From Pyrinomonadaceae bacterium (GTDB taxonomy: Bacteria > Acidobacteriota > Blastocatellia > Pyrinomonadales > Pyrinomonadaceae): a DNA stretch of 64,000 bases. The position numbers and the translations under genes were made by a program. Location of the stretch: contig JACVRN010000003.1 in the NCBI GenBank assembly GCA_014534425.1, positions 11,391 to 75,390 of the forward strand, read 5' to 3'. Positions 1-64,000 of this stretch are shown here, piece by piece; position 1 is the first letter of the stretch; each line of letters starts with the position of its first letter. The notes beneath the pieces are model-generated. The model did not search any database. It worked only from the letters and a program-made list of their open reading frames with translations, and was not told where the DNA came from.

Positions 1-2
1 TA

Positions 3-104
3 GCCCGTCAATACCTTGGATGGAACGAGGAACGCGCAGCCCTGGAGGTTAATTCATATAGAGACTCAATAGCCCGCCTTCATACGCCGCCCGCCGATAA
101 TTAA
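3..104 (+). CDS. 3' end of a CDS that starts upstream of the window; product not identifiable
   Basis: The frame is open from the window edge (...ARQYLGWNEERAALEVNSYRDSIARLHTPPADN) and ends at TAA 102-104. It is absent from the ORF track because it has no start codon in the window. Confidence 0.3.
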   Translation, partial: ARQYLGWNEERAALEVNSYRDSIARLHTPPADN

Positions 105-228
105 TCCAAGTTATCGTTCTCGAAGTTGCAACCAAATCGCAATCAAAGCTTCAGATTAGCTTCGACAACAATTCCTATAATTCATCGCATCAAGGTAGAC
201 AGTCTCGCAGAATAAGAGAGGTACTAAT

Positions 229-1017
229 ATGAGAAAATTGATGTTAGCGATTATGCTGACGGCAGTTTGTGCCGTTGCAGCTTTCGCGCAAGTAGAGACG
301 CGCGGCGGTGCCCAAGCCGCTAGCGGCGCTTCCCTAAGTCGTAGCGACAAGAGCCTCAATATAGAATCGGGCACGCGCCTCGCGGCGGAACTTGAATCTA
401 CGCTCGATGCCAGAAAGGCGCGCGTGGGCGACCGCGTAGTCTTGAGGACTACGGAAGCTATTAAAGAGAATGGCCGCACGGTTGTTAAGAAGGGCGCGCG
501 GCTCATAGGGCGCGTGACGGATGTGCAGCAGAGGGGACGCGGACGAGGCGAGTCGAGCGTCTCGCTTCTCTTCGACCGTTTAGATAGCGGCTCGCTTTCT
601 ACGCCCATCACGGCGACCATCAATTCCATCACGCAGGCACGCGCTCGCGGCAATTATGAAGATGGCCGCATGAGCACGGACGCGGACGTGCGCTCAAGCA
701 GTTCGGCGCGAACCGGCTCATCACAGCAACGCTCAGGCGGCGGAGTCCTGGGCGGCGTGACGAACACTGTCGGCGGAGTTTTGGACACCACGACGCAGAC
801 GGTCGGAGGCACGGTTAACGCCGCCGGTCAGACGGTCGGAAACACTGTCGGCAACGTCTCGAACACGGTCGGCTCTATAAGGATTGAGCAATCGTCAAGC
901 GCAGATGTTCAGGGCGGGACGACGCTCTCGCTGGCGGGCGACAACCTTCGACTGGAAAAAGGCGCGACCTTTCACCTGACGCTCAACCAGTCTGCGGGAG
1001 TTCGTGGCAATCAATAG
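229..1017 (+). CDS. Secreted hypothetical protein with a Gly/Thr-rich TVGx repeat tail
   Basis: N-terminal signal peptide (MRKLMLAIMLTAVCAVAAFAQ). C-terminal reiterated GGVxxTVGG/TVGNTVGN motifs. Followed by a hairpin plus T-run. Confidence 0.6.
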   Translation: MRKLMLAIMLTAVCAVAAFAQVETRGGAQAASGASLSRSDKSLNIESGTRLAAELESTLDARKARVGDRVVLRTTEAIKENGRTVVKKGARLIGRVTDVQQRGRGRGESSVSLLFDRLDSGSLSTPITATINSITQARARGNYEDGRMSTDADVRSSSSARTGSSQQRSGGGVLGGVTNTVGGVLDTTTQTVGGTVNAAGQTVGNTVGNVSNTVGSIRIEQSSSADVQGGTTLSLAGDNLRLEKGATFHLTLNQSAGVRGNQ

Positions 1018-1040
1018 CTAAAAAAGAGAGAAGTAAAAAC

Positions 1041-1088
1041 AAGAAGGCAGAAGTTTAGAAGCAGAGGCTTCCTTACTTCTGCCTTCTT
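1041..1088 (+). terminator. Intrinsic terminator-like hairpin
   Basis: AAGAAGGCAGAAGT (1041-1054) pairs with ACTTCTGCCTTCTT (1075-1088) and is followed by TTTTTT. Confidence 0.6.
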
Positions 1089-1164
1089 ACTTTTTTCCGC
1101 TCCCAGCATGTTGATGCGGGAACTCCATGCGCGTTAAAGTAGTCGAAGAGTAGAAACGTCTGCC

Positions 1165-2586
1165 ATGAGTTACTTTGTAGAGAACGTCAGGAGGCGCGCA
1201 CAGACGGCTGCGTCCGAGCCGCGCGTGCTGGAACGGCTGCGCGCCATCGTAGGCGCGGAGCATGTGCTCGTTGACGCCGAGAAGGTGGAGCCTTACGCGC
1301 AGGATGCGGTCAAGGAGAAGTTTCCGCCCGAAGCAGTGCTGTTACCACGGACTGCGGAAGAGATTGCGGCCATCCTGCGCCTGGCGAATGAAGAGCGTTT
1401 TCCTGTGACGGCGCGCGGCGGCGGCGTGGGCTACACGGGCGGCGCTGTGCCCGTGGAAGGCGGCGTGGTCATAGGCACAGACCGCATGAATGCTATTAAG
1501 GAGATAAGCCCGGACGACCTCTACGTCGTCTCGGAGCCGGGCGTCACGACTTACGAGTTGCACAGAGCCGTCGAAGCGCACAAGCTCTTCTATCCGCCCG
1601 ACCCCGCTTCTTACAAAGAGTCTTACATAGGCGGCAACATAGCCGAGAACGCTGGCGGCATGCGCTCCGCCAAGTACGGCGTGACTAAACATTACGTGCT
1701 CGGTCTTGAAGTCGTAACGCCCACCGGAGAGATTATCAGGACGGGCGGCAAGACGAGCAAGAACGTTGTGGGCTTTGACCTGACGGGTTTGATGTGCGGC
1801 TCGGAAGGAATGCTGGGCATCATCACGGAAGCTACGCTCAGGCTTGTGCCTCTGCCCGAAGCGACAGAGACCGTGCGCGCTCTCTTTCATTCCATGAAGG
1901 AAGCCTGCGCCTGTGTCGCGCGCTTCTCACGCGCACGCGTCACGCCCGTGGCGATTGAAGTCCTGGATAAGAACTCTATCAAAGCCGTCGAGAGCGAGTT
2001 CGCGTTCGGCTTGCCGGAAGAAGCCGAGGCGCTTCTTCTGGTCTCCGTCGATGGCGCTCTCGAAGAAGTCGTCAGGGCTGCAAACGCCGTCGAAGAGATT
2101 CTGCTCGAAGGCGGAGGCTTCTCTGTTCTGCGCGCCGCGACACGCGAAGATGAAGATCGTCTGTGGGACGTGCGACGTGCGCTTTCGCCTTCTATGAAGA
2201 AGTACGGGACGCTGAAGCTGAACGAGGATGTGGTAGTGCCGCGCTCGCGCGTGCCGGAGCTTGTAGAGCAGGTGGAAGAGATTGGTCGCCGTCACCGAAC
2301 CTTCGTAGCCAACTTCGGCCACGCTGGCGACGGAAACATTCACGTCAACTTCATGTGCGACCGCGAAGACCCTGAATCAATCGCACGCGCTCGGCTGGCG
2401 GTGCGCGATACGTTCCGTGTTGCTGTAGAGCTTGGCGGCACCATAAGCGGCGAACACGGCATAGGCTACGTCAAAGCGCCTTACCTTGACATGGCGCTCG
2501 ACGCTTCGACCATTGATGCGATGATGAGAATTAAACGTGCGCTAGACCCGAACGGCATCTTGAATCCGGGGAAAATGTTTGTCTGA
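1165..2586 (+). CDS. glcD: FAD-linked oxidase, GlcD / D-lactate dehydrogenase family
   Basis: 473 aa. The N-terminal half looks like an FAD-binding PCMH-type domain (ARGGGVGYTGGAVP). The C-terminal GEHGIGYVK...LDPNGILNPGK is typical of the GlcD/Dld family. Confidence 0.8.
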   Translation: MSYFVENVRRRAQTAASEPRVLERLRAIVGAEHVLVDAEKVEPYAQDAVKEKFPPEAVLLPRTAEEIAAILRLANEERFPVTARGGGVGYTGGAVPVEGGVVIGTDRMNAIKEISPDDLYVVSEPGVTTYELHRAVEAHKLFYPPDPASYKESYIGGNIAENAGGMRSAKYGVTKHYVLGLEVVTPTGEIIRTGGKTSKNVVGFDLTGLMCGSEGMLGIITEATLRLVPLPEATETVRALFHSMKEACACVARFSRARVTPVAIEVLDKNSIKAVESEFAFGLPEEAEALLLVSVDGALEEVVRAANAVEEILLEGGGFSVLRAATREDEDRLWDVRRALSPSMKKYGTLKLNEDVVVPRSRVPELVEQVEEIGRRHRTFVANFGHAGDGNIHVNFMCDREDPESIARARLAVRDTFRVAVELGGTISGEHGIGYVKAPYLDMALDASTIDAMMRIKRALDPNGILNPGKMFV

Positions 2587-2598
2587 CATTTTAGATTA

Positions 2599-3186
2599 AT
2601 GCTTTCGACTCTCTTAGAGATACAGCGTTTGAAGCGGCTTGAGCGCACGGGTTGGACTCTGCGCGGGCAGCCGCCGGGCACGGAATCCGTCGCGGCTCAC
2701 TCTTACGGTGTGGCCGTGGCGGCGATGCTGCTGGCGGATGAAATCAGTGCGCGCGGTATCGAGATTGATACTGCGATGCTTTTGCGTTTAGCCGTGATGC
2801 ACGATTGGGCCGAGGCGCGTCTGGGCGATATGCCGCGCACGGGCGGCGAGTATTTCGGGGCCGAGGCGCGCCAGCTTGCCGAGCGCGCGGCCTTTGACGA
2901 CATAGTGCGCGGGCTTGGCACGCAAATTGAAAAGAGTTACAGCAGCCTTCATGAAGATTATGAGCAACGCGCAAGTCTGGAGGCACGTCTAGTCAAGGCT
3001 GCCGACGTTGTTGACCTGCTGGTGCAGGCTTTGGCTTTCGAGCGCGCGGGCGTGCGCGGGCTTGATGAATTCTGGGAAGGCGTCGATGAGCGCTATTTTC
3101 AACTTGAAGGCGTGGCCGGAGAAGTCGTAGGCGAAGTGATGCGGCTTCTGCTTGAGGCTCACGTCGAAGTGACAGGGAAGCCTTGA
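2599..3186 (+). CDS. HD-domain phosphohydrolase (YfbR-like 5'-nucleotidase family)
   Basis: LKRLERTGW...ESVAAHS...HDWAEARLGDMP contains the HD motif in the YfbR-like arrangement. Confidence 0.7.
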   Translation: MLSTLLEIQRLKRLERTGWTLRGQPPGTESVAAHSYGVAVAAMLLADEISARGIEIDTAMLLRLAVMHDWAEARLGDMPRTGGEYFGAEARQLAERAAFDDIVRGLGTQIEKSYSSLHEDYEQRASLEARLVKAADVVDLLVQALAFERAGVRGLDEFWEGVDERYFQLEGVAGEVVGEVMRLLLEAHVEVTGKP

Positions 3187-3237
3187 GCAGCACGCCCTTT
3201 CAGGTTTTAGAGAAAAGAGTTTGGAGTTGAAGCGAGC

Positions 3238-3663
3238 ATGGGCAACTGGCTGATGCAGTTTGTTCCCGACCTGACGTGGCAAAATATTATCCTCGGCATA
3301 ATCTTTTTCGTAGTCACTTTCGCTGCCAGCAGCGCGCTGGTCTCCTACGTGCTTGTTAGATTGCCCGCCACGTTCTTTCATCCTTCGCATGACCGAGCCA
3401 TACTGGTAGACCGTCATCACGTCGTTCGCTGGAGCGGGATTCTGGTCAAAAACATAATCGGGTTCGTGCTGGTCTTACTGGGAATCATCATGGCCGTGCC
3501 GGGCGTGCCCGGGCCTGGATTCCTGACGATTCTCTTCGGCATAGCGCTCCTGGATTTCCCAGGCAAGCGCTGGCTCGAATACAAGATAGTGAGCCGCCCC
3601 AAAGTCTTTCAAGCCATCAACGCGCTGAGGCGAAAATTCGATAAGCCTCCGCTCGTGCTCTGA
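3238..3663 (+). CDS. Small membrane protein, PGPGW-motif family
   Basis: Three hydrophobic segments. The PGVPGPGFLTILFGIALLDFPGKRW motif is present. Confidence 0.6.
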   Translation: MGNWLMQFVPDLTWQNIILGIIFFVVTFAASSALVSYVLVRLPATFFHPSHDRAILVDRHHVVRWSGILVKNIIGFVLVLLGIIMAVPGVPGPGFLTILFGIALLDFPGKRWLEYKIVSRPKVFQAINALRRKFDKPPLVL

Positions 3664-3775
3664 AGACTTCATGGCGCGCTCGGAAAATTTTTACGCCTTG
3701 TGGTAGATGAATAAGCGACACAATCCATGCTGCGCTCGCGTAGCGAACCGGCCTAATATGCGTCTGCGGGCTGCG

Positions 3776-3804
3776 TTGACAACCTTTGGGCTGTCTGTTA
3801 GCTT
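3776..3804 (+). promoter_or_regulatory. Candidate sigma70-type promoter
   Basis: TTGACA (3776-3781), a 17-nt spacer, then TAGCTT (3799-3804). Its position argues for the downstream start at 3876 rather than 3786. Confidence 0.3.
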
Positions 3805-3875
3805 CCTTCTTTTATATAATGTCGGTTCCGAAAGAACATCCGCCAGAGTTTCAAGGGGTTAACACGTTTCGCTTG

Positions 3876-4952
3876 ATGGCTGATTCTCTATTTCCACAAA
3901 CAAAAAGGCTGGGGCGATTGGCGGTTCTCTGCCTGTTGACTATAAGTCTTCTGACGGCACAGGGCTGCAAGACTCTGTTCGGCGACATTGCCAAACGCAC
4001 AGTCACAGTGCCGCCGCTTCTCAAGCCGCTTCAAACGGCGACCTCTGATCAACTTATCGCGGAGGTTAATCGCGTGGCCGCCGTGCGCTCTCTGCGCGGC
4101 AGGGTCGACATAGAATTTCAGGACACGTCGTTTTCGGAATTCGGCATCAACGACAAGTACCGCACGGCTGAAGGCTCCGTCATAGTGCAGCGACCCGGAC
4201 AGGTTTATCTTGAGGTCAACGGCCCGTTCGGCGTTGAGATAGCGCGCATGACTTCGGACGGCGAGCATTTCCGCGTGGCCGTTCTCAAGGGCGACGACAA
4301 GTATCGCCGCTTTGTGAAGGGCACGAACAACGCGCGCTATCAAACCTTCGAGATGGGCGACGGCGAGGCGGCGCGTGATAAAGAGAAGATGAGCGAGCAG
4401 CGAGCCGTCAGCGCGCTCTCGAATCTCCGCCCGCAGCATTTGACGGATGCTCTCCTGGTTCGTCCAATAATGTTGGAAAAGAACGTGCTGCCTAAAGTCG
4501 TCTACACGCAGAGCGAGTTTTACGAAGAGGAAGCCGCGCCGAATACGGGAGATAAACAGGCGCGCTCGAATAAGACGGGCCGCGTTGTGCGCGGCTACTA
4601 TTTTCTGGATGAGATAGTTGAAGCCACGGACGGTCGCGCTCATCTAACGCGCCGTTTCTGGTTCGACCGCGTGAACGGCATACGCTTCGCGCGCATGCAG
4701 ACCTTCGACGAGCAGGGCGACCTCGTCACGGATGTTACTTACAGCAACACGAAACCCTTCGGCGAAGGCGCACGCGTTAATCTGCCTTCGCGCATAGAGC
4801 TGTCGCGCCCGCATGACGGATACAAACTGGCCCTCACCTATCAATCGCCGGAAGAGGCCATAGTCGATCGTCAATATCAGCCGGACATCTTTATCCTTGA
4901 AAACAAGTGGCAACTGCGCGAAGTCGATTTGGACGAGCGACAAAAGAAGTGA
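3876..4952 (+). CDS. Lipoprotein, LolB/DUF4292-like lipoprotein-sorting fold (family-level guess)
   Basis: Lipobox (LLTISLLTAQGC) after the internal ATG at 3876. The central region resembles the LolA/LolB-like beta-fold pattern. Its stop abuts the FtsX permease start at 4953. Confidence 0.55.
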   Translation: MADSLFPQTKRLGRLAVLCLLTISLLTAQGCKTLFGDIAKRTVTVPPLLKPLQTATSDQLIAEVNRVAAVRSLRGRVDIEFQDTSFSEFGINDKYRTAEGSVIVQRPGQVYLEVNGPFGVEIARMTSDGEHFRVAVLKGDDKYRRFVKGTNNARYQTFEMGDGEAARDKEKMSEQRAVSALSNLRPQHLTDALLVRPIMLEKNVLPKVVYTQSEFYEEEAAPNTGDKQARSNKTGRVVRGYYFLDEIVEATDGRAHLTRRFWFDRVNGIRFARMQTFDEQGDLVTDVTYSNTKPFGEGARVNLPSRIELSRPHDGYKLALTYQSPEEAIVDRQYQPDIFILENKWQLREVDLDERQKK

Positions 4953-6089
4953 ATGGATAATCTGGTCACAGCAAATATCAGGCAGAGACCTTTGCGCTCG
5001 CTGGTGAGTGTGGCGGGGGTGGCGTTGGGCGTGGCGCTGGTGATGCTGTTTACCGGACTCTCGCGCGGGATGTCGAATGACCTTAAGCGGCGCTCTCAGA
5101 ATCTGCGCGCGGAGATAATCTTTACGCGCCCAGGCTCTATGGAGTTGACAAGCTCTACGGCCAACCTGAGCACGAAATACGTGGAGCGCCTGCAAGCCGT
5201 GGATGGCGTGCAGTCGGCTGTGCCCGTGATTCGTTACATCTCGCAGGGCAAGAGCGGGTTCGGTCTTGAGCAGATAGAGGGCGTTGACTGGGAGCCTTTC
5301 GCCAGGATGAACGAGATTCAACTCATCGCCGGGCGCGCCCCGCAATCGGTTGACCCTGCGAGCGCGGATGACCCGAACACGCCGGGCGAAGTCGTCATTG
5401 ATGAAAGAAAAGCTTCGAGCAATAACCTCTCGGTCGGGAGCGAAATCAAGCTCTTCGGTGACAAGCCCTTTAAAGTCGTGGGCATCTATGCTCCTGAATC
5501 CGGCGCTCGCGTCAAGATGAGCCTGAGCGCCATGCAGAGAGAACTGGAATCTGCGGGCAAGTGTCAGTACATTCTTGTCAAATGCAAAGACGGAGTGGGC
5601 GAAATAACGGTCGCTCAGCGCATAGAGGCCGCGCCGGAGACGAAGGGCAACAAGATTCAGTTCACGCGCGATGTCTTCAAGGGCATTGAAAGCAGCATCC
5701 CTTACCTGGGAGTCTTCCTGCGCGTGCTAGTGGGCTTGGCCGCGCTGGTGAGCGCGCTCATAGTCATGCTCGCCATGTACACTACGATTACAGAGCGCAC
5801 GCGCGAGATAGGAATTCTGAAAGCCCTCGGAGCATCGCGCGCCTACATCGTCGGCGTGATAGAGAAAGAGGCCATACTAATCAGCGTGCTTGGACTCGTC
5901 ACAGGTTTCGTGGCTGCGTTCGTCGCGGGCTTCATGATTCAACGAGCCTACGGTCTTGTTTTCGAATACGGTTGGGGATGGGCTTTGACTTCAGCCGCCA
6001 TAGGACTTCTGGGCGGAGTCCTGGGCGCTCTTTATCCGGCTGTACGCGCAGCTAATCTTGATCCGGTGAGCGCTATATCTTATGAATAA
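4953..6089 (+). CDS. ABC transporter permease, FtsX/MacB/LolC-E type
   Basis: N-terminal TM segment, a large periplasmic domain and a C-terminal FtsX-like 3-TM block (ERTREIGILKALGA). Confidence 0.8.
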   Translation: MDNLVTANIRQRPLRSLVSVAGVALGVALVMLFTGLSRGMSNDLKRRSQNLRAEIIFTRPGSMELTSSTANLSTKYVERLQAVDGVQSAVPVIRYISQGKSGFGLEQIEGVDWEPFARMNEIQLIAGRAPQSVDPASADDPNTPGEVVIDERKASSNNLSVGSEIKLFGDKPFKVVGIYAPESGARVKMSLSAMQRELESAGKCQYILVKCKDGVGEITVAQRIEAAPETKGNKIQFTRDVFKGIESSIPYLGVFLRVLVGLAALVSALIVMLAMYTTITERTREIGILKALGASRAYIVGVIEKEAILISVLGLVTGFVAAFVAGFMIQRAYGLVFEYGWGWALTSAAIGLLGGVLGALYPAVRAANLDPVSAISYE

Positions 6090-6168
6090 GCTTTCAGCCG
6101 TCAGCCATCAGCATTCAGCCAGCAATGACTGAAGAAAAGCTGATAGCTGAAAGCTGATAGCTGACTGC
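6090..6168. repeat. Family-A hairpin, arms made of (NNTCAGC)n heptads
   Basis: TTTCAGC CGTCAGC CATCAGC ATTCAGC faces GCTGATA GCTGAAA GCTGATA GCTGACT. It begins 1 nt after the permease stop codon. Confidence 0.8.
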
Positions 6169-6173
6169 TCTAA

Positions 6174-6869
6174 ATGAGAACTATCCTTAAAGCTGAGAAC
6201 CTGGTGAAGACGTATCGCGTCGGGCAGGTGGACGTGCAGGCTTTGCGCGGCGTCTCGCTGGACGTGCAGGAGGGAGAGTTCTTAGCCATCATGGGGCCGT
6301 CGGGCTGCGGCAAGTCAACCATGCTGCACCTGCTCGGAGGACTTCTGACGCCCACTAGCGGGCGCATCATTATTGACGATGAAGACCTGACGGCTGCGAC
6401 TGACGCCCGCCGCACGGACATACGACGGCGCAAGATTGGCTTTGTCTTTCAGCGCTTCAATCTCTTCCCGACGCTCACAGCCGAAGGCAACCTGCGGCTG
6501 GCCGAGCGCATACACGGCGGCAACGGTGCTGACGACCCCGAAAGACGCAGAGAGGTTCTGCGACTGCTTCGGCTGGAAGACAAGATGCATCACAAGCCGC
6601 TTGAACTGTCGGGCGGCGAACAGCAGAGAGTCGCCCTGGCGCGTGCTGTGGTGACTCGCCCTGCGATTGTGCTGGCGGACGAGCCTACAGGGAATCTGGA
6701 TTCGGAGAACTCGGCGCTCGTGCTCAACATGTTTCAGGAGTTGAACTACCGCTTCAACCAGACCATCATCATGATTACGCACAACCCGGAGGCCGCAGCC
6801 ATGTGCCGCCGCATCATACAAATGCGCGACGGGCGGATTGTGGATTCGACGGGCGGCGTTTTGCTGTAG
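6174..6869 (+). CDS. ABC transporter ATP-binding protein (LolD/MacB-like)
   Basis: Walker [10 protein letters not shown], signature [14 protein letters not shown], Walker [13 protein letters not shown]. Confidence 0.9.
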
Positions 6870-7103
6870 GAGGACTGGAGGCTGAAGGACAGCCTTATCA
6901 AGATGCTTTAAGTCAGGATCACGCAGCCATAGGGGATGAAAGAGTGTCGGCTGAGCTGAACTATATTGATGGTGACACTAATGCTCAGAAGATTATCACT
7001 TAGGGCATCAGAAACAGGTTGAAGTCGGCTTTTCAGACACCCTCTATAACCTCACAATGAAATCTCCCGCCCGCAAGCAGCGTAGTCTGATATAGAGGCC
7101 CGC

Positions 7104-7762
7104 TTGAGCCATCCGGCAGTCCGGCACAAATTTTCCATTTTTCATCTTTTCATTGACAATAGCTGCTGCCCGTCAAGTAGCGGATGCTCCAGAACCGAGG
7201 CTTTCATCTCCAGGTGTTACTCCTACGGCGGGGATTACGACGACTTCAGTTGCACTTGTACGGGTTGCGACTGGTGTGGAGGCTCGCCTGTTCTGATAGA
7301 TGTTGCGGGCGACGGGTTGGCGCTGACTGGCGTTCAGGGCGGTGTCACTTTTGATCTTAACGGTAACGGCACAAGAGATAAGCTATCATGGACAAACGTC
7401 GGTTCGGATGACGCGTGGCTTGCTCTAGACCGTGATGGCAACGGGACAATAGACAGGGGTTCCGAATTATTCGGCGATTTCACGCCTCAGCCCGCTTCAT
7501 CCACGCCGAACGGTTTTCTAGCTCTCGCAGAGTTTGATAAAACAGAAAATTGGGCGTGAAATCTATCTCGCTCGATTACAGGCTGTCAAAGAAAACTGAC
7601 GAATTCGGTAATGAGTTTCGCTACCGGGCGAAGGTTAGAGATGCAAAGGGATTGCAAGTAGGACGCTGGGCATGGTGTATGGATTTTCAAATAAAATTAT
7701 CCATAGAGGTTCCATATCTCTCCGCCCACAGAAAGCTTGTTGCACTTTACAAACTGCTATAA
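7104..7762 (+). pseudogene. Decayed remnant of a secreted Asp/Asn/Gly-rich (calcium-binding-like DxDxNG) repeat protein
   Basis: The sequence is split over two frames (7104-7559 and 7550-7762). The first frame ends ...[11 protein letters not shown] and the second resumes (L)[28 protein letters not shown]. No signal peptide is present, and the region is locally AT-richer. Confidence 0.5.
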
Positions 7763-7803
7763 CCCTCTGTTATTTCCCTTATTTTTCCCTTATAATTCAG
7801 GCC

Positions 7804-8148
7804 GTGCAGTATCTTTTGCGAACTCTCAAGAAGCTTCTCTTCTGGTCATATGGGCGCAGCACGTGGCAGTACGATGTTTTGTGCGCGCTCATACTGGTCT
7901 TCATCTTCCTGACGCCTCAAAGCTGGTTTCGCACAGGCGAACTCAGGCAGGTAGAGGCGCATCCAACACCTTCTGCTCGCACGTATCTGCTTGTGGAGCC
8001 TTCTGAAAAGGGTGTGCAAATTGACAGAGCGGAACTGGAACGCCGCGTGCGTAGCGCAACGGGGAGGCCCGAAGTTACGGTCACAGGCTGGCAGCCCAGG
8101 CGTGACGAGCAGGGACGCGTGGTCGCCTACGAGGTTGACATACGCTAA
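7804..8148 (+). CDS. Hypothetical small membrane protein
   Basis: An in-frame GTG at 7804 precedes a TM segment (YDVLCALILVFIFLTP). A TATAAT at 7791-7796 lies just upstream. The 5' extension back to 7672 runs through the decayed region. Confidence 0.4.
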   Translation: MQYLLRTLKKLLFWSYGRSTWQYDVLCALILVFIFLTPQSWFRTGELRQVEAHPTPSARTYLLVEPSEKGVQIDRAELERRVRSATGRPEVTVTGWQPRRDEQGRVVAYEVDIR

Positions 8149-8217
8149 CCATCCTTTATAATCGCTCGGTTTGCGAGACTTTCGGGCGGGAGTCTTGATT
8201 TTAGAGAAGGAGTTTGT

Positions 8218-8916
8218 ATGAAGAAGCTTATTCCCCTTAGCCTCGCAGTTGCAGTGCTTCTGACGATTTTTGCGGGCAGTTCCCCTCGGACGGTGAACGC
8301 GCAGGGCGCGGGGGTGGTCAGCTCCATATTGAATCGCATGGAGCGCAATCGCCGCGATATGCGTAGCCTTCGCGCTGCCATCAACATGGAGAAGTGGAAT
8401 AACCAGCTACGCGAAGCCGAAAGGAGCGAGGGCTGGCTGGCTTATATGCCCGCCACGGGCCGCAACGCTTATGTCCGCGTAGAGTGGCAGAAGCCGCGCA
8501 GAGAGATTTTGACCGTCGCCGACGGCCAGTACCAGCTTTATAACCAGCGCCAGAACGTGGTTTACGAGGGACGCGCCAGTGGCGGCAAAAACACGAAGGC
8601 CAGCAGCGTTCTGAGCTACCTGAACATGTCCGCCGCGCAGATTCGCGCCAACTTTAACGCCGATTATATCGGCGACGAAACCCTGTGGGGAGGCGTCAAC
8701 ACCTCGCACCTGAAGATTACGCCGAAGGGTTCGGCTTCCTACAAGTACGCTGAAATCTGGGTTGACGGCGCAGGGATGCTGATTCAGGCCAAGGTCGTAG
8801 AACGCAATGACGATTCGACCACCGTGCGCCTGTTGAACCTGCAAAAGAACGACAACATACCGGTTGACCACTTCCGCCAGCAGTTGCCAGATGGCGTGAA
8901 AAGAGTGAAGAGCTAA
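8218..8916 (+). CDS. LolA-like outer-membrane lipoprotein carrier/sorting protein
   Basis: Signal peptide (MKKLIPLSLAVAVLLTIFAGSSPRTVNAQ). At 232 aa, its length and beta-rich pattern are typical of LolA-like proteins (COG2834-like). Confidence 0.55.
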   Translation: MKKLIPLSLAVAVLLTIFAGSSPRTVNAQGAGVVSSILNRMERNRRDMRSLRAAINMEKWNNQLREAERSEGWLAYMPATGRNAYVRVEWQKPRREILTVADGQYQLYNQRQNVVYEGRASGGKNTKASSVLSYLNMSAAQIRANFNADYIGDETLWGGVNTSHLKITPKGSASYKYAEIWVDGAGMLIQAKVVERNDDSTTVRLLNLQKNDNIPVDHFRQQLPDGVKRVKS

Positions 8917-8942
8917 CGCTCCAACTGTCGGATTTTTCGGAC

Positions 8943-8979
8943 GAAGGGTTCTGGACTTTCTAAGAGACCGGAACCCTTC
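8943..8979 (+). terminator. Terminator-like hairpin
   Basis: GAAGGGTTC (8943-8951) pairs with GAACCCTTC (8971-8979) and is followed by GGCTTTTA. Confidence 0.45.
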
Positions 8980-9083
8980 GGCTTTTATGCAGGTGGCCTA
9001 GGGGCAGCACGCGCCTTGCCATACGGCATGCGTCTCGCATATCCTTTCCCGTTACATCTTGTGAGTACAAGCGAACTAGGTAG

Positions 9084-10103
9084 ATGAAGAGAAGCACTTT
9101 TCTAAAATGGAAACTGCGCCAGGCAAGCTTTATCACGCGCGCTCTTCTTTCCAAGAATCATCCCGTTCTGGCGCACGTCATTCCCATGCGGCGCTGCAAT
9201 CTGGCCTGCGGCTACTGCAACGAGTACGACAAGGTCTCACAGCCCGTCCCGCTCGAAGAGATGAAGAAGCGGCTGGACAAGCTGGCAGACCTTGGCACCT
9301 CCATCATCACCATCTCTGGCGGCGAGCCTCTGATGCACCCGCAGCTTGACGACATCATTCGTCACATACGCAAGCGCGGCATGATTGCAGGGTTAATCTC
9401 GAACGGCTACTACTTCACGCCCGAGCGCATCAGGCGATTGAACGAAGCGGGCCTGGATGCTTTGCAGATAAGCATAGACAACGTTGAGCCGGACGAAGTC
9501 TCAAAGAAGAGCCTCAAGAATCTGGATAAGAAGCTTCAACTTCTGGCCGAGCACGCCAACTTTCACATCAACATCAATTCCGTCATAGGCGGCGGCATCA
9601 AAACTCCCGAAGACGCGCTCACCATAGCCAAGCGCGCCGTGGAGCTTGGCTTCTCAAGCACGGTCGGCGTCATACACGACCACGACGGCACACTGAAACC
9701 TCTGACCGAAAGAGAGAAGGAAATCTTTCAGCAGGTCAAGAAGCTCGGCAACAAGGATCACGCCCGCCTCAACTGGTTTCAGGATTCCATAGCCGAAGGC
9801 AAGCCCTACGAGTGGCGCTGCCGCGCGGGCGCGCGTTACCTGTACATCTGCGAGGACGGACTTGTTCACTGGTGCTCGCAGCAGCGCGGCTACCCTGGCA
9901 CTCCGCTAGCGGATTACACTATGGAAGATTTCCGGCGCGAGTATTATTCCGAGAAATGGTGCGCGCCGACCTGCACGCTTCAGTGCGTGCATCAGGTGGG
10001 CATACTGGACAACTGGCGCGACCCGCAGAAGCCTGTCCCGCTCACGAGGAGCGATAAGCCGAAAGCCAAAGAGCCTGTCGGCGAGATGCTCAGCGTCGAA
10101 TAG
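9084..10103 (+). CDS. Radical SAM protein with a Cys-rich C-terminal region
   Basis: [11 protein letters not shown] is a CxxxCxxC cluster. ISGGEPL is a SAM-binding motif. The C-terminal cysteines (WRCRAG...HWCSQ...[10 protein letters not shown]) suggest auxiliary Fe-S clusters. Confidence 0.8.
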
Positions 10104-10150
10104 GTCTGGAAAATCCAATTCATCTCCCACGCTTCGCCCTTAAAATCATT

Positions 10151-11119
10151 ATGCAAGTAACCGGACGAGCGCCGAGGTGCTCCCTCTTCATCTGCATTCT
10201 TCTGTTCATGACGGCATATCCTGCGCCGCAACTCTCGCAGCAACAGATGAAGGCGCAGACACAGACGGCTTCAACGAAATCGGGCGATGAAGAATTGATG
10301 CTGACCGTCACAGTGTCGAACAAGCGCCTGGTGCCTTTTAGCGGGCTGAGCAAGGAGGCGTTTACAGTCATGGACGACAAGACGCCGCGCGAGATTACTT
10401 CCTTCAGCAATGACGATGCCCCGCACAGCATAGGCGTCATCTTCGACATGTCAGGCTCCATGAGCGAAAAGAAGCTGACCCGACCCGTCGCACTATTCTT
10501 CGACAACTTCCTGAACGCCAGCAATAGGGCGAACGAATATTTCATCATGGCGTTCGCAGAGCGCCCTGTCATCGCAATCGACTGGACGACAGATATAAGC
10601 GACCTTCTGGCAAAGCTTCTCACGGCAAACACCAGGGGACAGACGGCGCTTTACGACGCATTGTATGCTGCTATTGAAAAAGCAAAGACCGGCAGGTACA
10701 GGCCGCCCGCTTTAATAGTCTTCACAGACGGGCAAGATAACAATTCCAAGCACACCTTCAGTCAGGTGAGAGAGTTGCTGAAGGAATCCGATGTCACCTT
10801 CTACGGCATACTCATAAACGGCGGCACAGACCCGGGCAGCAGCCAGGGCGAGGCGGGTAAATCCATCCTCTCTGAGCTTGCATCAATCACAGGCGGACGG
10901 TCTTTCAATCCCTTGACGAAGAAACAGGAGCAGGAAGCCTTCGAGACCATCGCGGCGGAATTAAAATATCAGTACCGCATAGGCTTCAAGCCCCTGGCCG
11001 CTACAGGCAAACCCAAATGGCGCTCCATCAAGGTCAAGGTAACGCAGCCCGAAAACGCCCCGCCCGAATTTCGTAATCTCACAGTCAGAACCCGCGAAGG
11101 ATATTATCCAAAGCAGTGA
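10151..11119 (+). CDS. VWA-domain protein
   Basis: MIDAS-like GVIFDMSGSM and FTDGQDN motifs, with an N-terminal hydrophobic segment. Confidence 0.75.
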   Translation: MQVTGRAPRCSLFICILLFMTAYPAPQLSQQQMKAQTQTASTKSGDEELMLTVTVSNKRLVPFSGLSKEAFTVMDDKTPREITSFSNDDAPHSIGVIFDMSGSMSEKKLTRPVALFFDNFLNASNRANEYFIMAFAERPVIAIDWTTDISDLLAKLLTANTRGQTALYDALYAAIEKAKTGRYRPPALIVFTDGQDNNSKHTFSQVRELLKESDVTFYGILINGGTDPGSSQGEAGKSILSELASITGGRSFNPLTKKQEQEAFETIAAELKYQYRIGFKPLAATGKPKWRSIKVKVTQPENAPPEFRNLTVRTREGYYPKQ

Positions 11120-11134
11120 CAAGTGACGAGTAGC

Positions 11135-11212
11135 AAACAGCTATCAGCAGTCAGCATTCAGCAAGAAGAAGAAGAGCTTGTTTTTGCTGATGGCTGATGG
11201 CTGATAGCTTTT
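11135..11212. repeat. Family-A hairpin, (NNTCAGC)n heptad arms
   Basis: CTATCAGC AGTCAGC ATTCAGC faces GCTGATG GCTGATG GCTGATAGC. It lies between the convergent VWA and pyk genes. Confidence 0.8.
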
Positions 11213-11216
11213 CTTG

Positions 11217-12665
11217 TTACTGTTGCTGTACTTCTTCGCCTATGCGGTGGAGTTTCATGGAGCTTGAGAGGCCGAGGCCGGAGAGTTGACCGGCCATGAC
11301 GACTATGACTTCGCCCTGCTGCGCTACGCCTGCTTCCAGGAGCGCGCGGTCGCCCGTGCGTATCATCTCCTCCGTTCGATTGGACGTGGGATGACTCAGC
11401 GATTCTATGCCCCAGATGAGCGACAATTCGTTGCGTACGTCTTCCGAGGGCGTGAGCGCAACTATTCGCTGCTCCGGCCTGAGCACCGAGAGACGACGCG
11501 CCATCAGCCCTGATTCCGTGAAGACCACAATGGTCTTTGCGCCCATCTCTTCTGCGGCAAAGGTCGCGGCCTCGCAGAGCGCGCGGCTGAAGCGCCCGGA
11601 TTGTCTTCCCGCCAGCACCTGACGCGCGTGCATAGCGCCCGGCCTTCCAGTCTCAGCCGTCTCTATAATGCGCGCCATCGTCGCCACAGCCGGAACAGGA
11701 TATTGACCCATAGCCGTTTCGTTAGAGAGCATCACGGCATCCGTTCCATCCCACACGGCGTTCGCCACGTCCGTAGATTCTGCGCGTGTGGGGCGCGGGT
11801 TCGTGACCATAGACTGCAACATCTGAGTGGCGGTGATGACGAATTTCTCAGCTATGTTCGCCTGCTCTATGATTCGCTTCTGGTAGACGGGGACAAGCTC
11901 CACGCTGGTCTCTACGCCGAGGTCTCCGCGCGCCACCATCACTCCGTCCGAAGCCGCAATCACTTCGTTCAGATTATCAATCGCCTCGGCCTTCTCTATT
12001 TTGGAGACGAGGGGCTGTCGGCCTCCCTGTGCCTTGATGAGTTCTTTGGCCTCGCGGCAATCCTCTGCGCGACGCACGAACGAGAGCGCGATGTAATCCG
12101 CGCCCTGCCTGACGGCCCACGAAAGGTCTCGCCGGTCTTTATCCGTCAAAGACGGGATCGGAAGCTGGATGCCCGGAAGGTTTATGCCTTTACGCTCGCC
12201 AAGGGTGCCGCCGTTGATGACGCGGCAGATGACATCCGTTTCTGTCACACGCTCTACGCGAAGCTCAATCGCGCCGTCGTCCAGCAGAAGCCGCGCACCC
12301 GGCTTCACGTCTCGCGCCATCCCCGAGTAGTTGGTAGAGACTTCGTGCGCGTCGCCTGCTACGGAGCGTGTGGTGATGGTAAAGAGCGCGTTCGTCTCAA
12401 GCTGAACGGGCTGGCCGTTCTTCAGCACGCCGGTTCTAATCTTCGGCCCCGAAAGGTCTACCAGCACGGAGAGGGGCCGCCGCATAGCGCGGGCTGCGGA
12501 GCGGGCACGCTGAATGTTTTCCGCGTGCTCGTCCTGTGTGCCGTGCGACATGTTTATGCGTACGGCGTTGACGCCCGCCGCAATCATCGCCTCAAGTATC
12601 GCAGGCTCGCGCGACGCAGGCCCCAGCGTGGCAAGAATCTTTGCTCTTCTCACAACACTCCCCAC
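11217..12665 (-). CDS. pyk: Pyruvate kinase
   Basis: 482 aa. AKILATLGPAS...VRINMSHG...MVARGDLGVE are the canonical pyruvate kinase motifs. Confidence 0.95.
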   Translation of the reverse strand: MGSVVRRAKILATLGPASREPAILEAMIAAGVNAVRINMSHGTQDEHAENIQRARSAARAMRRPLSVLVDLSGPKIRTGVLKNGQPVQLETNALFTITTRSVAGDAHEVSTNYSGMARDVKPGARLLLDDGAIELRVERVTETDVICRVINGGTLGERKGINLPGIQLPIPSLTDKDRRDLSWAVRQGADYIALSFVRRAEDCREAKELIKAQGGRQPLVSKIEKAEAIDNLNEVIAASDGVMVARGDLGVETSVELVPVYQKRIIEQANIAEKFVITATQMLQSMVTNPRPTRAESTDVANAVWDGTDAVMLSNETAMGQYPVPAVATMARIIETAETGRPGAMHARQVLAGRQSGRFSRALCEAATFAAEEMGAKTIVVFTESGLMARRLSVLRPEQRIVALTPSEDVRNELSLIWGIESLSHPTSNRTEEMIRTGDRALLEAGVAQQGEVIVVMAGQLSGLGLSSSMKLHRIGEEVQQQ

Positions 12666-12785
12666 CTTGGTTCAAGACATAAGCTGATTAAGAGACCGCG
12701 CTTATTATCAACCATATTAAGGCAAAAGGGAAAAGACAGAGGCCGGAGGGCAGGAGAAGAGCTTTTATAGTGTAAGAGAATAAAA

Positions 12786-12942
12786 GGCTCCGTAGGAGCC
12801 AGCATGTTTATAGCTTATAGAAGCAATAAGTAATCAAGCTCCGTAGGAGCGACATGTTCTCTGTTGATGACATAAAGCTCCTACGGAGCTTGCATTTTGT
12901 TCTACTACTGAAACTATAAACATTCTCGCTCCTACGGAGCTA
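12786..12942. repeat. REP/BIME-like cluster: four copies of the 13-bp palindrome GCTCC-GTA-GGAGC
   Basis: Copies lie at 12786-12800, 12837-12851, 12876-12890 and 12928-12942. The last two have the loop flipped (TAC). The flanking motif CATGTT(T) is shared; copy 1 plus its flank is the inverted repeat of copy 4 plus its flank. Confidence 0.8.
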
Positions 12943-13006
12943 AGACCGCGCGACCTCCTTCGCTCAAACTCACTCTTTTACTTGCCTCTGACCTTTACTC
13001 TTAGCC

Positions 13007-13621
13007 TTATTCAGTAGAGATGGCGGATTGGATGGCCTGTTCGAGTTCTGCGGGAAGGGTGTTGTCGTAGCCTATGAAGTGCTTGACCAGTCGTCCCTGT
13101 CTGTCGAAGACGATGGTCTGCGGGATAGTGTCGTTGTTGCCTAGGTACAGATTGACCAGTTCCGTGTCCGGGTAGCCGAGCGCGTACTGTATGCGATAGC
13201 TGCGAACGAACTCCGGCACCAGGGGGCGGTCGTCGGGGCCGCCTACGTTGAGGCCCACTATGTTCAAGCCTTGCGGGCCGAAGCGGCGCTGCAATTCTAT
13301 AAGCTGCGGAATCTCCTCACGGCACGGCGGGCAATAGGTCGCCCAGAAATCCAGCACCAGAACCTTGCCCTTGTAATCGGCCATCTTCATGCGGCGACCG
13401 TCCAGCAGCGTGAAACCGTACTGGCTAGAGTCTGCGGAAGCTGACGACGGCGGCATGGGATACTGCGATTGCGGCACGCGCTGTCCAGAAGGCGTGTTGC
13501 CGGATTGCTGCGAGACCAAAGTGGGCGTGTTGCCGCAGGCAGCCGCGACGAGAAGAGAGAGCGACAGTATGATTCCCGTCGCCACGCGCCGCGTCCTGTA
13601 AGATTCCTGGAAGCCTTGCAT
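13007..13621 (-). CDS. TlpA-family thiol:disulfide oxidoreductase lipoprotein
   Basis: WATYCPPC is a thioredoxin CxxC motif. A lipobox-like LLVAAAC is present. Confidence 0.85.
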   Translation of the reverse strand: MQGFQESYRTRRVATGIILSLSLLVAAACGNTPTLVSQQSGNTPSGQRVPQSQYPMPPSSASADSSQYGFTLLDGRRMKMADYKGKVLVLDFWATYCPPCREEIPQLIELQRRFGPQGLNIVGLNVGGPDDRPLVPEFVRSYRIQYALGYPDTELVNLYLGNNDTIPQTIVFDRQGRLVKHFIGYDNTLPAELEQAIQSAISTE

Positions 13622-13627
13622 TAAACT

Positions 13628-13831
13628 CTATTCCTCTTCAAGAGACGGTGGAGCATTTACGGGGCGCTCCTCGTCAGTCTCTATCTCGGTCGCGGGCGAC
13701 TCAGGGCCGGGCACACGATATTCCTCGTTAGCCCAACGGCCAAAATCTATCAGTTTGCAGCGTTCGGAACAGAAGGGACGATAGGGATTGCCTTGCCATT
13801 TAACCGGCTGGTCGCAGATGGGACACTTCAT
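13628..13831 (-). CDS. yacG: DNA gyrase inhibitor YacG (zinc-ribbon)
   Basis: [10 protein letters not shown]...[21 protein letters not shown] matches the YacG signature. Confidence 0.85.
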
Positions 13832-13832
13832 A

Positions 13833-14543
13833 TTAAAACATAGCTAGCGATTCCGGGCGCTTAATCAGAATCTTTCGATTGACGAAATCAATGATACCTT
13901 CGCGGCGCATGGCGTTCAAGCGCACGGTCACGCTCTCGCGCGTGGAGCCTACGATTGAGGCTATTTCCCTGTGCGGGAGCGGAATGTCTATCAAGACGCC
14001 CTCGGTTTCGTTGACGCCGTAGCGGCGCGAGAAATCCACCAGCAGCTTGTCCAGGCGCGCCGGAATCGCGTCGAGCGCAAAGTCTGCGACCCTTCGCTCC
14101 GCACGCGCAAGGCGTTGACCGATGAGACGGAAGGTGTAATCATAAAGTTGCTGGCTTTCGGCCATCCCCCTTTTGAACTCCCCCACAGGAATACGCACGA
14201 GGCGCACCTGTTCGTAGGCGACCGCAGAGTTTTCTCTCTGGCCGTCCGCGTAGAGCGCCGAGTCGCCGAAGAGCGAGCCTGCGGGCAGGATGTCTATCAC
14301 GGCTTCACGCTGCGTTCCCTCTTCAATCCGGCAGAGCTTTATGCGGCCACGCTCTATGACGTAGAGCGCGTCTGCCGAGTCGCCCGAACTGTAGATGAAG
14401 CGGCGGCGGCGATAGTCGTAGGCTGCCGAACTGGCGGCGAGCTGCATGAGCAAGTGTTCGCTCAGGGTTGAGCCGAAATCGGACTTCTGGAGGATTACGG
14501 CACGCTCGTCTGCGGTAAGATCACAAGCGCGTTTGGCTGGCAT
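13833..14543 (-). CDS. Crp/Fnr-family transcriptional regulator
   Basis: A cNMP-binding-like N-terminal domain and a C-terminal HTH ([25 protein letters not shown]). Confidence 0.85.
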
Positions 14544-14857
14544 AGTGTTAAACTTCCTCTTTGAGGTTTAGGTTTTCGGAATTAAAAGTTCGCACGCAAA
14601 GGCTTGATTGCAGGCGACCCGTCCCCGGTACAGTAGATAAAGAGATTAGCGCTCAACGCTAGCGTTGGATAAACTCGGAAATGTAAGGAAACAGGTTGAG
14701 CGAGGTCTAACGGTCTTTCAATTGTTGTTTGGAGCAATTCCCAGGATGAGTTCTCAAAAACTTGTACTTTGCGCTTCAAACGCCCTTTGGAAGAAGCGCC
14801 ACTTTAACACGAAGCGCAAGAGGCGCGCAAGAGGCTTTTCGAGTCCGGTAATTACTG

Positions 14858-15796
14858 ATGTTAATTAAACAGAGCGTCCTGGTGGTGGACGACGACGATG
14901 ACAAACGACTGCTCTTGAAAGTCGCGCTGGAGATGGCCGGTTACGAAGTCCTGACGGCCAGGGACGGCGCTGAAGGCTTGACGGCTGTCGAATCCTTCCA
15001 GCCCGACCTGATTATCACGGACGTGATGATGCCCAGAATGGACGGATACGAGTTTGCCCGCAGGGTTCGCGGCAATCCCATGACGCGCTTTATCCCGATT
15101 ATCATTCAGACCGCCGCGCGCAACAATCCCAACGACGCGCGGCGCGGCTCCGAGGTAGGAGCCTTAGGCTACATCACAGACCCTACAGACCTTGACCTGC
15201 TGCTGGCAAGGGCGCAGACCCTTCTGGACTTCAAAAACTATCTGGACACCTGCGAGGAGGCAGCGTTCACAGACCACCTGACGGGCCTGGCGAATCGCCG
15301 CCGCTTCGAGCGACAGCTTGAGCGAGAGATTACGCGCACGCTTCGTTACACGAGACCCTTTTGCCTGCTCCTGCTCGACATAGACCATTTCAAGCAGGTC
15401 AACGACACTCACGGTCACGAGGCGGGCGATGAAGCGATTCGGCGGATTGCTAAAATCCTTCAGGCCGGAACACGCGGCATAGACACAGCCGCGCGCATAG
15501 GCGGCGAAGAGTTCGCGCTGCTCCTGACCGAGACGGAGCTTTCGGGCGGGCTTGAAGTCGCAGAGCGTCTGCGGCTCGCCATCAAAGCCGACGAGATTTC
15601 CGTGGTGGGACAGGTGACGGCAAGCTTCGGCGTGGCAGAGTTCCCGCTCTGCGCGGCCACGGGCAGAGAGCTTCTGGCTGTGGCCGATACGGCCATGTAC
15701 GAGGCCAAGCGACAGGGGCGCGACCGCGTCCAGTCAGCCGCTACAGACCAACAGCCGGAGAACCCCACCGACACCGTCAACGTACTAGAAAAGTGA
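14858..15796 (+). CDS. Response regulator receiver-GGDEF diguanylate cyclase
   Basis: REC domain (VLVVDDDDD...DLIITDVMMP) plus GGDEF domain with GGEEF and RxxD-like elements. Confidence 0.9.
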   Translation: MLIKQSVLVVDDDDDKRLLLKVALEMAGYEVLTARDGAEGLTAVESFQPDLIITDVMMPRMDGYEFARRVRGNPMTRFIPIIIQTAARNNPNDARRGSEVGALGYITDPTDLDLLLARAQTLLDFKNYLDTCEEAAFTDHLTGLANRRRFERQLEREITRTLRYTRPFCLLLLDIDHFKQVNDTHGHEAGDEAIRRIAKILQAGTRGIDTAARIGGEEFALLLTETELSGGLEVAERLRLAIKADEISVVGQVTASFGVAEFPLCAATGRELLAVADTAMYEAKRQGRDRVQSAATDQQPENPTDTVNVLEK

Positions 15797-15827
15797 AAAG
15801 GGGGTGTGACCCCATCTTGAGGTAATA

Positions 15828-16784
15828 ATGAGCGATTACAAAGATAAGCTGGACGAGTGGCAGCGTGCTGCGCGGCGCAAGGCGCGCGAGTTGGACGAGA
15901 AGTACGGCATCAAGGACAGGCTCGAAGATGCTGCGGACGTGGCGCAGGGCGCAGCCCGTAAAGGGGCCGAGCGCGCACGCACAGAGGCCGAGCGCCTGAG
16001 CGAAGAGTTTGAAGTAAAAGAGCGCGCCAAACGTGCCGCAGAAGAGGCTGCTCGGCGTGCGCGCGAGGCCGGAGAGACCTTCAAGGCTGCTGCCGGAACC
16101 GCCGGAGAGAAGGCCGAAGAGGTCTTCGACGCGGCGAAGAAGTATTACGAGCGCGGGGCGCAGGTCTTCGACTTGGGCGCACGTGTCACACGCGCGGGCG
16201 CTGCGGCCACAACGGGCGCGCTCCGTGCTGGCGGCTGGGTTAGAGAGAATCCGGGCAAAGCCGCGCTCACGACCTTCTCGCTGGTGCTGGGCGTGCGTAT
16301 GGGCGCAAGCTTTCCCGGCCTGGACGCTGTGCTGATAGGCTCGCACCCGCACTGGTTCACGCACTCGGCGCTGCCCGTCTACGGGCTGCGAAAGGCGAGC
16401 CAGAAGTTTGACGAATACCTGAAGCGGCAGGAGAGCTTGATTGCGAGCGGCGAGCTGAAGGAAGCCGAAAGCTCGCGCGTGGAGTTCGAGCGAAAGGTGG
16501 TCAAGTACGTCGGAGCGCCGCTTCTGGGCGCATTCAGTTGCGCGGCGGGCGCTGCGCTCTGGGCGCAGATTTTTCAGCCCGGACGCATCACGGGCGCTCC
16601 CATCAGTTGGCTGCTCGGCGGCAATCCCTTCCTCGACGGCATCTGGCTCTTCGCAAACGGCGTCATCTGCTTTCATCAGGGCTACAAGTTCTTTATGATT
16701 GCGCTCGCGGACGACAAGCAGGTGCAGAAGCTCGTCAGAGAAATCAAGGGACTGCTGCCTGCGGCCTCAGCCTCCCCAAGTTAA
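15828..16784 (+). CDS. Hypothetical protein: charged helical N-terminal half, hydrophobic C-terminal half
   Basis: Ala/Glu/Arg/Lys-rich amphipathic repeats, followed by several hydrophobic segments. Confidence 0.5.
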   Translation: MSDYKDKLDEWQRAARRKARELDEKYGIKDRLEDAADVAQGAARKGAERARTEAERLSEEFEVKERAKRAAEEAARRAREAGETFKAAAGTAGEKAEEVFDAAKKYYERGAQVFDLGARVTRAGAAATTGALRAGGWVRENPGKAALTTFSLVLGVRMGASFPGLDAVLIGSHPHWFTHSALPVYGLRKASQKFDEYLKRQESLIASGELKEAESSRVEFERKVVKYVGAPLLGAFSCAAGAALWAQIFQPGRITGAPISWLLGGNPFLDGIWLFANGVICFHQGYKFFMIALADDKQVQKLVREIKGLLPAASASPS

Positions 16785-16830
16785 AAGAGCGCGAGCATTG
16801 CGCTCGGATTGATGAAAGGAGAGCTATCTT

Positions 16831-17826
16831 GTGAAGCTTCTCTTACGCGCGGGCATCTTGCTGGCGCTCTTTATCCTCTGGCCTGTGCTGCTACAGGCGC
16901 AGAACAATGACCGTCCATTTCAGCCTGCGGCTCCCCCGCCTCTGCCAACTCCTACGCCCAGGCCCGCGCCGACAGACGCTGACGGCTGGAAGATTATCTT
17001 CTTAACAGAGCGCAGCTACGGCTCCTTCAAAGTGCCTGGCGAGCCTACGACTCTCTCGAACGAGATAAACACTTCCGCAGGCCGTCTGACCCAGAATATT
17101 TATGTGCTCAAAACCGATGACGCCATCTATTACGTGAGCCACGTAAAATTCCCTGTAGCCGTCACGGACGCGAAGACTATTAGAGAGGCATTGGACTCCG
17201 GGCTGAAAAGATTGCTCGGCGCGGGGCAGAATATAGAGGTGCTGAGCGAGCGGGAGATTAAGATTGGAAGCTCTCCGGGTAAAGCGTGGATGTTGCGGAA
17301 CGAATATAACGTCGTGCAGGTCAGAGCCTTTATGGCCGGAAGGGACATCTATTTTATGACGCTCTCCATGCCGCGCCAGATGGTTCTCAAAGCCGATAAA
17401 CCGGACGTGAGCGAAGACAACTTGACGGAGAGCTATCAGGCCAGGGCGAAAAAGTTTTTCGGCTCTCTGCAACTTTATGGGGGCGGCGTGGGCTACGGCG
17501 GCGGCTCGGCAATAAAAGGCACGGCTCCAAAGAGCGAAGGCGGGGCGAAGACGGTTAGCGGCGGCGTGTTGAATAAAAAAGCTCTCAGTCTTCCGAAGCC
17601 CAAATATCCTGATAAGGCTCAGGCACAGGGCATCACAGGCTCGGTCGTCGTGCAGGTGACAGTAGATGAAGAGGGCAGAGTAATCGCAGCAAAGGCCATC
17701 ACGGGAAATACGGAATTGCAGGGAGCGGCAGAAGAGGCTGCGCGTAAGGCGCGCTTTGCTCCTACGAAATCGGAGGGACAGCCCGCAAGGGTAACAGGAG
17801 TGCTGGTCTATAATTTTGCTTTCTAA
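16831..17826 (+). CDS. TonB C-terminal-domain protein
   Basis: GTG start with an AAAGGAGAG ribosome-binding site. It has a signal/TM segment, a Pro-rich linker (PAAPPPLPTPTPRPAP) and a C-terminal TonB_C-like GSVVVQVTVDEEGRV...ARFAPT. Confidence 0.75.
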   Translation: MKLLLRAGILLALFILWPVLLQAQNNDRPFQPAAPPPLPTPTPRPAPTDADGWKIIFLTERSYGSFKVPGEPTTLSNEINTSAGRLTQNIYVLKTDDAIYYVSHVKFPVAVTDAKTIREALDSGLKRLLGAGQNIEVLSEREIKIGSSPGKAWMLRNEYNVVQVRAFMAGRDIYFMTLSMPRQMVLKADKPDVSEDNLTESYQARAKKFFGSLQLYGGGVGYGGGSAIKGTAPKSEGGAKTVSGGVLNKKALSLPKPKYPDKAQAQGITGSVVVQVTVDEEGRVIAAKAITGNTELQGAAEEAARKARFAPTKSEGQPARVTGVLVYNFAF

Positions 17827-17897
17827 CGACCGGCCTTCGGTCAACCAAAGGATGGGCCGAAGCATCTTTCACGAATAGAAAGAAGGACACTCGCATC

Positions 17898-18203
17898 ATG
17901 AACCTGAGACGTTACGTACTTTTTCTCGTCGTCGCCATCTTAACTTTCGTCATAGGCGTCACCGCAGCCGTTCTCGTAGGCCACGTCAATCCGTTCCCGC
18001 GCCTTCACGTCACGCGCAGCAGAAACTGCACACGGCTGTCCGCCCTGCCCGCCCCTAAAAACAGACTGACCGTCTACACCGTCTACCGCTTAGACGGCAC
18101 GGTCGTCAGAGAATACGAAGTAGATAACGCATACCCCATGCTTGGACAGGGCACATCCAATAGCACGATAGCGCCTGCAACCCCCGTAGCCGCCTCCCGT
18201 TAA
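17898..18203 (+). CDS. Hypothetical single-TM protein
   Basis: An ORF with an N-terminal TM segment (YVLFLVVAILTFVIGVTAAVLV). Confidence 0.4.
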   Translation: MNLRRYVLFLVVAILTFVIGVTAAVLVGHVNPFPRLHVTRSRNCTRLSALPAPKNRLTVYTVYRLDGTVVREYEVDNAYPMLGQGTSNSTIAPATPVAASR

Positions 18204-18247
18204 TACTGTAGGGGCCGGGCGAAAATTTCGGGTTTTAGGGCGATTTG

Positions 18248-19291
18248 CTAGTCCGTGATGGTGATGGGGAAGGGCCAGAAGCAGAGTACGAAGACCAGTA
18301 GGGTGCAAACGGCTACGATGATGCGAGCGCGCCCCAGTCGCTCGCGCCCGTCTCCGGCTTGCGGGTGGCGGATTCGCAGCATGACGGCCAGCAGCACGGC
18401 GTAGAGAAAGCCGCTCGGCGCTCTGTGCCACATCCAGCCCAGCACCGCCAGAGTTGCCATAGTGACGAAAGCCACCGTCCCTATCCACTTGTGAGCGCGC
18501 TGGCCGAACAAAGAGAAGGTCGCGTGCCCTCCGTCCAGTTGCCCCACCGGCATCAGGTTCAAGCTCGTTACCAGCAGACCAATCCACGCGGCGAAGTAAA
18601 ACGGATTGCCCGCGCTGGCTGCGTCCAGATGAACGCCAGCCACTTGCGCTATCAGTCTGAACAGTAGCGGGTCGTTGAAAATTATGCTCGCGCCCGTGGG
18701 CGCAGCCGCAGCAGGCTCAGACAGCAGGACGCCTATGACGGCCACCGGCACCGCGACTATGAAGCCCGCTAGCGGCCCTGCTACGCCTATGTCGAAGAGC
18801 GCGCGGCGCGAAGGGATAGGCGACTTGATTTTGATGAACGCGCCGAACGTGCCTGCCAGAAAGAGCGGCGGAGCGGGGATGAAAAACGGAAGTGTCGCGT
18901 CTACACCGTAACGGCGACACGCCACATAATGCCCAGACTCGTGCGCCGTCAGAATAGCCAGAAGCGCGAGTGAAAAGGCCAGCCCCTTCATGAGCAAGTC
19001 CGCGTGCGTGACGCCCTGTATGATTAACTGCGCGGTCGCCAGCAGGTAATACGCGGGAATGTAGACGAGGTACTGAAAAAAGCCCGTAGGCTCCGGCACA
19101 TTCGGCTCAGGGAATTCCGGGATTGCTAGCATGATGCCCGCGAGCGTCGTGGAGAGAATGGTCAGGAAAAGAAGCGCCGCGTGACGACGCCACTCGCGCG
19201 CCGTAGGGCGTGCCGCGCGCCTCCTGCCCGTAGACGCCGGAGGCGCGGGCGCATCCAGAAATGGTGGTATTGCCTGTACTGATTCCGACAC
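18248..19291 (-). CDS. Site-2 protease family (M50) membrane metalloprotease
   Basis: HESGHY is an HExxH motif located in a TM helix. The protein is multi-pass and has an LNLMPVGQLDGG motif. Confidence 0.85.
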   Translation of the reverse strand: MSESVQAIPPFLDAPAPPASTGRRRAARPTAREWRRHAALLFLTILSTTLAGIMLAIPEFPEPNVPEPTGFFQYLVYIPAYYLLATAQLIIQGVTHADLLMKGLAFSLALLAILTAHESGHYVACRRYGVDATLPFFIPAPPLFLAGTFGAFIKIKSPIPSRRALFDIGVAGPLAGFIVAVPVAVIGVLLSEPAAAAPTGASIIFNDPLLFRLIAQVAGVHLDAASAGNPFYFAAWIGLLVTSLNLMPVGQLDGGHATFSLFGQRAHKWIGTVAFVTMATLAVLGWMWHRAPSGFLYAVLLAVMLRIRHPQAGDGRERLGRARIIVAVCTLLVFVLCFWPFPITITD

Positions 19292-19328
19292 TGCTCTCTC
19301 TAGCTTCGGCCTCTTGTTAGATGAAAAT

Positions 19329-19378
19329 GGCGACCGCGCTTTAGACCTCCTACAGCCTCGTGGTCGCCGTTTCCGTCT
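19329..19378 (-). terminator. Terminator-like hairpin downstream of the IHF/HU gene
   Basis: GGCGACCGCG (19329-19338) pairs with CGTGGTCGCC (19369-19378) with one mismatch. A U-run follows on the minus strand. Confidence 0.5.
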
Positions 19379-19416
19379 TTAGATGTATGAAGTAGGTCGC
19401 GCGCGGCCTCTAAAAT

Positions 19417-19755
19417 TCAGAATCCGCCGCCGCCATCGCCCGACGAGCCTTCGTTACCTTCGTGCTCGTGCTCGTCCTCGTCGCCGAAGCCGTGCGCCTG
19501 AAGCTCCTTGCCCGGCTTGAAGCGAATGGTCTTGCCCGAAGGGATTGCGACCTCTTCGCCCGTGCGAGGATTACGACCTACGCCGCGCTTTCTGGGTTTG
19601 ACGACAAAGACCCCGAAGCCGCGCAACTCAATCCGCTCGCCACGGGTGAGCGCCTCTTTCATAGAATTGAAGAGGGCATCTACGGCCTGTTCGGCCTTCA
19701 TCTTGGGAACGCCCGTGCGGTCTGCCACACGGTTGACTATGTCGAGTTTAATCAC
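19417..19755 (-). CDS. IHF/HU-family DNA-binding protein with an acidic/His/Gly C-terminal tail
   Basis: RIELRGFGVF...GRNPRTGEEVAIP is the HU/IHF arm. A roughly 25-aa tail follows (GFGDEDEHEHEGNEGSSGDGGGGF). Confidence 0.85.
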   Translation of the reverse strand: MIKLDIVNRVADRTGVPKMKAEQAVDALFNSMKEALTRGERIELRGFGVFVVKPRKRGVGRNPRTGEEVAIPSGKTIRFKPGKELQAHGFGDEDEHEHEGNEGSSGDGGGGF

Positions 19756-19895
19756 TTTTCGTGGGCCTCCAAAATCCCCTCACGGCCAGAGAGCCATTTA
19801 TCTTTAAGCCAAGCGTCGATTGGTACTGTCCCAGGATGATAGAGACGGCAAGCTAAAGCTGTCAAGGAAAAGGAGAAAACCCGCCTATTGAACGA

Positions 19896-20165
19896 TTAAG
19901 CTGCTTCGTTGAATTGAGCGCGGAACTCTTTGAAATCTGCTCTGAGGAACATAACTTCTGAGTGCGCTTTGCTGGTTATCGCGTCTAAACGATCCAAGCG
20001 AATATCCATGTTGAAAAGCTGGTTTTCTATTATACGCAACTGCCTTTCAACAGCAGACATTCGTGTCTCCACACCGGTAAAACGCTCGTTCATAGAATCG
20101 AACCCTGCGCGCATCTCTTTGAGGATAGTTTCCAGCATAGGTTTTGTTGGGGCCTCATCTGACAT
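19896..20165 (-). CDS. Hypothetical coiled-coil protein
   Basis: An 89-aa ORF with heptad-like helical sequence. It lies in a locally AT-richer stretch. Confidence 0.45.
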   Translation of the reverse strand: MSDEAPTKPMLETILKEMRAGFDSMNERFTGVETRMSAVERQLRIIENQLFNMDIRLDRLDAITSKAHSEVMFLRADFKEFRAQFNEAA

Positions 20166-20394
20166 GGAATATACCTGCCTTTAAAATGATAGATGAGGCT
20201 GACTACATATAGACGCAGTTCTCAGCCAGTGTCAATGTTTCGCGTGCGCGTCGTCCCGCTTCAAAATCAGGGCGCTTGCGGCCTTCGCCTTTCGTTGACA
20301 AAGCGCGGCTGCGACCGCTAACCTCAAATGTTTGAATTCAAGCGGTATCCAACGGGATGTTCAGCCGCTTTTATAGTCGAGAATGTGAAAAGGT

Positions 20395-21108
20395 ATGTTC
20401 GGATTCAAAAATCGCCGCGCGCCCATGTTCGGCAAACTCAGCGCGGATGACGACAAGGACATAGAGGTTCAGAAGCCGAACCTGAATGGCGGCCACAGCT
20501 TTTGGTCTGAGACGCGGCTCTTGGTGCGCGACCTCATCTTTGCGCTGATGTTCGCCACCCTCATGGTGGTCTTTGTAGTCCAGCCTGTTAAGGTCGAAGG
20601 CACTTCCATGCTCACACGGCTGCATGACGGCGACCGCATCTTCGTCAACAAGCTCATCTATTACGGCGTGCCGAAATTGCAGCGCGGCGACATAGTTGTC
20701 TTCTGGTATCCGAACGACCCGTCGAAGAATTACATCAAGCGCATAGTGGGCCTTCCGGGCGAAACCGTGGAAGTGCGAGAGGGCCGCGTCATCATCAACA
20801 ACGTGGAGTTGGACGAGCCGTATCTTGACCCGCACCTCAACGTCGCGCACATGACTTTGCAGCCCGTGATTGTCAAAGACCATTACTATTTCGTGATGGG
20901 CGACAACCGCGACAACTCAAGCGATTCGCGCTACTGGGGGCTGGTGCCCGAAAAATATATCTACGGCAAGGCGCTCTTTCGCTACTGGCCGCTTGCGGAC
21001 GCGAGCGTCATCTCGCACGAGGAGAACTATAAGAACATTCCGCCGAGCGCCAGGCGAGACACGAATGAGCTTCCGGAAGGCACGGATGAAGAGGGCGAGC
21101 AGCAGTAG
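20395..21108 (+). CDS. lepB: Signal peptidase I
   Basis: GTSM (catalytic Ser), [11 protein letters not shown] and [14 protein letters not shown] boxes. Confidence 0.9.
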
Positions 21109-21131
21109 CAGCGTTAAAGGTAAGAGCAAGC

Positions 21132-22469
21132 ATGGTTGATTGGCTGCGTTTTCTTTTGATGATGTTCTACGCGCCCGTGCGAGCGGTAAACGAAGTGCGC
21201 GACCGTGCGATGATTGCTCCGCCTGCGCTCGTTGCGCTCGTCACTCAGGCAGCCTTCTTCTATTTCATCACGACTCTTTACCTGAGAGGCAAAGCCACCG
21301 TTTTAAGCGCGCCTTGGGCATTCGTCAGCCTCTTGCTTCAGTCAGCCGGAATACTGCTTCTCATAGCTATCATCTTCGCCCCCTTCGTCATCTTCATGGC
21401 TAATGTCTTCGAGCGGCGCGGAAGTTTCAGGGTCGTTCTGCAACAGGAGTACGTGGCAATCACGTCAACTCTTTTTTATGCCCTGGCCGCCGCAGGCGTT
21501 CTGGTCATCCCGCTTATCATAGTGGCACGCGCGCTGGGCCTGCTGACGATGCTGAGCCACGCTCTCATTGTCTATTTCGAGGAGCAGCAGAAGGGCTTGC
21601 CGCCGGGGATGCGCGCGCTGGTCAATCCTGAGACGCTCAATCCTCAAACTCTTTCGCTCGGACTGTCATTCGTGCTGATGCTGCTGCTCTTCGGGTTGTG
21701 GGCCGTGGCGGGCGTGCGCGCCGTGTTTCGTCTTTCGTGGGCTTATTCCGCAGGCGTGGTGTTGATAGGCGGGGCGGTGATGTTTTTCTCCACGCCGCTT
21801 CTTCCAATCTTCGGCGCGCTCTTAGGCTCTCCGTTCCTGTTGCTGATTATCTTCTTCGCGGTACGCAGCTACGTTGGCGAACTGAATCGCACCGCGCAGG
21901 CCCGCGCCAACTTCAAAAGAAATCTTGAGGCATCTACGCTCAATCCGGCGGACGCTTCGGCGCATTACAATCTCGGACTCATACACCAGCAGCGCAACGA
22001 ACTGGGCGAAGCACGCAAGCGTTTTCAGTGCGCCGTAGAGATAGACCCGGATGAAGTGGATGCTCATTATCAACTTGGGCGTATCGCGCGGGCCGAAGGA
22101 CGGCTCGCGGACGCCATCAAGGATTTTCAGGAAGTGGTTGCGCGCGACGAAACGCACGCGCAGTATGAAATCTGGCGCGAGATAGGAGCGACCTACCTGG
22201 CTGCGGGACAATTCGACGACTCGCGCGAAGCGCTCTCTCGCTTTCTGGCTCATCGCCAGAGTGACCCGGAAGGGCTGTACCTGATAGGCCGAGCCTTCGC
22301 AGGCATGGGCCGCAAGCGCGAAGCCGCCTACTCCATGCAGGCGTGCATAGAGGCCGTCAAGACCGCGCCCGCGTACAAATATCGAACCGACAAACGCTGG
22401 ATGGGCGAAGCACAGCAATTCTTAAAACAGCTACAGACGACGAACGACAACTTGCAGGCTACGAATTGA
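21132..22469 (+). CDS. Multi-pass membrane protein with C-terminal TPR repeats
   Basis: About 6 TM segments, followed by TPR-like repeats (AHYNLGLIHQQRNELGEA..., AHYQLGRIARAEGR...). Confidence 0.65.
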   Translation: MVDWLRFLLMMFYAPVRAVNEVRDRAMIAPPALVALVTQAAFFYFITTLYLRGKATVLSAPWAFVSLLLQSAGILLLIAIIFAPFVIFMANVFERRGSFRVVLQQEYVAITSTLFYALAAAGVLVIPLIIVARALGLLTMLSHALIVYFEEQQKGLPPGMRALVNPETLNPQTLSLGLSFVLMLLLFGLWAVAGVRAVFRLSWAYSAGVVLIGGAVMFFSTPLLPIFGALLGSPFLLLIIFFAVRSYVGELNRTAQARANFKRNLEASTLNPADASAHYNLGLIHQQRNELGEARKRFQCAVEIDPDEVDAHYQLGRIARAEGRLADAIKDFQEVVARDETHAQYEIWREIGATYLAAGQFDDSREALSRFLAHRQSDPEGLYLIGRAFAGMGRKREAAYSMQACIEAVKTAPAYKYRTDKRWMGEAQQFLKQLQTTNDNLQATN

Positions 22470-22478
22470 GAAGGAAAA

Positions 22479-22568
22479 AAATTAACAGGGATGGACAGGA
22501 TAGAGAGGATAAAGAAATAGCAATTGTTCTATTTTTATCTTGTTCATCCTATCTATCCCTGTTTGAAT
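22479..22568. repeat. Family-C hairpin (AATTAACAGGGATGGACAGGATAGA... imperfect palindrome)
   Basis: The left arm at 22479-22519 pairs with the right arm at 22529-22568. It starts 10 nt after the stop codon of the TPR gene. Confidence 0.8.
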
Positions 22569-22580
22569 CTAACTGTTGAA

Positions 22581-23693
22581 ATGAACATTAGCGGATTAAA
22601 GCAGGCTCTCCTAGCTCTTGAGGACGGGCGGGTGTTTCGCGGGCGCGCGTGGGGCGCGGAGGGCGAGGCCACGGGCGAGATGGTCTTTAACACTTCTATG
22701 TCCGGCTATCAGGAGGTTCTGACAGACCCTTCCTACGCGGGACAGATTGTTTGCATGACCTACCCACTCATAGGCAACTACGGCGTCAACCACACGGATT
22801 CCGAATCAAAGCGTCCGTGGGTGGAAGGCTTCGTAGTGCGCGAGGCCAGCCGCATGGCTTCCAACTGGCGAGCCGAAGAGACTCTGGATGCTTACCTGAA
22901 GCGCTGGAAGATTCCTGCCATAGAGCACATAGACACTCGCGCTCTTGTGCGTCACATACGCGACAAGGGAGCAATGCGCGCGTGCCTCTCTTCGATTGAT
23001 ACAAACGAAGAGAGCGTCATAGAGAAAGCGCGTGCGAGCACTCCTATGGAGAACAGGGAACTGGCGAGTCAGGTCACATGCGCTGAGCCTTACACGGTCG
23101 AGGCCGAAGGCGAGGAGCGCTTTCACGTAGTCTGCTACGATTTCGGCGTGAAGATGAACAGCCTCCGTGAGCTTGCGGCGATGGGCTGTCGTGTGACGGT
23201 CGTGCCCGCGAACACTTCCGCAGAAGACGTGATAGGGCTGCGCCCGGATGGAATCTTTCTCTCGAACGGGCCGGGCGACCCTGCCTCCATGACGCGCGTG
23301 GTAGAGGAAGTTCGAAGCGTCATCAAGGCGGGCGTGCCCACCTTCGGCATCTGTTTCGGGCATCAACTTCTAGGCCGTGCCTTCGGCGGCACAACCTACA
23401 AGCTGCTCTTCGGCCATCGCGGCGGCAATCAACCCGTCAAGGATTTACTCAAAGGAACGGTCGAGATTACGTCGCACAATCATGGCTTTGCCGTCAAAGC
23501 GGACAGCCTGCCGCAGGAGGTTGAAGTCACGCACATCAATCTCAACGACAACTGCGTGGAAGGAATGCGGCACAAGACGCTTCCCATCTTCTCCGTTCAA
23601 TACCACCCGGAAGCCGCCCCAGGCCCGCACGACGCAGAGCATCACTTCCGTCGCTTCATAGAGATGATGGAACGCGCGCACGCCTCTGCATGA
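22581..23693 (+). CDS. carA: Carbamoyl-phosphate synthase small (glutaminase) subunit
   Basis: The internal ATG at 22581 gives [28 protein letters not shown] is the catalytic Cys motif, and HPEA is present. The tracked 5' extension runs into the upstream hairpin. Confidence 0.95.
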
Positions 23694-23718
23694 ATGCTAT
23701 CGAAGCGCCAAAACTGTC

Positions 23719-23744
23719 GGGGCAGAGAACTTGTCCTCTGCCCC
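23719..23744. terminator. Bidirectional terminator-like hairpin
   Basis: GGGGCAGAG, an 8-nt loop, then CTCTGCCCC (perfect 9-bp stem). It lies between the convergent carA and the ABC permease. Confidence 0.6.
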
Positions 23745-23753
23745 TACAGGTAT

Positions 23754-25352
23754 TCATCCGGTCGCCTTCTCTGTGAGCATCTCTTCTTCTATCTTTCGCC
23801 ACTTCAGAAAGGCCAGGCCGAAGCAGCCTAGGGCGAGCAGCCCTTCGACTAAGAGGGCGCGTGTGACGAGGCTTGTGCCACGGTCGCGCCGTGCGTTGTT
23901 TGGGAAGTTGTAGAAGTCAACCTTGATCTCGTCGAAGGGGTTATAGCGCATGGAGGTGCGGCCCATGTAATTGTCTTTGCGCGTCAACTCGTGCGCGAAG
24001 AAAGCGGGGTTGACTAGAAAAGCGGTGTTATTCTTGTTCTCGAACATGAGGCCCGCTATGCCCATGACGAAGTAAAAGGCTATGACGAGACCGACGCCCG
24101 CCCATGCGCGTGCGCGAAAGCGCTGCATAGCGCAGTATTGAACGAAGCAGAGCATGCCCGCGATTGTCAGCACAAAGCCTAAAACTACAGGCAGCAGGTA
24201 GTGTAGCGATATGTTCTGCGGAAATTCGCCTACATCCAAGTGATAGCTAATCCAGAGCGCTATGAGTCCCAGGACAGACACGCCCAGCGCAATCAGAAAC
24301 GTCTTGAAGCTGTTTCTACTCTCCTCGCGCTGAAAGAGTACGAGCGGGTCGCCCTCTGCGCTCCACCACTCGCGCAAGCCCTGACGGCTGACGGCCAGGC
24401 TTCCCGCCAGAGCCAGAAGCGCGCCCCAGTTAATCATCATGTAAGTTATAAGTTGCATGACGGGCGGGGTGCCGTAAGCATACAAGTCGGAGCGGCTGGA
24501 GGTCTGCCAGCCCCAAAGAATGCCGACCAGCAGGCTCTCCGCCGTGGCGAAGAAGAACCACACGGGCCACGCACCAACCGGCACAAGCTGGCTGGCCTTG
24601 ATTCTGCGGACTGCGCCCGCGAACGCCCAGAGACCTATGAAAATCAGCAGGCCCAGGATAATGACGTATCCTTCCACGCTCGCGCCGTAAAAGTGCCAGA
24701 AGTAATAGCTCTTCCCCGTGTGGTCTGTGAAATAGCGATACCAGAAGAGCGCAGTCACAGCGCCGAAGACGCCTACAGCCGGGCCAATCAAAAGCCCGCC
24801 GCGCAGGCTCTTCTCCGAAGGACTCGCTATGGCCGCAGAGATGAAGAGTCCTATGGCCTGAAAGCTTAACCCGCCGACGATTAAAAAGAGGTACAGGTTT
24901 AAGACGCTATCGATTCTCTGGTCTGCCAGAAGTCCGGCTACGAGGGCGAAGGGAAGGATAATCAAAGCGGCGAAGTAGCTGGCCGCGCTGCTGCCGAAGA
25001 ATTTCCCCAAGGCTATGTCCAGGGGCTTCATCAAAATCATCTGCTGAAAGATGGCCGTGCCGCGCATCTTCTCCTGAATGAAGGAGAGCGCCGTCATGGC
25101 TGGGGCCAGTACGAAGATAAGACCGAAGAGGATTATCGTCAGAGGCCAGTAGGTGTCGCGCGCAGCATACGTCACCTGCTGCACGGGCGTGTAATAGCTT
25201 TTGCCCGCGTAGCTGTTCCATGAAAGCCCCGCTATGACAAGCACTATGCAGAGGGCAAAGCCTCCTATGAAGAGAAGGCGGCGCGCGGGAAGATTGATTC
25301 TTAAGATGCGGTCGAGTTCGGGATTGTCCAGTAGATTAAAGCTTGAAGCCAT
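23754..25352 (-). CDS. Large multi-pass ABC-type transporter permease of unassigned family
   Basis: 532 aa with at least 12 hydrophobic segments. It starts 25 nt downstream of an ABC ATPase gene on the same strand. Confidence 0.6.
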   Translation of the reverse strand: MASSFNLLDNPELDRILRINLPARRLLFIGGFALCIVLVIAGLSWNSYAGKSYYTPVQQVTYAARDTYWPLTIILFGLIFVLAPAMTALSFIQEKMRGTAIFQQMILMKPLDIALGKFFGSSAASYFAALIILPFALVAGLLADQRIDSVLNLYLFLIVGGLSFQAIGLFISAAIASPSEKSLRGGLLIGPAVGVFGAVTALFWYRYFTDHTGKSYYFWHFYGASVEGYVIILGLLIFIGLWAFAGAVRRIKASQLVPVGAWPVWFFFATAESLLVGILWGWQTSSRSDLYAYGTPPVMQLITYMMINWGALLALAGSLAVSRQGLREWWSAEGDPLVLFQREESRNSFKTFLIALGVSVLGLIALWISYHLDVGEFPQNISLHYLLPVVLGFVLTIAGMLCFVQYCAMQRFRARAWAGVGLVIAFYFVMGIAGLMFENKNNTAFLVNPAFFAHELTRKDNYMGRTSMRYNPFDEIKVDFYNFPNNARRDRGTSLVTRALLVEGLLALGCFGLAFLKWRKIEEEMLTEKATG

Positions 25353-25377
25353 AAAACCTCCAACGGCTCTCCGGGGT

Positions 25378-26310
25378 TCAGGAAACGGCGTGACTGCCTA
25401 CGGCCATGAAAACATCTTCTATGGTCAGGCGTCTCTCGTAAAAGGAGACAACTCCATCATGCATGAGAACGACCTCTTTGTGAAGAGTTGCGAGCGCCAG
25501 GCGGTCGCCCTGAAAAGCGCAATCGATAATCGCTCCCTCGACCGTCACGTCGCGCAAGTCTTCACGGCTCTCCAGCTTCTCCGCCAGCGCCGTGGCCGCC
25601 TCTGCATCCGTCATCTCAATCCGCACGGGCAGACCGTCCGAGAGCTTTCCGACCAACTCTTCAATACGGCCTGAGCGAATCACATGGCCCTGCTCCATGA
25701 TGACTACGGAGGTGCAGAAATCCGCAAGCTCCGTCAGAATGTGCGAACTGACGACGAGCGTCGTGCCCAGAGCGCCAAGCTCCTTTATCAACTCGCACAA
25801 ATCAATGCGCGCCACAGGGTCAAGGCCCGAAGCTGGCTCGTCCAACAGCAGCACCTTCGGCGCGTGCAGGAGCGTCTTGGCAATCACAAGGCGCTGGCGC
25901 ATGCCGCGCGAGAGCGCCCCGACCGGCTCATAATATTTAGAGGCCAGATTCGTCAGTTCAAGCACGCCCGCAATGCGCCGCTCAATCTGTTCTTTCGGGA
26001 CTCTGTGCGCCTTGGCGAAGTACTGCATGAAGTGGCGCACGGTCAGTTCATCGTAGAGGCCGAAGGTGTCCGGCACGTAGCCGACAATTTCGTGAAGCTG
26101 TTTAGGCTCTGTGCCGACCTCTATACCCGCCACTTCTATCTTCCCGCTTGTGGGCCTGAGCAAGCCCGCGAGCATCTTCAGCAGCGTAGTCTTGCCCGCG
26201 CCGTTCGGCCCAATCAGCCCGCAAATCTCACCCGCAGGGACATACAAATCAACATCCCGCACAGCAGGCCGTGTGTCGTAATATTTCGTGAGGCCGAGCG
26301 TATTAATCAT
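25378..26310 (-). CDS. ABC transporter ATP-binding protein (ABC-2/CcmA-like) with an extra C-terminal domain
   Basis: Walker A GPNGAGKTT, signature LSRGMRQR, Walker B VLLLDEPASGLD. Confidence 0.9.
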   Translation of the reverse strand: MINTLGLTKYYDTRPAVRDVDLYVPAGEICGLIGPNGAGKTTLLKMLAGLLRPTSGKIEVAGIEVGTEPKQLHEIVGYVPDTFGLYDELTVRHFMQYFAKAHRVPKEQIERRIAGVLELTNLASKYYEPVGALSRGMRQRLVIAKTLLHAPKVLLLDEPASGLDPVARIDLCELIKELGALGTTLVVSSHILTELADFCTSVVIMEQGHVIRSGRIEELVGKLSDGLPVRIEMTDAEAATALAEKLESREDLRDVTVEGAIIDCAFQGDRLALATLHKEVVLMHDGVVSFYERRLTIEDVFMAVGSHAVS

Positions 26311-26413
26311 CTTATCAGTAGAAGACTTTCAAAATATTAGACGCGCAGCGCGATGAAAAGTTCCGCAAGTTGAACCGTCGCTTGAGACGAACCGCCAGGC
26401 GCTCTTTTGCTCT

Positions 26414-26821
26414 CTAGATTCCGCTCTCTGATTTTCGCAGCGTCCGCCATCCGGGCTGAAGCCTGACCCAGTATGCCATCAGTAGCCCGACCACTATGTA
26501 GATAAAAGTCAGCGCGATGCTCAGGTAAGTGATGCGGCGGTTGGCCGTCAGAGCGTCGACTCCCTGGCCCGGCTCGAAGACATACATGATGGGGATGAAG
26601 GCGAAGATGAGCGAAATCAGGCACCAGACCGCGAGCACCACCACGGCCTTGATGACGATTGTGCCGCGCCCGTCGCTCGCACGCGCGAAGTTTATGACGG
26701 AGCGTATGATGACGTAGAGGGGAAACAGGACTGCGACCGCCGCGAAGGTGTAGAGCGTAAGCATGCCTATGATGTCTTCAATCTTCATCGAATCACCTTG
26801 AGCTTCGTACGAACTTTGCAA
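26414..26821 (-). CDS. Hypothetical 4-TM membrane protein
   Basis: 135 aa with four hydrophobic segments. It is the first gene of the minus-strand ABC cluster. Confidence 0.5.
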   Translation of the reverse strand: MQSSYEAQGDSMKIEDIIGMLTLYTFAAVAVLFPLYVIIRSVINFARASDGRGTIVIKAVVVLAVWCLISLIFAFIPIMYVFEPGQGVDALTANRRITYLSIALTFIYIVVGLLMAYWVRLQPGWRTLRKSESGI

Positions 26822-26846
26822 GAGCTTTTTAACCCGCGAGGCCCTT

Positions 26847-26854
26847 CCGGCGGT
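26847..26854. repeat. Target-site duplication, left copy (CCGGCGGT)
   Basis: An identical 8-mer directly abuts both terminal inverted repeats of the element. Confidence 0.85.
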
Positions 26855-26878
26855 GGTAGTGTCCTAAAAGTGTGTTGC

Positions 26879-27043
26879 TCACTTTGCTATGAAAGAAATA
26901 ACTTGGTCGAAGTTTAAGAGTATTTCTTGACCGTTATTATTAACCCACCACCACATTTTCCATTCGTACTTAATAACTGTAATGTCTAAAATGTTACCAT
27001 TAGAACAAGTGACTTTATAACTTTTACCATTCTCAAGAAACAT
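26879..27043 (-). CDS. Untracked 54-aa ORF coupled to the transposase gene
   Basis: MFLENGKSYKVTCSNGNILDITVIKYEWKMWWWVNNNGQEILLNFDQVISFIAK. An AAGGAG overlaps the transposase TAA stop, 8 nt before the ATG at 27043. The ORF's TGA stop lies inside the left terminal IR. Confidence 0.45.
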   Translation of the reverse strand: MFLENGKSYKVTCSNGNILDITVIKYEWKMWWWVNNNGQEILLNFDQVISFIAK

Positions 27044-27056
27044 AACAAAATCTCCT

Positions 27057-28001
27057 TTAGGCGTGTAGTAAGTCTTTCAAGCTCCAAACTGTTTTAGTCA
27101 ATCCTGCTTCCATAGCTGGGGTACAACGGATTGTAGAATGAAGCCTGCAAAAATTATAGAACGCGAAGTGCAGAGCAAGCGCAGCTTTCATGTTTGACCA
27201 TTTCTTAGAGAAAGCGTTTGTTAATCTAGTCAAGCGGCGCGTGGACATTCTAAGCGTTAAGTTCTGTCTTTCGATGTGCGAAGTGTTGATTCGTTCGGGG
27301 TCTGGATTACCGATAACGGGAATCTTCTTTGCTCCGATACATTCAGCCGGAGAATAGCGTCTCTCGCCTTCTGGATTCTGCGCGTACATCTTCACTAATT
27401 GAGCATAATCAACGCGAGTGCCTAAGCTATGAGAAACAGCGTCAGGATAGCCACCAAAGCCGTCTGTGGTTAATTGAAAGTGCGTGCCTGTAGCAAGGTA
27501 TAGCTTTTCGATGAAAGCGTGAGTGTCGCTTGCTGTACGCCTTCCAAGATGCCAAGCAAGAATTAACTTTGTATCACGGTCTATCGCTATGAATGTATAA
27601 CAGTCTCCGATTGTTTCATCGTTCAGGTCTTGACGCTTCTTTGTCTTTTCCTTCATCTGAATGAAGCCCCAAATCTCATCAGCTTGAACGTCTTTGACAG
27701 GCACATTCTTAATCTTCTCTTCAAGCAATCTTTCACACTTCCCGCCAACATGTATCAGTAAGTCCAGTACGGTGTCACGGTGTACGCCAGTGATTCTTTC
27801 TATGCTTCTAACTGAGCAGCCTTCAAGTAGGAGCTTGAGGCACATGACGGCTTTTTCTTCTGCAAGGTACATAGAGCCAAGCGGCTTGTCTTTCGGCTCT
27901 AGGAATGTCACGCCACAATCCAAGCAACGGTAACGCTGATTGCCTTTGCGGTCTTTGCCGAAGCGTTTGAAGTTTGATGAAGAGCAAGACGTACAGTTCA
28001 T
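27057..28001 (-). CDS. IS1-family transposase (single-ORF type with N-terminal zinc ribbon)
   Basis: The zinc ribbon is CTSC...YRCLDCG. The DDE region (QADEIWGFI, LTTDGFGGY, IERQNLTLR...RLTNAFSKK) parallels E. coli IS1 InsB (EMDEQWGYV, MTDGWPLY, IERHNLNLRQ...SLSFSKS). Confidence 0.85.
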   Translation of the reverse strand: MNCTSCSSSNFKRFGKDRKGNQRYRCLDCGVTFLEPKDKPLGSMYLAEEKAVMCLKLLLEGCSVRSIERITGVHRDTVLDLLIHVGGKCERLLEEKIKNVPVKDVQADEIWGFIQMKEKTKKRQDLNDETIGDCYTFIAIDRDTKLILAWHLGRRTASDTHAFIEKLYLATGTHFQLTTDGFGGYPDAVSHSLGTRVDYAQLVKMYAQNPEGERRYSPAECIGAKKIPVIGNPDPERINTSHIERQNLTLRMSTRRLTRLTNAFSKKWSNMKAALALHFAFYNFCRLHSTIRCTPAMEAGLTKTVWSLKDLLHA

Positions 28002-28010
28002 ATTTTCTCC

Positions 28011-28099
28011 TGTGTTGCTAAGTTGCTATTATGCTTGAGAACTCAAATTAAGTCAAGCATAAAGTACCGTAGCAACACAAATTAACGATTTATCGTTAA
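28011..28099. promoter_or_regulatory. Three dyad symmetries in the divergent transposase / HTH-peptidase control region
   Basis: Outer dyad: TGTGTTGCTA (28011-28020) / TAGCAACACA (28070-28079). Inner dyad: TTATGCTTGA (28029-28038) / TCAAGCATAA (28053-28062). Third dyad: TTAACGAT-tt-ATCGTTAA (28082-28099). Confidence 0.55.
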
Positions 28100-28114
28100 T
28101 CCGTAATTTCCACA

Positions 28115-28143
28115 TTGACACAGAACCTATACGTGTGTAAAGT
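28115..28143 (+). promoter_or_regulatory. Candidate sigma70 promoter for the HTH-M78 gene
   Basis: TTGACA (28115-28120), a 17-nt spacer, then TAAAGT (28138-28143). A GGAGG ribosome-binding site lies about 8 nt before the ATG at 28183. Confidence 0.5.
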
Positions 28144-28182
28144 GCTGATGACTTTCATAATTTACCAACGGAGGAACCAGAT

Positions 28183-29283
28183 ATGACAGATATGAAAGTA
28201 TTTCCCCCAAGCAAGTACATTAAAGAAGCTTTAGAGGGGCGCGGCTGGAATCAAACCGACTTAGCGTTGATTTTAGGGAGAGGCGCTAAATTTGTTAGTG
28301 ACCTTGTTACAGATAAGAAAAGAGTAGACCCGGAAATTGCTCAGGAATTGGCAGTAGTCTTTAACACAACACCGCAGTATTGGCTTGAACTGGAAAACAC
28401 ATTTAGGTTAGCCCAAACAGATTATGTAGATGAAGCTATCGAAAAGCGAACTAAGCTATTAACGAACTATCCTATTAAAGAGATGCAAAAGCGTGGCTGG
28501 ATTAGTCAGACCGAAAAGCTAGAAGAACTTGAGCCAGAACTTAAAAAGTTTTTTGAAAAAGACGATTTAGAAAAGGATGTAGAACTAAGAGTATCTTACA
28601 AACGAACGGGCAAAGAGGCTAACGCAAATGCGGCTGAAAAGGCCTGGCTTTATCGAGCAAAGCACCTCGCAAGGATGTTACCCGTAGCAGTTTTTGACAT
28701 CAATACTATAGATAAGTTGATAGCGCATCTACGAAAGCTTGCGGCAAAGTCAGGTGCGGTTGTTCGTGTTGCCGAGGCGCTTGCTAACTATGGCATTCGG
28801 TTCGTAGTAGTTGAGCCTCTTCCGAGAGCAAAGATTGATGGGGCGGCATTCTGGCTTGATGAAAATTCGCCAGTTATAGCCATGTCACTTCGCTTTAATA
28901 ACATAGGTAATTTTTGGTTTACCTTAATGCACGAACTCTCTCACATCAAACACAGAGATGCTTTTTCCTTAGATGACTTAGAGGCTTCACCATCTGATGA
29001 AACCGAAATAAGGGCTAATAAAGAGGCGGCAAATGCTCTAGTACCAGAAGAACGGCTGGAAAAATTTATCAAGATGTATTCCCCGTATTATTCGGAAGCG
29101 CGAATCAATAATTTGGCGACGCAGTTAAACATTCATCCTGGAATAATTGTAGGCCAGCTACAGTACCGAAAAGAAGTCGCATACAACACACACACGAAAA
29201 TAATGCCAAAGGTGCGGGAACTGGCTACTACTTCGGCATTTACGGATGGCTGGGGGCATCCAATTCCACAAGTCAGATACTAA
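28183..29283 (+). CDS. Fusion of XRE/HigA-like HTH with ImmA/IrrE (M78, COG2856) zinc metallopeptidase
   Basis: The N-terminal HTH (GWNQTDLALILGRGAKFVSDLVTDKKRVDPEIAQELAVVFNTTPQYWLELENTF) resembles HigA antitoxins. The C-terminal domain has HELSHIKHRD (HExxH). Confidence 0.8.
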   Translation: MTDMKVFPPSKYIKEALEGRGWNQTDLALILGRGAKFVSDLVTDKKRVDPEIAQELAVVFNTTPQYWLELENTFRLAQTDYVDEAIEKRTKLLTNYPIKEMQKRGWISQTEKLEELEPELKKFFEKDDLEKDVELRVSYKRTGKEANANAAEKAWLYRAKHLARMLPVAVFDINTIDKLIAHLRKLAAKSGAVVRVAEALANYGIRFVVVEPLPRAKIDGAAFWLDENSPVIAMSLRFNNIGNFWFTLMHELSHIKHRDAFSLDDLEASPSDETEIRANKEAANALVPEERLEKFIKMYSPYYSEARINNLATQLNIHPGIIVGQLQYRKEVAYNTHTKIMPKVRELATTSAFTDGWGHPIPQVRY

Positions 29284-29293
29284 GGAGTAGAGA

Positions 29294-29797
29294 ATGGATT
29301 ACAACACCAGAATGGCAGACATCATGCGGGAATGGCAGATGGAAACTGGCGCAGATGCGATAGATGTTGATGCTGCTTCCGCTTGGGCTATAGAGACGGG
29401 TAGGTATCAGCGAAAACCTCCTTCAATGCAGCAATTATGCAAGCAGGATATGAAGAGGGCACTACAGCATTCGCGCTATACAGACCCGCAAGGGAATGTG
29501 ATACGAACCATGCACGCGGTTAGACTCCCTTATCACGGCGAGCAACTTACGTTTTATATTGATATTAGAGTAGCGAAGCCGGATATTACGCAGATGTCGT
29601 TTGACCAGAACTTTCAGCGAATCGGCAATGATGTTAAGCGCCATAGTATTGAAAAACATTCCTATGACATAAACAATCCTTATGGCGCGACGCTTCCGGC
29701 CTATGACTACGACTTTAATCAGCACGCCGAAGATGCCCGTATGTCAGGCGAGTATGATGATACGTATGAAGATGATGGGGATGATGAGCTAGATTAG
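29294..29797 (+). CDS. Hypothetical 167-aa protein with an acidic C-terminal tail; family not recognised
   Basis: It starts 10 nt after the HTH-M78 stop, so the two genes look like an operon. It ends ...EYDDTYEDDGDDELD. Confidence 0.55.
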   Translation: MDYNTRMADIMREWQMETGADAIDVDAASAWAIETGRYQRKPPSMQQLCKQDMKRALQHSRYTDPQGNVIRTMHAVRLPYHGEQLTFYIDIRVAKPDITQMSFDQNFQRIGNDVKRHSIEKHSYDINNPYGATLPAYDYDFNQHAEDARMSGEYDDTYEDDGDDELD

Positions 29798-30060
29798 CTT
29801 TCGGTGCTACGCGCATTCCATCTTGCCTTCGCTGCTTTCTTAGCGATAGCAGAGCGTTCCTTTGCAGATAGTTTCTGCGCTCTGGCCTTACCACCCTTAG
29901 ACCCGCCTTTCTGTCCACGCCGGACAGCCTGCGGGTCTTTCTCTTTGACGGGCTGCGGTTCGGCTTCTGTTTCTTCTATAATGAAGTCCAGAATCGCTTT
30001 GGCAAACTGATTCTCGTCTGTGATGCGTTTCCGGCTCTTTTTGCTAGACCGCTTTGGCAT
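29794..30060 (-). CDS. Lys/Arg-rich 88-aa protein (possible nucleic-acid binder)
   Basis: It reads MPKRSSKKSRKR...KGGSKGGKARAQKLSAKERSAIAKKAAKARW. Its stop codon overlaps the stop of the convergent 167-aa gene. No clear ribosome-binding site is seen. Confidence 0.45.
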   Translation of the reverse strand: MPKRSSKKSRKRITDENQFAKAILDFIIEETEAEPQPVKEKDPQAVRRGQKGGSKGGKARAQKLSAKERSAIAKKAAKARWNARSTES

Positions 30061-30136
30061 GAGTGAGATATAGCACAGCCGGATTTAGAAGGCTAGAAAT
30101 AGTTCAGAGTCAGCAACACAGATTTAGGACACTACC

Positions 30137-30144
30137 CCGGCGGT
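30137..30144. repeat. Target-site duplication, right copy (CCGGCGGT)
   Basis: Identical to 26847-26854 and directly abuts the right IR. Confidence 0.85.
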
Positions 30145-30182
30145 TATTGTATATGCATGGCGGATGATAAAATAGGGCTGTA

Positions 30183-31283
30183 ATGAAAGAAAAAGCGCAT
30201 TTGACGGAACTCACGCAGGCGGAGCTGTCCGATTGGGTCGAAGGGCAGGGCGAGCCTCGTTATCGCGGGCGGCAGATTTTCGCGGCGCTGCACGCGCGGC
30301 GTCTACGCTCCTGGGATGAGATGACGGACTTGCCCCTGAGCTTTAGAGAGAAGCTGAAGAAGGAGGCAGCCGTCACAACTCTCACGGTCGAGTCGCGCTA
30401 CATTTCAGAGGACGGCACGCGTCGTTATCTGATGAAGACGCACGACAATCTTCCCGTCGAGACGGTCTTTATTCCCGAAGAGCGGCGCGACACCATCTGC
30501 TTTTCGTCACAGTCGGGCTGCCCGCTTCAATGCGACTTCTGTTTGACGGCGCGCCTCGGACTGCTTCGCACTCTGACCGCAGGCGAGATGGTCGAGCAGA
30601 TAATAGTTGCGCTCAATGATGCTTACGGCGTCGGAGAGAAGTTGCCGCGCGGGACGAATCTGGTGGCGATGGGAGCGGGCGAGCCTTTTCTGGCCTTCGA
30701 GCCACTGATGAAAGCCCTGCGTATCATGGCAGACCCCAAAGGACTTCACATAGTTCCCAGACGCGTGACGGTCTCGACCGCAGGCATCGTGCCGCGCATT
30801 AAAGAACTGGCGACGATTCCAGAGCGCCCGCACCTTGCTATCTCTCTGGCCGCGCCTACGGATGAACTACGCAATCAGTTAATGCCTATAAATAAGAAGT
30901 GGCCGCTTGAAGAGTTGCTCGCGGCTTGCAAGGAGTTTGAGAAATCTTTGAAGCCGGGCGAGCGTTTTACGTTCGAGTACGTGATGCTCGACGGCGTGAA
31001 CGACGCGGACGAGCAGGCGCGGCAGTTGGCGAATCTCTTAAACCGTCACGGGTTGGCGAGGGTTAAAGTAAATCTGATTCCGCACAACACTGCGGAGCCT
31101 CTGCCCTATCGCCCGTCTTCCTGGGAGAGAATCGAAAGCTTCAAAGAGATTCTGGCGTCAAAGGGCGTGAACGCCTTCGTCAGGCGGCCCAGGGGGCGCG
31201 ACATCTATGCCGCCTGCGGACAACTCGCAGCCCGCACGCCCACAGCAGGCGAAGGCCGCTCACTCCTGCATAAAATAGCCTGA
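30183..31283 (+). CDS. rlmN: 23S rRNA/tRNA (adenine-C2)-methyltransferase RlmN
   Basis: Radical SAM motif GCPLQCDFC. The RYRGRQIF N-terminus and the MGAGEP and C-terminal IYAACGQL motifs are present. Confidence 0.9.
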   Translation: MKEKAHLTELTQAELSDWVEGQGEPRYRGRQIFAALHARRLRSWDEMTDLPLSFREKLKKEAAVTTLTVESRYISEDGTRRYLMKTHDNLPVETVFIPEERRDTICFSSQSGCPLQCDFCLTARLGLLRTLTAGEMVEQIIVALNDAYGVGEKLPRGTNLVAMGAGEPFLAFEPLMKALRIMADPKGLHIVPRRVTVSTAGIVPRIKELATIPERPHLAISLAAPTDELRNQLMPINKKWPLEELLAACKEFEKSLKPGERFTFEYVMLDGVNDADEQARQLANLLNRHGLARVKVNLIPHNTAEPLPYRPSSWERIESFKEILASKGVNAFVRRPRGRDIYAACGQLAARTPTAGEGRSLLHKIA

Positions 31284-31409
31284 CGGCCAACCGCACGCAC
31301 TTCTCGGAGCATCACTTGTTTCGGCAGTCAAGCGTTTGTGATTTACAGACGTGAGCATGTACAATCCCGAATCATTAAATTCAGAAAACCAGATGGATTG
31401 AAGTTTGAG

Positions 31410-32009
31410 ATGAGAAGAAAGAACTATCTACGGCTCGCTTTACTCTCTTCGCTTACTCTATCGCTTTTGATCTCCCCCGTAAGCTTTTACGCCCGAAAGA
31501 ACGCAACGCCGTTTGCGACTGAAGCGTCAACATTAGCTCTGCCCGCACAGCCCACGATTTCCGTCAACGGCTTCTTCGCAACGGACAAGGCGCAACGCGG
31601 GCGCGCGGTTCAGGCTGCGGTGGTGATGGAGATTCCGCGCGACTTTCACGTCAACAGCAACAAGCCGCTTGGAAAATACGTCAAGGCGACCGCGCTTAAG
31701 GTCAGTGCCGTGAGCGGAATCAAGATTGGCCCGGTCAGCTACCCGCGCGGCATCATACGCAAGTTCAGCTTCTCCGAAGAACAACTCTCGGTCTTCGAGG
31801 GCCGCGTGGTCATGCGCTTTACCGTCACCATTCCGGCGAACTTCCAGCCGGGCGTCACACAGATAACGGCTCGCCTGTTGTATCAAAGCTGCTCCAACGA
31901 AGTCTGCTTTCAGCCGGAGACGCGCAGCATCAGCATGCCCATTGCCGTCGTAAACGCCAACGAGCCTGTAAAGCGCATCAACGGCAACATCTTCGGTCGA
32001 AGAGGATGA
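31410..32009 (+). CDS. DsbD N-terminal-domain-like (thiol:disulfide interchange) secreted protein
   Basis: A signal peptide follows the ATG at 31410. HVNSNKP...LLYQSCSNEVCFQP resembles the DsbD-alpha/DsbC-type domain. Confidence 0.55.
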   Translation: MRRKNYLRLALLSSLTLSLLISPVSFYARKNATPFATEASTLALPAQPTISVNGFFATDKAQRGRAVQAAVVMEIPRDFHVNSNKPLGKYVKATALKVSAVSGIKIGPVSYPRGIIRKFSFSEEQLSVFEGRVVMRFTVTIPANFQPGVTQITARLLYQSCSNEVCFQPETRSISMPIAVVNANEPVKRINGNIFGRRG

Positions 32010-32110
32010 AAGAGATTTAATCATTGATTCATTTATTCATTTGTTCATTGATTCAATGAAACAATGAACAGATGAATCAATCCCTTTTATCCTTGTCTTC
32101 CTATTACTGA
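32010..32110. repeat. Family-C-related hairpin (TGATTCAT/TTCATT module)
   Basis: TTGATTCATTTATTCATTTGTTCATTGATTCAATGAAACAATGAACAGATGAATCAA is followed by a degenerate TTTTATCCTTGTCTTCCT arm. The element overlaps the pgeF 3' end. Confidence 0.7.
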
Positions 32111-32881
32111 TATCAGGCGGCCTACGCGGCCCAGGGTGCTCTTTTCGCGGCGGTAGGAGAAGAAAAGGTCTGTGCGACACATGGTGCAGAAGGGCGCTGT
32201 GTGTATGCGTTCGGACTTCACGCCCGATTGAATCAGTTGATTTCGGTTTGCTCTTTGAAGGTCTATAAGAGCGTGGCCTTCGCGCGTGGGCTGGAAGAGT
32301 GAGTCCGCGTCATCGAAGTTTGAGCGGAATGCTTCGATGACTTCCGCGCCCACTTCGTAGCAGCAGCCACCGGCAGCAGGGCCAATCGCCGCGCGCACGT
32401 CTTCGGCCCGCGTGCCGTACTGCGCGCTCATGCGTTCCAATGTGCGCTCGACTATGCGCGCGACCGTTCCGCGCCATCCGGCGTGAACGGCTGCACAAGC
32501 GCCCGTGCGTTGGTCGCCCAAGATGACGGGCACGCAGTCCGCGCTCTTGACGGCCAGAAGAATTCCGGCGGCATTCGTTGTGAGCGCATCGCAGCGCACT
32601 TGATCCGAGCGCGCGTCTTCTCTATCGCGCACAATGCGTACGTCCGCAGAGTGCATCTGCCACACGGCTGTCAGTTGCCAGTCCCCGTCGAAGAGGCGTA
32701 GAAAGCGCCTGCGATTCTCGTGTATATTCTCGGCTGCGTCTTCGTGAAAGCCAGCCAGGTTGAGAGCGTTCTGCGGCATGGGGCTGGTGCCGCCCATGCG
32801 TGTTGAAAATCCGTTGATAAAGCCGTCGCGCTCAAGCTCGTGACAGGAGAGCAAGCGAACACCGTCGCGCTCGCGCCACAT
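32087..32881 (-). CDS. pgeF: Peptidoglycan editing factor PgeF (YfiH/laccase-domain family)
   Basis: STRMGG, MHSADV, ADCVPVIL, HAGWRGT and FFSYRR motifs. I place the start at the ATG at 32881. In-frame ATGs up to 32977 would overlap the divergent acpS gene. Confidence 0.8.
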   Translation of the reverse strand: MWRERDGVRLLSCHELERDGFINGFSTRMGGTSPMPQNALNLAGFHEDAAENIHENRRRFLRLFDGDWQLTAVWQMHSADVRIVRDREDARSDQVRCDALTTNAAGILLAVKSADCVPVILGDQRTGACAAVHAGWRGTVARIVERTLERMSAQYGTRAEDVRAAIGPAAGGCCYEVGAEVIEAFRSNFDDADSLFQPTREGHALIDLQRANRNQLIQSGVKSERIHTAPFCTMCRTDLFFSYRREKSTLGRVGRLISVIGRQG

Positions 32882-32912
32882 GAAGCCTGCGCGCTCCAAC
32901 TCAGTTCTTTCT

Positions 32913-33299
32913 GTGATTATTTCCATTGGCATAGACATTATAGAAGTTCGTCGCGTGCGCGAAGTCCTGGAACGCACGCCGCGCTTTTGTGAGCGCGTCT
33001 TTACCCAGAGAGAGCGTGATTACTGCGACTCGCGCGGGGCCGTCGCCGCACAACATTATGCCGCACGCTTCGCCGCTAAAGAAGCCGCGCTGAAGGCGCT
33101 CAAGACGGGTTGGTCAGGCGGCGTAGCCTGGCAGGATGTGGAAGTCTCCTCGCTCGAATCCGGCGCGCCCACGCTGGAATTCCACGGCATAGTGCGCGAG
33201 CTTTATGAACAATCGGGGGCAACCGCCGCGCATCTCTCAATCTCGCACACGACCGAACACGCCATCGCACAGGTCGTTCTGGAAAGAGCAGACGATTAA
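32913..33299 (+). CDS. acpS: Holo-[acyl-carrier-protein] synthase
   Basis: A GTG start gives VIISIGIDIIEV (compare E. coli MAILGLGTDIVEI). FAAKEAALKA is also present. Confidence 0.85.
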   Translation: MIISIGIDIIEVRRVREVLERTPRFCERVFTQRERDYCDSRGAVAAQHYAARFAAKEAALKALKTGWSGGVAWQDVEVSSLESGAPTLEFHGIVRELYEQSGATAAHLSISHTTEHAIAQVVLERADD

Positions 33300-33312
33300 G
33301 AGCAAGAAAAGG

Positions 33313-33355
33313 GACGGCTTTAATTTCAAAGTCAGACTTTGAAATTAAAGCCGTC
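33313..33355. terminator. Bidirectional intrinsic terminator
   Basis: A perfect 19-bp stem (GACGGCTTTAATTTCAAAG / CTTTGAAATTAAAGCCGTC) with a 5-nt loop. T-rich flanks lie on both strands, and the hairpin sits between convergent genes. Confidence 0.75.
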
Positions 33356-33398
33356 CTTCTTTCTCGGAAGTTTCTGGTTTTGAACAATCGAACGATTA

Positions 33399-33740
33399 TT
33401 ATCGAACATCTATTGCGAGGCCGGGTTTGCAGAAGTCGAACTTCTTCGGCGGGGATTCCAGGCCGTCGTCAAAGTAGGCTTTGAAATACTGCACGCAGGC
33501 TTGATCGTTTGTCGAATTGTCCCACACGATTTTTTTCGTCTCGCCGGGGTCTATGCCGTCGCCTATGTCAAAATATCCCCAGCGCTTGCCGTCCTCAGAG
33601 ACCAGCAGCTTGAGAACTCTGTTCTTGCCTATGTTGCGAACCGTAAAGGAATATTCCTGAGATTTGGCGAAGCTTGCGGGGACGCTCAGCAGAAGAAGCG
33701 CGAAGACCAAGAGGGTGGCTTTTCTTAAACTGTGTTTCAT
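33399..33740 (-). CDS. Small secreted hypothetical protein
   Basis: Signal peptide (MKHSLRKATLLVFALLLLSVPASFA); 113 aa. Confidence 0.55.
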   Translation of the reverse strand: MKHSLRKATLLVFALLLLSVPASFAKSQEYSFTVRNIGKNRVLKLLVSEDGKRWGYFDIGDGIDPGETKKIVWDNSTNDQACVQYFKAYFDDGLESPPKKFDFCKPGLAIDVR

Positions 33741-33889
33741 GGGCGGGTCCTCCTTTGAAGGGGTAACTGGTTGCTGTTAGGGTAAAGCCTGCTCATAATA
33801 CTCATCTACGGTTGAGATTGGCAATAGAAGAGCCTGCTTGCCCCTTGACGGGAATCAGCGCGCCCCTTTGCCTAAGGCTTTATTAGAGT

Positions 33890-36478
33890 TTATGGCTTGG
33901 CGCGCATTTCGTTGACGAGGGTTGGACGCCCGCGCACATTCTCCACGCGGGTTGCGCTGTATGGCGTGTATTCATCTGCGTTCGTCATAACAGGAGGGCG
34001 CGACGGCTGAAATGTTCTTCGACTCGCGCTTTCATCCTTCGCGGCTCGGCTTTGTGCGTTCTCGTCCACATAAATGACGGGCGGCTCGTTGCTCTCCGTC
34101 AAATCGGAGGCGAACTCATCAAACAACAGGCTGTGCTTGTAGCATTCTGCTGTGGTGACGAAGTTGCTGGTGACTGCCACGCGCTCTCGTTGCGGGCAAG
34201 CGGGCGTGGCAATCATCCCCGTCTCAGGGTCTATCTCAAGCGTCGTGATGCCAGCCGGTCTCTCAAACTTTTCGCCGCCCAACTCCGGGCGCTGCTCAAC
34301 AGCCGCTTTGACGAAATCCATCCACGCCGGAAGAGCGGCTTCCGCGCCCGTCAGTCCAAGTTGCTTGTTGTCGTCAAAGCCTATCCAGACGGCAACGACC
34401 AGGTTGGGCGTGTAGCCTACGAACCAGCCGTCGCGCGACGTTCCGGTCTTCCCAGCAATCACAGTCCCGCGCACAGCCCCTCGCGCCGCACGCGCAGTCC
34501 CGTGGTCAATCACGTCCGCCAACATATCCGTAATCATGTAAGCGGTCGTGGGGCGTATGACCTGCGAATGCGCGGGTGTTGTGCTGATGATGTCTGCGCC
34601 TTCTGAGTCGGTCGCGCGTGCGATCACGCGGGGCGCTACAAGCTGACCATTTCCGGCGAAAGCAGTGTAAGCCGCAGCCATCTCAAGCGGCGTCGCTTCG
34701 GTTGTGCCGAGCGCAAGAGCCGGATAAGGCTCCGGCTTAGGCAGCCCCAAACTTCGCGCAGTCTGTGCCACGCGCTCAAGCCCCGCGCGCATGCTGACAT
34801 CAACCGTCACGACGTTGAGCGACTTAATCAATCCCGTTCGCATCGTCACGTCCTGCATGGAATACTGGTCGCCGTAGTTGGCCGGGCGATACTTTGCGCG
34901 ACGGTCATAGATGAACTCGCGCGGCGCGTCCATGTAGAGCGAGAGCGGCGAAAGCCCGCTTTCAAGCGCGGCTGTGTAGACTATGGGTTTGAAGACCGAG
35001 CCTGGCTGGCGGCGAGCATCCGTTGCGCGATTCAACTGCGACTCCGCGTAATCGCGCCCGCCCACCATAGCCAGCACGTCTCCCGTCTTCGGGTCGAGCG
35101 CCACGAGCGCGGCCTGCGGCGTGGCCTTGCCACTGTAAACTTTATCCAGGCGCTCAAGCTGTTTGCGGATTGATGTCTCTGCCAGTTGCTGCAACTCTGG
35201 ATCAATCGTCGTGTAGACTCTGAGGCCCCTTTCATCCTCTGAAGAGGCTTGCGAAAGCTCGGATTCAATCATGCGATTGACGTAATCTACGAAGTAGGGC
35301 GCAAGCGAGGTGCTGGTGTCCTGAACCGGCGCAAGCTTCAGAGGCTCGCGCGAAGCCGCGCGTGCTTCTTCCAGAGTAATTGCGCCGTCACGCACCATCG
35401 TTCCGAGAACGGTATTGCGTCGCGCGAGGGCCGCGTCCGCGTGACGCTCCGGCGAATATCGGCTAGGGCTTTGAATCATTCCCGCGATGGTCGCGCTTTC
35501 TGCGAGAGTCAAATCTTTAAGCTCTTTCCCGAAGTAGATGCGCGCAGCCTCCTCAACGCCGCGCACCCCCAGGCTTCCGCGCTGGCCCAGATAAATCTCG
35601 TTTGCGTAGAGCGCGAAGATGTCTTCCTTCGACAGACGCCGCTCAAGCGTGAAGGCCAGCATCGCTTCCGCGAATTTGCGTTTGATGGTTCGCTCCGGCG
35701 AAAGGTAAGTGTTTTTGACAAGCTGCTGCGTGATGGTGGAGCCGCCCTGCCCGAACTCGTTATCGCCGGCGTTGCGAAGTATCGCGCGGCCTATGCCGAA
35801 GAGGTCAAGCCCTTTGTGTTCGAAAAAGCGATGGTCTTCAATCGAGAGAATGGCGCGCACCAGCACGGGCGGAATATCGTTGTAAGAGAGCGCCGCGCGC
35901 TTACCAGACTTCATGCCTGCATCTGTCGTCAGGACTTCCGGCTCAAGCGTGTATGACTCTAAGGTCACGCCGTCGCCTCTCAACTCGGCTATGCGCTCTT
36001 GCTTGTTAAAGCGCACGCGTACTGTGGAAAAAGGGCTGCCCGCGCTCGCGTGTCGCGGCTGAATCTCGACAGCGTCCCCGGACGCAGTAAAGCTTCCGCT
36101 CCAGACATCGCTCGCGTCCGTTTCGACGTAGCCCGCGCGGCGCAGCAACTCCACCAGGCGGTCACGGGAAAGAGACTGGCCGGTGCGTAGCGTGCGCGGC
36201 GCGGCATAGATGCCAGCGCGGCTCGTCAGATAACCGCTAGCGAGTCTGTCATCGACTATCTTTGAATAGGAGAGGTAGGAATAGATTAGAAAGCCAAGGC
36301 TCAAAGCAGAGAGAACTGCGAGCGCTATCCCGGAGCGAACGAGAATGCGGCGCAGTCTGGAATGGCCCAGGGGAACTTCAGATTTTATGACGCGGATGCG
36401 CGGCTTGAACTTGCTGCGACGAGGCTTCTGTATGGATGTAACTTCTATTGCCATAGTGTGCCCCGTCTCAGAAGACAA
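33890..36478 (-). CDS. mrcA: Class A penicillin-binding protein (PBP1A family transglycosylase/transpeptidase)
   Basis: The glycosyltransferase motifs are EDHRFFEHKG and GGSTITQQ. The transpeptidase motifs are SVFKP, SLN and KTGT. Confidence 0.9.
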   Translation of the reverse strand: MSSETGHTMAIEVTSIQKPRRSKFKPRIRVIKSEVPLGHSRLRRILVRSGIALAVLSALSLGFLIYSYLSYSKIVDDRLASGYLTSRAGIYAAPRTLRTGQSLSRDRLVELLRRAGYVETDASDVWSGSFTASGDAVEIQPRHASAGSPFSTVRVRFNKQERIAELRGDGVTLESYTLEPEVLTTDAGMKSGKRAALSYNDIPPVLVRAILSIEDHRFFEHKGLDLFGIGRAILRNAGDNEFGQGGSTITQQLVKNTYLSPERTIKRKFAEAMLAFTLERRLSKEDIFALYANEIYLGQRGSLGVRGVEEAARIYFGKELKDLTLAESATIAGMIQSPSRYSPERHADAALARRNTVLGTMVRDGAITLEEARAASREPLKLAPVQDTSTSLAPYFVDYVNRMIESELSQASSEDERGLRVYTTIDPELQQLAETSIRKQLERLDKVYSGKATPQAALVALDPKTGDVLAMVGGRDYAESQLNRATDARRQPGSVFKPIVYTAALESGLSPLSLYMDAPREFIYDRRAKYRPANYGDQYSMQDVTMRTGLIKSLNVVTVDVSMRAGLERVAQTARSLGLPKPEPYPALALGTTEATPLEMAAAYTAFAGNGQLVAPRVIARATDSEGADIISTTPAHSQVIRPTTAYMITDMLADVIDHGTARAARGAVRGTVIAGKTGTSRDGWFVGYTPNLVVAVWIGFDDNKQLGLTGAEAALPAWMDFVKAAVEQRPELGGEKFERPAGITTLEIDPETGMIATPACPQRERVAVTSNFVTTAECYKHSLLFDEFASDLTESNEPPVIYVDENAQSRAAKDESASRRTFQPSRPPVMTNADEYTPYSATRVENVRGRPTLVNEMRAKP

Positions 36479-36655
36479 AGAGCTTCTTCCGGCGTCGAAC
36501 GAATCAACCGGAATAACTGGGTCTGCTTTCTCTGTGCTTCGTATAAATGCGTAATCGCTAACGAATTCTATTATTGCGCGCTTGGGCTTTAAGATTGTGG
36601 CGGCCTCCGGCTCATCCTCGGGCCGCCAAGCGTTTTACGCTTTCCCCTTCGCCTC

Positions 36656-36760
36656 TCAAAAGCCTGCCATCTGCGAAATGGCGGCTGTAGAGACGGCGAG
36701 CGTAATCAGTATCATGATGATGGCTGCCAGTTGCGCGAAGCTGTTAGCTACTTCCTTCAT
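36656..36760 (-). CDS. Candidate 34-aa hydrophobic micro-protein
   Basis: MKEVANSFAQLAAIIMILITLAVSTAAISQMAGF. A GGGGGGAG lies 5 nt upstream of the ATG, and a GGCGGCC/GGCCGCC hairpin lies downstream. The tracked 70-aa ORF is probably an over-extension. Confidence 0.35.
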   Translation of the reverse strand: MKEVANSFAQLAAIIMILITLAVSTAAISQMAGF

Positions 36761-37011
36761 CTCGACTCCCCCCAAAACAGTTCGTTGCACTTCTCTCAAA
36801 AAGATGTTGTGCAACGTCCATGCCAGCGCTCGTGAGAGAGGAAGAGAGCCGCGCACATCTTCATCCATTATGCATGTATAAAAGGGTTATGAGGCTGGTA
36901 GTAGAACAGAGCGCACGCGTCGAGAGTTGGCGCTCGCGTCAAGGTTTGGCTGATTATCGTACGCGGTTCTGGAATTTCAGGCTTCGAGGCGTGTTCTGAA
37001 AGTAGACAATT

Positions 37012-37902
37012 CTAGCGGAGTGGGGACAGGCGGCGGCGGTCTTCACGCTTTTCTGCCTGGCGGCGGCGCAGTTGATACCACTTGGGCGGCTCGCTCTCAG
37101 GCTCAAGCAGGCGCTGGATTCTGGCTATGGTGCGGCGCGCGGCCTCTTCGCCTGCGGCTATAAGCTCGTCTGCGCGCTTCATCTCGTCCCAGCGAATGTG
37201 GCCCACGCGCGGGCGTACGACTATGTCCGCGTCCTGAAGTTGCAGAACCGAGACCGTGCGCTGCACCACCATCATGGATTGAAAGATGACGCCGATGGCG
37301 GATTGCGGCGGCCCCAGAAATTTAGCGCCTTCTGCGTTAACGTCCACGGCTATGACTATGTCTGCGCCGAGCGAGCGGGCGGCGGCGGCAGGCACGTTGG
37401 CTACAAGCCCGCCGTCAACAAGCTGCCGACCGTGATCGTCCGTGACGGGCACGTACCAGCCGGGGATTGTGCAACTGGCGCGTATGGCAAACGGCACGTC
37501 GCCTTCGCCCGACAGAACGACGGCCTCGCCCGAATGAAGGTCTGTGGCGACAGCCGCGAACGGAATACGCATCTCTTCAAAGCGTGTGACGGGAAGATAT
37601 TTTCTAAGAAAATCTTCCATCCGCGCGTTGGATTGAACGCCGAGCCTTGAGAGCGTCATGCGACCCATGTCGCGCCAGCGAAGCGAACGACTGAGTTTCT
37701 CAATCTCTCCTAAACTCATGCCTGCGGCGAGCGCCCCGCCTGCAATCGAGCCTGCCGATGTGCCCGCCACGAAATCGACGGGGATGTTATTCTCGGCCAG
37801 AACCTTCAGCACCCCTACGTGCGCTATCCCGCGAGCAGCGCCGCCTGAGAGCGCCAGCCCCACCCTCTGCCTTTCCGGTTGTTCCACTCGCCTACGCCAC
37901 AT
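37012..37902 (-). CDS. Patatin-like phospholipase
   Basis: GGAARG (oxyanion hole), GTSAGS (GxSxG) and DGG (catalytic Asp). Confidence 0.85.
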   Translation of the reverse strand: MWRRRVEQPERQRVGLALSGGAARGIAHVGVLKVLAENNIPVDFVAGTSAGSIAGGALAAGMSLGEIEKLSRSLRWRDMGRMTLSRLGVQSNARMEDFLRKYLPVTRFEEMRIPFAAVATDLHSGEAVVLSGEGDVPFAIRASCTIPGWYVPVTDDHGRQLVDGGLVANVPAAAARSLGADIVIAVDVNAEGAKFLGPPQSAIGVIFQSMMVVQRTVSVLQLQDADIVVRPRVGHIRWDEMKRADELIAAGEEAARRTIARIQRLLEPESEPPKWYQLRRRQAEKREDRRRLSPLR

Positions 37903-37905
37903 AAA

Positions 37906-37950
37906 AGAGTCTAGAGAGTCCTGAGAGTCTTGAGAGTCTAGAGAGAGTCT
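37906..37950. repeat. Family-D arm (GAGAGTCT-type repeats), left arm of the hairpin enclosing the four-helix-bundle gene
   Basis: AGTCTAGAGAGTCCTGAGAGTCTTGAGAGTCTAGAGAG matches the reverse complement of 38322-38360 at about 34/38. Confidence 0.8.
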
Positions 37951-38318
37951 CTTCTGGAGATATTCAAATGCTTTCCCAGTGCCAGAGTCATGCGCGAAAC
38001 TTCATCGAGTAAAGTGTAAAGTTCATTAAAGGAATTTTGATCGATATAGTTTAAGTCTAAAGCTATATATAAATGCGATTGAACTTCAGCTACCGAGCCA
38101 TGAGACATGTTAAGAAAATTTGCGAACTCTTTGTCTGAACGCCTGCCGAGACCTTCTGCAATATTAGCCATTATAGAAACACTCGCGCGTCGAATCTGGT
38201 CTCGAAGCCCATAATCTTTAGCAAAATTTCCTTCTTCAGTAATCTTATAAACTCTGCACGTCACCTGCCGCGCCTTTTGGCATGCTTGTATATCTTCAAA
38301 TCTTTTGAAAGCGGCCAT
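37938..38318 (-). CDS. Four-helix-bundle protein (23S rRNA intervening-sequence protein family)
   Basis: DYGLRDQIRRASVSIMANIAEGLGRRSDKEFANFLNMSHGSVAEVQSHL is the family hallmark. Confidence 0.85.
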   Translation of the reverse strand: MAAFKRFEDIQACQKARQVTCRVYKITEEGNFAKDYGLRDQIRRASVSIMANIAEGLGRRSDKEFANFLNMSHGSVAEVQSHLYIALDLNYIDQNSFNELYTLLDEVSRMTLALGKHLNISRRDSL

Positions 38319-38362
38319 CTTCTCTCCAGACTCTCTGGACTCTCAAGACTCTCTAGACTGTT
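38319..38362. repeat. Family-D arm, right arm of the hairpin enclosing the four-helix-bundle gene
   Basis: CTCTCCAGACTCTCTGGACTCTCAAGACTCTCTAGACTG. This arm contains the gene's GGAGA ribosome-binding site. Confidence 0.8.
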
Positions 38363-38366
38363 TTTA

Positions 38367-39053
38367 TTATACAGGATTAAGAATGGTAATTTCTGCGCGT
38401 TCGCGTGCGGTGTCCAGGAAGGAGGTGGTTTCGGATTCTATCTTGTCTTCGGTGAGTTGGGCTTCGAGTTGTTTGCTTACCTGCTCGAAGGTGGGGACGA
38501 TGCGGCCAGGGTACTGGCGTTGAAAGCGGGGCGTGTAAACGTCGCGGTAATAATCCGAGACCTCTTTGGGCGTGATGACCGTGAAGGAGCGGAAGCGAAA
38601 GTCCAGGTACTTATCTATGGCCACGCGCTGTCGTATGATTTCGCGCAACTGTTCGCTGGTTAAGCCTACGCGCTGCACGCGCTCCATGAAATCGGCGCGC
38701 GATGGGAAGAGCGAAATCAGCGCGGCCAGCGCATCCGAGATTTCTTTGTCCGTAGGGTTAATGGTCGGGAGCTTTTCCGCCTCTTGGTAGATTAGACGCT
38801 GGTTGATGATGAGTTGCAGCGCGCGGTTCAAGGCTTCAGAGTTTGGATTGTCGACCGGCGTGTTGGGCTGAAGCGCCATCTGCCAGAGCAGGTCTGAGTA
38901 AGTAATCAGGTCTGTTCGCACGCCGCCGTTGACGGTCGCAACCATCTTATCAACGACCTCCTGCGCCTGAGAGCTTGAGGCTGAAAGAAGAAGAAGGAGC
39001 GACACCAGTAAGCACCGCGTTAATCTGCCGGATTTAATCTCATTCCTACTCAT
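38367..39053 (-). CDS. SurA N-terminal-domain chaperone-like protein (no PPIase domain seen)
   Basis: Signal peptide. MVATVNGG...ITYSDLLWQ resembles the SurA_N pattern. Confidence 0.6.
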   Translation of the reverse strand: MSRNEIKSGRLTRCLLVSLLLLLSASSSQAQEVVDKMVATVNGGVRTDLITYSDLLWQMALQPNTPVDNPNSEALNRALQLIINQRLIYQEAEKLPTINPTDKEISDALAALISLFPSRADFMERVQRVGLTSEQLREIIRQRVAIDKYLDFRFRSFTVITPKEVSDYYRDVYTPRFQRQYPGRIVPTFEQVSKQLEAQLTEDKIESETTSFLDTARERAEITILNPV

Positions 39054-39057
39054 GCTT

Positions 39058-39378
39058 CTACTCTTTCGATACTTCGTTCACGTATGGACGAGGGTCAAAT
39101 AGCGCGCCGCGTTCCTTTAGAATCTTGCAGACAACATCCGCGTATGTATCCTCTGCGGAAGATTCTGAGAGGCGCTGCAACTCTTCATCCGTGATGCTCA
39201 GGCGGCTAATCAAGCAGCCCATGAGCATCCACAGCAAGGCTTCGCTTCGGCTCGCAGCCGGATTGAATTCGTAAATCTCAAAGCGGTCGCTGTAAATATC
39301 ATCACAGATTCTTTTGAATTCATCTTCCGAAATCGTCTCGACATTTGCCGCCTTAACTTTTTCTTCTTCCGCGCGCAT
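39058..39378 (-). CDS. Hypothetical cytoplasmic protein
   Basis: A 106-aa ORF packed between bamA and the surA-like gene, with gaps of 15 and 4 nt. Confidence 0.45.
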   Translation of the reverse strand: MRAEEEKVKAANVETISEDEFKRICDDIYSDRFEIYEFNPAASRSEALLWMLMGCLISRLSITDEELQRLSESSAEDTYADVVCKILKERGALFDPRPYVNEVSKE

Positions 39379-39393
39379 AAGCTTCCTCTTTCG

Positions 39394-42300
39394 TCAGAAC
39401 GTCTGCGTGAAACGGAAATGAAGCTGGCCGTTCTTGAGCCGTGTCGTCACGGGCGCAAAGCCGGGCGCTTGCGGGACTAGAAACTCCGGCGGGTCGAGCA
39501 GGAATCCATAATCTATCGCAAGCGCTCCGCCGATAGGCGTGCGTATGCGAAGGCCCAGGCCGATGGTGTTCGTCCAGTTGGCGCGAAGGTTCGTTCTGCG
39601 TATACGCTCCGCGTCCTCTCTCAAGAACTCGTCTTCGATCCGCCTGCGTCCGAAGAGTTCGCTCGCAAAGCGAAAGACGTTGCCGCCGTCGTAGAAGGGA
39701 ACTATCTGAAAGCTGTTGACGATGGGGATGCGCGCCTCAAGATTGACGACCGCGACGGCGTTGCCGCCCGTAGGCACAAGGAAAGGGTCTACGAAAACAG
39801 GATTGCCTTCGCGGTCACGAAACTGTCCTACGGGGACGACCGTTTCGCGCGGGCCTGCCTCTTCGTAACCGAAGCCGCGCAGAGTCGTGGAGCCGCCGGA
39901 AAAGAATCTCTCGCTGATGGGAAGCGTCCTATCGGTGTCGTCTATCACGCCGTCGTCGTTACGGTCGGAAGGATTAAAGACGTTCGCAAGCCCCAATGTT
40001 ACGCTTCCGGCAAGCACAGTCCCGCGCGCTTTCTGCACTCGATAATAGCGTCGGTAGTTACCGAAGAACTTATTGAAGGAGAGACTGCTGCCGAGTTGTC
40101 TCAAGGCGAGACTGTAATCGAGCGTGAGAAAATCTCCGTTGGTCGCATCGGTCGCGCTGTATTCGCAGCGCGGGCGGACTGTTCCGGGCTGACGGTTCTG
40201 TTGCAGAAGTCGAGAACTGTTCTCAACGCACTTTTCACGCGTGTCGCGCACGAACGCCGCGCCGAAGCGCGAGAGCCTTACCGCGCGGTCGGGTTGCAGC
40301 ACGGGCTGAAGCAGAAGGCTCTCTATGTTGTAGAGACGCACGTCTTCGTAGTTGTAGCGCACGAAGATTATGCTGCGCGTGTCGCGGTCAAGAAGGCGCT
40401 GCGTCTCAAGATTGAAGGTGAAGCGGTTGATGGTTGGCTCGCCCACGCGCTCGCCGAACTGGTTGATGGGATTTCCTTCTTCATCAAGGCGCTGCACAAT
40501 GCCCTGGTTGCCGCGATCAATCCTTGAGCGGAAAAAGCGTGTGATGGTCGAATCCCTCTGGTACTGCGCGGAGATTGCGAGCGGCATGAACTGGTTATCG
40601 CCGTAGCGACGAAAGCGCGGGTCGAAGTATTCGAGGCGCAGAAGCTGCTGGCGGCGGCTGAAGCGCGCACGTGCCGCGCCCTGCTTCAACTCTCCGAAGA
40701 GATTGACGTTGCGTATGTCAAAGAAGCCAAGCGGGCCATTGTCCGTCGAATAGCCTCCGCCGTACTCGCGTATGCGCGGCTTCAATTCTTCGACATCAAT
40801 GATGACATCGTACTTCTTAAATCCCGCCTGGGTCTCGCCCGCAGGCTCCGTGGTGATGATGACCTGACGGAAGGCGTCCGTTTGATAAAGGATGCGCTCG
40901 CTTTCCGTGAGCTTATCAAGGCGCAGGACTTCGCCCGGAAAGAGCGGGATGGCGCTCAGGATTGCTTCCTTTTTGGTCAGGACGTTGCCGTTGACGCGTA
41001 TGTTGGCTATGAAGACCTTGTCGCCCTCTTTCGTAATCGTGTAAACGACCTTGACCTGCTCTTCGTAAGCCTGGTCTGAGATTGGTTTGTGCGGCAACTC
41101 TACGGTGGCGAAATCAACCTGGACGTTGATGTAGCCCTCCTGCGCGTAGAGGCTGGCGATGCGGTCTGCGTCGGCGCGCGAGGCCGAGCGAGAGAAGGGG
41201 CCGTTCAGCACAGTCCATTGAAGCTGGTCTCTCACCTGCGCGTCCGTGTAGATTTTGTTGCCGCGCACTTCGACGCCCGCGACTCGCGTCAAGGGGCCTT
41301 CGCGCACGTCGAAGGTGATGATTAGATTCTCGCCATTGAGTGACGCGCCCTGCCTGACCTCCACGGCTGTGCGCCGGTAGCCAAGGTCGCGCATGCGCGC
41401 TTCAATCATTCGTCTATCCTGATCCAGAAGCTCGCGGCTGGTGTAGCCGCGCCCGTAGCCCAAAATCGGAATGATGCCCAGGATTGAAGCCTTCTGCGTT
41501 CTCAAATCAGGGCGCACGTCTTCAATCGTGAGCTTGTTCGTGCCCGTCAGGCGAATGTCCGTGAGCTTGAAGCGGCGGCCCAACTCCACGTCATAAACTA
41601 TCTGAACGGAGCGGCCCGTCAATTCTTCGGGGTTCAAGTTGTTGCAGGTCTCGTTCGTTCCGTTCGGGATCGTGGCGGGCGTTGGTTGTATCACGGTGCA
41701 GATGGGCGTCACCTGCGCGAAGAAGTAGCCCTCTTCCTGTATGCGATTACGAAGGCGGCGTGCGCCTTCTTCAATGGCTCCGAGGTCGAGCGTGCCTTCG
41801 CGCTTGACGGGCAGAATCTCGCGCGCCTTCTTCTCCTTTAAACCTTCGTAGCCGCGAATCAGAACTTCAACCCTGGGGCCAATGCCGCCCGTGTAAGTGA
41901 TGTTGAAGCGATTGCCCTGCGGCTCGTAAATCGGTCGGGCTTCAATCGTCGGCGCAAGGTAGCCGCGAGCGATGATGGCCTGTCGAATGCGATTGATGTC
42001 GTCTGCGAGAGCCTGACGAGTAAACGGCGCGTTCTGCTGCAACTTGAGCGTGGGCAGGATGGGCGTCGGGTCAAAGTCTTTGATGTTGAAGACGGGGGCG
42101 CCGACGCGCGCCTGCTCGCCCAGTCGTATGCGGAAGGTTAAGATGACGCGCGTGCCCGTCTGGTCGCGCGTGTCCGGTTGCGTAGAGGCGTTGACTTCCG
42201 CGCCTATGAATCCTCTGTCGCGCAGGTAGGCTTGAATCAGGTCTGCGTTCGTCCTCAGCGTGGCTTCCGAAAGCCGCGCTCCAGGCTCAAGCATGTTGAG

Positions 42301-42768
42301 ACGAGCGCGCATCTCATCTTCCGAGACGGGCGCGCCCGGCGGCACAACGCCGAGGTCTATGACGACTTCGCTGACGCGCGTGGCGCGACGAATGACGAAA
42401 CGCACGCGTATTGGCCCGCGTTGCGTTGCAGTACTCGATTGCGCTCCTCCAGCGCGTGGCGGGCCAACGGCTTCAAAGATTTCGATGCGCGCGGAGGCGA
42501 CCATGCCAGAATCGAACAGGGCCTTGAGCGACTCGCGCCCGCGCACGGCCATGTACTCGTCGCCGACTCTGACCGTCAGGATGGATGCGAACTCGGCCTG
42601 TGCAGCAGCATCGGGCGGCGAGCCTTCAATCACAACCTCCACAGCCGCAACCGTGCGCCCGTCATAATCGCCAACGTCCACAGAGGCTTCGGCGCGCAGA
42701 CTCCCGCCTGCGGCTATCAAGAAAGCCGCCGCGACCATCATCATCTGAACGAAGATACGAAGCCTCAA
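39394..42768 (-). CDS. bamA: Outer membrane protein assembly factor BamA (Omp85 family), unusually long
   Basis: Signal peptide, multiple POTRA-like repeats and a C-terminal Omp85 barrel that ends ...GQLHFRFTQTF (terminal aromatic residue). Confidence 0.85.
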   Translation of the reverse strand: MRLRIFVQMMMVAAAFLIAAGGSLRAEASVDVGDYDGRTVAAVEVVIEGSPPDAAAQAEFASILTVRVGDEYMAVRGRESLKALFDSGMVASARIEIFEAVGPPRAGGAQSSTATQRGPIRVRFVIRRATRVSEVVIDLGVVPPGAPVSEDEMRARLNMLEPGARLSEATLRTNADLIQAYLRDRGFIGAEVNASTQPDTRDQTGTRVILTFRIRLGEQARVGAPVFNIKDFDPTPILPTLKLQQNAPFTRQALADDINRIRQAIIARGYLAPTIEARPIYEPQGNRFNITYTGGIGPRVEVLIRGYEGLKEKKAREILPVKREGTLDLGAIEEGARRLRNRIQEEGYFFAQVTPICTVIQPTPATIPNGTNETCNNLNPEELTGRSVQIVYDVELGRRFKLTDIRLTGTNKLTIEDVRPDLRTQKASILGIIPILGYGRGYTSRELLDQDRRMIEARMRDLGYRRTAVEVRQGASLNGENLIITFDVREGPLTRVAGVEVRGNKIYTDAQVRDQLQWTVLNGPFSRSASRADADRIASLYAQEGYINVQVDFATVELPHKPISDQAYEEQVKVVYTITKEGDKVFIANIRVNGNVLTKKEAILSAIPLFPGEVLRLDKLTESERILYQTDAFRQVIITTEPAGETQAGFKKYDVIIDVEELKPRIREYGGGYSTDNGPLGFFDIRNVNLFGELKQGAARARFSRRQQLLRLEYFDPRFRRYGDNQFMPLAISAQYQRDSTITRFFRSRIDRGNQGIVQRLDEEGNPINQFGERVGEPTINRFTFNLETQRLLDRDTRSIIFVRYNYEDVRLYNIESLLLQPVLQPDRAVRLSRFGAAFVRDTREKCVENSSRLLQQNRQPGTVRPRCEYSATDATNGDFLTLDYSLALRQLGSSLSFNKFFGNYRRYYRVQKARGTVLAGSVTLGLANVFNPSDRNDDGVIDDTDRTLPISERFFSGGSTTLRGFGYEEAGPRETVVPVGQFRDREGNPVFVDPFLVPTGGNAVAVVNLEARIPIVNSFQIVPFYDGGNVFRFASELFGRRRIEDEFLREDAERIRRTNLRANWTNTIGLGLRIRTPIGGALAIDYGFLLDPPEFLVPQAPGFAPVTTRLKNGQLHFRFTQTF

Positions 42769-42780
42769 CCTTATGCTCTA

Positions 42781-42850
42781 AAAAAGCTGTCAGCCATCAG
42801 CCGTCAGCGTTCAGCTTTTTTCTTTCGCTGATAGCCGATGGCTGACTGCT
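42781..42850. repeat. Family-A hairpin, (NNTCAGC)n heptad arms
   Basis: CTGTCAGC CATCAGC CGTCAGC GTTCAGC faces GCTGATAGCCGATGGCTGACTGC. It lies between the tamB stop and the bamA start. Confidence 0.8.
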
Positions 42851-42855
42851 ATTAA

Positions 42856-45800
42856 TCAAAATCGTTTGCGGAAACGAATCTCAAAACTGAAATTATCATT
42901 GCGCGAACTGAAGCCGTTGGCGGAGCCTTGTTCGTACTGGGCCACGAAAGAGAGCCTGTCAGAGACGCGATACTCGACGGCCAGTATTTGATTCTGGTCT
43001 GAGGTCACGTTGGTCGAATAAGTGACCGACAGTTCCTTGCTAATCGGCTGCGTCACGCGAAGCCTGGCAGTAGGGCTTGCGCCGCCACGGCCCGCAATCA
43101 ACGGGTCAAGCTCAAGGCTCAGGCCGTAAAGCTTACTGGTGGCGCGCCTCAAAGGCTCGTTGATGATGGTGTTGGCAAGCAGGCTCGCGGCAGTTCCGAC
43201 TCCTGATTGAGCAAGAACAGACGTGCCCGTGCCTTCCTGCGAAAGCTCGCCCGTCAAAATCAGTGAGACGACATCGACCTGCGGGAGCGCGGGGTCGCTT
43301 CTCACTGTGGCCGAAGGCTGCGAGAGCGGGCCGGTCAAATCCGCTATCACGCGATAGCCGCGAATCTCCGACTCGGCCTGAATATTCAAGATGGGGTCTG
43401 CGTCGCGTTGGGCCGGAAGGTCTATGAAGCCGCGCGTAACTTCATAGCGCTCGCGGCGGAAGTTGAGCGTGCCGCGCGAAGCAGTGATGCGACCCGCAAC
43501 TATAGGGTCTTCCACTGGCCCCGTGACGCGCAAAGAGACGGAGCCTACGACATCGGCCAGGTTGTTTCGCACGACCAGCGCGTCTCTTCCTTCAATCCTT
43601 AAATCGAGTTGAGTCGTTGCCGCGAGCGCTCCTTCGCCACTGCCTTCCGTGAGCGATGCTTCGCGCCTTTGATTAATTAAATCCGCAAGCTCTATGTCCT
43701 GCGTGTACTCTGCGCGGCGCAGCGTGACGGGGCCGGAGATGAAGGTCGTAATCACGCCCGTCGATGGCGAGCGCGAGCCGTTAATCTCAAGGTCTGCGTC
43801 GGCTGTGGTGCGGAAGCCTTCCGGGTACGGCACAGTCACCTGGTCGCCGTGGACGCTGAAGCGGAAGTTACGGGGCATGAAGCCCAAAAGCTGCGCGCCG
43901 CCCGTGACGTTGACGCGGCCTCCGCCGAGCGTGCCCGTCAGAGAGCTTATCTGTGCGAAGTTGGAATTGAAGATGACGCGGCCTTCTATGTTCGACATCT
44001 GCAATCGCTGGTCTGTGATGATAGCCGAAAGCGACGCGCCCGCGACCGACGCGGAGCCGTTCAGGCGAGGCTCTTCGTATGTCCCGCCAACGCTCACGCG
44101 CACGTCGGCTGTGCCCGCCAGGAAGAAGTCGGGCGAGAGACCGTTCAGGACGCGAAGGTTCAACTGGCCGTTGACGGTTAAGTTCTGATGTCCTCCGGGG
44201 CCTACGGCCAGGGTTCCGCCGAAGAGAACGTTCGTGCCCGTGCCCGTAAACTGCGTCTTTTCGAAAAAGATTTCGTCGCCGGAGAATTGCACCAGAAGAG
44301 GCGAGACGGCTGAAAGCTGCACGTCCTCTACCTGCACTGTCAGGTTAGTAAAGTTGGCGGTGCCCCTGAGTCCTCTGAAAGAAAATGCTCCTTCGTCCTC
44401 GTTATACAGATTTCCTTCGGCACTCAAGCGGCCAGAGGCGCGGCCCGTCACGGTGACGGCTGTGCCCGGCGGCAAGAGTGCCGCGAACAGTCCGGTCAAA
44501 TCCGCGTTCGCAAAGTTGGTCTCAATCTTTGCTGGCAGCAGCTTGTTGCCCAAATCCACGCTCGCGGTAATCACCTGCGGCTGGCCCAGGATGCCTGTCG
44601 TCAGACTCAGATTGAACTGGCGATCCTGTGTGCGGCCAACGAGCGATAGCTGCCCGGCCTCGCGCCCGTTGATTCTGACATCCCTGCCCGTGCCGTCAAT
44701 CGTCACCACGTAGGTTGAAAAGTCTGTGAAGATTCCTGTGGCATGCGCGTTGATGTCTGCGGTGCCGCTTATCTGCGGCACGCCGCCCGCGCCTCTGGCA
44801 AACGCTGTCAGCCGGTTAAGCTGAATGCCTGTGCCGTTCGCCGTAATGTCGAACTCCTTCGAATGCGTGTCGTAGTTCCCTTGGGCCACAATCGTTCCGG
44901 CATCAAAGCGCGCGTCCACTCGATTGAGATTCACTTTCGACCCAGTGAAGGTGGCCTGCGCCGTGATTGAGTCGAAGTGCTCGCCGCTCAAATAGCCAGG
45001 GCCGACGCGCAGGTTGGCGTCGCCCGACATGGCGTCCGGGAAGCCAGAGATTTTTATGCGCCCCGAAACGTCAGCCTGAAGGTCGCTGAGTTGCGCTGGC
45101 GAAGGCGTCGTCCCTGGGATGCTGGTGTCGCCGGACTGAAAAGCTGCCAGAAGATTTCCGGCATTGGCGCGGTCTAGCGTGGCGTCAACGGAGATGTTAT
45201 TTGTGCCCGTGCGCGGAGCATTCAAGGTGAACTGAACGCCGCCGCCGTCGCGCTCAGCGAGTTTGCCGTCCGTGACGTTTATCTCTGCGGGCGTTAAGTT
45301 GAGCGCGGCTGTCAGCGTGCCCAACTCACGCCCGTTGACAATCAGAGTCTCAAGCGAGGCTCGCCCCTCCACGCTCGGATTCTCCAGCCGCCCGCGCACA
45401 GTCCCGTTAAAGGTCAGCCGCCCGTCCAGCGCCACGTTGTAAGTATTAAGCTGCGCTTCCAGGGACGGCAGAAGCCCCGTCGAAGAGATTACGTTTTGAA
45501 GCTCCGAAGCGTCCGCCGCATTCAAATCAACGCGCAAGTCCGATTCGTCACGCGCGAATGAAAAGCGGCCCGAAGCCGTTAGCTCCGAAGACTGCGTGCG
45601 AAGGTTGGCCCGCTCTATCTCAAACAGTCCTGGCGTCCGAGCATTGAGCGCTACCGTTCCCGTCAGAGGATTCGTGCCCGTGGCGTCCGTGCCGGTCTCG
45701 CCCGTAAAGTCTGCGCGCACGGTGCCGGTGGCGGTGTTCTTAAAGTCCGTGCCGCGAAATGAAAGGTCTGCGGTGCCCGTGGCCTTGCCGGAAATGGGGA

Positions 45801-47889
45801 CGTTTCTTTTGGCAGTGAGCGCCACGATTTGATTCACGTCCAGGTCGTTGAAGGCTGCCTGAACGCGCGAAGAGCCGCGAGCAGTGTTGATGACGGCATT
45901 GCCGCTCGCGCTTCCATTCAGAATCTGCGCGTTGAAGTTGCGAAGCTCAACCTGATTGTTCGAAGCCGTCAATGCGGCACGCGCCGCTCCGAGTTGCACG
46001 CTCGCCAGCACGCCGCCGCCGAGGCTCAAATCCGCGCTCGCCCTGTAACGACCCGAAGGCTCAAGCACGAAGACGGGCCGCGCCAGTCTCACATCTCGAA
46101 TCGTGCCGCCTTCAAAATCCTTGCTCTTAGCAATCTGAACATTGCCTGCATTGATGTCGCCGCTTGTGCCTTCCACACGTCCTCCGGCGCGAATCGAAAG
46201 ACGAACGCCCGCAATGTTCAGGCTTCCAATCGTAGCGCCGGAAGCCTGTACGCCGCCCACGCTCAAGCGGTTGACGGCAACGTTCGTCACACCATTTCTA
46301 TCAACTACGTCAACGCCGTCGGCGGTTACTCCCTTGACCTGCCCTCCTTCGGCCATGACGGTTCCGGCCTGCACAGTTCCCGCCGTAGCGGTCGTCACTC
46401 CATTCTCACTACGCACGCGAACGTCCGAGGCTTGCGCCGCGTTGATGCGAGCCTCCGAAGTCGTGATGCCGTTTGCGGCTGCGCGCCGCGCGTTGGCCGT
46501 CAAAACTCCTTCACGCATCTCGGCCACAGCGTCGCTCAATATCAGGCCCGTGATTGAAGTTCCCTGGTAACGCGCCGCAGCCGAGCGCAGTTCGCCTACC
46601 CAACGAAAGTCCGTGCCCGTGCCTACGACTCCGCCCGTCACCTGCATGGCGGTCAACTGAAAATCGCCAGAAGACAGAAGCTCTGCCACGGCTCGACCCA
46701 GCTCGTCATAATCTGTGCCAACCCCGCTTCCTTTTGCCGTCAGTGTCAAAGCCTGCACGCGCACGCCGTCGGCAGCCATAGCGTCCGATTTAATCTCGCC
46801 GTCCACATTGTAGCGATGCCCTTCGCCGTTGATTGTGCCCACGAAGTTGCCCACTCCGCGCAGGGCCGTTCCCGGCTGCAAGATGTCGGAGGCTTGCGTC
46901 AGGTCAACTGTCGAAGTGACGTTCAGGTTGTAGCGCAAAGCGCGCCAGTCATCCATCACGCCCGTCAGACGAGCCTCGGCCAGAGGCGAGCGCAAGGTAA
47001 GCTCCTGAATCTCTGCGCGAGTTTGATTGATGCGCCCGCGCGCCGTCACGTCTATGTTATTGACGGGCCGACCGTCGTAGACGAACGTAGAGTTTGAAGC
47101 CGAGAGCGTGACGGTGTTCATCCAGCTTTCAGCCGGGGCGTTAGGGTTATCCGGCTGAATCGTGGCTACAAGATTGCGCGCTTCGCCCGAAATGTCGTGG
47201 CGCTCGTCTCCGTAATGAATGACGCCGTTGTTAATCTCGATTCGCGCCGTCGAATAAGAGAAGAGAATGCGGCGGTTGGGGTCGGGCGCTGGAAGTTTTA
47301 TGTTGCGAAAGTTCGAGTTGCCTTCAGCATCAAATTTGACCCAGACCTCCACGCCGTCAATCTTAAGCTCCTCAAGATTTATGTTGCGGCGCAGGTTGAG
47401 CGCGTAGAGGTCTTCTATGCGAACGACCGCCGTGAGCTTATCAATCCGCCCCAGCCGCTCGTTCGTAGCGGCGTCGTACAACTCAACGTCATTCATCTCG
47501 ACATTACGCGCGCCGCTCGTGTGAAACTCTTTAATCTCGGCGCGTATGCCGTACTGCGCGAAGGTGTCTTTAATCTGCCGTGCGATGTAGCGGTCAACGT
47601 AGCCGAGCCTGTAGAAGAGAACAGCGAGCAGGACTAAGCAGACGGCTATGATAGCGAGCGAGATTGTTAAGATAAACGCATTGCGGCGCGTCACCCAACG
47701 GCGGCGCTTCCCCTGCGGCGTGACTGGATGAGGGCTAGCTGCATCGCGCTCTGCCATACGCTCGGCTGCGGGCGGCAAAGGCTCGTCCGTCTCCGATTGT
47801 AGAGCGTCCTTGATCTCGCTTTTAGAGAGTGCGTCCCCAGGGTCAGGACGCCCGCCTTCGGGCGCATCATTGCGATCATCAACTGGCAT
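42856..47889 (-). CDS. tamB: Translocation and assembly module protein TamB (DUF490 C-terminus)
   Basis: 1677 aa with an N-terminal TM anchor and long beta-rich repeats. The C-terminus (...LSVTYSTNVTSDQNQILAVEYRVSDRLSFVAQY...) resembles DUF490. Confidence 0.8.
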   Translation of the reverse strand: MPVDDRNDAPEGGRPDPGDALSKSEIKDALQSETDEPLPPAAERMAERDAASPHPVTPQGKRRRWVTRRNAFILTISLAIIAVCLVLLAVLFYRLGYVDRYIARQIKDTFAQYGIRAEIKEFHTSGARNVEMNDVELYDAATNERLGRIDKLTAVVRIEDLYALNLRRNINLEELKIDGVEVWVKFDAEGNSNFRNIKLPAPDPNRRILFSYSTARIEINNGVIHYGDERHDISGEARNLVATIQPDNPNAPAESWMNTVTLSASNSTFVYDGRPVNNIDVTARGRINQTRAEIQELTLRSPLAEARLTGVMDDWRALRYNLNVTSTVDLTQASDILQPGTALRGVGNFVGTINGEGHRYNVDGEIKSDAMAADGVRVQALTLTAKGSGVGTDYDELGRAVAELLSSGDFQLTAMQVTGGVVGTGTDFRWVGELRSAAARYQGTSITGLILSDAVAEMREGVLTANARRAAANGITTSEARINAAQASDVRVRSENGVTTATAGTVQAGTVMAEGGQVKGVTADGVDVVDRNGVTNVAVNRLSVGGVQASGATIGSLNIAGVRLSIRAGGRVEGTSGDINAGNVQIAKSKDFEGGTIRDVRLARPVFVLEPSGRYRASADLSLGGGVLASVQLGAARAALTASNNQVELRNFNAQILNGSASGNAVINTARGSSRVQAAFNDLDVNQIVALTAKRNVPISGKATGTADLSFRGTDFKNTATGTVRADFTGETGTDATGTNPLTGTVALNARTPGLFEIERANLRTQSSELTASGRFSFARDESDLRVDLNAADASELQNVISSTGLLPSLEAQLNTYNVALDGRLTFNGTVRGRLENPSVEGRASLETLIVNGRELGTLTAALNLTPAEINVTDGKLAERDGGGVQFTLNAPRTGTNNISVDATLDRANAGNLLAAFQSGDTSIPGTTPSPAQLSDLQADVSGRIKISGFPDAMSGDANLRVGPGYLSGEHFDSITAQATFTGSKVNLNRVDARFDAGTIVAQGNYDTHSKEFDITANGTGIQLNRLTAFARGAGGVPQISGTADINAHATGIFTDFSTYVVTIDGTGRDVRINGREAGQLSLVGRTQDRQFNLSLTTGILGQPQVITASVDLGNKLLPAKIETNFANADLTGLFAALLPPGTAVTVTGRASGRLSAEGNLYNEDEGAFSFRGLRGTANFTNLTVQVEDVQLSAVSPLLVQFSGDEIFFEKTQFTGTGTNVLFGGTLAVGPGGHQNLTVNGQLNLRVLNGLSPDFFLAGTADVRVSVGGTYEEPRLNGSASVAGASLSAIITDQRLQMSNIEGRVIFNSNFAQISSLTGTLGGGRVNVTGGAQLLGFMPRNFRFSVHGDQVTVPYPEGFRTTADADLEINGSRSPSTGVITTFISGPVTLRRAEYTQDIELADLINQRREASLTEGSGEGALAATTQLDLRIEGRDALVVRNNLADVVGSVSLRVTGPVEDPIVAGRITASRGTLNFRRERYEVTRGFIDLPAQRDADPILNIQAESEIRGYRVIADLTGPLSQPSATVRSDPALPQVDVVSLILTGELSQEGTGTSVLAQSGVGTAASLLANTIINEPLRRATSKLYGLSLELDPLIAGRGGASPTARLRVTQPISKELSVTYSTNVTSDQNQILAVEYRVSDRLSFVAQYEQGSANGFSSRNDNFSFEIRFRKRF

Positions 47890-47960
47890 AAGAAAGGAAA
47901 CGCGAGTCCTAAATCAATAGACCGTCTCGCAGGCTCAGAATTAACGGGAGAGAAGAACGG

Positions 47961-48011
47961 TTTTCAGTTTTTAGTTTTCAGTAAGAAGACAAGTTTGCTT
48001 TTACTGAAAAC
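47961..48011. repeat. Family-B hairpin, (TTTTCAG)n heptad arms
   Basis: GTTTTCAGTAA (47974-47984) pairs with TTACTGAAAAC (48001-48011). The left arm is TTTTCAG TTTTTAG TTTTCAG. Confidence 0.75.
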
Positions 48012-48017
48012 TTTTTG

Positions 48018-49199
48018 TCACTCGTCACTTGTCACTGCATTTCTTTCCCTCTCGGCGGGCGAGCCGAGCGGAAGATTTCCGACTACCTCCAGATCAAAGC
48101 CTTCGAGTGCGGCGACCTTCGGGGGGTGGTTGGTCAGGAGCACTATGCGGCTGAGACCCAGTTCATGAAGAATCTGCGCGCCGACGCCGTAATCGCGGTT
48201 CGTGCCGTAGCCCGTCTCAAGACTTGCTTCCTGAAGGCTCAGCCCCTTCTCCTGCATCAACTGGTACGTGCGTAGCTGATGCACAAGGTCTAGGTTGTGC
48301 TCGCGTTGCCTGAGGTAAAGCACAACGCCCCGGCCCTCGGCTGCGATTTTTTCCAGCGCCGTGTGAAGCTGAAAGCCCGTGTCGCCAATCAGTGAGCCGA
48401 ACATGGCGAAGGTCACGTTCTCTGTGTGAACGCGAACCAGCACAGGCTCTTCACCCTTGACATCGCCCATGACCATGGCTACGTGGACTTCGCCGTTGAC
48501 TACGTTCTCGAAAGCTATGGCGCGAAAGCGTCCGTAAACGGTCGGCATATCGGTCTCGGCCACGCGCTTGACCAGCACTTCCTTTCGTATGCGATAGCGC
48601 ACGAGTTCCGCGACCGAGATGATTTTCAAATCATGCTCTGCGGCGAAGGCTTCAAGTTCCGGCATGCGGGCCATAGTCCCGTCCGGGTTCATAATCTCGC
48701 AGATGACGCCCGCAGGATAAAGCCCCGCTATGCGCGCTAGGTCAACGGAGGCTTCGGTCTGACCGGGACGCACGAGCACTCCGCCCTTCCGCGCGCGAAG
48801 CGGGAAGATGTGGCCGGGGCGGGCCAAATCCTGCGGCCTCGTCTTAGGGTCAACAGCCGTCAGGATGGTCGTGGCCCTGTCGGCAGCAGAGATGCCTGTG
48901 GTGACGCCCTTTCGCGCCTCAATCGAGACGGTAAAGGCAGTGCCCAGGAAGGAGGTGTTGTCCGCGACCTGCATGGTCAGGTGAAGCTCGTCGCAGCGCT
49001 CTTCCGTCAGGGGCATGCAGATAAGCCCGCGCGCGTGCGTCGCCATGAAATTGATTATCTCAGGCGTGATTTTCTCTGCGGCGCAGACCAGATCACCCTC
49101 ATTCTCGCGGTCTTCGTCATCAACGATGATGACCATTCGGCCTTCACGAATATCACGGGCGGCCTCTTCAATTGAAGCAAAAGGCATACAGGTTTTCAC
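48018..49199 (-). CDS. ribBA: Bifunctional 3,4-dihydroxy-2-butanone-4-phosphate synthase / GTP cyclohydrolase II
   Basis: DRENEGDL and TVSIEA are RibB motifs. The C-terminal half has the RibA pattern (VRVHTENV..., NLDLV...). Confidence 0.95.
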
Positions 49200-49280
49200 T
49201 CGACTGTCGGGAGAGTGGAATTAACACGCTCTATGTTACCCGAAAGCAATCAATTTTGCGACTCGGAATTCTGAGGGGAT

Positions 49281-49351
49281 AAATTAACAGGATGGACAGG
49301 ATAAAGAAAAAGAAACTCTTTCTCTTTTTATCCTGTCCATCCTGTTAATTT
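49281..49351. repeat. Family-C hairpin (near-perfect palindrome)
   Basis: AAATTAACAGGATGGACAGGATAAAGA ... TTTATCCTGTCCATCCTGTTAATTT. It abuts the stop codon of the gene at 49350. Confidence 0.9.
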
Positions 49352-50243
49352 ATCTTTTCGGAAGAGGATTGAGGACTTCCACGAGCAGCTTCCACTTGCC
49401 GTCGGGCTGTCGCTTCCAGATGTGGACGTAGTAGCCGTTCTCGTCCTGTTTGCCGTCGGCGGATTTCAGGTCATAGGTGCCGTAGCTGTAGCCCAGGTCA
49501 ATCGAGCGCGCAACGTCCGACTTCTCCGGCTGCCAACTGAGCTTGCCCGTCGTGGCTTCAAGAGCGGAGCGTGCCGACTGCTTTCCTACAAACGGAAACT
49601 TGCCTTCGTGCAGCAGGCGCACGTCGTCGGCCATGTAGCTGAGATAAGCTTTCAGCGCTCCCTCCTCCACGGAGGCTTTGGAGAATTCGCGCTCAAGCTT
49701 CAGAATATTATTGCGCCCCGTTTCAAGGTCGGCTTCCGAGTTGTTCTTCGCGGCTTTCGATTCGACCGCAGCGAATGAGAGCGTTTGAACGGACGCGGGC
49801 TGCGGGTTGCTGATGCCAATGTCCAGCGCAAACAGGAACGCGCCGTCCGGCTGCTTTTTCCAGATGGTCATGAAATTGCCGAAGGCCGCAGGCTTATCTT
49901 GAGCGCCTTTCGGGCGAAACTCCCAAGGGCCTGTGTCGTAGCCCATGTCGCCCGCAGCAGAGATGTCGGCGTAGATAGGCTCCCAGGAAAGAAGTCCGGG
50001 CCGTGATGGCCTTGCCTCCCAGGTCTTCTTACCGTTCGCGGGGCCTGGAACGAAGACTATGCTGTCGTCCGCCATGAAGGCCAGGAAGGCGTCACGCGTG
50101 CCACGCTCGGCGGCTCTGCGGGCAAAGGCGCGCTCGGTCGTGATCATAGAATCAAGGTCTGATGAGCGCGCACTCTTTTGTTGAAGGCCGAGCGCCGAAA
50201 CAGCAAGCGCCGCAAGAAGCATCAACGCGGAAGCTTTCTTCAT
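49350..50243 (-). CDS. Secreted protein with tandem DUF4440/SnoaL-like (NTF2-fold) domains
   Basis: A signal peptide follows the ATG at 50243. Two similar halves each end in IWKKQPDG / IWKRQPDGKW. Confidence 0.6.
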   Translation of the reverse strand: MKKASALMLLAALAVSALGLQQKSARSSDLDSMITTERAFARRAAERGTRDAFLAFMADDSIVFVPGPANGKKTWEARPSRPGLLSWEPIYADISAAGDMGYDTGPWEFRPKGAQDKPAAFGNFMTIWKKQPDGAFLFALDIGISNPQPASVQTLSFAAVESKAAKNNSEADLETGRNNILKLEREFSKASVEEGALKAYLSYMADDVRLLHEGKFPFVGKQSARSALEATTGKLSWQPEKSDVARSIDLGYSYGTYDLKSADGKQDENGYYVHIWKRQPDGKWKLLVEVLNPLPKR

Positions 50244-50449
50244 TCCTGTATTACCTACTGGAAAATGTAATCGAAGAGCCAAAGGGAATCACACCGGGCG
50301 GTAGCAAGTGCCGTTCATTCGGATGATTTCCAATTTAGTAGATGCGCTCCGAACCAATCCCGGCTCGTGTGACGTGAGCCTAAGATTCATCGTGAGTGCG
50401 TAACAGTTGTCCGCGCGGGATGCTCTCTAATCAAAAACTGTGAGGGCGG

Positions 50450-51109
50450 CTATTCCGTGTAACCCAACTCTGCGAGTTTCTCTACTGTAAGATTGGAAGC
50501 GCTCGCAGGCTTCGCTGCATCGCCCACGGTCAGTATGCGCTCTACGTACTTGGCTATGATGTCCGCTTCCAGATTTACTTCCGCGCCCGTCTTCAGTTGC
50601 GAGAGGTTCGTCACATTCCAGGTCTTCGGAATGACAGCTATCTCGAAGTACTCGTCGGTCAGACCGGCGACCGTGAGGCTTATGCCCTCGACCGCGACGG
50701 AGCCTTTGAAGACCAGATAGCGAGCCATCTCGCGCGGGTAAGCTATGCGAACCGTCCAGGAGCCGCCGTGTTCCGTGGCCGAGAGGAAGCGACCGCGCGC
50801 GTCTACGTGTCCCTGAACGATGTGTCCGCCCAGACGCGTGGAGGGCGTGACGGCGCGCTCAAGGTTGACCGCAGAGCCTGCGCGCAACTGCCCCAGCGTG
50901 GAGCGCTGCAAGGTTTCGCGCGAGCCGTCGGCAGAGAAAGAATCGCCTCTCACATCAATGGCCGTCAGGCACACGCCGTTAACGGCGATTGAGTCTCCCT
51001 CTTCGGTTCCTTCCGTCACGCGGCGCGCTTCTATGACAAGGCGAGCGCCTTCCCCGCGCTTCTCAAGGCTACGCACGCGACCGAGTTCTTCGATGATTCC
51101 CGTGAACAT
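50450..51109 (-). CDS. ribE: Riboflavin synthase (alpha chain)
   Basis: MFTGIIEE...NGVCLT with an internal duplication (GSVAVEGISLTV). Confidence 0.95.
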   Translation of the reverse strand: MFTGIIEELGRVRSLEKRGEGARLVIEARRVTEGTEEGDSIAVNGVCLTAIDVRGDSFSADGSRETLQRSTLGQLRAGSAVNLERAVTPSTRLGGHIVQGHVDARGRFLSATEHGGSWTVRIAYPREMARYLVFKGSVAVEGISLTVAGLTDEYFEIAVIPKTWNVTNLSQLKTGAEVNLEADIIAKYVERILTVGDAAKPASASNLTVEKLAELGYTE

Positions 51110-51168
51110 AATATTTACAAGTGTGGCTTGCTTAAATCGGGCAAGAGCTGCTTCTTTACGGCCCCAGT

Positions 51169-51783
51169 CTATTGCGTGCTTTTTTCCTGTGCCTTTGCCC
51201 TGCGCTCCTTCAAGGTCTGTTCCGTGGCCGTGTCTGTGATATTCGCGTGATTGACCGCGCCGCCCGTGCTGGCGAAGAGCGTCACGTCAACGCCCGCGCA
51301 CTTGAGAGTCTTCATCTGTGTCTCCATGCCTACGCGCGCCTCCCAGGCTTCGACTGCGGGCAGACCGTTCTCGGAAGAGAATTTCGTGATGAACTCGTCC
51401 ACGTTCTTCCACTCGACGCCGTTGTATCCGACTATGAAACGGAAAAGCCGCCCGTCTAAAAAGGCGAAAAAGATATTGCTGATGCCTGCGAATTTAGCCT
51501 TCGATTCGTACCTTTCAGGCTTGATGGTTATGTTGACCGCGCCGAGGCGCGAGGGCGCGTCCGAGATGGCCGAGACAATTTCCTGCTCCTTGCTGCTGCC
51601 TGGAAAGAGGGCCAGCACTTGCTCTATGGTCATGCCCAGGCGTAGTCCGGCTATCCCCGGCAGTTGCGCTACGGTTAAAGTGCATTCGGGTTTTTCCTGT
51701 GCTGTGGCGGGCGCGTCCGCCGTCTGGGCCGAGACCATTGATGCCCCGATTATCAATAATAGAGTTGCGAAAAATTGCTTCAT
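51169..51783 (-). CDS. Secreted hypothetical protein
   Basis: Signal peptide (MKQFFATLLLIIGASMVSAQ); 204 aa. Confidence 0.55.
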   Translation of the reverse strand: MKQFFATLLLIIGASMVSAQTADAPATAQEKPECTLTVAQLPGIAGLRLGMTIEQVLALFPGSSKEQEIVSAISDAPSRLGAVNITIKPERYESKAKFAGISNIFFAFLDGRLFRFIVGYNGVEWKNVDEFITKFSSENGLPAVEAWEARVGMETQMKTLKCAGVDVTLFASTGGAVNHANITDTATEQTLKERRAKAQEKSTQ

Positions 51784-52074
51784 TACTGCTCCTCACTCCA
51801 AATTTGGGCCGCTCCGTTGAAATAATAGAACATTAATCCAAATACGTGCTACAATGCTCGGCGGTTAGAACCTCCCACCGAGAAGCTAATCCCTAGTCAA
51901 AACAGGTAGCAGTCATTAGGCAAAAAGTGGTTTTGTGCTGGTCTGAAGGCTAGTCCAGCCGCTTCGTGCGCCCATCTTTAGCGCGCGTCGGAGCGGAGTC
52001 TGAATGACCGGACGGTTGGTGGAATCTCGCCTCGTGTAATTTCAACTAAAATAAGTTTGGAGTACCTATCCCCC

Positions 52075-52560
52075 ATGAGTACATCTCGTCGCCGCTTTCT
52101 GAAATCAGGAATCCTGGCAGGCTTGGCCGCAGGTTTTTGTCTCAAAGAAGGCGCACTCGCGCTCGCGCAAAACTCCGGCAAGAAGCCCGATAAGAAACCC
52201 GACCGCGCCGGAAAAAAGAGAGACCGCTCCATCATCCCCGAAGGGGCCAAAATGAATGAAGTCTTCTTCTACACAAAGAAGACGTTCGACCCTTATCTGG
52301 GCACGGAATTCGCTATTCGGACTGGCATCGTCACCACGACGCTGACGTTGATAGAGGTAATAGACTGCTCGCCGAACAGGAAGGACGACTGCTTCGTGCT
52401 GATTTTCAAGGCCGACCGGGAGTTGCCCAAAGGCGTGACAATCTTAAAGCTTCAACACGACGCGCTGGGCAAGTTTGAACTGTCGCTTGAGGGCTGGAAA
52501 AATTTCAAAGACCCCGAAGGAATATACTACCAGGCCGTCATCAACCACGCGCTGGAGTAG
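52075..52560 (+). CDS. Tat-signal hypothetical protein
   Basis: The ATG at 52075 gives MSTSRRRFLKSGILAGLAAG, a twin-arginine motif. Confidence 0.55.
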   Translation: MSTSRRRFLKSGILAGLAAGFCLKEGALALAQNSGKKPDKKPDRAGKKRDRSIIPEGAKMNEVFFYTKKTFDPYLGTEFAIRTGIVTTTLTLIEVIDCSPNRKDDCFVLIFKADRELPKGVTILKLQHDALGKFELSLEGWKNFKDPEGIYYQAVINHALE

Positions 52561-52574
52561 TCTTAGTAAGATTC

Positions 52575-52668
52575 AAACAGGATGGAGGGATTGATTCATT
52601 TATTCATCGGTTCATTGATTAAATGAATCAATGAATCAATCTCTTTATCCTGTCCATCCTGTTAATTT
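52575..52668. repeat. Family-C composite hairpin (CAGGATGGA outer arm plus TGATTCAT inner module)
   Basis: AAACAGGATGGAGGGATTGATTCATTTATTCAT ... ATGAATCAATGAATCAATCTCTTTATCCTGTCCATCCTGTTAATTT. It lies between convergent genes. Confidence 0.85.
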
Positions 52669-52676
52669 CTTTCCTT

Positions 52677-53360
52677 TCAAATGGTGCTTGTTTCTTTGTT
52701 TGCCTGTCGCTCGCGTATGACTGTAATCATGCGCTCTGCGACTTCTTCTATGGAAAGGTCTGTTGAATCTATGACGACTGCGTTGTCGGCTATGGCGAGC
52801 GGCGAATCCTCTCTGGTCGAATCACGCTCGTCGCGCGCCGTTATGTCCGTGAGCGTTTCCTCAAAGGTCACATCGCGCTCGCGCAGCCGGTCTTCCTTGT
52901 AGCGGCGAGAGGCGCGCTCCTGCGGCTGCGCGGTCAGAAAGAATTTAACGTCCGCATTGGGGAAGACCACGGTGCCTATGTCGCGCCCGTCAAGGACTAC
53001 TCGACCGTGAGCGCCCATCCTGCGCTGGCGCTCCACGAGTGTTCGCCGCACCTGCGGGATGGCGGAGACGACAGATGAAGCGTGTGCGACTTCTTCAGTC
53101 CTTATCTCTTCGGAAATGTCTCGCCCGTTAAGACTGACGCGAAGCGAATCGGGATCGCCTTCGAGCTTGATGTCAGCGCTTTCGGCCACGGCAGCAACCG
53201 CCTCAGCATCGTTAAGGCTGGTGTTTGATTCCAGCGCCGCCAACGCCACCGCGCGATACATAGAGCCTGTGTCTATGTACAGGTAGCCCATCTCACGCGC
53301 AATCATGCGCCCTAGGGTAGATTTGCCCGCGCCCGACGGGCCGTCAATAGCAATTATCAT
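52677..53360 (-). CDS. cmk: Cytidylate kinase
   Basis: IIAIDGPSGAGKST P-loop. YLDTGxMYR-like YIDTGSMYRA. Confidence 0.95.
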   Translation of the reverse strand: MIIAIDGPSGAGKSTLGRMIAREMGYLYIDTGSMYRAVALAALESNTSLNDAEAVAAVAESADIKLEGDPDSLRVSLNGRDISEEIRTEEVAHASSVVSAIPQVRRTLVERQRRMGAHGRVVLDGRDIGTVVFPNADVKFFLTAQPQERASRRYKEDRLRERDVTFEETLTDITARDERDSTREDSPLAIADNAVVIDSTDLSIEEVAERMITVIRERQANKETSTI

Positions 53361-53369
53361 CTTTATTAT

Positions 53370-54416
53370 TTAAGTCTGGACTCCAGCCTCCAGACTTTTC
53401 TTTATTGCCTGAAGCGCCGTGTCTATGTCCTGGCTTGAGACATCGTAGTGCGTGACCATGCGAATCGAAGAGCCGAAGCCGGAGGCCAGAACATTACGGG
53501 CCTGAAGCCGCGCGCAAATCTCGTCCGCGCTGATTCCCGTCTGCGAAACGTCGAAGATGACTATATTAGTCACGACGCGCTCCGGGTCAATCACTATGCC
53601 CGGCATCTCGGCCAGGCCCAGTGCGAGCCGCTTTGCGTTGGCGTGGTCTTCAGGAAGACGCTTGGGCGTCTCTTCGAGCGCGACGAATCCTGCTGCTGCC
53701 AGGACTCCGGCCTGACGCATGCCGCCGCCGAGAAGCTTTCGCCAGCGTCGCGCTTCGTCAATAAAGTCGCGCGAGCCTAAAAGCATAGAGCCGACGGGCG
53801 CGCCGAGCGCCTTGGACAGGCAGAACATCACGGAGTCCACTGGCCGCGAAAGAGCCGAGACGGGAGTTTGAAGCGCGCAGCTTGCATTAAATATACGCGC
53901 GCCGTCCAGGTGAACCGGAAGATTGATGGCATGCGCCCGCTCGCAAATCTCTTCCGTACGCTCTGCGGTCAACAGTGTCCCGCCCGCGAGGTTATGCGAG
54001 TTCTCAAGCGCTATCATCCCCGTGGGCGCAACGTAATAGGCACCGCCCACATGAAGAGCGCCCGCTATGTCTTCCCAGGAAAGAATGCCGCTTCCGTCGC
54101 TGGATTTGACGGGGCGAGCCAGAGTGCCAGAGACGGCAGACATCGCGGCCATCTCGAAATTGTAGATATGCCCGCGCTCTTCAATGATGACCTCTGTACC
54201 GGGCCGTGTGTGCAGCTTGACGGCAATCTGGTTTCCCATAGAACCCGTCGGCACAAAGATGGCCGCCTCTTTCTCAAAGATTTCCGCCGCGCGCTCCTGC
54301 AAGCGATTGACGGTAGGGTCTTCTCCGTACACGTCGTCGCCCACTTCGGCCTCTGCCATAGCACGCCGCATGGCGGGCGTAGGCTTCGTCACAGTATCAC
54401 TGCGTAAGTCAATCAT
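53370..54416 (-). CDS. ltaE: Low-specificity L-threonine aldolase
   Basis: [11 protein letters not shown]...[13 protein letters not shown] and a PLP-lysine context ([10 protein letters not shown]). Confidence 0.9.
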
Positions 54417-54458
54417 AATAAGAATCAGCCGAGAGCTTTGTTTCGTTAATGAGATAGC

Positions 54459-55598
54459 TCAAACAAATGTAGCGAATACTTCGTTCGATAACAACGCGCC
54501 CGTGCGCGTTAGTTTCAAGAGGTCGTCTGTTATCTCAATCAACCCTGCTTCCTTCAGGCGCGCGAGGTTGTCGGCTTGTTCCGCGCGCAGGTCACGGCCA
54601 AAGCGTCTCTGATACTCGTGCAGGCTTATTCCGCGCAAGAGTCGCAGTCCGAGAAAGACTGCTTCGGCTTCCACATCCTGACGGCTCAGTTCCATGCTCT
54701 CGACCAGGGGCGAGCGCCCCGCTTCGATTAGCTCCGTATAACGGGCGGCGTCGCGCTCGTTAGACCAGCGTCTGCGTGCGCCGTCGAAGCTGTGCGCGGA
54801 GCAGCCGAAGCCGTAAGTCGGATGGCCCAGCCAGTATTTAGAGTTATGGCGCGACTCGAAACCCGCGAGCGAGAGGTTTGAAATCTCGTAATGAGTGTAG
54901 CCCGCGCGTGAAGCTTCGTTGAGCATCAGGCGATACATCTCTGCCGCGAGGTCTTCGTCCGTGTGAGGCATGCGCCCGCGCCTGATTTGCTCCGCGAGCG
55001 GCGTGCCCTCGTGAACTTCCAGAAGATAGAAGGAGAGATGTTCGGGGCGAAGCTTCAAAGCTTCGTCAAGATTGCGCGCCCACGCTTCCAGGGTTTGACC
55101 AGGCAAACCGGCTATGAGGTCAAAGCTGACGTTTCGGAATCCAGCTTCGCGCAGATACTTTATTGTAAGCCGCACGTCTTCAGCCGTGTGCGTGCGTCCA
55201 AGCTGGCGCAACTCGTCGTCGTCGAAAGTCTGCGCGCCGAAGCTCGCGCGATTGATGCCCAGATGCCGGAACTCTCTCAGGATTTCGGGCGTCAACGTGC
55301 CCGGATTCATCTCCATAGTCACTTCCGCATCCTGGCGTATACGAAAGCGGGAGCGTACGGCTTCGAGAATGGTTTCGACCTGCGCGGGTGAAAGCAGAGA
55401 GGGTGTGCCGCCGCCGAAGTAGATGGTGTCGGCTTCACATGCTTCATTCTCAAGCGCGGGGAACGCTCTTATCTCTTGTGCTAAAGCACGCACATAGCGT
55501 TCGGCCAGTGGCGCTGCGTAAGTGCCCGTGGCGAAATCGCAGTAGGAGCAACGCGCGCGACAGAAGGGAATGTGTATGTAGATTCCTGCCAGGCTCAT
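54459..55598 (-). CDS. hemW: Radical SAM heme chaperone HemW (HemN-like, oxygen-independent coproporphyrinogen oxidase family)
   Basis: IYIHIPFCRARCSYCDF and GGGTPS motifs. At 379 aa its length is typical of HemW. Confidence 0.85.
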   Translation of the reverse strand: MSLAGIYIHIPFCRARCSYCDFATGTYAAPLAERYVRALAQEIRAFPALENEACEADTIYFGGGTPSLLSPAQVETILEAVRSRFRIRQDAEVTMEMNPGTLTPEILREFRHLGINRASFGAQTFDDDELRQLGRTHTAEDVRLTIKYLREAGFRNVSFDLIAGLPGQTLEAWARNLDEALKLRPEHLSFYLLEVHEGTPLAEQIRRGRMPHTDEDLAAEMYRLMLNEASRAGYTHYEISNLSLAGFESRHNSKYWLGHPTYGFGCSAHSFDGARRRWSNERDAARYTELIEAGRSPLVESMELSRQDVEAEAVFLGLRLLRGISLHEYQRRFGRDLRAEQADNLARLKEAGLIEITDDLLKLTRTGALLSNEVFATFV

Positions 55599-55891
55599 CT
55601 TGAAAAACTAGATTATAACATGGCGGGGCGAGCAGTCGCTCTTAGATGGCGATGTATCAATCGTTACAGTGTGTATAAATTCTGTCCGACTCTGGGCGGC
55701 GCGCAAAAGCAGGTGAGGCGCAGATTTCCCAGGAAAACGAAGCTTCAGCCGGAAAAGCTGGCGCGGCATGCCGGTTGATTATCTAAAGTGGAACGAACAA
55801 AGGGAGTGTACGAAGTGGCTACGCGGCTGAGACCGCTCGGGCGTGGCTTCTTATTATCGCTTAACGAACTGAAAGGGAGGAATTTTTCCAG

Positions 55892-56170
55892 ATGGCAGAT
55901 CAACAGAATCAGAACAAGGGTCAAGATAAGGGTCAAGCACAGGGCGCAACCGCAGGCGCGCAGCCTGGACAGGGCGCTCAAGGCCAGCAACAGGGACAAC
56001 AGCCCGAGCAGAATCGCCAGGGCAATCAGCCTGCGGGACAGACCGGACAGGGCGCTCAAGGCTCATCCCAACAGAATAATCCGCAGGGAAGCTCACAGCA
56101 GGATCGTCCAGAGATAGGCGGCCCGCAAGGCGGATCAGAGCGCGGCCCGCAGGGCGGACAGAATCGTTAA
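55892..56170 (+). CDS. Gln/Gly/Asn-rich low-complexity (probably disordered) 92-aa protein
   Basis: An AGGGAGG ribosome-binding site lies about 10 nt before the ATG. A perfect terminator follows at 56211-56254. Overlapping ORFs in other frames are low-complexity artefacts. Confidence 0.6.
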   Translation: MADQQNQNKGQDKGQAQGATAGAQPGQGAQGQQQGQQPEQNRQGNQPAGQTGQGAQGSSQQNNPQGSSQQDRPEIGGPQGGSERGPQGGQNR

Positions 56171-56210
56171 GCGCGATTCCGATTCCGCTCAATTTTTTCA
56201 CCTGTAAAGT

Positions 56211-56254
56211 AAAAGCGCATGGCGTAGTTCCTGACGACGCCATGCGCTTTTTTC
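56211..56254. terminator. Bidirectional intrinsic terminator
   Basis: AAAAGCGCATGGCGT ... ACGCCATGCGCTTTTTT. It lies between the convergent Q-rich gene and the dipeptidase gene. Confidence 0.8.
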
Positions 56255-56289
56255 AAACTCCTGAAAGAGATAATCAACTCGCTTCGCCG

Positions 56290-57600
56290 CTAAGGCTTTT
56301 TTATCTCCAATTTTTTCTGGCTGCCTTCGCCGCTAATGGTGCGGCTCGAACGACGCGCCACCTCTTCGGCACGCGCGAAGGCTCGCAGCAGATTCTCGCC
56401 CAAAACCTTTCGTATGTCCTGCTCCGTGTAGCCGCGTTTGAGCAGTTCGTACGTGATGTTCGGCAGTTGCGCTATGTCCTGCATACCTTGCGGAAGACTC
56501 GGCACGCCGTCGAAGTCAGAACCCAAGCCAACGTGGTCTATGCCTGCGACTTTGGCTATGTGGTCTATGTGGTCAATGAGGATTGAAAGCGGCGTGACGG
56601 GAAGAGGGTTGGCGGCAAACAGCTTGTTGCGCTCCTCCTGAAGCCGCGCGGGATTATCCTTGTACTGTTCGCTCAAGGCATCCAGTTGCGGCTTGAGCCG
56701 AGCGTTGCGCTCCGCGCCTGCGTCTATAACCTTCTGGTCTATGAAGCCCGGAAAGAAGTTGACCATGACGACGCCGCCGTTTTTCGCTATGCGGCGCAGC
56801 AGTTCGTCAGGGATGTTGCGCCTGTGATTAGCCAGAGCGCGAGCAGAAGAATGAGAGGCTATGATGGGCGCGCTCGATACATCCAGCACGTCCGACATGG
56901 TCTTGTCTGAAACGTGCGAGATGTCTATGAGCATCCCTAAGCGATTCATCTCGCGCACGACCTCGCGCCCGAAGTCCGACAGCCCGTTATTGCGCGCAGT
57001 ATCGCAGCAGGAATCCGCCCAGTCGTTGGTGTTGTTGTGCGTCAGGGTCATGTAGCGTATGCCCAGACGATAAAAGTCCCTGAGCGCGCCCAGAGAGTTT
57101 TCTATGGCGTGGCCGCCTTCAATGCCCATCAGCGCAGCAATCTTCTTCTGGCGTTTGGCGCGGCGAATGTCCGCCGTGGAAGTCGCTATGAAGAAGTTGT
57201 TCGGGTAACGCTCTGCAAGACGATAGACGCTGTCAATCATGTCCATAGCCCGCCGCGCAGAGCCGCCCTCCTTGGCATACTTTTGATCCACGTAGATTGA
57301 GAAGAACTGACCCGTCATGCCGCCCTGCTTCATGCGCGCGATGTCCGTGTGATACTTGCCGACCGAAGGCGTACCCAGGTCGTAGCCTTCGTCAATCATG
57401 GGCGAAGTGATGTCGTTGTGCCCGTCAACGACAATAGCCTTGCGATGAATCTCAAGCGCCCTGCGCCACAAACGCTCGTCCCTCTGCGGCTCAACTTGCG
57501 CGCCCGCGCGCGGAAGCACCAGGGCAAGCAAAGACAAAAGCAGAAACAGGAGGACGCCCGCGCGTCTGCGGAATATAGTTTTCTCTTTATTCATCGACAA
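56290..57600 (-). CDS. Membrane dipeptidase (peptidase M19 family)
   Basis: VVDGHNDI, LTHNNTN, IDISHVSD and GLGSDFDG motifs, plus a signal peptide. Confidence 0.9.
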   Translation of the reverse strand: MSMNKEKTIFRRRAGVLLFLLLSLLALVLPRAGAQVEPQRDERLWRRALEIHRKAIVVDGHNDITSPMIDEGYDLGTPSVGKYHTDIARMKQGGMTGQFFSIYVDQKYAKEGGSARRAMDMIDSVYRLAERYPNNFFIATSTADIRRAKRQKKIAALMGIEGGHAIENSLGALRDFYRLGIRYMTLTHNNTNDWADSCCDTARNNGLSDFGREVVREMNRLGMLIDISHVSDKTMSDVLDVSSAPIIASHSSARALANHRRNIPDELLRRIAKNGGVVMVNFFPGFIDQKVIDAGAERNARLKPQLDALSEQYKDNPARLQEERNKLFAANPLPVTPLSILIDHIDHIAKVAGIDHVGLGSDFDGVPSLPQGMQDIAQLPNITYELLKRGYTEQDIRKVLGENLLRAFARAEEVARRSSRTISGEGSQKKLEIKKP

Positions 57601-57603
57601 AAG

Positions 57604-57713
57604 AAATTAACAGGGATAGACAGGATAGACAAGATAAAAGATATTGATTCATTTGTTCATTTCTTCATTGAATCAATGAACCGATGAACCGATGAATCAA
57701 TATCTTTACCTGG
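57604..57713. repeat. Family-C composite element with a truncated right outer arm
   Basis: AAATTAACAGGGATAGACAGGATAGACAAGATAAAAGA is followed by a TTGATTCATTTGTTCAT...ATGAACCGATGAACCGATGAATCAA palindrome. Confidence 0.8.
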
Positions 57714-57717
57714 GAAT

Positions 57718-59337
57718 TTACAGGACGAATTCGGAGTAGACTTCGCGCTTGCTCTGTTTGGCGCGCTTGGCCTGCTTGTCGCGGTACATGGCCTTGTCCG
57801 CCTGCGCGATTAGTTCTTCAATCGAGGTGTTGATTTCAGGATTGAAATGCACCACGCCTACGCTCAGAGACAGGTCGAAGGGGCGCGTCTCCTGTTGATT
57901 GTAGCTCTCAAGGTTCTCCCAGAGGCGGGCTGTGACGACGCGCTCGGCAGCGAGTTCGCTGTCTTCGAGCGCGAGGATGGTGAACTCGTCGCCGCCCAGT
58001 CGAGCTATGATGTCTGACTCGCGGAAAGACTTTTTCAGAATCTCCGCCACGGAGCGAAGCGCTTCGTCTCCGGCCTTGTGGCCGTACGTGTCATTCAGCT
58101 TTTTCAAGCCGTCGAGGTCTGCGAAGACCAGCGTGAAGCCGTGGCCCGTGCGCTGCGTCAGCCTTACCTGCTGCTCTGCCAGAGCAAGAAAGCCTCTGCG
58201 GTTGTACAGGCCCGTGAGGTCGTCTAGCAGCGAGAGACTTCTGAGGGTCTCTTCCGTGCGCTTGCGTTCCATGATGTCGCGCGCTATGCCCTGCACGCCC
58301 ACAGGCTGGCCGCCCTTGAAGATGACGCGCGTGCTAACTTCGAGCGGAATACGATGGCCGTCCTTGGCGAAGATTTCCAACTCGTAGCGCGTCGGAAGAT
58401 CATCCGTAGCCTTGCGCTCTATCATCTCGCGCGCGGTCTTCAGGTATTTGGGCACGACCACCTGCGCTATGTTGAGCCGCAGCGCTTCGTCCAGCGTGTA
58501 TCCGGTGATGCTCTGGCCCGCAAGGTTGAGCGAGGTGAAGTTGCCCTTCAGGTCATGCGTGTAAACGAGGTCGTTGGCGTTCTCGAAAAGCTCTCTGTAG
58601 CGCTCTTCGGATTCGCGCAGCGCCTCTTCCGCCTGTTTGCGTTTCGTGATGTCGCGCGCAATGCCCTGCACGCCAATGGGCTTTCCGTCTTCGTAGATGA
58701 GTTGCGTGCTAATCTCAAGCGGGACGCGCCGCCCGTCCTTAGTGATTATCTCCAACTGGTAAAAGGTCTGAGGCTGCGCGTCCGCGACCTTGCGCGCAAT
58801 CATACGGCGCGCAAGTTCTATGTATTCGGGCGCGACGACGCGCGCGACGTTCATCCCCAGGGCCTCTTCGCGCGTGTAGCCCGTGATGCGCTCGCCAACC
58901 TTGTTCAGAGAGGTGTAGTTGCCGTCCAAGTCGTGCGTGTAGATGATGTCGCTGGCGTTCTCGAAAAGCTCTCTGAGGCTCTCTTCAGAGCTTCTGAGCG
59001 CCTCTTCCGCAGCCTTGCGCGTGGAGAAGAGCCAAACGAAAAGCAGCGAGTTGAAGACGAAGACCAGAAGCCGCAGCAGGTCTCCACGGCTCGCAAAGTT
59101 CAAGGAGTAGAGCGGCTGTATGAGAAAGAGTTTGCTGATGACGGCGGACAGTGCCGTGGCGACCAGCCCCGGCCCGTAGCCGCCGCGCCAGGAGCTTAAA
59201 AGCACCGCGAAAAAGAGCAGCACGAAAGGGGTCTCGCGCATTCCAGGCCACAGCACCAGCGTTACCGTGATGCTTGCTGTGACTAGAAGAACCGAGAGCA
59301 GATAACCGAACAGGGGATAGCGTTTCTGGTCAGGCAT
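57718..59337 (-). CDS. Membrane-anchored PAS-PAS-GGDEF diguanylate cyclase
   Basis: Four N-terminal TM segments. Two closely similar PAS modules (LRELFENASDIIYTHDL / YRELFENANDLVYTHDL). A GGDEF domain (GGDEF). Confidence 0.9.
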   Translation of the reverse strand: MPDQKRYPLFGYLLSVLLVTASITVTLVLWPGMRETPFVLLFFAVLLSSWRGGYGPGLVATALSAVISKLFLIQPLYSLNFASRGDLLRLLVFVFNSLLFVWLFSTRKAAEEALRSSEESLRELFENASDIIYTHDLDGNYTSLNKVGERITGYTREEALGMNVARVVAPEYIELARRMIARKVADAQPQTFYQLEIITKDGRRVPLEISTQLIYEDGKPIGVQGIARDITKRKQAEEALRESEERYRELFENANDLVYTHDLKGNFTSLNLAGQSITGYTLDEALRLNIAQVVVPKYLKTAREMIERKATDDLPTRYELEIFAKDGHRIPLEVSTRVIFKGGQPVGVQGIARDIMERKRTEETLRSLSLLDDLTGLYNRRGFLALAEQQVRLTQRTGHGFTLVFADLDGLKKLNDTYGHKAGDEALRSVAEILKKSFRESDIIARLGGDEFTILALEDSELAAERVVTARLWENLESYNQQETRPFDLSLSVGVVHFNPEINTSIEELIAQADKAMYRDKQAKRAKQSKREVYSEFVL

Positions 59338-59683
59338 GATCTTCTTAAACCGACGCGCGAGGGCCGCGCTTCAAGGTCTTATTTAAGATGTCCCGCGAGC
59401 TAAAATCGTTGGCGAGGGTTGCCCCCAGGTTAAACCTGGACGAAGAGCCTGAAAAGCTTTTGCTGCCTGCCGGTCAGACACCGCGCCCGACCGCGCTTCC
59501 CCCTTATCATAGCAAATAATCACCGGATTACAGCCAGGAAGTTATTGGAATCCGTGCTGGCGAATCGTTGTCGCATGGTGCCGTTCTGTGGTACATCCTA
59601 GAGGCACGAGGGGCAGTGCGATTATTTCATCGGAATAAATACTAAACGTCATAGTAATTTCTCTGTGGAGTTGTTTGCAGATT

Positions 59684-61639
59684 ATGTCGCAGCCTACGCC
59701 AAATATCGAATCGGTGTTGCACGAAGAGCGCGTCTTCCCGCCGCCGGAAGATTTCTCAAGCCGCGCGCTCATAGGCTCTATGCAGGAGTACGAGCGACTG
59801 TGGCAGGAGGCGCACGACGCGCCCGAAGAGTTCTGGGCGCGCATGGCGGAAGAGCTTCACTGGTTCAAGCGCTGGGACACTGTTCTGAAGTGGGAGCCGC
59901 CGCACGCTGAATGGTTCGTAGGCGGGCGATTGAATATCTCCTACAACTGTCTAGACCGGCACCTTGAAACGTGGCGGCGCAACAAGGCTGCGATTATCTG
60001 GGAGGGAGAGCCGGGCGAGCAGCGCACGCTCACTTACGGGCAACTGCACGCGCAGGTCTGCCGCTTCGCTAATGTCTTGAAGCGCGAGGGCGTGACAAAA
60101 GGCGACCGCGTTGCGCTCTACATGCCGCTCATTCCTGAGCTTGCCATCTCCATGCTGGCCTGCGCTCGCATAGGCGCGACTCATTCCGTCATCTTCGGCG
60201 GCTTCTCCACGCAGGCTCTCATAGACCGCATCAACGACGCTGGCTGCAAGCTGGTGGTGACAGCCGACGGCGGCTACCGTAGAGGCTCGGAGATAAAGCT
60301 CAAGCCCGCCGTTGACGAGGCGCTGAAAGAGACGCCTTCCGTTAAGGGCTGCATAGTTGTTCGCCGCACGGGCACGCGCATTAACATGCAGGCGGGCCGC
60401 GACTACTGGTGGCACGAGTTGATGGAGACGGTGAGCGCCAACTGCCCTGCGGAAGAGCTTGAGAGCGAGCACCCGCTATATATTCTTTACACCTCCGGCA
60501 CGACCGGAAAACCTAAAGGCATACTGCACACGACCGCAGGCTACCTGCTTCAAACGCATCTGACTACGAAGTGGATATTCGACCTGCGCGACGAAGACCT
60601 GTACTGGTGCACGGCTGACATAGGCTGGGTGACGGGACACTCTTACGTGGTCTACGGCCCGCTTTCAAACGGCGCGACTGCGTTGATGTACGAGGGCGCG
60701 CCGAATTATCCTGAAGCCGACAGGTTCTGGGACATTATAGAGCGCCACCGCGTCAGCATCTTCTACACAGCGCCGACAGCCATACGCGCCTTCATCAAGT
60801 GGGGCGAGCACTGGCCGCTTCGTCACGACCTCTCTTCTCTGCGCTTGCTAGGCACGGTCGGAGAGCCTATCAACCCTGAAGCCTGGATGTGGTACAGGGA
60901 GATTATAGGCAAGGCTCGCTGCCCCATCGTAGATACCTGGTGGCAGACGGAGACGGGCGCGATTATGATAAGCCCTCTGCCGGGCGCTACACCCGCCAAG
61001 CCCGGCTCTGCTACGCGGCCTCTGCCCGGAATAGAGGTTGACGTGATGACACGAGCGGGCCAGCCCGTCGGCGAAGGCGAAGGCGGCTATCTAGTCATCA
61101 AGCGCCCCTGGCCCTCCATGCTTCGCACCATCTGGGGAGACGACGAGCGCTATCGTAAGCAGTACTGGTCTGAAATTCCCGGCGTCTATTTCGCGGGCGA
61201 CGGAGCGCGCCGAGACCAGGACGGGTATTTCTGGATCATGGGGCGCGTTGATGATGTGATAAATGTGAGCGGGCACCGCCTGGGGACTGCGGAGGTCGAG
61301 AGCGCGCTCGTCTCGCATGAAGCGGTGGCGGAAGCGGCTGTCGTGGCAAGGCCGGACGAGATTAAAGGCTCTGCCATCGTGGCCTTCGTCACGCTCGAAG
61401 GCTCGCACAAGTCTTCGGACGAATTGAAGGAGACCTTGCGCCGCCACGTCACAAAGGAGATAGGTGCTCTGGCGCGGCCCGACGAGATACGCTTTACGGA
61501 CGCTCTGCCGAAGACGCGCTCCGGCAAGATTATGCGAAGGCTCCTGCGCGAAATAGCCTCAAGCGGCTCGGTCGCTGGCGACACAACCACACTCGAAGAC
61601 TTTTCCGTCTTGGAGAAACTGCGTGCGGACGAGGAATAA
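59684..61639 (+). CDS. acs: Acetyl-coenzyme A synthetase
   Basis: [14 protein letters not shown]-binding motif, WWQTETG, and a C-terminal [15 protein letters not shown] at 59675 is an alternative start. Confidence 0.95.
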
Positions 61640-61695
61640 AAGAAGTACTGAGTGAAGAAGGAATCTTTTACTCAGTATTGTTTCAGGAGGTATGT

Positions 61696-62106
61696 ATGCC
61701 CCGGCAGATAACACTTGAGAATAGGACTGGCCCTCGCTATCTGGCCTCGCTTGAGGTGCGGGCAGAGTGGGATGATGAAAACGGCACGCATTACGTGGCG
61801 GAGGGGACTACGGAGAACGTAGGCCCCGAAGGCGCGCTCATACATTTGCAGCGAGAGTTGCCCGACGTGGGCAGCCGCGTGCAGCTTAGGGTCTTGAGCG
61901 AAGAGGGCGAAAAGCTGAGCGTCGTAACGGAAGTCCTGAGGCTGGAGCGAAACCCTGGGCACCCGCTCGCGGCGCTTCAACTCATCAACGGCTCCGACGA
62001 ATGGCGCGGCCTCGTCTGGGAGCCAGCCGCCCCGCAGGTCTCTCATCCTGATACGGACGAAGGCGAGGACGGCGACGAAGAAGAGGTTGAAGAGACCACG
62101 CACTGA
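61696..62106 (+). CDS. PilZ-domain-like protein with an acidic C-terminal tail
   Basis: An AGGAGG lies 5 nt upstream of the ATG at 61696. RTGPRY...GTTENVGPEGALI resembles the RxxxR...DxSxxG PilZ pattern. Confidence 0.5.
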   Translation: MPRQITLENRTGPRYLASLEVRAEWDDENGTHYVAEGTTENVGPEGALIHLQRELPDVGSRVQLRVLSEEGEKLSVVTEVLRLERNPGHPLAALQLINGSDEWRGLVWEPAAPQVSHPDTDEGEDGDEEEVEETTH

Positions 62107-62109
62107 AAC

Positions 62110-62195
62110 ACAGTTTTCAGTTTTGAGTTTTCAGTTTTAAGCCGTGACCCTGTTGCTTTTAACTGAAAACTGATTACTGAAAACTGAAAACTGTT
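62110..62195. repeat. Family-B hairpin, (TTTTCAG)n heptad arms
   Basis: CAGTTTTCAGTTTTGAGTTTTCAGTT faces AACTGAAAACTGATTACTGAAAACTGAAAACTG. Confidence 0.85.
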
Positions 62196-62197
62196 TT

Positions 62198-63529
62198 ATG
62201 GATAAGAAGACGCAAGAGGTGGCTGAGACGGCTGCGGTGACGGCGACCGAAGTTGGCTGGATGCGTACGCGTTTCATCCTGCGTGTGATTTTCACGGCCA
62301 TCTTGGTCTGGTTTGCGGCGCGTGCCCTGCTGTGGGCTTTTCAGGCGCTTGAGAGCGTGATACTGCTGGTGGTGCTCTCCATCTTCTTCGCCTATCTGAT
62401 AGCGCCTCTGGTCGAAGTCGTGCGCCGCCCTTTTCGTTTACGCGGGCGCGAGCACATCATGCCGCGCCCCTTGGCAATCGCCGCCGTTTACGTCGGCATC
62501 TTCGGCTCCATAGCATTGGCCCTCTATTTCCTGCTGCCGGGCCTTGGCAATCAGTTGACGCAGTTCGCCAAGAACGCGCCCGGATATTTCACTTCGGCCC
62601 GCGCCCGCGCGCAGAGCATGAACGATTTTTACGAGCGCTACAGGATTCCTCAGTCGGCGCGCGAAGCCATTAACCGCAACGTCACGCACGTCATAGAAAC
62701 AGCCGGAGCTTATACGACCGAGGGCTTGGGAAATATTCTTCTCAGCTCTTTGACCTACCTGCCGTGGCTGATACTGATTCCCATATTGGCCTTCTTTCTG
62801 CTCAAAGACGCGGACAGCTTTCGGCGCTCGGCCTTGCAGATGTTGCCGCGCGGGCGCTGGCGATGGCGCGGCGACGAGTTCTTTCAAGATGTTAATTCAA
62901 CCTTGGCCGCTTACATACGCGCGCAACTCACTGCCTGCTTGCTGATTGGTCTTATCTGCTCGATAGGGTTTTACCTGATAGGCATGCCGTACTGGCTGGC
63001 CCTTGGCATAGTCGCGGGGCTTCTGGAATTCATCCCGCTCGTAGGGCCGCTCACCATCGCCATCGTCTCCGCGCTCATAGCCAGCTTCTACTCCTTTAAC
63101 CAGTCGCTCCTGGTGCTGCTCTTTCTGGGCGTGCTGCGTATAGTGCATGATTACGTCGTCTACCCGCGCATCATAGGGCAGGGCATTCACCTGCATCCGT
63201 TGGCCGTCATCCTCTCCATCCTCGCGGGGGCGGAACTCGCTGGCATTGCCGGAATCTTTCTGGCTATCCCGGTCGTAGCCATAGGCACTGTCAGCTATCG
63301 CCACTGGCTTGAGCATCGAGGCAGCGAGGGACTCGTGGCAGACCTGCTCAAGCCCAAAGAGGGAGAGGCGGGCGCGATGTTGGGAGAAGATGGGCAGCCT
63401 GCGGAGGAAGTGAAACTGCCTGAGCTTGAAGAGCTGCGCCCAAGCCAAACGACTACGCCGGAAGAGATGGCGCGCGTGCGCCCAGACCTCACCACGGGAG
63501 AACTGAAATTGCCGAAGCAGATTGATTAA
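62198..63529 (+). CDS. AI-2E family transporter (PerM/YhhT, UPF0118)
   Basis: Eight TM segments. The GLLEFIPLVGP motif is typical of the family. Confidence 0.8.
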   Translation: MDKKTQEVAETAAVTATEVGWMRTRFILRVIFTAILVWFAARALLWAFQALESVILLVVLSIFFAYLIAPLVEVVRRPFRLRGREHIMPRPLAIAAVYVGIFGSIALALYFLLPGLGNQLTQFAKNAPGYFTSARARAQSMNDFYERYRIPQSAREAINRNVTHVIETAGAYTTEGLGNILLSSLTYLPWLILIPILAFFLLKDADSFRRSALQMLPRGRWRWRGDEFFQDVNSTLAAYIRAQLTACLLIGLICSIGFYLIGMPYWLALGIVAGLLEFIPLVGPLTIAIVSALIASFYSFNQSLLVLLFLGVLRIVHDYVVYPRIIGQGIHLHPLAVILSILAGAELAGIAGIFLAIPVVAIGTVSYRHWLEHRGSEGLVADLLKPKEGEAGAMLGEDGQPAEEVKLPELEELRPSQTTTPEEMARVRPDLTTGELKLPKQID

Positions 63530-63543
63530 CTGTCTGGAAAGTA

Positions 63544-64000
63544 ATGAGCGCGCTGACTACGAAAACGAAAGAGCTTTCGGGGGACGAAAGCGCGACTCTT
63601 AACAAGAGCGGCAGAAAGATTCTTGACGTAGGATGCGGGCGCAACAAGACGCCCGGCGCAATCGGGCTTGATTCGAACGAGCGCACAGACGCCGACGTGA
63701 TTCATGACTTGGGCGACCTGCCATACCCGTTCCCCGATGACGAGTTCGACGAAGTGATAGGCAATCACGTCATAGAGCATGTGCCGGACGTGATGGCCTT
63801 CGTCTCCGAGCTTTATCGTGTGACGAAGCCGGGCGGGCGCATCAAAATCCTGACGCCGCATTATTCCAATCCCGACTGGCCCAACGACCCGACGCACAGG
63901 AATCATTTGAACAGCTACTCCTTCAACTATTTTCTCGAAGACCCAAGGCACCGCAACTTTCCCTTTTACACGGACGTTCAATTAAGGACGCGCCGCATGC
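63544..64000 (+). CDS. Class I SAM-dependent methyltransferase (3'-truncated by the window end)
   Basis: The ATG at 63544 gives ...KILDVGCGRNKTPGAIGLD...DEVIGNHVIEHV...LYRVTKPGGRIKI (motifs I and post-I). It is not in the ORF track because no stop occurs in the window. The tracked minus-strand ORF 63526-63981 is its antisense shadow. Confidence 0.75.
   Translation, partial: MSALTTKTKELSGDESATLNKSGRKILDVGCGRNKTPGAIGLDSNERTDADVIHDLGDLPYPFPDDEFDEVIGNHVIEHVPDVMAFVSELYRVTKPGGRIKILTPHYSNPDWPNDPTHRNHLNSYSFNYFLEDPRHRNFPFYTDVQLRTRRM

Follow-up and report, generated by a model that had tools for sequence, protein, structure and literature searches.

A structurally intact 3.3-kb IS1-family element with a conserved companion gene and an Xre-M78 gene pair

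Organization of the element

The stretch of DNA analysed here (64,000 nucleotides, referred to as the window) contains a 3,282-bp element, located at positions 26855-30136 and bounded by 25-bp inverted repeats (IRs) and a perfect 8-bp target site duplication (TSD). Five ORFs were listed within it (Table 1). The left repeat (IRL) and the reverse complement of the right repeat (IRR) are identical at 23/25 positions, and both termini read GGTAGTG, compared with GGTAATG and GGTGATG at the ends of IS1A. When up to three mismatches are allowed, the IR pattern is found at two sites only in the whole 64 kb, IRL and IRR themselves, and zero matches were obtained in 100 shuffles. Re-reading of the sequence reproduced exactly what the initial annotation had given for the position and similarity of the IRs, the size of the element, the identical direct repeats abutting it and the agreement of both ends with the GGnnnTG rule of IS1. 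Its estimate of a low interior G+C also holds: the G+C content is 0.44 in the element versus 0.57 in the remaining window, where the lowest value of any segment of the same size is 0.537. This region is a real, structurally intact IS1-family element with cargo.

Table 1. Features of the element and its boundaries (positions in the window)
Feature	Position	Strand	Description
TSD, left copy	26847..26854		CCGGCGGT, 8 bp; direct reading; relatives have merely a short intergenic spacer there
IRL, transposase end	26855..26879	+	GGTAGTGTCCTAAAAGTGTGTTGCT; starts with GGTAGTG
54-aa orphan ORF	26879..27043	-	putative gene downstream of transposase, second variable slot; AAGGAG Shine-Dalgarno sequence
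Transposase	27057..28001	-	single-ORF IS1-family DDE transposase, 314 aa; InsA-like zinc ribbon + HTH, residues 1-88; predicted D108, D180, E244
IR-core copy	28011..28019	+	TGTGTTGCT; between transposase -10 box and start codon
Transposase promoter (predicted)	28028..28056	-	TTGACT-17-CATAAT; promoter scan 10/12
Second IR-core copy, inverted	28071..28079	+	AGCAACACA; upstream of transposase -35 box
Perfect dyad	28081..28100		ATTAACGAT-TT-ATCGTTAAT; just upstream of cargo promoter; direct reading
Cargo-operon promoter (predicted)	28115..28143	+	TTGACA-17-TAAAGT; promoter scan 10/12
Cargo gene 1 (Xre-M78)	28183..29283	+	366 aa; HigA-like Xre HTH + M78 (ImmA/IrrE) metallopeptidase; Pfam HTH_3, Peptidase_M78
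Cargo gene 2 (orf167)	29294..29797	+	167-aa acidic protein, pI 4.7; Asp/Glu-rich tail conserved
orfS	29794..30060	-	88-aa basic (pI 10.5) all-helical protein; companion of transposase
IRR, orfS end	30112..30136	-	reverse complement GGTAGTGTCCTAAATCTGTGTTGCT; identical IRs in L015, L032, L033, L038
TSD, right copy	30137..30144		CCGGCGGT, 8 bp; G005/G002 homology restarts at 30145

Four ORFs had originally been counted as cargo. All of them exist, but the 88-aa orfS is a core gene (see below) and the 54-aa ORF (orf54) is an orphan without homologues. The latter has zero family matches in Pfam, NCBIfam, PADLOC and PHROG, and when 1.84 billion representatives were scanned in full with HMMER, only repeat stretches in giant proteins were returned. 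Relatives of the element carry unrelated small ORFs at the same position.

Related elements and insertion site

Twelve related elements with similar ends, GGT(A/G)GTG..., were found, most of them from Acidobacteriota MAGs and metagenome contigs. Three additional genomes have solo or relic IRs. Recurrence of the IRs elsewhere had been named in advance as a test of the initial annotation, as had the absence of the element from the same flanks in relatives; both were observed. Duplications of 8-9 bp had been expected from an IS1-type element, and the TSD is 8 bp long and perfect in 12/12 relatives (13/13 with the element in the window), at unrelated sites. Homologues are present in 46/201 genomes of the host family, in 1-3 copies each.

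In one relative, L031, the transposase is 92% identical and the segment comprising IR and orfS 80% identical, with a P63C gene replacing the Xre-M78 pair; DNA homology with it stops at element positions 322 and 2079. Both IR mismatches are ancestral and do not reflect decay, since the IRs of L031 differ in the same way, with ...AAATC... on the small-ORF side and ...AAAAG... on the transposase side.

The host is a soil acidobacterium with a Pyrinomonadaceae-type (Acidobacteriota) genome, which would have gained the element horizontally. Insertion would have taken place in a short divergent spacer between rlmN and a small membrane-protein gene located beside an ABC-transporter gene. Genomes of the same genus display the ABC-ATPase...rlmN synteny without the 3.3 kb, and in two genomes, G005 and G002, homology restarts at window base 30145, directly past the right TSD. 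The source MAG (90% complete) contains one copy of the element, and a polymorphic empty site was sought and not found. Judged by intactness only, the element may still be mobile.

We consider it rather unlikely that the element is an immobile relic which looks intact and no longer transposes, its genes persisting only owing to recent insertion or useful cargo. The single copy in the genome, the low copy number across the host family, the solo IRs and the copies truncated or interrupted by stops that are found elsewhere, and the lack of an empty-site variant would all suit a relic, but the transposase is encoded by an unbroken ORF with D, D and E all present, the two TSD copies are identical, L031 has the same IR differences, and G+C has stayed at 44% instead of shifting towards the 57% of the host. 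Further, Shine-Dalgarno sequences precede all ORFs except orfS.

Companion gene and cargo module

In 10/11 elements, some 77 nt separate orfS from the IR, and the gene has the orientation of the transposase. A 90%-clustered protein collection contains 2,318 homologues; no Pfam domain or name was present among the 120 listed, and 8/8 sampled homologues are located at one end of an IS1-like element. The AlphaFold2 model of the protein is helical and has zero matches in PDB. A conserved TGnTAnAn box precedes the start codon by 7-9 nt. We conclude that orfS is no cargo and belongs to the conserved core of this IS lineage.

The product of cargo gene 1 contains the HTH domain at residues ~9-88, matching solved HigA structures, and a HELSH sequence at residues 250-254; this HExxH motif is kept in five elements. 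Its 1,172 relatives at E <= 1e-20 are named HigA or ImmA/IrrE in their sources. Among PADLOC profiles, the protein matches PD-Lambda-2_B (PDLC03982) with 175.6 bits (E = 4.7e-52) over nearly the full length, residues 9-347 corresponding to profile positions 60-395 of 402; matches to RmrA (E about 3e-7) and CapP/CapH are weak. PD-lambda-2 components A (HigB-like, upstream) and C (P4-antitoxin-like) are absent, and orf167, orfS and orf54 lack PADLOC matches.

In every context examined, orf167 is found directly downstream of an Xre-M78 gene. It has 40 homologues and belongs to zero families of Pfam, NCBIfam, PADLOC or PHROG. Although its AlphaFold2 model is confident (pLDDT 89), searches of PDB and BFVD gave zero matches at E <= 0.001, and neither a toxin-like feature nor a known fold was found.

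The space between orfS and the transposase would represent a swappable cargo slot. The four-gene layout of the element is kept in L020, L022 and L034, where orf167 identity falls from 70% to 28%, and the Xre-M78 pair is missing from L031, L032, L033 and L035, whose transposases are 92%, 79% or 62% identical. The pair also occurs without any transposase beside AbiE systems, in L025-L030 it is found without transposase or orfS, and in L036 the partner of Xre-M78 is swapped for a P63C protein. Judged by sequence and context, Xre-M78 and orf167 probably constitute a swappable two-gene module resembling PD-lambda-2 component B and RosmerTA.

Both Vassallo et al. 2022 (PMC9519451) and a later study (Ernits et al. 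2023, PMC10440598) present Xre/ImmA-peptidase proteins with variable partners as parts of toxin-antitoxin or defence systems. A toxin-antitoxin or abortive-infection module of the Rosmer/PD-lambda-2 type would be the most likely identity of the cargo, at about even odds, the label being derived from gene 1 and its context only.

Control region between transposase and cargo

The transposase and Xre-M78 genes diverge from a common 181-bp control region with three dyads; no ORF of at least 40 aa is listed within 28002-28182. The predicted transposase promoter is situated in a dyad, TATGCTTGA (28030-28038) and TCAAGCATA (28053-28061), and the block TCAAGCATAATAGCA.. upstream of the gene is kept in 7/11 elements compared. 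The IR-core copy next to the start codon is a candidate transposase-binding (autoregulatory) site. Its equivalent, AGCAACACA in the direction of the transposase, is kept in L031, L034 and L035 and reads GGCAACACA in L032 and AGCAACACG in L033. At the position of the second, inverted copy, L020 has AGCACCACG following its own IR core TGTGGTGCT, and L022 has ACAACACA. Because these IR-core copies bracket its promoter, the transposase may repress its own gene.

On the cargo side, the Xre HTH domain may have its operator in the perfect dyad. L020, L022 and the transposase-free L025 have other dyads or repeats at this position, and the TTGACA box of the cargo promoter is kept in L020 and L022. The cargo operon would be self-contained, having a promoter and a dyad operator to itself. 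The HTH domain would autorepress it and the peptidase domain would control or neutralise the partner protein.

Divergent genes with a common control region also raise the idea that Xre-M78, rather than being cargo, is the element's own switch, like ImmR/ImmA of ICEBs1 or CapH/CapP. It would repress the promoter of the transposase and, when stress or a phage strikes, cut itself, rendering transposition inducible. ImmA-type proteases are known to cut HTH repressors (PMC10440598), the similarity to CapP/CapH, however weak, points the same way, and so does the persistence of the four-gene layout down to 28% orf167 identity. We nevertheless regard such a switch as quite improbable: L031, L032, L033 and L035, with transposases 92%, 79% or 62% identical, do without the pair, the pair does without transposase and orfS in L025-L030, the perfect dyad adjoins the cargo promoter and not that of the transposase, and the sites at the latter copy the IR core, which suggests that it is the transposase that binds there.

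Transposase and family membership

The transposase scores above the curated cut-offs of both IS1 models, barely so for NCBIfam NF033558 transpos_IS1 (104.3 bits, cut-off 100) and with 28.2 against 24.1 for Pfam PF03400 DDE_Tnp_IS1. Its best plasmid matches are annotated as IS1 family transposase. Membership in IS1, on which the initial annotation had also staked its reading, is thus borne out by the models and these annotations. The motif-for-motif agreement with InsB claimed there was found in part: in BLAST, the region of the E motif alone aligns with IS1A InsB from E. coli (E = 1e-4), with the common motif IERxNLxLRxxxxRLxRxxxxFSK, whereas the N-terminal 88 residues align with E. coli InsA instead (30% identity at residues 1-86, E = 4e-8). 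The ORF contains no frameshift, and the D-D/D-E spacing is 72/64, compared with 57/25 in IS1A. Classical IS1 of the IS1A type (insA and insB' with programmed -1 frameshift, ~770 bp) is ruled out by the one 314-aa ORF, the length of 3,282 bp and the D-E spacing of 64 versus 25. On sequence grounds, the element belongs to a single-ORF branch of the IS1 family.

That the element should be assigned to IS1595, or to some other DDE family with a zinc finger, is very hard to believe. The zinc ribbon model NF050000 (44.5 bits, cut-off 28), common to IS1 and IS1595, would suit this reading, as would weak matches below threshold to IS6, IS240 and rve models and the 8-bp TSDs and frequent passengers of IS1595 elements. 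Set against these are zero matches to IS1595 DDE models (PF12762 and NCBIfam IS1595) at E <= 0.1 in Pfam or NCBIfam, IS1-model scores above cut-off, the motif shared with InsB and IS1-like GGTAGTG termini.

Discussion

We estimate at roughly 85% the probability that 26855-30136 represents a single, complete 'transporter IS' of the single-ORF IS1 branch, horizontally acquired and carrying Xre-M78/orf167 as cargo; the term tIS is used in PMC7986276. The fixed parts of such an element would be the two 25-bp IRs, orfS just inward of one of them, and near the other the 314-aa transposase with its in-frame InsA-like zinc ribbon and HTH. Family membership suggests that this N-terminal domain would bind the IRs, as in IS1. 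The transposase would then cut at the GGTAGTG ends and integrate the element with an 8-bp stagger, leading to the duplication that is observed.

A wider reading can be offered only tentatively, and we hold it to be somewhat doubtful. The element would belong to an IS1 lineage that is very large, marked by orfS and so far essentially undescribed, and toxin-antitoxin and anti-phage modules would be exchanged in its slot. These comprise Xre-M78 with various partners, P63C, Fic, STAND/AAA ATPase, DUF3800, HicB and a set resembling toxin-antitoxin-chaperone systems, in which SecB accompanies an antitoxin-like protein (dnstrm_HI1420). In that case, the Xre-M78 hub would have in orf167 a new partner, an effector or toxin, and orfS would be a new accessory factor of IS1-type transposition.

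Comparison with known systems

IS1A of E. coli (NC_000913.3, 19796-20563) resembles the element in its termini, which start with GGT(A/G)(A/G)TG, in the target duplication of 8-9 bp, in the N-terminal zinc ribbon and HTH (30% identical in InsA) and in the IER-N-L-R...FSK motif of InsB. It differs by its size (768 bp versus 3.3 kb), by the joining of insA and insB' through -1 frameshift where the element has a single 314-aa ORF, and by the shorter catalytic spacings given above; conserved orfS and passenger genes are additional in the element.

An IS1 subgroup of the ISMhu11 type combines a single-ORF transposase and a longer catalytic domain with IS1-like IRs, and ISMhu11-type elements and those covered by the transporter IS (tIS) concept of ISfinder reach several kb owing to passenger genes. 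The single ORF and the passenger genes of the element fit this description.

As to the cargo, gene 1 is similar over nearly its full length to component B of E. coli PD-lambda-2 (Vassallo et al. 2022, PMC9519451), HigA-like HTH and C-terminal peptidase included. Unlike PD-lambda-2, the element has neither a HigB-like component A upstream nor a match to component C, and gene 1 has an unrelated partner, the acidic protein of 167 aa. In RosmerTA (RmrT/RmrA) and in the NetFlax hub of ImmA-protease antitoxins, an HTH and ImmA/M78 protease protein likewise adjoins a partner; gene 1, however, matches RmrA profiles weakly. In that work, ImmA-protease modules have variable, often unannotated partners, and mobile elements and defence islands frequently carry them (Ernits et al. 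2023, PMC10440598).

Boundaries and composition of the element

The element called in the initial annotation is correct and well bounded. Direct reading of the sequence confirmed the proposed inverted repeats, 8-bp target-site duplication (TSD) and size: the repeats at the transposase end (IRL) and at the orfS end (IRR) are identical at 23 of 25 positions, both TSD copies are the same, and the element spans 3,282 bp. When up to three mismatches are allowed, the repeat pattern matches only these two sites in the 64-kb window and does not occur in 100 shuffles. The claimed low G+C content of the interior was borne out by measurement (0.44 versus 0.57 in the remaining window), and none of the windows of element size elsewhere in the 64 kb falls below 0.537. 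All five predicted genes are present in the ORF listing. For an uncultured soil acidobacterium, the element is a clean case of horizontal acquisition with well-defined boundaries.

Features of the element and of its control region (window coordinates)
Feature	Position	Strand	Size or sequence	Remark
TSD	26847-26854 and 30137-30144		CCGGCGGT	copies identical
IRL	26855-26879		GGTAGTGTCCTAAAAGTGTGTTGCT	read from sequence
IRR	30112-30136		GGTAGTGTCCTAAATCTGTGTTGCT (reverse complement)	read from sequence
orf54	26879-27043	-	54 aa	
Transposase	27057-28001	-	314 aa	
Xre-HTH/M78 (gene 1)	28183-29283	+	366 aa	
orf167	29294-29797	+	167 aa	
orfS	29794-30060	-	88 aa	
Predicted transposase promoter	28056-28028	-	TTGACT-17-CATAAT	promoter scan
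Predicted cargo promoter	28115-28143	+	TTGACA-17-TAAAGT	promoter scan
IR core copy	28011-28019		TGTGTTGCT	between transposase -10 box and start codon
IR core, inverted copy	28071-28079		TGTGTTGCT	upstream of transposase -35 box
Perfect dyad	28081-28100		ATTAACGAT-TT-ATCGTTAAT	abuts cargo -35 box

Insertion site

The source MAG (5.4 Mb in 323 contigs, 89.8% complete), in which the window belongs to contig C198, contains a single copy of the element and a single copy of its transposase. In five same-genus genomes the neighbouring ABC ATPase gene and rlmN lie a few hundred bases apart, without the 3.3 kb. An empty site in relatives, suggested as a check on the element, was found at the genus level: in genomes G005 and G002 homology restarts at query base 4768, which corresponds to window base 30145, the first base past the right TSD, and the right flank TATTGTATATGCAT... 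is kept from this base on in the aligned same-genus spacers. Identity to these relatives is only about 80-84%, so the spacer left of the insertion has diverged; judging from the alignments, the loci count as genus-level empty sites and not as exact ones. Neither the 25-mer predicted for the exact empty site (CTTCCGGCGGTTATTGTATATGCAT) nor a 33-mer of the right flank has an exact match in metagenome contigs.

The element landed between two divergent genes and interrupted their spacer of about 100 bp (26789-26854 and 30145-30182). Upstream of rlmN, the block TATTGTATATGCAT.GCGG.TGATAAAATAGG is conserved in same-genus genomes and begins exactly at the insertion point; should this block be the promoter of rlmN, the insertion probably did not damage it. 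On the opposite side, the listed 135-aa ORF (26414-26821, minus strand) begins with TTG. Conservation of TTCATCGAATCACCT in G005 and G002 favours an internal ATG at 26788 as the likely start, which would make the product a membrane protein some 124 aa long; this gene is missing at the locus in G001 and G003. Judged by eye, four of 13 reconstructed sites have a -35-like hexamer past the TSD on the side of the transposase, at a distance of 8-11 nt; the window's own site has no such arrangement. The insertion event as such is ordinary.

Related elements in other genomes

Relatives were gathered from genome searches and from the contexts of orf167 and orfS homologues. Twelve further bounded elements (2.7-6.5 kb) were reconstructed, mostly from Blastocatellia/Pyrinomonadaceae MAGs and metagenome contigs, one of them from a Chitinophagales MAG. 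The proposed search for the inverted repeats in related genomes was productive, since all twelve possess GGT(A/G)GTG... repeats and perfect 8-bp TSDs at unrelated target sequences, and this settles both the type of element and the 8-bp stagger. Transposase homologues were detected in 46 of 201 sampled host-family genomes, in one to three mutually different copies each, some of them truncated or with stop codons, and three further genomes contain solo or relic repeats. The lineage is patchy and low-copy.

One repeat and a C-terminal transposase fragment remain in L015 (G012:C6, 6714-7278), a lone repeat is found next to the gene for a 760-aa protein in L016 (G008:C159, 6741-6765), and L017 (G004:C1, 7030-7054) is a solo or relic end of the same IS lineage. 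In L041 (ena:ERZ25039512 contig_56659), a 3,167-bp element has the right TSD GAACTTTT, and the flank directly past it, just after position 8109, starts with GGTAGTGGCGCAG, which resembles the repeat of a second element; elements may be stacked here at one target. A short member on a 44.9-kb contig (L048, ENA ERZ1292642, 5501-7383) consists of orfS, a 169-aa ORF and a 281-aa transposase. Its surroundings, with many small ORFs and DnaA_C, HNH and Xre matches, resemble the genome of a phage or prophage.

A constant small gene at the element end

The initial annotation had counted four extra ORFs carried by the element. Of these, the Xre-M78 gene and orf167 are cargo and form an exchangeable module; orfS belongs to the core and orf54 is an orphan. 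In 10 of the 11 elements compared, the start of an orfS homologue lies about 77 nt inward of one inverted repeat, and this gene and the transposase gene point the same way, irrespective of the genes between the two. At E <= 0.001 the orfS family counts 2,318 proteins; the 120 homologues listed carry neither a Pfam domain nor a name. All eight homologues with sampled context are located at one end of an IS1-like element; the order orfS, cargo, transposase is seen in seven, and the eighth contig ends before the transposase position. orfS is not cargo, and the element helps to delimit a lineage of IS1 whose invariable small protein is named in no database.

With a pI of 10.5 the protein is basic, and its structure model is all-helical (pLDDT 79); fold search of the model against PDB gave no match at E <= 0.001. 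At its C-terminus it has the motif GG.ARA..LS...R..IA.KAA.ARW, with which the P63C cargo proteins of two related elements, L031 and L035, begin. No Shine-Dalgarno sequence precedes orfS, and a conserved TGnTAnAn box 7-9 nt ahead of the start codon suggests a leaderless or short-leader transcript.

Exchangeable cargo

Judging from comparison of related elements, gene 1 and orf167 constitute one exchangeable module. The four-gene layout is repeated in L020, L022, L034 and L038, with orf167 identity down to 28%. In L031 the transposase is 92% and the segment with inverted repeat and orfS 80% identical to the window copy, but a P63C gene replaces the Xre-M78 pair, and DNA homology breaks at element positions 322 and 2079. 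Other occupants of the slot are P63C alone or with Xre-M78, AAA_22/nSTAND ATPase, DUF3800, HicB, Fic, a HARE-HTH protein, and an antitoxin-like dnstrm_HI1420 protein with SecB. The last combination comes from L040 (GCA_936419805.1, CAKZAV010000027.1, 5001-8132), where an orfS homologue heads a same-strand series made up of a 122-aa ORF, the dnstrm_HI1420-type gene, SecB and an IS1-like transposase; by gene content this cargo is toxin-antitoxin-chaperone-like and occupies the same slot. The left repeat of L040 was found, the right one was not.

The Xre-M78 and orf167 pair also exists without transposase and orfS, adjoining AbiEi/AbiEii systems and a putative ParB-like gene (ParB-like by sequence reading). 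The explanation that the Xre-M78 protein serves as the element's own stress switch is weakened by this occurrence apart from any transposase, and by close relatives that lack Xre-M78. The slot may shuttle toxin-antitoxin (TA) or defence-type modules between genomes and phyla.

A second slot, downstream of the transposase, contains unrelated genes in relatives. Here lies orf54, which has a good Shine-Dalgarno sequence; a search of 1.84 billion representative proteins gave no homologue, only repetitive segments of giant proteins. This orphan ORF may not be a real gene.

Transposase

The transposase scores above the cut-offs of NCBIfam transpos_IS1 (104.3 bits versus 100) and Pfam DDE_Tnp_IS1 (28.2 versus 24.1). 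Its best plasmid tblastn matches, at 46% identity, are annotated as IS1 family transposases (Acidiphilium, Hoeflea), with more distant ones in cyanobacteria and Deinococcus. That the element is a relic is disfavoured: the transposase ORF is intact with its DDE residues kept, the TSD is perfect, G+C content is unameliorated, and the two differences between the inverted repeats are ancestral. IS1595 membership was rejected, since IS1 thresholds are passed and IS1595 DDE models do not match, although a zinc-ribbon model shared by IS1 and IS1595 does.

For comparison, E. coli K-12 IS1A was taken from its record. The claimed motif-for-motif alignment with InsB stands for residues 240-266, which align with its motif T..IER.NL.LR....RL.R....FSK; residues 1-86 align instead with the zinc ribbon and HTH of InsA (30% identity, E = 4e-8). 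The ends read GGTAATG and GGTGATG in IS1A and GGTAGTG in the window element. Unlike classical IS1, which uses a frameshift, the window transposase is one uninterrupted ORF, and its predicted catalytic residues D108, D180 and E244 are spaced by 72 and 64 positions, against 57 and 25 in InsB. These traits would fit the ISMhu11-type branch of single-ORF elements that ISfinder places in IS1; the literature searched does not mention ISMhu11.

Control region

The two best promoter-like sites of the element are divergent and both lie within 28002-28182. Copies of the IR core flank the transposase promoter. The block TCAAGCATAATAGCAACTTAGCAACACA, which holds the 28011-28019 site, is identical in the window element, L031 and L034 and near-identical in L032, L033 and L035. 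In L020 the upstream site is AGCACCACG, tracking that element's own IR core TGTGGTGCT. InsA acts at IS1 ends, and by analogy the core copies are candidate transposase-binding, autoregulatory sites. A reading of the IR-like motif at 28071-28088 as the vestige of an old right end of a simple IS was rejected: in all relatives orfS occupies the far end, which places the cargo between two core genes, and the motif co-varies with the inverted repeats in L020, a better fit to a binding site. The tidy layout could serve studies of autoregulation in single-ORF IS1 elements.

At the position of the perfect dyad, L020, L022 and L025 have different dyads or repeats, as co-evolving Xre operators would look like.

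Cargo function and comparison with known systems

orf167 is well conserved, acidic (pI 4.7) and has an Asp/Glu-rich tail. Its structure model is confident (pLDDT 89.4); fold searches of it against PDB and BFVD, like that of orfS against PDB, gave no match at E <= 0.001. Profile searches against PDB sequences were also empty. Since the gene 1 family has >1,100 members and that of orf167 has 40, the hub is common and orf167 is one of its rare partners. This partner and the unnamed core protein orfS offer the most useful leads; the Xre-M78 "hub" with a confidently modelled partner that has no match in the structure libraries searched is a compact natural pair, easily tested for toxicity or phage defence.

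The HTH domain of gene 1 is HigA-like, with PDB HigA entries as best matches, and its M78 domain contains HELSH at 250-254, conserved in five elements. Proteins combining HTH with an ImmA protease are antitoxin hubs that have many different toxin partners in either gene order (Ernits et al. 2023, PMC10440598). L047 (JGI 3300069939, 5501-8028), whose contig ends ahead of the transposase position, has a 128-aa gene before Xre-M78 and 79-aa and 204-aa genes after it; a partner resembling component A of PD-lambda-2, which the window copy lacks, may thus be present in this version.

In PD-lambda-2 itself, component B is toxic alone and neutralised by HigB-like component A, and component C is required for defence (PMC9519451). 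Components A and C were found in the window element neither in the ORF listing nor by PADLOC. Gene 1 matches the PADLOC component B profile almost from end to end (175.6 bits); RmrA of RosmerTA and CapP/CapH match it more weakly. The cargo is best read as a Rosmer-like TA or abortive-infection pair, which would be under Xre autorepression.

Follow-up and report, generated by a model that had tools for sequence, protein, structure and literature searches.

An IS1-family transposon in the window (the whole 64,000-nucleotide stretch of Pyrinomonadaceae DNA analysed here) is made of two separable parts, a backbone and a cargo, and the region is not one three-gene cassette. The backbone consists of the terminal inverted repeats, the gene g3 and a transposase that is encoded by a single ORF and has a predicted, palindrome-embedded promoter. 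The cargo is a co-inherited module in which g1, encoding a helix-turn-helix (HTH) domain fused to an M78 peptidase, and its obligate partner g2 share a predicted promoter of their own. By analogy with a validated defence system, we give roughly even chances to g1-g2 being a self-regulated, protease-gated toxin-antitoxin (TA) or abortive-infection cassette.

The ends of the element were set by its inverted repeats together with the target duplication that flanks them (Table 1). The left repeat (IRL) and the reverse-complemented right repeat (IRR) agree at 28 of 32 positions, and the repeats begin GGTAGTG. The repeat core is also present at the element ends of L001, L007, L011 and L027-L029, and 8-bp duplications of their own flank seven sequence-distinct relatives (eight loci) whose contigs include both element ends. 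The target duplications prove that genes with no part in transposition move with the transposon; independent insertions with differing duplications share the g1-g2-g3 layout. The GC content is 44% in the transposon and 56% in its flanks. The preliminary description had these genes riding on an insertion sequence (IS), which the bracketing repeats and 8-bp duplication bear out.

Members of the IS1 family, as defined in ISfinder, have terminal inverted repeats and generate an 8-9-bp target duplication. The window element combines inverted repeats and an 8-bp duplication with a DDE transposase that has an N-terminal zinc-binding domain. The transposase matched Pfam DDE_Tnp_IS1 and the NCBIfam models NF033558 (104.3 bits, cut-off 100) and NF050000 (44.5 bits, cut-off 28). 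The two-ORF insA/insB' frameshift arrangement of classical IS1 is absent, and the single 314-aa ORF places the transposon with the single-ORF members of the family. The predicted transposase promoter sits in a perfect 10-bp palindrome, TTATGCTTGA (28029-28038) and TCAAGCATAA (28053-28062), which recurs among relatives regardless of their cargo; from its sequence, this segment would drive transposase expression. A 54-aa ORF at 26879-27043 was rejected as a gene because it is conserved in no relative, and an Rfam search of positions 26000-31000 gave no match.

An IS with passenger genes is termed a 'transporter IS' (tIS) in ISfinder. Like the cargo of a tIS, g1, g2 and g3 are enclosed by the inverted repeats and travel with the transposon. 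The window transposon differs in having one fixed place for cargo, between the transposase promoter and g3, and in that a variety of cassettes refill this slot across at least four phyla.

Comparison with relatives located the boundaries of the slot. L027 and L028 have a transposase/g3 backbone 92% identical to that of the window (92% for the L027 transposase, and 92% for g3 of both) with a P63C gene in place of g1-g2. The blastn alignment of the window element with these two was confined to ~27070-28057 and ~29816-30137, and DNA homology to the P63C-carrying element stops at the transposase-promoter palindrome. Another backbone, 87% identical, holds a g1-g2 pair just 43% and 20% identical to that of the window. 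Close relatives in general (transposase 80-92% identical) keep g3 and differ in cargo, for example a P63C protein or DUF3800, and HigB/Gp49-type cassettes are the cargo of more distant relatives. Sister elements carry largely TA- or defence-like cargo, which includes a Gp49/HigB-type toxin with an HTH protein (and SecB), DUF3800 and a methylase-Mrr fusion. Pairwise identities of g1 and g2 are correlated (Spearman 0.82), and neither follows the transposase (0.07 for g1, 0.04 for g2).

The g1-g2 unit is exchanged between transposon backbones, and at the same time elements as far apart as those of Acidobacteriota and of a Mesorhizobium plasmid retain the four-gene layout, even where g1 identity falls to 34%; the term 'passenger' used in the preliminary description understates both observations. 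The IS1-family lineage was seen in Acidobacteriota, Nitrospirota, Abditibacteriota and Pseudomonadota. Intact g1-g2 pairs are also found without a transposase (L003, L004, L018-L023), and index entries for P0295, the g1 protein of L018-L022, cover 62 blocks of the collection. Between related elements dN/dS is 0.05-0.12 for all four genes, values that are rough because dS is near saturation, and all genes of the element are under purifying selection. These low ratios, together with the homologues, exclude the possibility that the three ORFs first described here arose by chance. A phage origin of the cassette was rejected, as a single viral contig has the cassette and carries it as the same IS element.

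The product of g3 belongs with the backbone. The gene had been correctly described as convergent and as encoding a very basic 88-aa protein, with a stop codon (29794-29796) overlapping that of g2 (29795-29797), but it had also been counted as a third cassette member. We rejected that grouping: g3 shares its inheritance with the transposase and the inverted repeat and accompanies quite different cargo. Among more than 2,300 homologues found, the five that were looked up all occupy the repeat-proximal end in IS1-family elements that differ in cargo. The protein ends in the motif KGG...ARA..LS...R..IA..AA.ARW, and a Mesorhizobium homologue is annotated 'histone H1'. It is a small basic and probably DNA-binding accessory protein at the end opposite the transposase.

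The architecture proposed earlier for g1 held up in profile searches. Pfam gave HTH_3 (residues 13-67) followed by Peptidase_M78 (residues 208-316), each exceeding its gathering score (27.8 bits for PF06114, cut-off 22). The HExxH motif reads HELSH; H250, E251, H254 and E275 are invariant across 42 g1 homologues, and the predicted catalytic residues of the peptidase are intact. In Foldseek searches with the AF2 model (pLDDT 85.5), the N-terminal domain matched HigA structures (TM 0.76-0.86, rmsd 1.2-1.8 Å) and the C-terminal part matched IrrE (3dti) and CapP (7t5t). By sequence, phmmer matched g1 to 2icp (3.8e-6), but TIGR02607 reached 33.9 bits, under its cut-off of 47.7. The PADLOC profile PD-Lambda-2_B (PDLC03982) matched residues 9-347 of g1 over profile positions 60-395 of 402 (E 4.7e-52, 175.6 bits), and weak matches to PADLOC capP and capH were also recorded. 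More than 1,100 g1 homologues were found.

The second gene, g2, starts 10 nt past the g1 stop codon behind an AGGAG, at the spacing and length first reported. Its protein ends in ...SGEYDDTYEDDGDDELD, and the family shares the tail SGEYDD(S/T)Y(D/E). There are 40 close homologues, and a profile search reaches 538 representative clusters; the Mesorhizobium homologue was recognised solely through profile comparison. Searches of g2 against Pfam, NCBIfam, PHROG and PADLOC, of 82 diverse relatives against family profiles including PADLOC, and of the PDB with a sequence profile returned no match, and tblastn against plasmids found none. The AF2 model is confident (pLDDT 89.5), and Foldseek comparison with PDB and BFVD gave nothing at E < 0.1 and no RelE-like match. 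With the profile, PDB and Foldseek searches all negative, g2 is placed in no known family, as in the preliminary description, and in no known fold; it founds an uncurated family whose modelled fold has no known relative.

In all 32 distinct loci a g1 homologue lies directly upstream of the g2 homologue, which makes g2 the obligate partner of g1 and agrees with the co-occurrence that the preliminary description had proposed as a check. The order HigB-like (PF05015), g1-like, g2-like was found in two relatives, L016 and L040, the latter copy lying within an IS1 element. We considered whether g1-g2 is a decayed remnant of such a HigB system and rejected this, because the form without HigB predominates, and it is intact and subject to purifying selection.

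A gap of 181 bp separates the transposase start (28001) from g1 and contains no ORF and no HigB-like gene, in agreement with the earlier reading of the region. The predicted g1-g2 promoter in this gap is the best promoter match of the region (10/12), and a promoter of the TTGAC(A/G) type lies at the equivalent place in most relatives. The perfect palindrome upstream of its -35 box is unique in the window, where 0.12 chance matches are expected. Relatives have different palindromes at the same place by the -35 box, so that the sequence is lineage-specific. Judged from sequence, the HTH domain of g1 may bind the palindrome at 28081-28100.

Table 1. Features of the transposon and its target site, in window coordinates.
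Feature	Position	Strand	Description or basis
Left target-site duplication copy	26847-26854		8 bp, CCGGCGGT; abuts IRL
IS1-family transposon	26855-30136		3,282 bp; ends set by inverted repeats and target duplication
IRL, left terminal inverted repeat	26855-26886	+	32 nt, GGTAGTGTCCTAAAAGTGTGTTGCTCACTTTG; repeat-pair search
Transposase	27057-28001	-	IS1-family DDE transposase, single ORF, 314 aa, N-terminal zinc ribbon; NCBIfam, Pfam
Predicted transposase promoter	28028-28062	-	-35 TTGACT (28056-28051), -10 CATAAT (28033-28028); promoter scan
Cargo slot	~28058-29815	+	g1 promoter/operator, g1 and g2, swapped as a unit; blastn breakpoints
Candidate operator	28081-28100	+	perfect palindrome ATTAACGAT-TT-ATCGTTAAT, 14 bp upstream of g1 -35 box
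Predicted g1-g2 promoter	28115-28143	+	TTGACA, 17-nt spacer, TAAAGT; promoter scan
g1	28183-29283	+	HigA-like XRE HTH fused to IrrE/ImmA/CapP-type M78 zinc peptidase, 366 aa
g2	29294-29797	+	acidic protein, pI 4.7, 167 aa
g3	29794-30060	-	basic protein, pI 10.6, 88 aa
IRR, right terminal inverted repeat	30105-30136	-	32 nt
Right target-site duplication copy	30137-30144		CCGGCGGT, identical octamer; abuts IRR

The closest characterised system is PD-lambda-2 of E. coli ECOR42, which has been validated by experiment as an abortive-infection system (Vassallo et al. 2022, PMC9519451). In PD-lambda-2 the Xre-peptidase is toxic alone, a HigB-like protein rescues, and a third gene is required for defence (PMC9519451). 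The g1 protein has the same architecture, a HigA-like Xre HTH with an M78 peptidase, with a nearly full-length PD-Lambda-2_B match; a further gene follows in the operon, and in L016 and L040 a HigB-like gene precedes the pair as well. The strength of this match makes the earlier suggestion of an addiction, abortive-infection or defence module a reasonable one by analogy. The differences are that the window lacks the HigB-like component A, which neutralises the toxic B protein in PD-lambda-2, that g2 (~170 aa) has no PD-Lambda-2_C match by PADLOC profile, and that the cassette here lies inside an IS1-family transposon. Since the E. coli system spans 2,625 bp, component C may be about twice the length of g2. 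With no HigB-like component and no PD-Lambda-2_C match, the PD-lambda-2 data transfer by analogy only. A search of the available literature for mechanistic follow-up on PD-lambda-2 or on HigB plus M78 defence found none.

Other relatives of the module are instructive in the same way. The ImmR/ImmA (ICEBs1), DdrO/IrrE (Deinococcus) and CapH/CapP (CBASS) switches use the same peptidase family, whose HExxH...E is intact in g1, and are also paired with an XRE-type HTH; by analogy, signal-activated cleavage of a partner would be expected here. In contrast to these switches, g1 joins HTH and peptidase in one chain, its HTH is of the HigA antitoxin type, and no regulated system adjoins it except g2. 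Compared with HigBA, no HigB/RelE-fold toxin partner was found within the transposon (ORFs, Pfam, NCBIfam; g2 by Foldseek). Three-component TA systems of RelE/PIN plus Xre-COG2856 were predicted by Makarova et al. 2009 (PMC2701414), with a fused Xre-COG2856 protein likewise the hub of small mobile operons. The HigB-containing relatives fit this scheme, whereas the commonest form here has, in place of a RelE/PIN toxin, an obligate partner encoded downstream that belongs to an undescribed family. Tn3-family transposons integrate TA pairs, including the Gp49/HTH type (Lima-Mendez et al. 2020, PMC7157771). There too, small TA-type cassettes adjoin the transposition genes and are swapped between transposons. 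The vehicle here differs, being a ~3 kb IS1-family element with a DDE transposase and no resolvase or res site, and a conserved accessory gene, g3, bounds the slot.

In a protease-gated cassette, the HTH dimer of g1 would bind the palindrome by its own promoter and keep expression of the operon low. The peptidase domain would be activated by a signal of stress or phage, as for ImmA, IrrE and CapP, and would cut a defined partner, perhaps the linker of its own HTH or the conserved C-terminal helix and acidic tail of g2. This cut would turn an inert g1-g2 complex into a growth-arresting one, and the cassette would shield the host population from phage, resist loss, or both. Protection from phage, or a cassette that is hard to lose, would explain why the transposon carries g1-g2 and why the pair survives decay of the transposase. 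Several observations count against such a switch: the HigB-like component and a PD-Lambda-2_C match are missing, some Xre/COG2856 pairs are not toxic (PMC4257102), the candidate operator is upstream of the -35 box and not over the promoter, the insertion site lies between housekeeping genes outside any defence island, and Foldseek searches of PDB and BFVD recognised neither a catalytic nor a toxin fold in the g2 model.

We regard as unlikely the narrower explanation that g1-g2 acts by addiction only, stabilising the transposon or the host replicon with no role in phage defence, a role put forward for TA pairs within Tn3-family transposons. The pair outlasts the transposase in L003, L004, L008 and L018-L022, is present on a Mesorhizobium plasmid, is nearly absent from viral contigs (1 locus), and adjoins the transposase promoter much as the TA pairs of Tn3-family transposons lie beside transposition genes (PMC7157771), all of which would suit addiction. 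However, the nearest characterised relative of g1 acts in abortive infection, a single-copy IS in a chromosome gains little by classical post-segregational killing, and addiction would likewise have to presuppose toxicity.

It seems improbable that the pair is non-toxic and purely regulatory, with g1 a stress-responsive repressor-protease that controls expression of g2, and g2 acting, for example, as a DNA or protein mimic through its acidic tail, an anti-defence factor or a nucleoid-interacting factor. The conserved acidic, Tyr-rich tail of g2 (pI 4.7) and the lack of a toxin-like fold are consistent with such a role. Pneumococcal COG2856 proteins are inert on overexpression, and Xre/COG2856 pairs are not always toxic (PMC4257102). 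Modules of the CapH/CapP type are pure regulators, and g1 matches capP and capH weakly; those regulators, however, adjoin the system they regulate, and here g2 is the sole candidate target. The HigB-like toxins that join the module in L016 and L040 and the TA-type cassettes that occupy sister slots also argue against a non-toxic pair.

Least probable is a transposition switch, with g1 an ImmR/ImmA-like (ICEBs1) repressor-protease that keeps the divergent transposase promoter off until stress releases it and g2 its co-factor: g1 and the transposase diverge from a common 181-bp control region, M78/XRE pairs govern mobile-element induction (PMC2701414) and the layout persists down to 34% g1 identity, but backbones with 80-92% identical transposases work with P63C or DUF3800 and no g1-g2, the breakpoint leaves the transposase promoter in the backbone and the 28081-28100 palindrome in the cargo, g1 and transposase do not co-diverge (Spearman 0.07), and g1-g2 is found without any transposase and, with HigB, outside IS contexts.

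Taking the protease-gated cassette together with the backbone, we tentatively propose a broader reading that may prove wrong. A widespread IS1-family lineage with a constant backbone would act as a shuttle whose dedicated slot is refilled with TA or defence cassettes, the commonest filler being an undescribed two-component, protease-gated abortive-infection system. The slot, bracketed by the backbone, would be refilled through recombination, and g3 may act as InsA does, repressing the palindrome-embedded promoter of the transposase. The Xre-M78 sensor would cleave, or be neutralised by, the new-fold protein of the g2 family (>500 sequence clusters), and a HigB-like gene, as in PD-lambda-2, would be an optional addition.

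For PD-lambda-2, these comparisons indicate that the partner of the central Xre-peptidase is interchangeable and can be PD-lambda-2C, PDC-S54 or the g2 family, the last with or without HigB, and the minimal two-gene version could ease dissection of the mechanism. For the large uncurated g2 family, which lacks a fold match, the obligate link to g1 now supplies a functional context. Even the smallest transposons can hold a fixed cargo slot for TA or defence cassettes, and such a slot is a route for the spread of these genes across phyla that island-based searches for defence systems would overlook.

The transposase, g1 (encoding an XRE helix-turn-helix fused to an M78 peptidase), g2 (its acidic partner) and g3 (a basic protein) form one transposon. 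A repeat search found a 37-nt inverted-repeat pair enclosing all four genes, in an element of 3,282 bp with a GC content of 44% versus 56% for the Pyrinomonadaceae genome. The three passenger ORFs lie where the preliminary description had placed them, with 10 nt between the g1 stop and the g2 start and overlapping stop codons for g2 and g3; the ORFs of the window also confirm its observation that no HigB-like gene precedes g1. The transposase has an N-terminal zinc-ribbon and scores 104.3 bits against NF033558 (cut-off 100). Among related loci fetched for comparison (L numbers), those with the same repeat core carry different 8-bp duplications (CCCTTTTT in L001, CTTCTTCC in L002, TAAAAATC in L007, GGTTTGAG in L027/L028 and CGCCAGCC in L029), so the unit, cargo included, has transposed repeatedly. 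The insertion lies in an intergenic region, flanked by genes for a small membrane protein (26414-26821) and an RlmN-like radical-SAM rRNA methyltransferase (30183-31283). Genes around the transposon are housekeeping genes (ABC transporter, PBP1-type penicillin-binding protein) and the site is therefore not a defence island. A 54-aa ORF at 26879-27043 (-), lying between the left repeat and the stop codon of the transposase, has no homologues in related elements and no family matches, and so is probably not a gene.

Features of the transposon, in window coordinates
Feature	Position	Strand	Remarks
Direct repeat CCGGCGGT	26847-26854 and 30137-30144		perfect, 8-bp; abuts both inverted repeats
Inverted repeats	26855-26886 and 30105-30136		identical at 28/32 positions; bounds read by eye
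IS1-family transposase	27057-28001	-	NCBIfam NF033558; left neighbour of g1
Predicted transposase promoter	-35 28056-28051; -10 28033-28028	-	promoter scan
Candidate operator palindrome	28081-28100		ahead of g1 promoter; unique in window
Predicted g1 promoter	TTGACA at 28115; TAAAGT ending 28143	+	promoter scan
g1	28183-29283	+	366 aa
g2	29294-29797	+	167 aa; AGGAG ahead of start
g3	29794-30060	-	88 aa

The predicted transposase promoter sits within a perfect 10-bp palindrome (TTATGCTTGA / TCAAGCATAA) that recurs in relatives irrespective of cargo. At the g1-promoter position relatives carry other palindromes, as would be expected of operators co-evolving with their HTH, which presumably binds them. 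A subterminal repeat motif, TGTGTTGCT, recurs beside the transposase start codon (28011-28019) and, as AGCAACACAAATTAACGA, at 28071-28088, where it shares 83% identity with the inner part of the right repeat; (A/G)CAACACA is found in the corresponding intergenic region of L001, L002, L007, L010 and L011. This recurring motif could be bound by the transposase, or could be what is left of an internal end.

Pfam matches exceeding the gathering score, HTH_3 (residues 13-67) and Peptidase_M78 (208-316), bear out the fusion proposed for g1, which also matches the PADLOC profile PD-Lambda-2_B over nearly its full length (4.7e-52). In the AF2 model (pLDDT 85.5) the N-terminal domain superposes on HigA antitoxins (TM 0.76-0.86) and the C-terminal half resembles IrrE (3dti) and CapP (7t5t). 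The peptidase is probably active, because H250, E251, H254 and E275 do not vary across 42 homologues and are conserved among more diverse ones too. The g2 protein, described earlier as unplaceable in any family, indeed has no match in Pfam, NCBIfam, PHROGs or PADLOC, and no curated family was found for it, its diverse relatives included. The family has 40 close members, and its profile retrieves 538 representative clusters at E ≤ 1e-3, of which 200 pass E ≤ 1e-10. A confident AF2 model (pLDDT 89.5) combines three helices with a four-stranded sheet, a long and a short helix and an acidic tail that is disordered, and gave no Foldseek match at E < 0.1 in PDB or BFVD. DPQG, NDVKRHSIEKQSYDLNN and a C-terminal A..A...SGEYDD are conserved in the closer family.

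The two genes are an obligate pair. When the fetched loci were searched with HMMs for g1, g2, g3 and the transposase, a g2-like ORF was always 3' of a g1 homologue (32 distinct loci, with the window, L050 and truncated contigs included), and scanning genomes with the g2 alignment gave 11 loci in Acidobacteriota, Nitrospirota and Abditibacteriota with g1 directly 5' in 11/11. The linkage is kept down to ~20-30% g2 identity in L013, L037, L040 and a Mesorhizobium loti plasmid, where an annotated hypothetical protein matches the g2 family with 96.6% probability (hhalign). Across 14 complete elements, pairwise identities of g1 and g2 correlate (Spearman 0.82), and neither correlates with those of the transposase (0.07 for g1, 0.04 for g2). 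Values of dN/dS are ~0.06-0.12 for all four genes, rough figures as dS is near saturation.

Among the closest known systems is PD-lambda-2 of E. coli, in which a HigB-like A, an Xre-peptidase B and a third gene C provide abortive-infection defence against lambda-vir; B alone is toxic and is rescued by A, and C is required only for defence (PMC9519451). Three-component systems around Xre-COG2856 fusions had been predicted by Makarova et al. (PMC2701414). In L016 and L040 a HigB-like gene (PF05015) lies 5' of the g1-g2 pair, which places g2 in the C position of a PD-lambda-2-like layout and makes the HigB-like gene optional. Judged by profile, g2 is not PD-Lambda-2_C, and the 2,625-bp length of the E. 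coli system suggests that C is about twice as long. On the Thauera sp. K11 plasmid pTX1 (L024, 2668-5642) a HigB-like (RelE/ParE-family) toxin gene is followed by an Xre-M78 gene (PD-Lambda-2_B, 2.4e-45), a 78-aa g2 fragment (g2 HMM, 8e-9) and a gene for a 419-aa protein matching the PADLOC candidate PDC-S54 (7.6e-162), a layout suggesting that the third position of this operon type is itself replaceable. Most likely, g1-g2 is a PD-lambda-2-type cassette that represses itself and acts as a protease-gated toxin-antitoxin or abortive-infection module. Alternatively, the pair could serve addiction only, as proposed for Tn3-family TA pairs (PMC7157771), or g1 could be a non-toxic regulator and g2 a protein of unknown function; inert examples exist among COG2856 proteins (PMC4257102).

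Contrary to the preliminary description, g3 is not part of the cassette and belongs to the backbone, being found with varied cargo. It has no Pfam match and more than 2,300 homologues, and the five looked up (5/5) lie at the repeat-proximal end of an IS1-family element in the orientation of the transposase. The P63C element of L027 (4924-7954) has the same repeats, with transposase and g3 each 92% identical to ours, yet DNA homology is limited to ~27070-28057 and ~29816-30137 of the window, which defines an exchangeable slot at ~28058-29815 comprising the g1 promoter, g1 and g2. This slot holds a P63C-domain protein in L027/L028 and L044, a divergent M78 and g2 pair in L029, a Gp49-like toxin, HI1420-type HTH and SecB (TAC-like) in L031, and a HARE-HTH protein, aspartyl-protease-like protein and DUF5678 in L046-L049. 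Relatives found via the transposase carry DUF3800 (L032, transposase 80% identical), a Gp49-like toxin, XRE HTH and 98-aa ORF (L039), or HigB-like, g1-like and g2-like genes (L040). The sister elements L001, L027, L031, L032, L039 and L046 all have this g3 gene. The C-terminal g3 motif KGG...ARA..LS...R..IA..AA.ARW is also the N-terminus of the P63C proteins in L027 (5227-6300) and L044, which accounts for the g3 match to phrog_2384 (positions 5-38 of 338). The L027 P63C promoter has extra ATGCTTGC/GCAAGCAT half-sites resembling those of the transposase-promoter palindrome, hinting that the shared motif binds them. L001 has a second slot 3' of the transposase (2097-3695) that holds a fusion of an N6_N4 methylase with an Mrr-type endonuclease domain, and in the distant relative L013 a 210-aa ORF 3' of the transposase (61-693, -) matches PADLOC 'ST_Kinase' (2.2e-22) and has no Pfam match.

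L003, L004 and L018-L023 have intact g1-g2 pairs and no transposase. In the L003/L018 lineage the transposase and g3 are gone and the pair sits in a fixed chromosomal context, adjoining Arr, HD-domain and BrnTA genes in L018-L022; the index of the sequence collection lists the g1 protein of these loci (P0295) in 62 blocks. L004 and L008 retain recognisable remnants of the IS control region, and in L008 (3832-6775) the transposase is decayed and fragmented and g1 frameshifted, with g2 and g3 intact. Together, L008, L003, L004 and L018-L022 represent stages of decay. An ImmR/ImmA-like transposition switch is a further rival reading, but the persistence of pairs without a transposase, together with the cargo swaps, argues that g1-g2 is a self-contained module and not a regulator of transposition.

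The IS1 transposase, the Xre-M78 fusion and the carriage of passenger genes by an IS are each already known in kind. Our literature search found no description of the g2 family or its obligate link to PD-lambda-2B-type proteins, of a two-gene form lacking HigB being the dominant variant, or of an IS1 lineage that combines a conserved accessory gene with a cargo slot that is fixed and refillable; ISfinder may already catalogue this subgroup. In a protease-gated cassette, the HigA-like domain of g1 would autoregulate the operon, and its IrrE/CapP-like domain would respond to a stress or phage cue, with g2 as its substrate or as a neutralising partner; the acidic tail of g2, which is conserved and disordered, looks like either a cleavage target or an antitoxin-type tail.

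Follow-up and report, generated by a model that had tools for sequence, protein, structure and literature searches.

A four-helix-bundle gene between inverted nonamer arms is the gene-bearing copy of a dispersed intergenic hairpin family in a Pyrinomonadaceae bacterium

Results

The cassette between the surA-like and patatin genes

The window, by which we mean the whole 64,000-nt stretch of DNA analyzed here, is contig C198 of the draft genome G000 (5.4 Mb, 90% complete). Two of its genes, encoding a SurA-like chaperone and a patatin-like phospholipase, are separated by a 462-bp cassette that consists of a small four-helix-bundle gene and two inverted arms (Table 1), and all three genes are co-directional. 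The stop codon of the surA-like gene (38367-38369) is separated from the cassette by 2 nt and the patatin ATG (37902-37900) adjoins the 3′ arm without a gap, so the cassette occupies the entire spacer.

Table 1. Coordinates of the cassette and its neighbors in the window
Feature	Position	Strand
Upstream host gene, SurA-N-domain-like periplasmic chaperone	38367-39053	minus
Whole cassette, arms and gene	37903-38364	minus
5′ arm (coding strand): A-run, then four GAGAGTCYN nonamers; holds GGAG	38321-38364	minus
PF05635/TIGR02436 four-helix-bundle gene (23S rRNA IVS protein family), intact, 126 aa	37938-38318	minus
3′ arm: four complementary nonamers, then T-run; overlaps the gene's last codons and stop	37903-37946	minus
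Downstream host gene, patatin-like phospholipase	37012-37902	minus

An inverted-repeat search returned arms of 44 nt each that are 89% complementary and 374 nt apart, each composed of four tandem 9-nt GAGAGTCYN units. A 16-nt double-unit pattern has eight matches in the 64-kb window, all of them at the cassette, against a chance expectation of 0.13. The preliminary description of this DNA had placed a gene of the 23S rRNA intervening sequence (IVS) protein family in the loop of an intergenic hairpin, with one arm containing its ribosome-binding site and the other arm its stop codon, and both statements hold: the gene is intact, GGAG (38324-38327) lies inside the 5′ arm, and the final codons with the TAG stop (37938-37940) lie inside the 3′ arm. 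The hairpin itself was recovered when a 491-nt transcript was folded in silico: the outer stem was present in the minimum-energy structure as well as in the centroid structure (−153 kcal/mol, z −5.2), and none of 100 shuffled transcripts matched the native fold. The description needs correcting on one point: no second hairpin with GAGAGTCT arms was found in the window, and all 52 copies without a gene are on other parts of the genome.

A contig from an independent metagenome run bridges the patatin/arm/gene junction with zero differences. The locus was found only in soil metagenome DNA runs, and two metatranscriptome runs of the same study placed no reads on it. Joints in metagenome reads that were considered as an excised form of the cassette turned out to be other bare hairpins of the family. 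No promoter-like site was found in the cassette by a promoter scan and no intrinsic terminator, that is, a short GC-rich stem followed by a T-run, was found in 37600-38700, where the cassette stem measures ~40 bp with a 374-nt loop. An Rfam scan of the element gave no rRNA or other match, and no transposase was found within the cassette.

The four-helix-bundle protein and its paralogue

The 126-aa protein matches PF05635 (E 9e-38, 129.2 bits against a cut-off of 33.8, model positions 1-104 of 106) and TIGR02436 (E 1e-35, 122.2 bits, cut-off 24). Its nearest solved structures by sequence match are 2GSC (E 6e-14) and 2RLD (E 7e-4), which are uncharacterized proteins with five chains per deposit. 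Identity with Avd, the accessory protein of diversity-generating retroelements (DGRs), was considered and rejected: matches to Avd models are weak (PF22296, E 0.006; NF033474, 19.5 bits with a cut-off of 80) and the neighbors are the surA-like and patatin genes, with no reverse transcriptase. The protein is under purifying selection, with pN of 0.12-0.20 vs pS of 0.75-0.97. Its gene is AT-rich (GC 40.7% vs 56.7% for the genome), and GC falls below that of the flanks in 108 of 109 PF05635 genes. The function of the "23S rRNA IVS protein" family PF05635 was called unknown or uncharacterized in papers of 2016 and 2024 (PMC4990558, PMC11270868).

The nearest homologue, 81% identical, sits at a hemE/hemH junction in another genus between short arms of the GAGTCT type. 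At that locus (L050:1440-1880 in G012) the arms encode the final five codons of hemE with its stop as well as the first codons of hemH, so that here the arms have become coding sequence of the neighboring genes. This matters for annotation, as arms can provide stop codons, start codons and terminal residues of the genes next to them.

G000 holds only two PF05635 genes. The second (C196:11602-11882) is frameshifted and lies between inverted GCTGANN heptamer arms; both genes are thus armed, each with the unit of a resident family of bare hairpins. The C196 cassette (C196:11553-11967) is a 415-nt block that is missing with exact boundaries from all five congeners (G001-G005), in which the insertion point consists of 6 nt between an upstream stop and a downstream ATG of co-directional genes.

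The nonamer hairpin family and other hairpins of G000

About 53 hairpins with GAGAGTCYN arms are present in G000, 52 of them gene-less with loops of 13-24 nt and only the cassette with a long loop. The cassette is therefore the sole gene-bearing member of a palindromic intergenic family of ~53 copies. Bare loops have the general form GAGAG, a purine-rich run, 4-8 nt, TTGA and CTCTC. Their origin as simple internal deletions of the cassette was considered and rejected, the purine-rich start GAGAGAAGA common to both being too short to count; AACGAG turns up again toward the 3′ inner end of the cassette in G005, another match too short to count. Among 48 hairpins with a classified junction, 39 lie between co-directional genes, where they are wedged between a stop codon and A-run on one side and a T-run and start codon on the other, and nine lie between convergent or divergent genes.

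These arrangements bear on the explanation, which builds on the RNase III processing site proposed in the preliminary description, that the hairpin is selected at the mRNA level. RNase III would cut the 40-bp stem, so that the four-helix-bundle mRNA is freed and the surA-like message is split from the patatin message, in the manner of 23S rRNA IVSs. The stem predicted in both folds (z −5.2), an RNase III gene in the genome (C39:15751-16152) and the co-orientation of the cassette with an operon on which it imposes no promoter of its own are consistent with it, as is the Coxiella IVS with the same gene family, whose 28-bp stem is cut by RNase III (PMC4990558). However, in 66 hairpins at co-directional junctions, sense-strand stem mismatches of the G-U type (51) are about as frequent as those of the A-C type (48), so pairing is not tuned to the mRNA strand. 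The asymmetric bare loops are oriented 11:11 with respect to transcription, which argues against a selected function at the RNA level, and the nine hairpins between convergent or divergent genes argue against RNA processing. Selection for processing also leaves unexplained the links of the arm unit to the protein lineage and of family size to the gene that are described below, and we consider it unlikely.

The census of G000, which counted strictly periodic tandem-unit hairpins, found at least 99 hairpins of other units (CAGTTTT, GCTGANN, GGATTTT, the 8-mer CATTGATT, GGGACTT and others), and less periodic families come on top of these. Several of the families have no cognate PF05635 gene. Three further features were noted in passing. 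At C3:4278-4829, two complete hairpins of 8-nt CATTGATT-type units flank a thioesterase-like gene whose frame has an internal stop. At C108:1785-2305, a 156-aa gene, ureidoglycolate-lyase-like by eye, lies between inverted GCTGANN heptamer arrays and would be a non-PF05635 gene in the same type of bracket. A nested palindrome with an outer module AAATTAACAGG and inner GGATRGA-type units occurs at C196:14885-15000 and in the window at 49281-49351, with many copies in G002 and G004.

Arms and protein lineage across the class

PF05635 is present in 27 of 31 related genomes of this acidobacterial class. We call a gene armed when its flanking inverted-repeat score is 13 or more, and by this measure 95 of the 111 PF05635 genes in the 27 relatives (86%) are armed, compared with 4 of 1500 random positions; a score of 20 or more is reached by 68 of the 111 genes and by none of the 1500 positions. 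Armed genes at co-directional junctions are oriented in the sense direction in 63 cases and antisense in three. The preliminary description had looked to other paralogues for such arms, and the C196 gene with its GCTGANN arms agrees with it. The suspicion that an ordinary small gene lies between two unrelated repeats by chance, or through an assembly artefact, can be set aside as extremely improbable, given these counts (95/111 vs 4/1500), the same layout at the same locus in G005 and the independent contig that spans the junction.

The 83 armed and intact genes in the protein tree have repeat periods of 7 (68 genes), 8 (10 genes) or 9 (5 genes), and clades of the tree have a common arm unit and period. 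Arm similarity to the nearest protein neighbor in another genus is 0.76 compared with a background of 0.52, the period equals that of this neighbor in 77 of 83 cases, and none of 500 permutations reached the observed correlation of arms with protein. Paralogues within one genome have an arm similarity of 0.53, no higher than background. By these sequence comparisons, the arm unit tracks the protein lineage and not the host genome.

Hairpin copy number and the cognate gene

Family size was compared in the six genomes of the genus by counting hits to the arm patterns on both strands (Table 2). The median is 162 hits in the nine family-by-genome cells with a cognate gene vs 11 in the fifteen cells without, a difference of about 15-fold (Mann-Whitney p 3e-5; 0 of 20000 within-family permutations reach the observed value), to be read with the fact that the genomes are related and the cells not independent. 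Within the genus, hairpin families are large in genomes that also carry a gene with matching arms; in genomes lacking such a gene they are small or decayed. This relationship is correlative and drawn from related genomes. The same correlation could arise if a larger family were simply likelier to include a gene-bearing copy.

Table 2. Number of hits to each arm pattern, both strands counted, in the six genomes of the genus; "gene" marks a PF05635 gene with those arms
Family	G000	G001	G002	G003	G004	G005
GAGAGTCYN (nonamer)	157 (gene)	189	0	5	2	162 (gene with stop)
GCAGARTGATGAAT	17	28	226 (gene)	20	136 (gene)	176 (gene)
AGTCCCA	70	24	11	23	616 (gene)	225 (gene)
GGTGYCGG	1	42 (gene)	0	3	0	112 (gene with stop)

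Outside the genus, the AGGACTG family shows a similar pattern, with ~1500 hits in G025, 12 in G023 and 7 in G018, all three of which carry an AGGACTG-armed gene, and 0-3 hits in the other genomes. In G025 (8.3 Mb) the ~1500 hits, counted for three tandem AGGACTG units, amount to hundreds of hairpins, and the AGGACTG-armed PF05635 gene is at L069; the same genome has a GGGAGTCTK nonamer family together with a gene in GGGAGTCTK arms (L071).

Strict dependence of the hairpins on a resident PF05635 gene was rejected. It fits G026, which has no PF05635 gene and no hairpins in 400 kb, but not G008, which has no hit to PF05635 or to a Y1 transposase, yet 20 very uniform GGTGATR hairpins in 280 kb (L199-L218). 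G001 likewise has 189 nonamer arm hits yet no nonamer-armed gene. Fragmented short-read assemblies can miss a gene that lies between high-copy repeats, so the absences of genes from G001 and G008 are soft.

Presence, absence and turnover among congeners

Both G000 and G005 carry the surA-like/patatin cassette. G001, G002 and G003 lack it and have a spacer of 15-24 nt at this junction. The orthologous cassette of G005 (L005:2186-2650) has well-formed arms and a gene that is 86% identical, with an in-frame TAA near codon 28. A tree of 39.8 kb of syntenic DNA separates G000 and G005 from G002 and the pair G001 and G003 with 100% support, so a single gain or a single loss of the cassette is enough. 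Congeners either have the whole block of gene and arms or lack all of it. No target-site duplication was found at three exact filled/empty junctions, and the sole regularity at the compared junctions is that the insert begins immediately after TAA. A miniature inverted-repeat element (MITE) or insertion sequence was rejected for want of a target-site duplication at these three junctions and of a transposase in the element, and a RAYT or IS200-type enzyme was rejected as the mover because the Y1/RAYT transposase profile (PF01797) had no match in G000, G001, G003 or G008.

In distant relatives, the surA-like/patatin junction holds gene-less hairpins built from other units (GGGATGA, CAGATGT, TTTTCAG, CAGGAGG and CATTTGA), in keeping with the bare hairpin that the preliminary description had anticipated at this locus in relatives. 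That description had named unarmed paralogues and a lack of gene-less hairpins at orthologous junctions as observations that would tell against it; neither applies, since the second paralogue is armed and such hairpins occur.

One unit-like stretch remains at each of the empty sites L007 and L008 (surA-like/patatin) and L281 (C229:7603), namely GTCTGGA in G001, TCTCTCTGGA in G003 and AGAGTCT in G002. These stretches are too short to test, and they are suggestive of excision footprints or of unit-like targets.

Genes can be disrupted while their arms are retained, as stops or frameshifts are present in several other armed genes of relatives. We also traced seven nonamer sites of G000 in the congeners. 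A nonamer hairpin is found at all seven in G001 and at four in G005, where the remaining three hold hairpins of GGTGYCGG, AGTCCCA and GCTGANN-type heptad units; G005 holds armed genes for the GGTGYCGG and AGTCCCA families. G002 has no nonamer family, and of its six sites that were read three are empty, two have hairpins of the GCAGARTGATGAAT type, which is the unit of G002's own armed gene, and one has a lone GCTGANN-type heptad array. In G003, where a profile search gave no PF05635 match, the six readable sites comprise five decayed nonamer hairpins and one lone heptad array with stem scores of 6-13, compared with 18-32 for G000, G001 and G005 over the seven sites. The sister genome G001, in which the hairpins are intact, is 92% identical to G003 over the 39.8-kb syntenic alignment. 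In several comparable cases the loops at traced sites are inverted between species. Orthologous hairpin sites persist across species that are 80-92% identical over the 39.8 kb of aligned syntenic DNA, and the sites are occupied by different families.

Persistence of this kind would fit a host function of the site, and with it the explanation that the hairpins are host or REP-like elements, either retained because they aid termination or stabilize mRNA or else mobilized by another enzyme, and that the four-helix-bundle genes lodged in their loops are cargo that renders the hairpins no service. The dense hairpin family of G008 with no PF05635 hit, the nonamer hairpins of G001 that lack a cognate gene, the gene-less families of G000 and the non-PF05635 gene between inverted arrays on C108 would be expected if this were so. 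It is hard to reconcile, however, with arm units and periods that match the protein tree across genera while paralogues of the same genome have unlike arms, or with families ~15-fold larger where the cognate gene is present. The other enzyme would not be a Y1/RAYT transposase in G000, G001, G003 or G008, and cargo would not readily account for arms that stay when genes are lost by stop codon or frameshift, nor for gene-plus-arms blocks that are gained or lost together. On balance we regard mere carriage of the gene as improbable.

Discussion

We read the cassette as an IVS-like, gene-bearing member of a REPIN-like hairpin population whose protein probably acts in trans on its own repeat unit, a reading to which we give a probability of roughly 0.55. 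Since the gene lineage, the arm unit and the number of hairpins vary together, the protein is expected to bind the repeat unit of its own arms. The sequence data suggest that gene and hairpins form a partnership like that of REPINs and RAYTs with a different, uncharacterized protein. The cassette would then be to mRNA junctions what ORF-bearing intervening sequences are to 23S rRNA.

A possible course of events can be outlined. The four-helix-bundle gene would be expressed by read-through from the host operon, as the 63:3 sense bias and the lack of a detected promoter or terminator suggest, and ribosomes completing the upstream gene probably unfold the stem and thereby expose the ribosome-binding site. 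The probable target of the protein, in trans, is nucleic acid that bears its own repeat unit; this may be DNA or RNA, with DNA the likelier. Such action would keep the hairpin population intact or growing, as RAYT does for REPINs, by other chemistry. The ~40-bp stem of the transcript is very probably an RNase III substrate too, which would be a consequence and not the selected function.

The preliminary description took hairpin and gene for a transposable or homing unit and this stands in part. Hairpin and gene do behave as one unit, as seen from the presence or absence of whole blocks and from arms that track the protein, but no transposase, homing enzyme or target-site duplication was found, so the terms transposable or homing are drawn from the pattern and not from a mechanism. 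To our knowledge, no catalytic activity is known for PF05635, nor do we know of an enzyme for the movement of such elements.

A more general and more tentative proposal, which we would not hold as probable as the reading of the cassette itself, is that PF05635 proteins are the trans partners of a second, RAYT-independent class of REPIN-like elements. Each protein lineage would recognize its own 7-9-nt unit and maintain the junction hairpins, with the cassette as the master copy, and the ORF-bearing IVSs of 23S rRNA would be the same elements landed in rRNA. If true, a single kind of element would take in rRNA intervening sequences, inverted heptamer arrays and gene-junction cassettes, and there would be a second example, with another protein, of a long-lived partnership between a REPIN-type repeat population and a single-copy gene. 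PF05635 is a large family and the question of its function becomes testable; the tandem-heptamer hairpins that occur in many bacterial genomes have no explanation either. In the searchable literature we found no paper that connects either inverted tandem-unit arms or dispersed hairpins with PF05635 genes located outside rRNA.

Several known systems share some of these properties. Avd, the accessory protein of DGRs, binds nucleic acid and a partner enzyme. The cassette protein belongs to a homologous four-helix-bundle fold family, of which the non-DGR members 2GSC and 2RLD hold five chains, but it scores far under the 80-bit cut-off and is flanked by chaperone-like and phospholipase genes, with no reverse transcriptase or variable target gene. 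The Correia elements of Neisseria give RNA hairpins that are cut by RNase III, and such MITEs resemble the cassette as short inverted-repeat elements that are co-transcribed with neighboring genes. MITEs are, however, bordered by target-site duplications and descend from insertion sequences that encode a transposase, neither of which was seen for the cassette.

The inverted heptamer arrays of Xanthomonas and Nostoc (Rehm et al., 2015; PMC4692102) and the cyanobacterial STRR repeats are also tandem heptamers, often in convergent pairs capable of forming a stem-loop. Most of the Xanthomonas and Nostoc arrays are found between co-directional genes, no more than 50 bp from a gene end, and about four units are preferred (PMC4692102), as in the families described here. 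They have been read as G-quadruplex formers, without a link to a gene family (PMC4692102), whereas the units of the cassette family are not G-tracts.

REPINs, as described in the REPIN-RAYT system of Bertels and Rainey, are extragenic palindromes of ~100 nt in tens to hundreds of copies (PMC3116915; bioRxiv 10.1101/2021.07.10.451892). The family of the cassette is likewise a dispersed family of extragenic palindromic sequences, with 53 copies, and both systems have a usually single cognate gene flanked by an inverted repeat, families specific to gene lineages, long-lasting orthologous sites and a population that is larger with the gene and decays after its loss. The differences are that the partner in the cassette is a four-helix bundle and not an HUH (Y1) transposase, that the arms are tandem arrays of 7-9-nt units and not a single REP palindrome, and that the gene lies inside one element and not between two.

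The closest likeness in layout is to the ORF-bearing 23S rRNA IVSs of Leptospira and Coxiella burnetii. The cassette differs from these in lying in mRNA between protein-coding genes, here surA-like and patatin, and not in helix 25 or 45 of 23S rRNA, and in belonging to a dispersed family of ~53 hairpins; moreover, RNase III cleavage is demonstrated for the IVS and predicted for the cassette. The IVS of C. burnetii that encodes S23p has a 28-bp stem and GACAGAT heptamers directly upstream of the ATG (PMC4990558). In the cassette, similarly, terminal inverted repeats form a long stem, of ~40 bp, around a PF05635 ORF in the loop, and tandem repeats, here nonamers, stand ahead of the ATG with the ribosome-binding site next to or within them. 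Mobility has been proposed for both kinds of element, no enzyme being known for either, and both carry the same family of four-helix-bundle gene.
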